A DNA stretch of 24,702 nucleotides, the filler included, from an uncultured bacterium (GTDB lineage Bacteria > CAYUVA01): NCBI GenBank assembly GCA_964448115.1. It is 6 parts of 6 records of this genome, joined end to end, with 100 filler letters (N's around TTAATTAATTAA, not from the genome) between each part and the next. Parts side by side here need not be neighbours in the genome. Positions count along the whole stretch, not along the records: positions 16,220 to 19,585 come from CAYUVA010000083.1; 5 more parts are not named here. The stretch is one strand, 5' to 3'. The notes beneath the pieces were generated by a model, which was not told the origin of the DNA, did no database searches, and saw nothing but the letters and a program-made list of their open reading frames with translations. Of the stretch, positions 1 through 24,702 are shown one piece after another; position 1 is the stretch's first letter, and the number at the start of each line of letters is the position of its first letter. Made by a program: the position numbers and the translations under genes.

Positions 1-295
1 GTATTGACCCAAAGAGTCATAGACCAAGCCGATGTTGTTGAGGCTGGTGGCGATATCCTGTGGTATATCTAGCTTCCTTCTTATCTCCAGCGCCTGGTTG
101 TAATAGGAAAGCGCCTGGTCGTATTGACCCAAAGAGTCATAGACCAAGCCGATGTTGTTGAGGCTGGTGGCGATATCCTGTGGTATATCTAGCTTCCTTC
201 TTATCTCCAGCGCCTGGTTGTAATAGGAAAGCGCCTGGTCGTATTGACCCAAAGAGTCATAGACCAAGCCGATGTTGTTGAGGCTGGTGGCGATA
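1..295. repeat. Perfect 120-bp coding tandem repeat (one TPR unit each)
   Basis: 1-120 is identical to 121-240, 241-295 repeats the first 55 nt, and a diverged unit continues to about 360. Confidence 0.97.
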
Positions 296-2040
296 GACTG
301 TGGTGGAGCATCTATCTCCCCTCTTATCTCCAGCGCCTGTTTGTAATACGATAGTGCTTTCTGAAAATTTCCATAATTGCTAAGGATATATCCGAAGTTA
401 TGAAGAAACAAACCGCTATGCGCGTACTCAGATCGTTTTCCAAGCTCCTCCATCAGGGGGATCAACTCTTTTCCATAGGTAGTCTGCAATAGAATCTCCA
501 CATTGAGTACCCCAAATATACCATCGTGGACACCGCACTCGGCGCCGTGATATACCCCTTCCTCTATAGACGACCAGACCTGCGGTGTTATATCTTCATG
601 TTTTTCTATCTTGATTCTATCTTTATAGAAATTCCAGAGCTTTTTATGAATTTCAGCTATCATCTCAGGAGTTAAAAACTCTTGATTTGCCATGATGACC
701 TCGCGAAGACGATTATGCAGACTGTATTCTCCAGGATTCTTGCCAGGCTTGATGAAGGAATATTGGTTTATATTCTCGAACTTTTGTTCTGGATATTGGA
801 GGTTCAGATCATATGTCAAGCACTTGAAAATCTCATAATCATAGGTTCTTGGCACAGCTAATCGATTAAGTATGGTTTTCTCATTTTTATCCTCGATATG
901 GCGTGTGAATCTATAGTATAAGCCTTTTCCCGGCTCGCCAGCGATAGCATCTGGCAGATCTTTAGCGGTAGGCTCTTCGCCGTTTTGTATGCGTAGCTGA
1001 TCTAGGTACTCCACGCATAGATCCAACCATATCGGTATGCACTTAGTAACCTTTATTATCTGATTAATAAGCGCATCATCGGTAAGATCGCGTTTTCTTA
1101 GTGATTCTCTTGCGTCACCTTCTGGAAGTGCTTCTATCTGATATTGCTCAATAAGTTCGTCCCATTCCACACCCCAATCAAGCCGTTTCCTGCCCAGGAT
1201 TACGCAAAGTATCCTTTCGGATAACGATTCCAGCATGTCTTTCAACCATTGATCCGGAGCATAGTAAACGGGATCGTGTGCATGACCTCCTTTCTTAAAA
1301 AAATAGAGCGATTCGAGGGTATCGATGAAAAGAATTCCATATTTCTTCTTCTTCTCTAGATAATTGGAGAAATCTTCCCCGAAGAATTCAGGGAATCGTT
1401 CCCTGACATTGTGAAGCTCTGATTGCGGGAATTGTGTAATCCATGTTCTTAGGGGCTCACCGACTTCATTCCACCATGTACCGTATTTTCTATTAAGCCG
1501 GTCATAACCCTTTTTGGCAGCATTTGCGATTATAGAACCTACCTGAGGTATGGGGATGCCCCAAATATCGGCTCCAGTGGCTACCAGGTCCGCTAGCAAT
1601 CCTATCCTGGACAGCCAGGCATACTTGTCTTTCTCTGCGGTTATATCGATACCCTGAATCTTTAGATACAAGAAATAAGCGAGGTCGAATTTGTTTAGCT
1701 CTACCTTCTGCTCAACGAGATCCTTCCTCAGGTCAATCAGTGCCAGCTCCCATGTCTTGGCGTGCAGGTCGCAATCAGCCCAGACAAGTTTATTTGCCAG
1801 TTTCTTTTTCTCTTTATCTTTGTCTTTCTTCCACTTGGACAGGTTATCGACGATCTTCACGACCAGTTGCGATTTTCCGATCCCGCCATCTCCATAGAAG
1901 TAGAGGTGCTTTGGACCTTCATCATTAACCAATTTCTCCAGCTTATTGGCGAAGAGATCTATCTCGCCATTTCGGTTAGTGAAGTAGTCCAGCTTTGCGT
2001 ATATTCTCTTTGTTTTCTTTTGAGGCTTTCTTCGTTCCAT
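1..2040 (-). CDS. STAND-class P-loop NTPase (NB-ARC/AAA_16-like) with C-terminal TPR repeats; 3' end runs off the window
   Basis: Manual translation from ATG at 2040 is open to position 1 (680 codons). It begins MERRKPQKK..YFTNRNGEI and has Walker A YGDGGIGKS, Walker B GILFIDTLE, sensor ILGR, GxP-like KCIP and MHD-like YSLHNRLRE, then 40-aa TPR units QDIATSLNNIGLVYDSLGQYDQALSYYNQALEIRRKLDIP. Absent from the ORF track because there is no stop in the window. Confidence 0.9.
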   Translation of the reverse strand, partial: MERRKPQKKTKRIYAKLDYFTNRNGEIDLFANKLEKLVNDEGPKHLYFYGDGGIGKSQLVVKIVDNLSKWKKDKDKEKKKLANKLVWADCDLHAKTWELALIDLRKDLVEQKVELNKFDLAYFLYLKIQGIDITAEKDKYAWLSRIGLLADLVATGADIWGIPIPQVGSIIANAAKKGYDRLNRKYGTWWNEVGEPLRTWITQFPQSELHNVRERFPEFFGEDFSNYLEKKKKYGILFIDTLESLYFFKKGGHAHDPVYYAPDQWLKDMLESLSERILCVILGRKRLDWGVEWDELIEQYQIEALPEGDARESLRKRDLTDDALINQIIKVTKCIPIWLDLCVEYLDQLRIQNGEEPTAKDLPDAIAGEPGKGLYYRFTRHIEDKNEKTILNRLAVPRTYDYEIFKCLTYDLNLQYPEQKFENINQYSFIKPGKNPGEYSLHNRLREVIMANQEFLTPEMIAEIHKKLWNFYKDRIKIEKHEDITPQVWSSIEEGVYHGAECGVHDGIFGVLNVEILLQTTYGKELIPLMEELGKRSEYAHSGLFLHNFGYILSNYGNFQKALSYYKQALEIRGEIDAPPQSIATSLNNIGLVYDSLGQYDQALSYYNQALEIRRKLDIPQDIATSLNNIGLVYDSLGQYDQALSYYNQALEIRRKLDIPQDIATSLNNIGLVYDSLGQY

Positions 2041-2353
2041 GAAATTAAACCTGACAAGTGTAGGTTAAGTTCTGTCCGAAAACTTCTGTAATTTCGTCAT
2101 CCTAATCTTAATGTACATCATCCTATTTCCTGATGTCAATTGGTAAATTCTTCTTGGTTATGCTCTAACGAAGGATACCAGTTGTAGTATGACTGCCCAC
2201 TGAGGTTACCACTATGCTGTTCATCGCAACCAAGAGGGATGATAGCGCTGCGAGGATTGTCCATTTAAAAGGTTCAATGAAAAAAATCTGAAACATCTTT
2301 ATTCCAAAAATCATCAATGTCAATAAGAACTTAGCAATATCCTGAAAAAACAC

Positions 2354-2382
2354 TTGCATTGATAGTCGAGATTTGCTATATG
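2354..2382 (+). promoter_or_regulatory. Putative sigma70 promoter for rpmA
   Basis: TTGCAT-N17-TATATG with TG just upstream of the -10; RBS GGAGG at 2411-2415. Confidence 0.35.
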
Positions 2383-2423
2383 GTTTGCTTGCGAAAATAA
2401 CTATTAGCTCGGAGGCTAAAAAG

Positions 2424-2681
2424 ATGGCACATAAGAAGAGCGGTGGAAAAAGCAAAAACGGAAGGGATAGCTGCGGAAAGCGGCTGGGCATAAAGGTCTT
2501 CGGAGGACAAATGTGCAAGGCTGGCTCCATTCTGGTAAGGCAGCGTGGCACCAAGTACCATGCCGGGCTGAATGTCGGAGTCGGCGGAGACTATACCCTG
2601 TTTGCCAAGAGCGATGGCATCGTTGAGTTCATCCGCAGGCGCAACAACCGCAAGTATATCAATGTCATTCCCATCGAGTAA
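2424..2681 (+). CDS. rpmA: 50S ribosomal protein bL27
   Basis: [60 protein letters not shown] at 2424 follows GGAGG, so the real start is downstream of the track start at 2373. Confidence 0.97.
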
Positions 2682-2753
2682 TCGATTTCTAGCGATAATT
2701 TAAGGCATTCTTACTGCTTCTGTTGAATTAACCCCCTGACATCTGATTGGTCT

Positions 2754-4181
2754 TTATGTGCTATTAGTCTCGAATTTCTCCGTGCCATCTGCGATGGTCA
2801 TTATTTCCTTTCGAGGAGTCCCCTTTAAGATGATATCTGCTGCCTTTTGCCCCATTTGAATGCTGTGGTCAAGGTTATTGTAACGAAATAGTCCTTGCCT
2901 TCCGCAACATATAAGGCGAGGATACTCGAAAAGATACTCCCATATCTCCTCTAAAATCTCCCTGTAACCCAATGTATAAATAGGATAAGCATAATCTTCT
3001 GTTATGCTCATCGCATCCTGGACATGATCTTTTAGATTCAATCCCACCTTTCTCATGTCCGAAAGACAATGTTTCAGGAGCTCATCATCCTTCTTATGAT
3101 AGACATCATCTCTTCTATTACATGCTATTTCTGCGATGAAGGATCCTTTGCCTTCGGGCACAAGTTTCTCTGACCAGTTATGTGGTTGTTGCAGCCTGAA
3201 AAAGACAATGTCGTTCTGGGGGAAGTACATCCATGTATGTGATGTACCTATGCGGCGCTTCAGATTGATGAATAATAGACGAAGGGCACGGAATTGTAGC
3301 GATTCGGCAAGCTCTATCACCTCTCGGAATGGAACCGGAGATAAAAGACTCATCATGGCAGGTATCGGGATAGTATTTATCAAATAGTCAAACCTAAGCT
3401 TAACGCTATTGCCTTTTCGTTGATAGATAAGTACTCCGCCATCAGATTTGGACAGTTGAATCTCCTTGACCATGGATGAGGTCATCACCGAGCCGCCATG
3501 AAGCCTGATCGCCTTTGCCAGTGCATTCGGTATCATGCCGATGCCCAGTGTCGGGTAGTGGAATCCTGGGGCAAAGGTGCGAGCATTATTTTTTCTTTTC
3601 CACAGCAGTTGTCTGACCGCGCTGAATAGGGACAATCCACTTATTCTCTGTTGCGCCCAATCCGCACTGAGTTGTGAGGGAGCCACGCCCCAGAGCTTCA
3701 TGGTATATGGCTCAAAGAACATGCGGTATAGCTTCTTGCCATAGTGCTTGATCATCCAGCTTTCCAAATCAAGTTCTCTATCTTTAGGCATTCGATACAA
3801 CAAGGCAGCCTTTGCATAGCTGGTGGTCGATTTGATAAAACTGCCCAGGCTTAGCTTATTCATGATGTCAACCAGGTCGATGGGATAATTAAAGTATCGG
3901 TTCTCGAACCAGATCACGCTGTTGCGTTCTCGCCATTTAAGCGCCTCGCCGACCAGCTCAGCAACCAGGTTAAAAACAGTTGCATCTGAGGTGATAAAAC
4001 GGTGTCCGCCGATATCGTACATGTAGCCATTGAAGTTTATGGTGCGGCAAAGCCCGCCCACCTGGTCGAGTTTCTCCAGCACGGTTACCTTGCAGCCTGC
4101 CTGTGCCAGACTCAAGGCTGCACTCAGACCGGCTACTCCACCGCCAAGAACTGCTACATTTTGCTTTTTCAAGCGTTTCAC
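2754..4181 (-). CDS. FAD-dependent oxidoreductase (protoporphyrinogen oxidase / UDP-galactopyranose mutase-like family)
   Basis: Rossmann VAVLGGGVAGLSAA..VLEK..VGG, DIGGHRF, C-terminal YAYPIY and CGRQGLFRYNNLDHSIQMG; 475 aa, GTG start. Confidence 0.85.
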   Translation of the reverse strand: MKRLKKQNVAVLGGGVAGLSAALSLAQAGCKVTVLEKLDQVGGLCRTINFNGYMYDIGGHRFITSDATVFNLVAELVGEALKWRERNSVIWFENRYFNYPIDLVDIMNKLSLGSFIKSTTSYAKAALLYRMPKDRELDLESWMIKHYGKKLYRMFFEPYTMKLWGVAPSQLSADWAQQRISGLSLFSAVRQLLWKRKNNARTFAPGFHYPTLGIGMIPNALAKAIRLHGGSVMTSSMVKEIQLSKSDGGVLIYQRKGNSVKLRFDYLINTIPIPAMMSLLSPVPFREVIELAESLQFRALRLLFINLKRRIGTSHTWMYFPQNDIVFFRLQQPHNWSEKLVPEGKGSFIAEIACNRRDDVYHKKDDELLKHCLSDMRKVGLNLKDHVQDAMSITEDYAYPIYTLGYREILEEIWEYLFEYPRLICCGRQGLFRYNNLDHSIQMGQKAADIILKGTPRKEIMTIADGTEKFETNST

Positions 4182-4471
4182 TCCATCATGAAATGGTTAC
4201 ATCTATGATATCTTATTAGAACAGCCAGATCTTGGCAACTTAAGATGCAGGATTTCAGGTTCAAATCAGTTGCCAATCATTGATAAAATATCCTAACTGA
4301 ATTGAAATGATCTGCAGTAAATAACAAGGCAGGCATTAAGATGAGCATGAAAGCTAATGATCTACGAGGAGTACTGAACTTGTTTGACCCGGAATATGCC
4401 TTAACGACCAATTATTGAGGGGATACTGAAGGCACGATGTCCTAAGGTAAATAACAATTGAGCTATTTGTT

Positions 4472-4795
4472 ATGGTACAAAATATAAAAGAAAATGAAAG
4501 AAAAATCAAAAAATTGACTAGTGATCTTCCATTAGAGATTAAAGAGGAATTTGAAACCCTAAAAATCCTTATAGAACAAACGGATAAATCCATAATTGCA
4601 TTTATTATTTATAACAAACATCATATCAGGCAGAAGATTGCTGCAATATTTCAAGAAAAATATTCCTTTCACCTGGTGAATGTCGAATTAACATCGAAGA
4701 ATAAAACCCCTCTAACCTTCATCAGGATATCGCCACTAGTCTCAGCAACATCGGCGGGGTCTATTATTCCCTCGGTCAATATGAGAGGGTGCTAG
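4472..4795 (+). CDS. AT-rich hypothetical ORF, possibly the 5' part of a frameshifted gene with the downstream TPR fragment
   Basis: 107-aa ORF with no recognisable motif. Its last ~24 codons read the TPR repeat DNA out of frame. Confidence 0.3.
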   Translation: MVQNIKENERKIKKLTSDLPLEIKEEFETLKILIEQTDKSIIAFIIYNKHHIRQKIAAIFQEKYSFHLVNVELTSKNKTPLTFIRISPLVSATSAGSIIPSVNMRGC

Positions 4796-5130
4796 ATTAC
4801 TACAACCAGGCGCTGGAGATTGTAAGAGAGATAGATATCCCACAGTATAGCGCCACCAGCCTCAACAACATCGGCGAGTTATATTACGAGCAAAAAAAAT
4901 ATGATAAAGCCTTAAAATGCTTTGATGAGAGCATTGAATTAAGCAGAGGAATACAAAGTTGGTTTAAACTTGTAGGTTATCTCAGTAGGAAAGCAAAATT
5001 ACTGAATAACATAGGCAAAGTTAATGATGCCTGTTCTGCTCTGAATGAGGCGATAGAACTTGCACGAAAGATAGAGCATCCGGATTTGGAAAAACTACTT
5101 AATCTTCGCGATGAAATCGGCTGTGAATAG
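4705..5130 (+). pseudogene. Orphan C-terminal TPR fragment paralogous to the STAND-TPR gene
   Basis: Frame open from the TAA at 4702-4704 to TAG 5130. It reads QDIATSLSNIGGVYYSLGQYERVLDYYNQALEIVREIDIPQYSATSLNNIG from 4723. There is no start codon ahead of the first repeat; the track GTG at 4789 is internal to a TPR unit. Confidence 0.75.
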
Positions 5131-5171
5131 ACTTTGAAGAATGGATTTCTGCGACAAGGTTGGCATTGATA

Positions 5172-5261
5172 GGGACTGTATTCCCGCCTGCGCGGGAATG
5201 ACAGTTGGAGGGAAATGCCAGTCACTTATTTGTCATGCCCGCGCAGGCAGGCATACAGTCC
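5172..5261. repeat. Inverted pair of REP-like palindromes (TGTCATTCCCGCGCAGGCGGGAATAC type)
   Basis: 5172-5203 gggactgtattcccgcctgcgcgggaatgaca is the near reverse complement of 5231-5261 tgtcatgcccgcgcaggcaggcatacagtcc; each copy is itself a hairpin. Confidence 0.8.
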
Positions 5262-5290
5262 TTACAAATGAGGCGCATGATCAACCTATA

Positions 5291-5508
5291 TGTCATCTCG
5301 AGTTCCACACTGGCTTGCGCCAGGCTCAAAAATAAGTAACACTCCTTGGAGGTTACACATAACATTAACCTTTTCACAAAGGAGTGTTTCTGAGGAGCAA
5401 GAGAGCGTAAGCGAGCGAGTCGAGGGATCTATTCAAGGCATTGGATTTAAGTAGATTCCTCCACTCGCTTGTTCCGAATAAATCGGAACAAGCTCGGTCG
5501 GAATGACA
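5291..5508. repeat. Second REP-like element (TGTCATCTCGAG..GTCGAGGGATCT / AGATTCCTC..GGAATGACA) with an internal insertion
   Basis: TGTCAT and ATGACA termini; 11-bp stem gcttgttccga/tcggaacaagc at 5467-5493; hairpin aacactcctt/aaggagtgtt at 5338-5388; the contig ends immediately after. Confidence 0.6.
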
Positions 5509-5512
5509 TGGT

Positions 5513-5612
5513 NNNNNNNNNNNNNNNNNNNNNNNNNNNNNNNNNNNNNNNNNNNNTTAATTAATTAANNNNNNNNNNNNNNNNNNNNNNNNNNNNNNNN
5601 NNNNNNNNNNNN
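5513..5612. other. Artificial contig linker
   Basis: N-run + TTAATTAATTAA (stops in all six frames) + N-run. Confidence 0.99.
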
Positions 5613-5813
5613 TCCCCCGAAGAGTCCTGGCGCGAATGCCACCTCCACGCCCGCAACCTCCTCGGCGAGGAGGGCTACCAGCGCCTGCTTCATGAAATAG
5701 AAACCGGCGAACCCCAACCAGAATCGCGGAACCACAGCCGGGTATCTTACCCCCGCATCGGCGGTCAGGCATCCTTCCTCGAGGATGAGCAGGAATCGTT
5801 CCTTGACGATTGA
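5613..5813 (+). CDS. 3' end of a gene, possibly a large type IIG/Eco57I-like DNA methyltransferase
   Basis: Open frame SPEESWRECHLHARNLLGEEGYQRLLHEIETG..GQASFLEDEQESFLDD, TGA at 5811-5813, abutting the RBS of the next gene. The product is inferred only from recalled resemblance of EESWRECHLHARNLLG. Confidence 0.5.
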   Translation, partial: SPEESWRECHLHARNLLGEEGYQRLLHEIETGEPQPESRNHSRVSYPRIGGQASFLEDEQESFLDD

Positions 5814-5824
5814 GGAGATCCAGC

Positions 5825-6397
5825 ATGGCTCGCATATCCTATAAAAACCAGTGCCTGCAGCATTACCAGCAGAAAACGCAGGACGTTCAAAACTATTACG
5901 GCAACTTGCCAACGTTGCTGCAACACCTCGATTTTTCAGTAACCCTGGCATACATGTTCTCCCAGCTGGAATTGGGTCACCGCTGGTTGTTATACCTCGG
6001 GTTGGTGCGTCTTCACAAGCTGAATAGAAATGCATCCTGGGAGGCGATCCACGAGACATATCTAAACAAGGACGATTTCCAGAGATTTTTCCTGATAGTC
6101 TTCGGTCAAAGGATACCTAAGGCCACCATTCAGATCTGGGAAAATGCCGCAGGAATCCGCAACCGTGTCATGCATGGCCGTAACAAACCCACGCTCTCTG
6201 AACTGAAGACAGCCATAGAGCAGGTACTCGATTACTCTGAAGAGATGAACAGGTTCGTGGGTCGCATCTCCCCCGTGCGACCATTTGTTCCGGATCGCCG
6301 TGGGCTGTTGGCTGGTCAGAAGGCACACCTGGAAAACACCAGCAAGTGGGTTCTAAAGGGAATGGGGTTCACTTCATCTCCAAGAAATGGGATTTGA
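5825..6397 (+). CDS. Putative HEPN-domain protein (RNase effector)
   Basis: GAGGAG RBS at 5812-5817, ATG 5825; predicted all-helical 190 aa with an Rx4H motif (IRNRVMHG) and an upstream E (FSQLE). Confidence 0.7.
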   Translation: MARISYKNQCLQHYQQKTQDVQNYYGNLPTLLQHLDFSVTLAYMFSQLELGHRWLLYLGLVRLHKLNRNASWEAIHETYLNKDDFQRFFLIVFGQRIPKATIQIWENAAGIRNRVMHGRNKPTLSELKTAIEQVLDYSEEMNRFVGRISPVRPFVPDRRGLLAGQKAHLENTSKWVLKGMGFTSSPRNGI

Positions 6398-6399
6398 TC

Positions 6400-9084
6400 A
6401 TGCATCGCTCCTCAAACCTATCCACCACCGCTCGTGATCAGGATCTGACAGACATTCGTCCGCTTCTTGAAGAGGTGTTCAGCTTCATGGCAGAATGGCT
6501 GGAAACACGCCTCGAGACGAAGGTCCGGAAACAATGGGAAAAGCATGTTGTCAGGATTCTGAACAGCGGGAAAGAGAAGAAACACATTCAATCCGGTAAC
6601 TGGTCCACGGTTCATGATCTTGATGAACAGTCCAAGATCCGTGTGTTTGAAAGAAACTACCGTTTTCTGGAGCAGAAATGCAGCTTCCCGCCCAGTTCAG
6701 AATATCTGATCGGCAAGGTTCGTGAAGTCAGAAACAATCATATCGCTCACCGGCCCGGTAGGGGAGTTAAACCGAATAGTGCCTTGAGAGCCCTTGACAT
6801 TATTGACGAGTTTCTCGAGCTCCTGGAAGCTCCACGGGCACTTCTCAAGAGAGTGGAAAACCACCAGCGGCAACTGCGTGAACTGATCGAAGCGAAACAG
6901 GTTTCGGTTCGGGGTGGCGCGTTTGCCCAGGCAACCAAACCAGTGGGAGCCCCAATCGCTGAACCCGGTTTTGAAGATGTTTTCGAAGGATTCAGGTTGA
7001 CACCATCCCAGGGTGAGGCGGTCCGAAAACTTGACCAGTTCCTGCGTGATCCGGACTCAAAGTGCTTTGTCTTGAAGGGTTATGCCGGTACGGGCAAGAC
7101 ATTCCTTATCGGCGGGCTCTACCGGTATCTGACCAAGTTGAAAACAATGACGATGCTCATGGCACCTACAGGTCGGGCGGCTCATGTAATCTCTGAACGG
7201 CATCAAGTGCCGGCATCAACCATCCACCGTGGCATTTACACCTTAGATAAGCTGGAAGAATTTCCGGAAGTCGAGGAAGACGGGACCATTGCCTACAAGA
7301 TGTATTTCAGCCTGCGGAACAATGATGTTCAGCACGATACGATATTCATCGTGGATGAAGCATCTATGATTTCTGATGTCTACCAGGAGGCAGAATTTGT
7401 CCGCTTCGGGTCGGGTCGTCTTCTTCGTGACCTGCTTGAATTCATCAATTTTGACGCCAATGACTATTCCAAGAAGCTGATCCTCATCGGTGATGACGCC
7501 CAGCTTCCACCCGTGGGGATGAACACCTCTCCTGCCCTGGATGTTGACTACCTGAAGACCAATGGAAGGATTGATGTTCAGCAGCACCTACTAACCGATG
7601 TGGTCAGGCAGGAAGAGTCCAGCCTGATCCTGAAGAATGCTACTGCACTTCGAGAACTGCTGCGCAAGAGGGATTACAGCGCTTTCTCATTTGCCTATGA
7701 TGATGATAGTGTTATCAATCTCCAACCTGACGAGGTTCTCGATCACTTCGGCGCTATCAGTGAGGATATGGACATCGAATCAGTCATCATTACCTATGCC
7801 AACAACACCGCAAAAAACTACAATGACGCAGTGAGGAAATATATCTTTAAACGAGGAAAGGATATTTCACCGGGAGACCGACTTATTGTCATCCGGAACA
7901 ATTATGGCCATGAGATTGAGCTATTCAATGGTCAAATGGGGATTGTGGTTGATGTGGGGGGTGAAGAAGAGCATCGTATTGTCCGGTTTTACTCGGGACT
8001 AGATGATGATGGGAAGAGGCGGATAGTCGAAGTACAACTAAGGTACCAGCATGTAACGATTGAGTTTAAAGATCTTTCAGGCGAAACCCACCAGATTAGT
8101 TGCGTGATTCTCGCTAATATACTCCATTCCATAAATCGTGATCTCAGTACCGATGAGTCCAAGGCCCTTTATATTGATTTTAAAAACAGACATCCGGATC
8201 TGAAGCCGCATGATCCAAGATTTCGCGAAGTCCTGCTGGCCGATCCTTATTTCAATGCCTTACTCGTAAAATACGGCTACGCAATCACAGGTCACAAATC
8301 CCAGGGTGGGGAATGGGATAATGTGTATATCGATTTCAAGTCGCAGAACAAACTGAATGCTACCGCCCTCCGTTGGAGCTATACAGCCTTGACCCGCGCC
8401 CGGAAGCGTGTGATTTTAACAAACCCAATCTTCCAAGATCGGTTGGTCCCGAGGAAGGGGATCGAATGGACGGAGGAAGGTGGTGAATCGGAAGTACCAT
8501 CGACTGATGATGTTGAGGTCCCTGAGGAAATTGCTGAACGTGGTGTAATTCCGGCAGGCATTTATAGGCTCGTGGTGAGGTGTCTTTCCGAAGACATCGA
8601 GATTACCTCCACGCATTCCATCAATTACGCAGAGAAGTACCGCTTTACCGATGACGATAACAACACGTGCAGAATTGTGATCTATTACGACAAGAAGTCA
8701 GTCATTAAAACGATCCATGTTGAGCAGAAAAGCAATGATGAGTTTGGCGCAAGGATCAAAAAGGCCCTGAAAGGCCTTGCTGGTAAGAAAACAGCTAGTG
8801 GCGAATGTAAGCAAAAGCCGGAAGACATCATTGGAAATATTGCTGAATATAAACGTATCATTATCGCCGAGATTAACAAGAGATTACAGGATGAACCAAT
8901 ATCAATCATTAGTATTCGTGATATCAGCCAGTACAGTATGGAGATACACTTTAAAGACACAAAAGAAACTGGAGCAGCGATCTACTACTTCGATAAAAGC
9001 AAACGACTCACGACGTTGAGCATTAAAGGAAGCAGGTCATTGTACGAAAAGTGGAAGGCCATACATCAGGTTGCTTATGAATGA
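6400..9084 (+). CDS. SF1B RecD/Dda-like helicase with N-terminal Swt1-like HEPN domain and two C-terminal alpha/beta (TBP-like) repeats
   Basis: GYAGTGKT, MAPTGRAA, ASTIH, IVDEASMI, LIGDDAQLPPV, LTDVVRQ, YAITGHKSQGGEW, YTALTRAR; N-terminal REVRNNHIAH. ATG 6400 lies 2 nt after the previous stop. Confidence 0.88.
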   Translation: MHRSSNLSTTARDQDLTDIRPLLEEVFSFMAEWLETRLETKVRKQWEKHVVRILNSGKEKKHIQSGNWSTVHDLDEQSKIRVFERNYRFLEQKCSFPPSSEYLIGKVREVRNNHIAHRPGRGVKPNSALRALDIIDEFLELLEAPRALLKRVENHQRQLRELIEAKQVSVRGGAFAQATKPVGAPIAEPGFEDVFEGFRLTPSQGEAVRKLDQFLRDPDSKCFVLKGYAGTGKTFLIGGLYRYLTKLKTMTMLMAPTGRAAHVISERHQVPASTIHRGIYTLDKLEEFPEVEEDGTIAYKMYFSLRNNDVQHDTIFIVDEASMISDVYQEAEFVRFGSGRLLRDLLEFINFDANDYSKKLILIGDDAQLPPVGMNTSPALDVDYLKTNGRIDVQQHLLTDVVRQEESSLILKNATALRELLRKRDYSAFSFAYDDDSVINLQPDEVLDHFGAISEDMDIESVIITYANNTAKNYNDAVRKYIFKRGKDISPGDRLIVIRNNYGHEIELFNGQMGIVVDVGGEEEHRIVRFYSGLDDDGKRRIVEVQLRYQHVTIEFKDLSGETHQISCVILANILHSINRDLSTDESKALYIDFKNRHPDLKPHDPRFREVLLADPYFNALLVKYGYAITGHKSQGGEWDNVYIDFKSQNKLNATALRWSYTALTRARKRVILTNPIFQDRLVPRKGIEWTEEGGESEVPSTDDVEVPEEIAERGVIPAGIYRLVVRCLSEDIEITSTHSINYAEKYRFTDDDNNTCRIVIYYDKKSVIKTIHVEQKSNDEFGARIKKALKGLAGKKTASGECKQKPEDIIGNIAEYKRIIIAEINKRLQDEPISIISIRDISQYSMEIHFKDTKETGAAIYYFDKSKRLTTLSIKGSRSLYEKWKAIHQVAYE

Positions 9085-10801
9085 GCCGACATCAAAGGAT
9101 GTGTTTACATTGCGGAAAGAGGGGAAATTGGACGATGCGCTTATCCTGGCTCGTCAGGTGTACGCAGCGGACCCTCATGATGAATGGAATATCAAAGCGT
9201 TATTCTGGGTGCTGTACGATTTGGTGAAAAGGAGTGTGGCTGGCAAGGCGCCGGACTTGGAGGATCTGGTCAACGAGATCAAGAAAATAGAGGTCTCAAG
9301 CATCCGGGATCAGTATATAGAAAAGGCGGAAACATTCTTAGAAAGGCTGTCTCTACCAGGCGGAGCGGAGCTGTTCCAGGCTCGTGAGTTGAGCAAGAGC
9401 GGCAACCATCATGGCTCACTGAAAATCCTGCGCCGGTTGAATCGGCAATATCCTGGCCGAAGGGATATCGAAGAATCGCTCGGTTGGGAATTGTACCGGG
9501 TCGCAAAAGATACTGATGAAGGTTCCGCTGCTGTTTGGGACTACTTGGGCGAGTACTCAAAGCTGACGTCTCTCCATGAACCAGGACTGCTACACTCAAA
9601 GATACTTGTGGCTTCCCTCGGCACAGCAAAAACTTCCGCGAGACTACTTGATTTCGTGAAGTGGTGGGACTTGGACAACTTGAGGTATGAAGACTGGGAT
9701 AAGCATGGGAGAAAACCTCCACTGAGTAGATTCAATCTTGAGCCTGCCTCGAAACCTGCTAAAGAGTTTCCCGCCACCTCACTTGCCCTGCGCGTCGCAC
9801 GGGCACTTTATCACAATGTTAAAAACTTCCATATAGCCAGAGGTAAAGAACTGGAGTGGGTCGCCGAATTCCTATTGAAAGTCAATGAAAAAGAGGAGGA
9901 TGAATATCTCCCGTACTACGTCACAAAGATGATGACATGGGCGGGGTTGGATCCCTCAACGATGCGGTCGCAGGTGATTCCACTCGTGAGAAAGAAAAGT
10001 ACAGAATACTGGATTTGGGATTCACTTGCCAGGACATACGACATGTCGGATGTGCAGTATGTGCAGTGCTTCTGCAAGGCGGCTATCGGCAAGGCTCAGG
10101 AAGAATGGTATAAGAGGGAAGTTTATGCAAATCTGGCGCTTGCACTGGCCGATCAACGGGAAGTTGCTCACGCGAGTGTGGCCGCCGAAATCTGCATCAA
10201 ACTCTATGAAGAATCTGGACAAGCTCCCCCCGAATCCGTACTCGACCTCACTGAACAATCCTGGTTTACACCCGATGGGAAGACAGCGTTTGAAAAGTTC
10301 CTTAGCGATTCAGCAGCAAAAGCAGAACAGATCCTGTGTGAAGATATCAAGCCCACCCTGGCTGTTATTAGTCGGGTAAATGCCAAGAAAGATGTTGCTG
10401 TAGCTGCCTTTACTGCCAGACAAGTTGGACTCTTACACTATAATCATTGGCCAGATGCCAGGTCTCTACAAGAGGGGGACATTATTGCCGCAAAGGCGGA
10501 TCGTACAGATGATAAAGCGATAATTCTGGCTTGGGAGAAGAGTGATATTGAAGAGATCCCAAGATTATACGAGCGATATAAAGGTATGATAGTGATTCAC
10601 CATGGCAACCTGTTTGGCTTTGTCAATTGCGACATCGGCGACATCTATGTTCACCCAGCATTGATCAAAGAGCACGAGATCGAAGATCAGGACCTACTTG
10701 AGGGCTTTGCTATCAATGAGTGGAACAAAAAGAAAGGTCGAGAGGGATGGCGAGCAGTTACCGTTGAAAAACTTAAGCAAAATATTATTGAATCAGATTG
10801 A
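9077..10801 (+). CDS. TPR-like alpha-helical protein with C-terminal OB/S1/cold-shock-like domains (DUF7017/TOTE-like)
   Basis: N-terminus SKDVFTLRKEGKLDDALILARQ..DEWNIKALFWVLYDLVK, partly repeated at RELSKSGNHHGSL..SLGWELY; C-terminal RNP-like FGFV..DIYVHPALI..WNKKKGREGWRA; overlaps the helicase stop by 8 nt. Confidence 0.75.
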   Translation: MNEPTSKDVFTLRKEGKLDDALILARQVYAADPHDEWNIKALFWVLYDLVKRSVAGKAPDLEDLVNEIKKIEVSSIRDQYIEKAETFLERLSLPGGAELFQARELSKSGNHHGSLKILRRLNRQYPGRRDIEESLGWELYRVAKDTDEGSAAVWDYLGEYSKLTSLHEPGLLHSKILVASLGTAKTSARLLDFVKWWDLDNLRYEDWDKHGRKPPLSRFNLEPASKPAKEFPATSLALRVARALYHNVKNFHIARGKELEWVAEFLLKVNEKEEDEYLPYYVTKMMTWAGLDPSTMRSQVIPLVRKKSTEYWIWDSLARTYDMSDVQYVQCFCKAAIGKAQEEWYKREVYANLALALADQREVAHASVAAEICIKLYEESGQAPPESVLDLTEQSWFTPDGKTAFEKFLSDSAAKAEQILCEDIKPTLAVISRVNAKKDVAVAAFTARQVGLLHYNHWPDARSLQEGDIIAAKADRTDDKAIILAWEKSDIEEIPRLYERYKGMIVIHHGNLFGFVNCDIGDIYVHPALIKEHEIEDQDLLEGFAINEWNKKKGREGWRAVTVEKLKQNIIESD

Positions 10802-10816
10802 TTAGGGAGCATCTCG

Positions 10817-10934
10817 ATGGCTATCAATCCCATCAGCTATACCGAGAACGTTATCCGCAGTTTCTTGCGGTACCAACTCACCGCGTACCCGTTCGCGGAT
10901 GAACGGCTTCACCAGCAGATGCGGAACCTGCTGA
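10817..10934 (+). CDS. 5' end of a gene, likely a large DEAD/DEAH-box (DUF1998-type) helicase; truncated by the contig end
   Basis: GGGAG RBS, then MAINPISYTENVIRSFLRYQLTAYPFADERLHQQMRNLL. The NP..YL-type N-terminus resembles such helicases, but only 39 codons are visible. Confidence 0.5.
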
Positions 10935-11034
10935 NNNNNNNNNNNNNNNNNNNNNNNNNNNNNNNNNNNNNNNNNNNNTTAATTAATTAANNNNNNNNNN
11001 NNNNNNNNNNNNNNNNNNNNNNNNNNNNNNNNNN
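10935..11034. other. Artificial contig linker
   Basis: N-run + TTAATTAATTAA + N-run. Confidence 0.99.
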
Positions 11035-12550
11035 TGTATTTGCGTGCCATTGCCGGTCCTCCCTGGTTCTCAGCCTGTTCGACTACTTGGGGCAAGAACT
11101 CGGTATAGAAGTGCTTGGCAACCTCGTACATACCATGCCACTGGGTGAAGTCGGGACCCATCATCGATGCGCCATGCCTGGCTCGCCTTCCCTCGTGATG
11201 CCACAGCTCGAAGTATGTCCACTGCACCTTGCTGGTAAACGGAGAACCGGGAAGCAAGCCATCCTTTTTCATATCAGCCATTAACTGCTTAGATGGTAAG
11301 GCGAATTTGCTATTATAAAGCTCAACCAGCCCATCGAATTGCTCATAGAAGCCATCGGTATGCACTACCTCGTGGCAGCTCATGCAGACACCCTTCATCT
11401 TGTCGCGCCTTTGCTGCCAGGTAACTATTTCCTTGACCCTGCGGGGAACGGTCTTGGAGACCAGCATCCAGTCCTCGACCACCTTTTCAACAGTATCTAC
11501 CATCTCACCTACCTTAGGTAAAGGCTTATCTTCAGGATAGTCAAGCTTGCTGCCGTCCTCGAAGATGACCTGGTTTATACGCTTTGAGACTTCGGGTCTC
11601 AGCGTCCAACTGATGCGTTCGCCGACATCATGGTTATTTGCTACATGCTCACCGCTTGCTGTTCGATATGCTCCAATATGGCAGGTGGTACACGTAGGCG
11701 CTGCTGAATAGTCCACGCCCAGCACCCATTTTCCCTTTTTATCGAGATTCATTCGATGTTCATTTGCATGGAAGGCGATTCCGTGCTTCGATTCCTCGTA
11801 GATCTCGATCTGTGGATGATCGGGTCCCATGTGACACTTGCCACAGTTCTCCGGTCTGCGGGAAAGCTTGGAGTTAAAATCGTGCCTGCTATGACATGCA
11901 TGGCAGCTCCCCTTGGAGCCATCAGGATTCAGCCTTCCCATTCCGCTGTTCGGCCAGGTCGCCGTATCGAGCTGCGGGGCACTCTCCTCCACCATACCAA
12001 GCCTGCCGCCCTCGATCTTGACCTTAGTGCGCAATATCTCACCATTTTCGTTCATGGCGAACTTGATAATGGAGCCGTGGCACTGTGTGCAACCGTTTAC
12101 GGCAGCGAAAGGCTTGCCTGGTGCGCCTTCCACCTTCTCGGCGAGGATGTTATCCAGGCTGGCAAGGATCTCACCTGCCTTAGCATGATGTGATGCTGAG
12201 AACTCGGCGAACTCCCTCGGATGACACTGTCCGCAGTCCTTGGGGGTAACTAAAGTGGAAATAACTGCTCCTTGGTGAGTCCAGGCATCTATCTCGCCCT
12301 GCTCGGCACGATGGCAGTCATAACAGCCGACCCCTCGCTTGGCATGAAGCGAGTGTTCCCATTCCTTGACCAGTCCCGGGGACGCCTGTGAGTGGCAGTT
12401 ATAGCATCCCTCGCTGTTTTTAGCTATGACTGGCTTCTCTTCAGCCTGTGGAAGCTGCCGTTTGACCTCCTTTTGGATGACAATCAGCAGGCTAGCAAGC
12501 AGGATCAACGATAATAAAGCGATTATCCATCTTTTGGCATTAAATGACAT
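11035..12550 (-). CDS. Octaheme cytochrome c of the hydroxylamine oxidoreductase (HAO) family, probably reductive type; 3' truncated
   Basis: N-terminal hydrophobic anchor; eight CxxCH motifs (CYNCH, CYDCH, CGQCH, CTQCH, CHACH, CGKCH, CTTCH, CMSCH); HAO signatures CHMGPDHPQIEIYEESKHG and WHHEGRRARHGASMMGPDFTQWHG. Confidence 0.92.
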
Positions 12551-12583
12551 GTCGTTATCTCCATATATACATTAGATATGATC

Positions 12584-13663
12584 TCAATGCGTAAACGCCT
12601 CCCATAGGGTCATAGCCAGGAAAATGACAATGGCAAGCACTCCCAGGATCAACGAGTAATCCCTGTTAACCTTGAGTCTGTTGAAGATCAGCTCTTCGAT
12701 GAACGGCCAGAGGAGCATAACCAGCGCCAGGATGCCGGTGATGATGACGCTGGTCTGCAGGGCGGTTAGCTTTAGCAGCCTGAAGTTGAAGTAGAAGTAC
12801 CACTCCGGCTTGATATGTTCAGGGGTTCTTATCGGATCAGCTACCTCGCCCAAGCCGACTGGGAAAAGAAGCGATAGCGCTACCAGAATATATAGAATCA
12901 CAAGGGCGATGATTATCTCAGATGTTACATGGTCAGGCCAGAGCTTATAGGGTTTCACAGTCGTTTTATCCTGGGTATTATCGAGCGGTAGCTCGGAGAC
13001 GCCGTGAAGTCTGATGAGCAGAAAGTGTAATCCTAAAAACATGATAGCAAGGACAGGAAGTATGGCTGCATGAAGTATATAAAGCCGAGTCAATGTTGTC
13101 TGCCCTATCTCGGTGCCACCTCGCACTAGATCTGCTAAAAATGAGCCGACCAGCGGAGTAGCCTGGATAAGGTTCATTGCCACCGTTGCACCCCAGTAGC
13201 TCATCTGCTCATAAACCAGGCTGTAACCGGTGAAGCCAAACGCCAGTGTAATCCCCAATAACATCACACCGACCATCCAATTAAGCTGCCTGGGCGAACG
13301 ATATGCACCGGTAAAAAAAACCCGCATCAGGTGAAGCAAAACGGCGATGATCATAAGGTTCGCTGACCATTTATGCAGGCTCCTTATGAACCAGCCGTAG
13401 GGAACTACATTATTGATCTGCCTTACGCTATCATAAGCTTCGTGGGTTCCGGGCACATAGTATAAAAGTAGTAGGAAACCAGTAGCCACCTGGATGCAAA
13501 AAAGTATCAGCGGAGTCCCCCCCAAACACCACCACCACTTCTTCAGGTGATGCGGAATATCCTCGTTTATAAGCTCGGTTATAGCCCCGAACTCAAGTGG
13601 AAACAAGCGCTTCCAAAAGCCTTTTCGCTCTTCTGCCTGTTGGTTCATCGTATCAGGATGCAT
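12584..13663 (-). CDS. Cytochrome b of a Rieske/cytb complex (b6-type fused to subunit IV)
   Basis: WCLGG, RSLHKWSANLMIIAVLLH, FTGYSL, SYWGATV, LHAAILPVLAIMFLGLH, TPEHIKPEWYF. The ATG at 13663 directly follows the Rieske stop (alternative start 13648). Confidence 0.93.
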   Translation of the reverse strand: MHPDTMNQQAEERKGFWKRLFPLEFGAITELINEDIPHHLKKWWWCLGGTPLILFCIQVATGFLLLLYYVPGTHEAYDSVRQINNVVPYGWFIRSLHKWSANLMIIAVLLHLMRVFFTGAYRSPRQLNWMVGVMLLGITLAFGFTGYSLVYEQMSYWGATVAMNLIQATPLVGSFLADLVRGGTEIGQTTLTRLYILHAAILPVLAIMFLGLHFLLIRLHGVSELPLDNTQDKTTVKPYKLWPDHVTSEIIIALVILYILVALSLLFPVGLGEVADPIRTPEHIKPEWYFYFNFRLLKLTALQTSVIITGILALVMLLWPFIEELIFNRLKVNRDYSLILGVLAIVIFLAMTLWEAFTH

Positions 13664-13664
13664 A

Positions 13665-14141
13665 TCATGCTTCTGTTGGTACTTGTAGGAACAGGTTTCC
13701 CGATGCCTGGTCATGTCTTACTTTAACCTCAAACAACCTTTGACCTGCTTCTGCTGGGGGACCGGCGGTCGCTTTTCCGCTGGCATCGAACTTACCTAGA
13801 TGACATGGACAAAAGAAGATACCCTCTTGTGGCATCCAATGCACTAGGCATCCTAGATGCGGACAGATATTGGAGAATCCCCTGAAGCCATCTTTGGTGC
13901 GCAGCACGATGATCTCGCGCCCTTGTAAGTCATGAAAGACCTTAGAAGCATTTACAGGGATCGCCTCTGCCCTTCCAATGAAGAGCTCAACCAATCGAGA
14001 GCTTCTGGAGCGAGGGATCAAAAAGCGAATCCCAATGCCAAGTATGGAGCTAAAGACTGCCAGTAATCCACCGCCCATTGCTACCTGGGAAAGAAACTCT
14101 CTTCTTGTTATTTTCTTTTGATCTCGTCCTTGTTCCATCAC
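13665..14141 (-). CDS. Rieske 2Fe-2S subunit
   Basis: Tat motif TRREFL plus a TM helix; CPHLGC and CPCHLGKF boxes, GPP; start at 14141 (GTG) or 14138 (ATG). Confidence 0.95.
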   Translation of the reverse strand: MMEQGRDQKKITRREFLSQVAMGGGLLAVFSSILGIGIRFLIPRSRSSRLVELFIGRAEAIPVNASKVFHDLQGREIIVLRTKDGFRGFSNICPHLGCLVHWMPQEGIFFCPCHLGKFDASGKATAGPPAEAGQRLFEVKVRHDQASGNLFLQVPTEA

Positions 14142-14223
14142 TTTTTTATACCATTTTTATTATATATGAGGAAACCAAAATAATAAACTCCTGTGATTCA
14201 GACAGTAAATGCGTCATAAGTGG

Positions 14224-14237
14224 TTGATAATGACCAA
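14224..14237. promoter_or_regulatory. FNR/DNR-like box upstream of the Rieske-cytb-HAO operon
   Basis: TTGAT-AATG-ACCAA matches 9 of 10 positions of TTGAT-N4-ATCAA, about 90 nt upstream of the Rieske start. Confidence 0.4.
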
Positions 14238-14385
14238 GAGTCTATGATAGCTTCATAAATGTGCTTGATCTCGCGGTTATTTGCCGCCTGGGGAATCGGA
14301 ATCAGTGGCTGGCCTTGGTAAAATTAACGTAATTAGAGACACCGAGGCGCTGGTAGTCAGTGCTTAAATGATAAAATAGCGATCT

Positions 14386-14607
14386 CTATGCCTTGAAACC
14401 TAAAAGACCAGCAAATAGATTGCGACACCCAGGTAAAGGAGTGGATACCCTCCCCACTGTTTTTCTTGGTGCGCATAACATAAAGCCGAAGAGCTCGTCT
14501 GCTAATCCCCATTTGCACTCATCGAAGTATTCCACCTCGCCGTCTTTAATGCACTTTTTTACCAGGGATTTATTCTGTTTAACTACTATCTGAGCCTTTG
14601 TTTTCAT
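14386..14607 (-). pseudogene. Short ORF with a strong RBS, possibly the N-terminal remnant of a transposase
   Basis: AAAAAGGAG upstream (14621-14629, minus strand), 73 aa. It abuts the point where the + strand transposase is cut off. Confidence 0.3.
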
Positions 14608-14629
14608 CTTTCGGTCTATACTCCTTTTT

Positions 14630-15412
14630 CAGATCAACCGCCAGTCTTCCAAGAAGAAGGATTCTGCAAAATGGCTCAAATCGGCGTATCGCACGCTTCT
14701 GGGGCATGTTGAGAAGATCCTCGTCTGGGCGAATGAGGTGTGCGACGCCGTTCGGCGCACGCGCAAGGAATACACCTTTGAAGTTGACGTCTATCTTCGC
14801 AGATTGGTCCAGGAATACGAAAAATACATATCGCTGGGATTGCAGGTCATGGATCAGGCCGCACGCCGCGTCTTGAATGGCGAGTCGGTGCCGAACGACG
14901 AGAAGATCTTCAGCATCTTCGAACCGCACGTCGAGCTCATCATCCGTGGGAAGGCTGGGAAAGACATAGAATTCGGGCACGTCGTCAATCTTCAGCAGGT
15001 CACCGAAAAGTTCATCACAGGTTACGATGTCTTCGAGAAGAAACCTGTTGAGCATGAACTGGTTGACCCGACGTTGGACCGTCACCTGGAAACATTCGGT
15101 GAGTATCCCGAAGGCTACGCCGACGATAAGGGGGCTTACGAGAGCATGGAAAAACTTCACGAATTGGAAGAGAAAATCCCTGTTGTCGGCATGTGCAAAA
15201 AGGGAAAACGAAATGCCGCGGAAGAGGAGCGGGAACATTCCCGTGCATTCAAACTTGCACAGAAGTTCCGTGCCGGAATCGAAGGAACCATTTCGTTTCT
15301 CAAGCGAGTTCCCGGTCTTGGCAAATGCATGTACAGGAGTTTCCAAACTTTCAAGGCAAGCGTTGGGAGCATCGTGTTTGCTCACAATCTTCTTGTCCTT
15401 GCCCGATTGTGA
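14630..15412 (+). pseudogene. 5'-truncated DDE transposase (ISNCY/IS5-like)
   Basis: EKIFSIFEPHVELIIRGKAGKDIEFG, YADDKG, QKFRAGIEGTISFLKR, FAHNL. The frame stays open upstream of the track GTG to about 14630 with no proper start, and the N-terminal half is missing. Confidence 0.85.
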
Positions 15413-15622
15413 CGTGCTGAATAAGGAGACAATTTGACCGCCCGTGAAAACCACGTGGGGCGTATGAACCCCGCAGGTTGATTGTTCGTGATTTATCGTA
15501 AAAATACGTGAAACAGGATTTCCTATAGGACATTTCCGATATTGGAGACTTGATTTCATCGAGATTCACGAGCTTTGGGATGCAGTCTTTTCAAAAAATG
15601 CCGATTAATCAACAGAAACTAG
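14630..15622 (+). mobile_element. Right-hand remnant of an ISNCY/IS5-like insertion sequence
   Basis: Transposase fragment plus ~200 nt trailer ending ttaatcaacagaaaCTAG (15619-15622), resembling CTAG-associated ends. No matching left end was seen. Confidence 0.55.
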
Positions 15623-15756
15623 GTATTGAACGAGGCATGTTCCCGGCCTGGCTTTACATGAGGGGCGCTGGCCTGAACAGCAGATTCAAGGTACTTGGAC
15701 GAGGTATTTGGTGATAACCTCCTGTATTCTTTCTGGATCTTATTGCTGGAAAGCGC

Positions 15757-15792
15757 TTGACATTAGCACCTCCGTATTGCATGATATATCAT
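15757..15792 (+). promoter_or_regulatory. Sigma70 promoter overlapped by a palindromic operator
   Basis: TTGACA (15757-15762)-N17-CATGAT (15780-15785), overlapped by the perfect palindrome ATGATATATCAT (15781-15792). Confidence 0.6.
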
Positions 15793-15859
15793 CTGATGGG
15801 CCATGTGCTATGAATTTCGATTCGCTCAGATCCCTAACGGATCTGAAGGGGGAAGAGCT

Positions 15860-16096
15860 TTGAATCCACAGGCTGATATACCTCGGCTAGTCCGTGAGCT
15901 TCGGGAACGAACGGGACTCACGCAGGAGAAATTCGCGGCAAAGCTCGGCGTCACCTTCCCCACAATCAACCGTTGGGAGAACGGACGAGCGAAACCGTCA
16001 CCGCTGGCGCTGAAACAGATCGAGGATCTGCTTCGTGACCTGGGTGAACGAGGCAACGACCTTTTACAGGAATACTTTGGCGGAGAGGAGATCTGA
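15860..16096 (+). CDS. XRE-family HTH transcriptional regulator (possible RM controller protein)
   Basis: VRELRERTGLTQEKFAAKLGVTFPTINRWENGRAKP. TTG start at 15860 after a GGGGGAAG RBS (alternative ATG 15803). Confidence 0.9.
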   Translation: MNPQADIPRLVRELRERTGLTQEKFAAKLGVTFPTINRWENGRAKPSPLALKQIEDLLRDLGERGNDLLQEYFGGEEI

Positions 16097-16097
16097 T

Positions 16098-16119
16098 ATG
16101 GCCAAGAACAACAACGGAG
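16098..16119 (+). CDS. Start of a downstream gene (MAKNNNG..), possibly type I RM HsdM
   Basis: GAGGAG RBS at 16085-16090 and ATG 16098. MAKNNNG resembles HsdM N-termini (..NGANLGFE..), but only 7 codons are visible. Confidence 0.35.
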
Positions 16120-16219
16120 NNNNNNNNNNNNNNNNNNNNNNNNNNNNNNNNNNNNNNNNNNNNTTAATTAATTAANNNNNNNNNNNNNNNNNNNNNNNNN
16201 NNNNNNNNNNNNNNNNNNN
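16120..16219. other. Artificial contig linker
   Basis: N-run + TTAATTAATTAA + N-run. Confidence 0.99.
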
Positions 16220-16381
16220 GAGTAAAAATTTGCTACTGCGATCCGATCACTTGCCGTATAACTTACTGATTTTACTGCACTTTTCAAAAATCCGAGAACC
16301 TAAAAGTTACAACTTATAACTATCTTGCGGTAAATACTTGAAAATTAGTTCTCGGATTTTTTGTCCTTGCGCTTCTCGGAT
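16220..16381 (-). promoter_or_regulatory. Probable CRISPR leader pointing leftwards (array expected beyond the contig end)
   Basis: AT-rich non-coding DNA next to cas1. IHF consensus WATCARNNNNTTR at 16259-16271 (minus, AATCAGTAAGTTA) and a near match at 16331-16343; repeated TTCTCGGAT motifs including a 14-bp inverted repeat 16286-16299/16348-16361. Confidence 0.65.
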
Positions 16382-16428
16382 TACCATGATATGAATAACC
16401 TGTCTTACCTTGAAAAGGAGGGTGAACT

Positions 16429-19239
16429 ATGTTTGAAGAGTTCCCGCATCTAACTGATTTCAAATACTATTTTGTCTCTTTTACCCTGCGTATTCACCAT
16501 CGCTTCACGCCTCACTTCTATCATGGTGGGGCAATACATGGCTTCCTCAAGACTTTTCTAATTTCCGACAACCTATTCGACCTGATCCATATCCATCCTC
16601 AGGATACCGGGGTGCCCTCCTTCGGTTCTGGTGAATTCTTTCGATTTAGCCTTGCGGTTGCAGGTGATCAAACGAGCTATCCCTTTATCCGAGAGCTTAT
16701 GCTCCAGGGACAAGATCCAGGCTATTTCAAGGAGACCGATATCCTCGGCGGGAATTACGAGCTTATCGAAATAAGGGATCTTGCAGTCGGCAAGGCGCTC
16801 GATGAAGGGGAGATGCCGACTGTGCTTGATGCAGGTTTTCTAGCAGCCGAATCCGAGAAGCTAGGGCAATATAAAAAGTTTACCCTGCATTTTGTCAATC
16901 CCTTACGAATTACAAGGCAAAAGCCTGAGAAACATCATTCCTTTTTTGATGAACATCACTTTGACATAGACCGATTCTTTAAGCTGCTCGGTCGCCGTAT
17001 AAAGGTGCTATGCGAGGAGCTTTATGATGCCAAACTCCATATTCCATTCGCCGAGCCTCCCGAGCTCGAGGTTGTACAGAATCAGCTATTCTGGATGGAT
17101 GCGCCGAATCCGAGATTCAAAAGCGGAGGCGCCATCGGGAGGGTAACTATCGCAGGCGACCTGCGCCTATGGCTTCCGGCCCTGATACTGGGGCAATTCT
17201 TCGGAGTCGGGCAGATGCTCGGTTACGGAATGGGGCACTACCGGATCCTAGGCGCATCCATCTTCGATATAGAAAGGTTCTGGCATCCTGACTGGATTAG
17301 TCGGATACTGGATACGGAGAACCTCCAAGGGGCTTATGATTACATCAAGAGCAAAAGCAAAGCCAGATATGATGAGATCAGCATCTCCAGGCTTGCAGAG
17401 CAGGTGCGAAGCGGCGAATATGCTCCATCTTCGCTCCAGGGACTAGTGTTAAAAAGCGATGGAAAAAAGCCTCGCTTTCTTGCTATCCCTAATATGAGCG
17501 ATCGCACATTGCAAAGAGCAGTGGTGCAGGTAGTTGGCTCCGCCATAGATAAGCTGTTACAGGATTCTTCTTATGGCTATCGACGTTACTATAGCCGCCA
17601 CGGCGCTGCACGGAGGCTCGACGAGCTTCGGGAGCAAGGGTACTCGTACGTTCTGGATGCAGATATACAGAGCTTCTTCGACAATGTTGACCTGGAGCTT
17701 CTCCTACTTCGATTTCATGCATATTTTCCCGATGATGACCTTTTAGAGCTGGTAAGGGGATGGCTTTTTGCGCCGGTCTGGTTCAATGATAGGCTGTTCA
17801 ACCGCAGCCTCGGTGTTCCCCAGGGGGCGCCGATATCGCCAATCATGGCAAACCTTTTTCTGGACAAGTTCGATGAGAAGGTGCAGGCTCTCGGTTTTCA
17901 ACTGGTCAGGTACGCTGACGACTTTCTAATACTGGCAAAGCGCAAAGAGCATATAGAGCAAGCAAAGATGCTCGCCGAGGAGTACCTCGAAGAACTTAGG
18001 CTGAAGCTGCACCCGGAAAAGACGGAAATAACCGACTTCGAGCGCGGTTTCCATTATCTTGGTTATCTTTTCTTGCGCTCACTGAAATTGGATGTTGGAG
18101 CCAGGAAGCACGAGGATACCTATCCGACTGAGGACGAGATCGAGGAGCTTGTCACTCGCAGTTGGCAGTGCATGCTGGCTGACCCACAACGAGAGTGGAG
18201 ACCGCTGGACAAGTATATGACAGAGCATCGTTACCGGGATAAAAGAAAGAAGCGACTCTTTTTGGATGGCGATGGCTTTTACTTAAAGACAAAGGGCGGT
18301 CTGCTTGAAGTTCGCCAGGGGCATGAACTGCTCGATGCCATGGAGTATAAACGAGTAGGAGAGATACATATCATCGGCAAGACCGGCTTTGCCGGCGCAA
18401 CCTTGAAAAGATGCCTGGCAGAGAAGATCCCGGTCTTTTTCTACGGCGATGACAGCGGTTACCTGGGCACCCTGCAAGCGAAGCATAACCTCGATCTAGT
18501 CGCATCATCCAACCTGTTCAGGATGTTATCATACGCAGACGAAGCGAGGGCAATCGAGCTTACAAGGGCTATAGTCCAAGCCAAACTTCATAACTCGCAG
18601 GTTACGCTTCGCAGGCAGCGCAATCCATTACTGTCAGACAATATAGACAATATAAAATCGTTGATTAAAAGGACGAAAAACGCGACCAGCATTGAAACGC
18701 TAAGAGGCTTGGAAGGCGAAGGGGCTGCTGTTTACTTCAAGGCAATCAGCAAGATCATACCTAGAGAGTTCGGCTTCACCCATCGCCAGATGCACCCATC
18801 GCCAGACCCGGTGAATGCGATGCTTTCATTCGGCTATACCATGTTATGCAACCAGGTCGCCGCGATGCTCCTGGCTCAAGGCATCCCAGTGCAGGCAGGC
18901 ATCATGCATACATCACCGCGAAACCCTGTGGCGCTAGCTAGCGACATGATGGAGGAGTTCCGCTTCCTGGTCGATCAGGTCGTTCTGCGCATAGTCCACC
19001 TGGGTCAAGTGAAGCCGGAGAACTTCTTGATCGATGATGAAAAACATGCCTGCTATCTCGATGATACAGCCAAGCGCGCTCTGATCGTGGCTTTCCAGGA
19101 GAAGCTCGACTCCGAGGTGAAGCTCAGCCCGCAAGATGAACCGCTCAAGTATCGAGAGATCATGTATGATCAGATTGATAGTTTCTCTGATTTTATACGA
19201 ACAGGACAAAGGAGTTATGCTCCATTCAGGATATACTGA
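16429..19239 (+). CDS. cas1: Cas6-reverse transcriptase-Cas1 fusion (type III-associated adaptation protein)
   Basis: RBS AAGGAGG 16415-16421. Cas6: FYHGGAIHG and G-loop GQFFGVGQMLGYGMGHY (17191-17241). RT: LAIPNMSDRTLQRA, SYGYR, DADIQSFFD, GVPQGAPISP, YADD (17911-17922), FHYLGY. Cas1: LRGLEGEGA, DPVNAMLSFGY, GIMH, LASDMMEEFR. Confidence 0.95.
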   Translation: MFEEFPHLTDFKYYFVSFTLRIHHRFTPHFYHGGAIHGFLKTFLISDNLFDLIHIHPQDTGVPSFGSGEFFRFSLAVAGDQTSYPFIRELMLQGQDPGYFKETDILGGNYELIEIRDLAVGKALDEGEMPTVLDAGFLAAESEKLGQYKKFTLHFVNPLRITRQKPEKHHSFFDEHHFDIDRFFKLLGRRIKVLCEELYDAKLHIPFAEPPELEVVQNQLFWMDAPNPRFKSGGAIGRVTIAGDLRLWLPALILGQFFGVGQMLGYGMGHYRILGASIFDIERFWHPDWISRILDTENLQGAYDYIKSKSKARYDEISISRLAEQVRSGEYAPSSLQGLVLKSDGKKPRFLAIPNMSDRTLQRAVVQVVGSAIDKLLQDSSYGYRRYYSRHGAARRLDELREQGYSYVLDADIQSFFDNVDLELLLLRFHAYFPDDDLLELVRGWLFAPVWFNDRLFNRSLGVPQGAPISPIMANLFLDKFDEKVQALGFQLVRYADDFLILAKRKEHIEQAKMLAEEYLEELRLKLHPEKTEITDFERGFHYLGYLFLRSLKLDVGARKHEDTYPTEDEIEELVTRSWQCMLADPQREWRPLDKYMTEHRYRDKRKKRLFLDGDGFYLKTKGGLLEVRQGHELLDAMEYKRVGEIHIIGKTGFAGATLKRCLAEKIPVFFYGDDSGYLGTLQAKHNLDLVASSNLFRMLSYADEARAIELTRAIVQAKLHNSQVTLRRQRNPLLSDNIDNIKSLIKRTKNATSIETLRGLEGEGAAVYFKAISKIIPREFGFTHRQMHPSPDPVNAMLSFGYTMLCNQVAAMLLAQGIPVQAGIMHTSPRNPVALASDMMEEFRFLVDQVVLRIVHLGQVKPENFLIDDEKHACYLDDTAKRALIVAFQEKLDSEVKLSPQDEPLKYREIMYDQIDSFSDFIRTGQRSYAPFRIY

Positions 19240-19547
19240 TGCTGACAATAGCTGTTTACAGGGTTCATGATCAAAACCGCAGGGCTAGATTGATTCGTTT
19301 CCTGAACAAGTATGGTGAAAGGCTGACTACGAATTGCCACCAACTGTGGTTCTCGGAAAAGGATAGGCTAAAGGTGTGCAATCGCATCACAGAGATACTC
19401 GATGGCGATGACTGGATAAGATTGTATAGGGTCTGCAAGCGCTGTATTAAGGGATCAATGGTGTATGGACAACTACCGCCACCAGTGGAGAAAGATGTGA
19501 TATTTTACTCATCCGAGAAGCGAAAGGACGAAAAATCCGAGAACTAA
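19239..19547 (+). CDS. cas2: CRISPR-associated Cas2, divergent
   Basis: TGATG coupling to cas1; 102 aa with Cas2 pattern IAVY..DQNRRARLIRFLNKYGERL..DWIRLYRVCKRC. The usual YD is YR. Confidence 0.8.
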   Translation: MLTIAVYRVHDQNRRARLIRFLNKYGERLTTNCHQLWFSEKDRLKVCNRITEILDGDDWIRLYRVCKRCIKGSMVYGQLPPPVEKDVIFYSSEKRKDEKSEN

Positions 19548-19585
19548 TTTTCAAGTATTTACCGCAAGATAGTTACAAGTTGTAA
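19511..19585 (+). repeat. Inverted copy of the leader-like segment 16307-16381 (second probable leader pointing rightwards)
   Basis: The reverse complement matches 16307-16381 at 72 of 75 nt, runs to the contig end and overlaps the last 37 nt of cas2. Confidence 0.95.
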
Positions 19586-19685
19586 NNNNNNNNNNNNNNN
19601 NNNNNNNNNNNNNNNNNNNNNNNNNNNNNTTAATTAATTAANNNNNNNNNNNNNNNNNNNNNNNNNNNNNNNNNNNNNNNNNNNN
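19586..19685. other. Artificial contig linker
   Basis: N-run + TTAATTAATTAA + N-run. Confidence 0.99.
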
Positions 19686-19820
19686 AAACGGAGAATCGGA
19701 GAGTTCGAAAGGGATATGCCTGGGTTGCACCTGCAACCGTGGGGGTTGCGGGTGCGAGCCAAGCGTTCGTTCTCGAACCGGAGAATGGGCTGCGATGTCC
19801 GCCACGGCGTAACCCCTTGC

Positions 19821-19863
19821 AAAAACGGGGGAAGCGGAGTTTCATGGCCCTCCGCTTCCCCCG
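19821..19863 (-). terminator. Intrinsic terminator downstream of tRNA-Asn
   Basis: 14-bp perfect stem cgggggaagcggag/ctccgcttcccccg (19826-19863) followed on the minus strand by TTTTT. Confidence 0.7.
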
Positions 19864-19909
19864 CTCTATCCGTTAACCACGGACCTCGAAAAGTCCGTAG
19901 GTTTTTATC

Positions 19910-19985
19910 TGGCTCCGCAGGAGGGACTCGAACCCCCGACCAAGTGGTTAACAGCCACCCGCTCTACCAACTGAGCTACTGCGGA
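19910..19985 (-). tRNA. tRNA-Asn (GTT)
   Basis: TCCGCAGTAGCTCAGTTGGTAGAGCGGGTGGCTGTTAACCACTTGGTCGGGGGTTCGAGTCCCTCCTGCGGAGCCA: 76 nt, cloverleaf, GTT anticodon, encoded CCA. Confidence 0.97.
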
Positions 19986-20000
19986 TCCAATTCGCTTTAC

Positions 20001-20029
20001 AATATAAGTCTCTATTCTAGCTTTGTCAA
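20001..20029 (-). promoter_or_regulatory. Sigma70 promoter of tRNA-Asn
   Basis: TTGACA-N17-TATATT, 15 nt upstream of the tRNA 5' end. Confidence 0.8.
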
Positions 20030-20165
20030 TATCTACACACGCCACCGACCATGTTCTTACTTGGCTTCCAATATAACAGAATCCCTACCCTGGACAAGTC
20101 CCGTTTGTTGATAGCTTCTCCTCGACTCTGTATGAGATCTACTTTGGCGCTGAGTATGTAGCAGA

Positions 20166-22374
20166 CTAGGTCTGTTGTTTGAGCAGGTCAAAGACCGCCT
20201 GGAGTGCATAATCGAGCTTTGAGGGATCTTTTCCACCGGCTTGAGCCATGTCTGGTCTCCCGCCTCCGCCTCCGCCGGTTAATTCGGCGACCTTTTTTAT
20301 GATGGTGCCAGCATGGAACCTGTTGGTCAAATCATCGGTTACGCCGGCAACCAGGTTGACCTTATTATCTAGCACGGATCCGAGCACGACAATGCCGCTC
20401 CCCAGTCGTCTCTTTAATTCATCAAGCGAGTTGCGCAAATTTGAGATATCAAGCTCATCCATACGCAGCGCCAACACCTTGATGCCATCGATTATCTTTG
20501 CTTCCTCAAGCGGATCGCCGGCTTTCATTGTTGCCAGGCGATTCTTGAGCGCATTTACCTGTTTTTCAAGCAGCTTGTTTTGCTCGATCAACCTGTGGAG
20601 TCTCTGCGGCAGTTCATCGCTTGTGGAGACCTTGAGCAGCTCTGCCATATCATCCATCAGCGCACGCATGCCCTGGATGCGCTTGATGGCGGTAAGAGAG
20701 GTTACCGCCTCCAATCTTCGAACCCCGGCGGAGATCGCCTCCTGGTGGGTGATGAGGAAAGCGCCTATCTCACCGGTTGCATCGACATGAGTCCCTCCGC
20801 ATAGCTCGCGGCTGAAGCCGCCGACATCGATCACCCGCACCTTGTCGCCATATTTCTCATCGAATAGTGCGGTTACGCTAGAGTCGAGTGCTTCCTGTAA
20901 CTGCATCCAGGTCTTTTTCACCGGATGATTCTCGCTGATGCGTTGATTTACAAGTCTCTCCACCTTCTCGATCTCACGATCGGAGAGCTTAGCGAAATGG
21001 GTGAAATCGAAGCGCAATCGATAAGGCTCCACCAGCGAACCGCTCTGCTTGACATGATCGCCGAGAACCTCTCTTAGCGCCCAATGCAGCAAATGCGTTG
21101 CCGTATGATTCCTCGCAATCAATGCCAATCTATTCGTATCCACCTTTGCGATCACCTGGTCACCAACTTTAGGTTGTTCTCCAACTAGCTTAGTGATATG
21201 CGCCCTTAAGCCCGGGTAGGGGATCACGGTATCGAGCACCATGCCGATTGTCTCTCCTGTCAGGCTTTGCAGCTCTCCAGTGTCCCCGACCTGCCCACCA
21301 GATTCTGCATAGAATGGTGTTTTATCCAAAAACACCAGGTATTCGTCTTTATTATATCTATCGCCCAGTTGAGTTCCATCGATAACATGGACGACCTTTG
21401 CCTTGTATTCACTTGTTTCATAGCCCAAGAATTCGTTATTTCCTACCTTTTGGAGGATATCCTTGAAGATTCTTATATCATCGGTATCCAATTGAGTTTC
21501 CCCCAGGGCGGCTCTCGCCCGCTCCACTTGCTTGCGCATCTGCTCATCAAATCCCTCGTAATCGACTGTTTTTCCGTGATCTCGTGCAATATCTGCGGTG
21601 AGATCCAGTGGAAAGCCATAGGTATCGTACAGCTTAAAGGCAATCTCGCCTGGTATGGTATTAAGTTTCTTCTTTTTAAGATCCTCAAGCACCTCATCAA
21701 GAATATTCATGCCTATTTTCAGGGTCTGATTGAAGCGTTCCTCCTCGTTGTATGTGATGTTGGCTATATGGTTTCGCGCCCTGTCTATCTCCGGGTAAAC
21801 ATCTTTGAAGGTATCAGCCACCACGCCGAGCGTCTTGTATAAGAACGGCTCTTGTAAGCCAAGCTCCCTGCCATATCGAAGCCCGCGCCTCATTATGCGC
21901 CGAAGCACATAGCCCCGGAACTCATTGGAGGGGAATACATCATCGGCAAGCAGGAATGCTGTGCATCGGGCATGATCCGCTATGACCCTGAAGGCTGGGT
22001 CGAGACGCGCATCTTTGCCATATTTCAGCCCGCTTAACTCCTCAACGAACCTAATGACAGGCAGCAGCAAGGAGCAATCAAAAACCGTATCCAACTCATT
22101 ATAAAGCAATTCGAGCCTCTCCAGTCCCATGCCGGTATCGATGCATGGCTTATCCAGCAGGTGCAACGAGCCATCTGATTGGCGATTATACTGCATAAAG
22201 ACCAGGTTCCACGCCTCGAAGTAGCGGTCGCAATCGCAGCCTACATCACAGGTTGGCTTTCCACAGGAATACTTTGCGCCGCGATCATAGATTATCTCAG
22301 AGCAAGGACCACACGGACCGGTATCAGCCATCTGCCAGAAATTATCCTTTTCTCCGAAGCGATAGATGCGCTCT
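20166..22374 (-). CDS. alaS: Alanine--tRNA ligase, 5' part cut by the contig end
   Basis: DNFWQMADTGPCGPCSEI, WNLVFMQY, IDTGMGLER, RVIADH, editing NHTATHLLH..ELCGGTH, C-terminal GGGGGRPDMAQAGG; frame open to 22374. Confidence 0.98.
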
Positions 22375-22474
22375 NNNNNNNNNNNNNNNNNNNNNNNNNN
22401 NNNNNNNNNNNNNNNNNNTTAATTAATTAANNNNNNNNNNNNNNNNNNNNNNNNNNNNNNNNNNNNNNNNNNNN
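22375..22474. other. Artificial contig linker
   Basis: N-run + TTAATTAATTAA + N-run. Confidence 0.99.
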
Positions 22475-22580
22475 ACCCCCTAGATTCCCCCCCCCGCCGA
22501 CCCAAAGACCCCGTTATCCCACATACCCTCAAGGCGAATGAGTTTTATACTCTAAAAAAAAAAAATCTTTACCATAGTGC

Positions 22581-23357
22581 TTAAATTACAATAATGGAGT
22601 CATCCTCTGCCAGGATAATTTCCCCGGTGAAATTATTTCTGGCATCCTTGAGCGGATCCTTTATGGTCTCCAGTTTCTCCCCCAGATGAACCAGTACTAG
22701 CCTCTTCGCCTTGCACTCAGAGGCAATACTTGCAGCCAGCTTGGGCGTCGAGTGCCCTACGGCAAGGCTATAATCATCCTGCTCATCTGGAAAGCTGGCT
22801 TCGTGCACCAGTAAATCCACCTGGTACGCCAGGCTAACCAGGTTCGCGGAGTAGCCGGTATCAGACGAGTAACCCAGGCTCTTTTCATCCGGCAAATCGA
22901 TGCGCAATCCAAAACAAGTCCTGCGATGCTCCACTGGGGTAAACGATATATGGCACCGGAGGGGGAGTCCAGATTCAATCGCGTGGACTAAAGGAACATC
23001 AATAAGGATAAGCTCAAAGGGCAAACTATCGGGCGTGATCTCGACTGCCTCCAGGAGGCTGAGCGAGGTCTGGATCCCCTCCCGGTGGCTGAGGAAAAAC
23101 AATGGTTTTTTTCTTTTCTTTAGCCTCAGGTAATGGAAAAGCGAGGGCAATCCATAGATATGATCCGGGTGAGTATGGGTGATCACCACTGCATCGATCT
23201 CCATCGGACTCAGCTCGTGCTTGAGCAGCTTGTGGACAGGAGATCCTCCACAGTCGATTAAGATCGATTCATTTTCACCATCCACTGCCAGGTATGTGCA
23301 GTCCCTTAGTTTAGTTGGAACCGCAGAAGATGAACCTAGGATATGCAGTTTGCTCAT
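22581..23357 (-). CDS. MBL-fold metallo-hydrolase, ribonuclease Z/BN-like
   Basis: ILGSSSAVP..R, LIDCG, THTHPDHIYG, YSSDT, LVHEASF, GHST, LVH; 258 aa, apparently without a long exosite arm. Confidence 0.85.
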   Translation of the reverse strand: MSKLHILGSSSAVPTKLRDCTYLAVDGENESILIDCGGSPVHKLLKHELSPMEIDAVVITHTHPDHIYGLPSLFHYLRLKKRKKPLFFLSHREGIQTSLSLLEAVEITPDSLPFELILIDVPLVHAIESGLPLRCHISFTPVEHRRTCFGLRIDLPDEKSLGYSSDTGYSANLVSLAYQVDLLVHEASFPDEQDDYSLAVGHSTPKLAASIASECKAKRLVLVHLGEKLETIKDPLKDARNNFTGEIILAEDDSIIVI

Positions 23358-23534
23358 AAATGAATATTCCTTTCCCTACGAGATAATGAACTTACCAGGC
23401 AATCATCGCCTGTTCAACTGCTGATTTAAATGGCTCATTTCATCGAAATATCAACTTGACAACTTTTGTTGTAAGATGCTAAATGCAGTCAACTTATTGA
23501 ACCTCCCTGTGGGACTTTTTCGGGGGATGACCAG

Positions 23535-24702
23535 ATGAACAAGGAAGACATCCTTGACATTGTTAAGGACCAGAAGATCCGCAGCATCCAACTATGGTTT
23601 ACCGATATTTTGGGTAACCTTAAGGGTATCACGGTAACCTCGGGCGAATTGAGCCATGTATTAGTCGAAGGACAGGGCTTTGACGGCTCTTCGATCGAGG
23701 GGTTCGTGCGCATCGAGGAATCGGATCTGATCGCGGTTCCTGACCTGGAGACCTTTACTGTTCTGCCCTGGCTTTCGGGTGGAGAACGTATCGCCTTCAT
23801 GATCTGCGAGATCCGCAATCCTAACGGCGAGCTTTGCATGATGGATTCACGCAATGTGCTCAAGATGCACCTTGAAAGGTTGAAGGAAAAGGGTTTAACC
23901 CTTTATCTTGGACCGGAGTATGAATTCTTCTATTTTGCTGACGGTGAACAGCCCAAGATTCTCGATTCCGGTGGCTACTTCGACTTCATGTTCGTAGAGA
24001 GCCTGACAAATGTGAAGCGAAAGACAATCTTTGCCCTAGAAGAAATGGGGATACCGGTCGAGGCGAGCCATCACGAGGTATCGACCAGCCAGTACGAGGT
24101 GGATCTGAAGTACCAGGAAGCGCTGCGCATGGCTGATATAACCATGATCTTCAAGTTTGTGGTAAAAAAGATAGCCCTGGAGAATGGCTTATTTGCCAGC
24201 TTCATGCCCAAGCCGATATACGGAGTAAACGGCTCCGGGATGCACACGCATCAATCGTTATTCAGAAACGGCGAGAACACCTTCCACGATCCCGATGACG
24301 AATTCGGTCTTTCGCAGAGCGCCAAATACTATATCGCTGGCATCCTCAAGCACTGTCGTGAGATAACGCTGGCAACCAATCAGTGGGTCAACTCATACAA
24401 GCGGCTCATTGTTGGCTTCGAGGCGCCCGTATATATATGCTGGGGCAGGAAGAATCGCTCAGCCTTGGTGCGCATCCCAGTGAGCACCTCACCGGAGAGG
24501 ACTCGCATCGAGTATAGAGCGCCTGATCCAGCATGCAATCCATACCTGGCTTTCTCTGCAATGCTTTGCGCTGGAATGAAGGGCATTGAGGAAAAATTGG
24601 AATTCCCCAAGCCGGTTGAGGTCGATCTCTACCGCTTATCTCCTGAAGAGCGCAAAAAGATAGGCGTTAGAGCGCTGCCGGATAGCCTGGAGGTCGCAAT
24701 AC
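23535..24702 (+). CDS. glnA: Glutamine synthetase type I (alpha-like), 3' end outside the window
   Basis: Manual translation from ATG 23535 (GGGGGA RBS): LWFTDILGNLKG, GFDGSSIEGFVRIEESD, GPEYEFFYF, SHHEV..QYE, FMPKPIYGVNGSGMHTHQS, NSYKRL..GFEAP..WGRKNRSALVRIP, RIEYRAPDPACNPY. Not in the ORF track because there is no stop. Confidence 0.96.
   Translation, partial: MNKEDILDIVKDQKIRSIQLWFTDILGNLKGITVTSGELSHVLVEGQGFDGSSIEGFVRIEESDLIAVPDLETFTVLPWLSGGERIAFMICEIRNPNGELCMMDSRNVLKMHLERLKEKGLTLYLGPEYEFFYFADGEQPKILDSGGYFDFMFVESLTNVKRKTIFALEEMGIPVEASHHEVSTSQYEVDLKYQEALRMADITMIFKFVVKKIALENGLFASFMPKPIYGVNGSGMHTHQSLFRNGENTFHDPDDEFGLSQSAKYYIAGILKHCREITLATNQWVNSYKRLIVGFEAPVYICWGRKNRSALVRIPVSTSPERTRIEYRAPDPACNPYLAFSAMLCAGMKGIEEKLEFPKPVEVDLYRLSPEERKKIGVRALPDSLEVAI

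Follow-up and report, generated by a model that had tools for sequence, protein, structure and literature searches.

In the type III-D RT-Cas1 system of Vibrio vulnificus YJ016, spacers are acquired from RNA, an intron splice-junction test having served as the acquisition assay, and an array stands on either side of the RT-Cas1 module, the two having the same repeat and almost the same leader (PMC6821258). The Cas6-RT-Cas1-Cas2 integrase of Thiomicrospira (PDB 7kft/7kfu) uses a 35-bp repeat and an array-adjacent leader (PMC8102632). In Pseudomonas aeruginosa two divergent arrays, CRISPR1 and CRISPR2, enclose the type I-F cas operon, while an isolated, distant CRISPR3 carries an almost identical leader (3 mismatches), which is ascribed to duplication (PMC13142298, preprint).

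The window analysed here (the whole stretch of DNA, 24,702 nucleotides with filler included) consists of six unrelated contigs separated by spacers of the form N44-TTAATTAATTAA-N44. The contig under study, at positions 16220-19585 (3366 bp), encodes an apparently intact Cas6-RT-Cas1 fusion and Cas2 only, and would be best explained as the module for adaptation and crRNA processing that belongs to a type III CRISPR system of a deep-branching uncultured bacterium. As far as the accessible descriptions of the three systems go, the locus differs from that of V. vulnificus YJ016 in having an N-terminal Cas6 domain and one Cas2 instead of two; moreover, its flanking copies are inverted and known without arrays, whereas arrays are present in V. 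vulnificus. With the Thiomicrospira integrase, its best match among solved structures, it shares the fusion of the three domains and a separate Cas2, although the sequence is very distant and the present locus is known without an array or a leader-repeat junction. The likeness to P. aeruginosa lies in two copies at the module and a third elsewhere; that system, however, belongs to another CRISPR type, has no RT, and its arrays were observed, whereas here we infer them.

Coding content of the contig

The original prediction recognised two genes only on this contig, and both corresponding open reading frames (Table 1) have Pfam matches. The 936-aa product of the first carries Cas6 (PF10040, E = 1e-08, residues 153-271), RT (PF00078, E = 3.3e-35, residues 342-546) and Cas1 (PF01867, E = 1e-65, residues 610-891) domains, in that order on one polypeptide, and is thus a Cas6-RT-Cas1 fusion. 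It scores 200.9 bits with the NCBIfam cas1 model TIGR00287 (cut-off 71.7); its best match among solved structures is the Cas6-RT-Cas1 protein 7kft (E = 4.9e-82, residues 213-869), and 6dd5, the Cas6 domain of MMB-1, matches residues 19-275. In an alignment of 12 sequences the RT motif YADD is kept at residues 495-498, with A496, D497 and D498 invariant, and the same holds for the Cas1 columns E762, H827, D839 and E842 and for the columns G255, G261, G267 and G269 of the Cas6 glycine-rich loop. From what is assigned in the respective families, we take the YADD motif, the acidic and histidine residues of Cas1 and the glycine-rich loop to be catalytic. The best non-self homologue in a search of 5.8 billion proteins is 32% identical to the fusion, and a protein scan of genome contigs gave two distant Cas1 matches only (L001 and L002).

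As expected of a Cas6-RT-Cas1 module, cas2 is adjacent to the fusion gene. Its 102-aa product matches PF09827 (E = 1.2e-07) and TIGR01573 (31.6 bits, cut-off 24.5), the latter over residues 1-89 and model positions 1-95 of 96.

The searches of the contig revealed neither a repeat-spacer array nor an effector gene, in agreement with the original observation that interference genes and repeat-spacer units are absent; no array and no effector gene were found in the five remaining contigs of the window either. A search of the contig against Rfam (E <= 1) returned no CRISPR-DR family, its three sub-threshold chance matches being located inside genes. The additional proposal of a physical separation between the module and its effector genes finds no support, since the contig is a short, 3.4-kb piece of a badly fragmented assembly, and both of its ends lie within a multi-copy repeat.

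Table 1. Features of the contig, in coordinates of the window
Feature	Position	Strand	Remarks
Left copy of the non-coding unit	16220-16382		Cut by contig start; continues about 127-132 nt further left in public contigs
Hairpin-forming core	16286-16361		14-nt arm 16286-16299 and perfect complement 16348-16361, 48 nt apart
7-1-7 near-palindrome	16306-16320		In hairpin loop; read from sequence
9-mer TTCTCGGAT, third copy	16373-16381	+	Ends at sharp inner boundary of the unit
Ribosome-binding site AAGGAGGG	16415-16422	+	6 nt upstream of start codon (GGAGG core 7 nt); from sequence
cas6-RT-cas1 fusion	16429-19239	+	936 aa, apparently intact; Pfam Cas6, RVT_1, Cas1
cas2	19239-19547	+	102 aa; start overlaps cas1 stop by one base; core is residues 1-90
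12-residue Cas2 tail and stop codon	19509-19547	+	Encoded by the repeat unit; no counterpart in relatives
Right inverted copy of the unit	19511-19585		Cut by contig end; 72/75 identical to 16307-16381

The repeat unit on both sides of the module

The 75-bp inverted repeats that were said to bracket the cassette (16307-16381 and 19511-19585) are identical at 72 of 75 positions, with a local score of 135 against 18.0 +/- 2.4 (maximum 30) in 300 shuffles; a separate repeat search returned the pair as 86 nt at 91%. It was also suspected that the right copy is cut by the contig end and that the repeat may extend beyond it, and the public contigs indeed show a larger unit, about 290 nt long or longer. 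Public contigs from one sample contain at least three copies of this non-coding, AT-rich unit, 96-98% alike. One more copy agrees with 16220-16382 except for 4 differences, its inner flank being unrelated, and at their inner ends the three copies part within 1-2 nt of one point. Read depth over the unit is 27.5 compared with 9.9-11.8 over the genes in run X1, and 7.1 compared with 2.2-3.7 in run X3, giving a copy number of about three, two of them at the RT-Cas1 module; all of the read evidence on the unit comes from one sample, probably the source of the contig itself. The unit is 64.4% AT (genes 50.5%) and contains stops in all six frames. The repeat is a discrete non-coding unit, present as mirror copies right after cas2 and right before cas6-RT-cas1.

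No match was obtained for the exact 27-nt core of the unit in metagenome contigs, for the gapped pattern of the two hairpin arms in viral contigs, or for positions 16220-16428 in a blastn search against plasmids.

The junction with cas2 is covered by an independent public contig, which corresponds to positions 17162 to 19560 with no differences and runs from cas1 through cas2 and 50 nt into the unit. In 10 of 10 aligned relatives Cas2 ends about 13 residues past an invariant glycine (G77 here), while the present protein continues. The inner boundary of the right copy (19510/19511) is the native end point of cas2 according to these relatives and to the end of the TIGR01573 match at residue 89. 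Since the unit begins exactly where cas2 of the relatives ends, the last 12 residues of Cas2 are encoded by the repeat, and the unit occupies the whole intergenic space. The final 37 nt of the cas2 reading frame thus lie within the right arm, where TCA stands at the place of TAA in the left copy.

The unit contains a hairpin-forming core, bordered on either strand by an A-run before and a T-run after it. A perfect non-overlapping 14-nt inverted repeat arose by chance in 4 of 20000 shuffles, and the 86-nt core folds with z-scores of -3.7 (plus strand) and -4.1 (minus strand), none of 200 shuffles folding equally well. Significance is limited to this core, as the fold of the whole 211-nt upstream region is not significant (z -1.3 and -1.4). 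In the right arm the 7-1-7 palindrome (19572-19585 plus one base past the contig end) would be perfect. The 9-mer TTCTCGGAT has 6 matches in the window (0.29 expected), all of them on the contig at 16220-19585, three per unit copy and in both orientations.

The inner 34-36 nt of the unit, which contain two TTCTCGGAT copies and end in GAGAAC on the cas2 strand, were considered as a degenerate CRISPR repeat. This candidate was rejected because the local depth of about 16-30 does not indicate a high-copy array of this sequence and the neighbouring partial copy is oppositely oriented.

Related loci and a possible leader function

The host lineage is deep-branching, its best alanyl-tRNA synthetase match being 51% identical. 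Close relatives for flank comparison were not found, the identities of the best Cas6-RT-Cas1 and alanyl-tRNA synthetase matches being 32% and 51%, respectively. Among 15 RT-Cas1 relatives whose downstream flank reaches 900 nt or more, the array starts 450-900 nt past the end of the RT-Cas1 match in 9, with cas2 and the leader between, and at 2963 nt in one additional locus. Three loci, L012, L029 and L037, have arrays on either side of the module; the two leaders of L029, which is the closest full-length relative with long flanks, have conserved blocks in common. In L004 the arrays lie upstream of the module.

On balance, we consider it somewhat probable that the unit copies are conserved leaders of CRISPR arrays lost in assembly. 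As in leaders, the sequence is non-coding, AT-rich and adjacent to cas1 and cas2. The public contig common to both runs ends 127 nt (X1) or 132 nt (X3) to the left of 16220; the stop of the public contigs, about 250 nt from the cas2 stop, falls inside the leader spacing of the relatives, 130-540 nt by a hand estimate from array distances that sets aside about 330 nt for cas2. The two ends lie 5 nt apart, which may fit a 35-nt repeat with 31-letter words. The original prediction of twin outward-facing leaders remains the favoured explanation in view of the leader-like position, the non-coding and AT-rich character and the approximately three copies, two of which are at this module; its weak point is the CRISPR repeat, which was seen neither in this contig nor in the other five, and for that reason leader function is something we infer.

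If so, one conserved leader block would stand on each side of the module. Its inner part, the hairpin with A/T runs, would probably insulate or terminate cas transcription, and its outer part would lead into an array on each side, both arrays being transcribed outwards, while the remaining copy, elsewhere, would belong to a third array. The arrays would be missing from the contig because, as we propose, leaders and repeats present in several copies interrupt a short-read assembly.

Several results speak against a leader. The sharp divergence point common to the three copies suits a discrete element equally well. A promoter scan of the unit found no sigma-70-like promoter on either strand, a consensus that may not be that of the host. 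The flanks do not resemble the 35-37-nt repeats of the relatives, the best score against 28 array consensus repeats of related loci being 10 (shuffled mean 7.5, maximum 14). Finally, when upstream and downstream flanks were compared in 14 relatives with usable flanks, direct similarity was found in 3 and inverted similarity in none, so the mirror arrangement is without precedent in that sample.

Other explanations and what the locus would mean

An unlikely alternative is that the unit is a small non-autonomous MITE-like element, two inverted copies of which bracket the adaptation genes either by chance or as a movable or invertible composite. The length of about 290 nt and the AT-richness fit a MITE, and the sharp inner end of all three copies, the strong hairpin core, the replacement of the cas2 stop codon by the right copy and the lack of inverted flanks in all 14 relatives point in the same direction; the three TTCTCGGAT 9-mers per copy, in both orientations, may be comparable to subterminal binding sites. 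However, the copy number is only about three and two copies belong to a single module; no transposase, outer ends, terminal inverted repeats or target-site duplications were seen; the searches of metagenome contigs, viral contigs and plasmids gave nothing comparable; and the unit sits exactly at the leader position of the relatives.

It is distinctly improbable that the unit serves as a terminator or regulatory module between genes, made up of a hairpin and operator-like palindromes, that was duplicated around the cas genes and has no tie to an array. The hairpin does begin inside the final codons of the extended cas2 frame, with A/T runs on both sides and the 7-1-7 palindrome in its loop, yet this 48-nt loop is far longer than that of usual intrinsic terminators, the terminator scan found none, and about 200 nt of additional conserved sequence would be left unexplained by a terminator alone.

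Casposons are Cas1-solo transposons with a family B polymerase, terminal inverted repeats and target-site duplication, and the original prediction drew an analogy with them. A Cas1-family integrase gene does lie between inverted repeats here; the analogy nevertheless fails on gene content, as the contig carries only Cas1 fused to Cas6 and RT, followed by cas2, and no polymerase B gene. Besides, the repeats represent a unit found with a different flank elsewhere and are not the termini of a single element. We regard as very unlikely the notion of a 3.1-kb Cas6-RT-Cas1/Cas2 cassette between inverted copies of a discrete, non-coding, hairpin-bearing element of about 290 nt, with a sharp end and repeated TTCTCGGAT sites and other than a leader, that could allow the RNA-recording adaptation module to be inverted, or to be transferred as a composite between CRISPR loci or genomes. 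Nothing observed speaks positively for movement or inversion of the cassette; the comparison with public contigs reported no joints, although contigs do not reveal inversion. That assembly went wrong at the right arm, through a fold-back or a chimeric join, is barely credible: the arm closes a short contig and belongs to a multi-copy repeat, but the two arms disagree at 3 of 75 positions (16316, 16362 and 16369 in the left arm), where a fold-back would give none, and a separately built public contig, though from the same sample, reaches 50 nt across the junction of cas2 with the unit.

New biology would come solely from the reading as a mobile or invertible adaptation cassette, if true. Most likely, however, the inverted repeat is the leader of lost arrays, and the arrangement is then fairly ordinary. 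The locus would in that case be another type III RT-Cas1 module flanked by two arrays, these being divergent, not direct, as in the type I-F locus of P. aeruginosa, and built around a very divergent Cas6-RT-Cas1, at most 32% identical to any of 5.8 billion proteins.

Gene content of the cassette contig and the rest of the window

The two genes put forward by the original prediction, a Cas6-RT-Cas1 fusion and Cas2, were confirmed by open reading frames and by Pfam and NCBIfam matches. Together with the inverted copies of the surrounding repeat (the left and right arms) they take up one entire contig of the window, which consists of six contigs of 2.2–5.5 kb joined by N44-TTAATTAATTAA-N44 spacers. 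On another contig, the adjoining cytochrome c and cytochrome b genes look like a respiratory module.

Features of the window mentioned in the text (positions along the whole window)
Feature	Position	Length	Remarks
TPR protein, open-ended	1-2040, minus strand	680 aa	Weak N-terminal ATPase match
Tandem repeat in TPR protein DNA	1-348	120 nt	2.9 copies, 95% matching
Contig with TOTE-type conflict system	5613-10934
First TOTE-system ORF	6346-9084		Swt1-like HEPN, superfamily 1 helicase and TBP-TOTE in one protein
Second TOTE-system ORF	9071-10801		DUF7017 and S1/CSD-TOTE-2
Contig with cytochromes	11035-16119
Cytochrome c	10979-12550		Multi-haem
Cytochrome b	12584-13714
Cassette contig	16220-19585	3366 bp
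8-base match	16220-16227 / 19503-19510	8 nt	Reverse complements; contig's first bases and those just inside right arm's inner boundary
Inverted pair	16286-16299 / 16348-16361	14 nt	Perfect; in each arm
Inverted copies	16307-16381 / 19511-19585	75 nt	72/75 matching
cas6-RT-cas1 fusion	16429-19239	936 aa	PF10040 (residues 153-271), PF00078 (342-546), PF01867 (610-891)
11-mer, Cas6-coding part	16851-16861	11 nt	Equals start of right arm (19511-19521), same reading frame (Ser-Glu-Lys)
Repeated stretch, Cas1-coding region	18777-18806	14 nt	Repeated 16 nt apart, frame intact; holds conserved R786, D793, P794
cas2	19239-19547	102 aa	Start overlaps cas1 stop by one base

The fusion scores 200.9 bits with the NCBIfam cas1 model TIGR00287 (cut-off 71.7), among solved structures it best matches that of Thiomicrospira Cas6-RT-Cas1 (7kft, E 4.9e-82), and its residues 19-275 match the Cas6 domain of MMB-1 (6dd5). 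Since the YADD of the RT, the Cas1 columns E762, H827, D839 and E842 and the glycine-rich loop of Cas6 are invariant in the alignment with 11 homologues, the protein looks active. It is very divergent, the nearest non-self protein among 5.8 billion being 32% identical, and the host is likewise remote, with a top match of 51% identity for its alanyl-tRNA synthetase; at these best identities no close relative usable for flank comparison was found. The 11-mer shared by the Cas6-coding part and the right arm is probably a codon-level coincidence.

Extent, copies and sequence of the repeat unit

The predicted inverted copies were recovered with a local score of 135 vs 18.0 ± 2.4 in 300 shuffles. 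The target contig is also carried by public contigs from three runs of one sample in one study, probably the sample from which it was assembled. The depth of 16220-16361 exceeds that of the genes both in run X1 (27.5 vs 9.9–11.8) and in run X3 (7.1 vs 2.2–3.7), which indicates that the unit, i.e. the non-coding repeat bracketing the cassette, is present in about three copies. The shared public piece extends past the contig start by 127 nt (X1) or 132 nt (X3). Because it has the right-arm base, G, at 16316 and overlaps the contig leaving cas2 (which ends at 19560) by exactly 30 letters, as for neighbours in a 31-letter word graph, the right arm would continue through the entire unit; the suspicion that the repeat exceeds 75 bp is thereby upheld, its length being about 290 nt by inference. 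A further copy in the public contigs shows 4 differences over 16220-16382, followed by 222–255 nt unlike either inner flank, and the divergence point is common to all three copies within 1–2 nt (16381/16382). No joints were reported from these contigs, a kind of data in which an inversion would not show.

The final 37 nt of the cas2 frame are covered by the right arm. In 10/10 aligned loci the Cas2 of relatives stops ∼13 residues past the invariant glycine (G77 here), and TIGR01573 spans residues 1-89 (model positions 1-95 of 96); hence the expected stop of cas2 coincides with the exact start of the unit. The Cas2 of the window is 12 residues longer, and its charged C-terminal tail is encoded by the unit. 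With the two copies in register, TAA in the left one is replaced by TCA in the right one, suggesting that the cas2 stop codon was lost through a single change. The unit thus takes up the entire intergenic space: on the right it begins at the native cas2 end, and its left copy reaches to within 47 nt of the start of cas6-RT-cas1. The 8-base match at the inner boundary may be due to chance in AT-rich sequence.

The unit is 64% AT vs 50.5% in the genes and has stops in all six frames. Six copies of the 9-mer TTCTCGGAT are present in the window (0.29 expected), all of them on the target contig and five of them within the two arms. A perfect 14-nt inverted pair like that of each arm arose in 4/20000 shuffles; the pair in the unit folds as a hairpin (z -3.7 for the + strand, -4.1 for the - strand), preceded by an A-run and followed by a T-run. 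Outside the contigs of the target sample the unit was not found in metagenome contigs (27-nt core), viral contigs (hairpin-arm pattern), plasmids (blastn) or Rfam.

Flanks of related and known loci

A profile scan of metagenome contigs yielded 80 loci; 26 RT-Cas1 loci were tabulated, 15 of them with at least 900 nt downstream. An array begins 450–900 nt beyond the RT-Cas1 match end in 9/15 loci, and at 2963 nt in one further locus. Arrays on both sides, in direct orientation in every case, were seen in three loci (L012, L029, L037). Of the full-length relatives that have long flanks, L029 is the best; its order is effector genes, leader, array, cas6-RT-cas1, cas2, leader, array, and conserved blocks are common to both leaders. 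Each L029 leader (9214-9600, 13238-13552 of that locus) contains CCGTGC with flanking bases twice, about 100 nt apart, recalling the repeated 9-mer of the unit. Flank-to-flank similarity was direct in 3/14 loci and inverted in 0/14, so the mirror arrangement of the cassette contig is unusual within this sample. The CRISPR repeats of the relatives, 35–37 nt long, do not resemble the flanks of the target contig.

In V. vulnificus an array lies on either side of a type III-D RT-Cas1 module; the two arrays have the same repeat, and their leaders hardly differ (PMC6821258). The Thiomicrospira complex uses a 35-bp repeat (PMC8102632). A preprint (PMC13142298) places the type I-F cas operon of P. aeruginosa between two divergently organised arrays, and attributes an isolated third array, whose leader has 3 differing positions, to duplication.

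Nature of the inverted repeat

The casposon analogy, based on Cas1 with terminal inverted repeats, was rejected because the gene content differs. A pair of MITE-like elements is unlikely; it is suited by the sharp end common to the copies, which fits a discrete element as well as it fits leaders. Somewhat less probable still is a terminator or regulatory repeat independent of arrays, and an assembly artefact is hardly credible.

Against the twin outward leaders of the original prediction stand, besides that sharp end, two negative results: no CRISPR repeat was seen on the target contig or the other five contigs of the window, and no promoter was found in the unit by a sigma-70-type scan, from which the host's own promoter type may differ. 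Position, composition, copy number and fit to the gene ends nevertheless speak for leaders, as does the point at which the public contigs break off, its distance to the cas2 stop being about 250 nt; a 35-nt repeat would account for the 5-nt gap between the X1 and X3 ends. The best reading, with a probability slightly above even, is that each arm is the conserved leader of an array facing outwards, that a third such leader lies elsewhere, and that the arrays dropped out during assembly.
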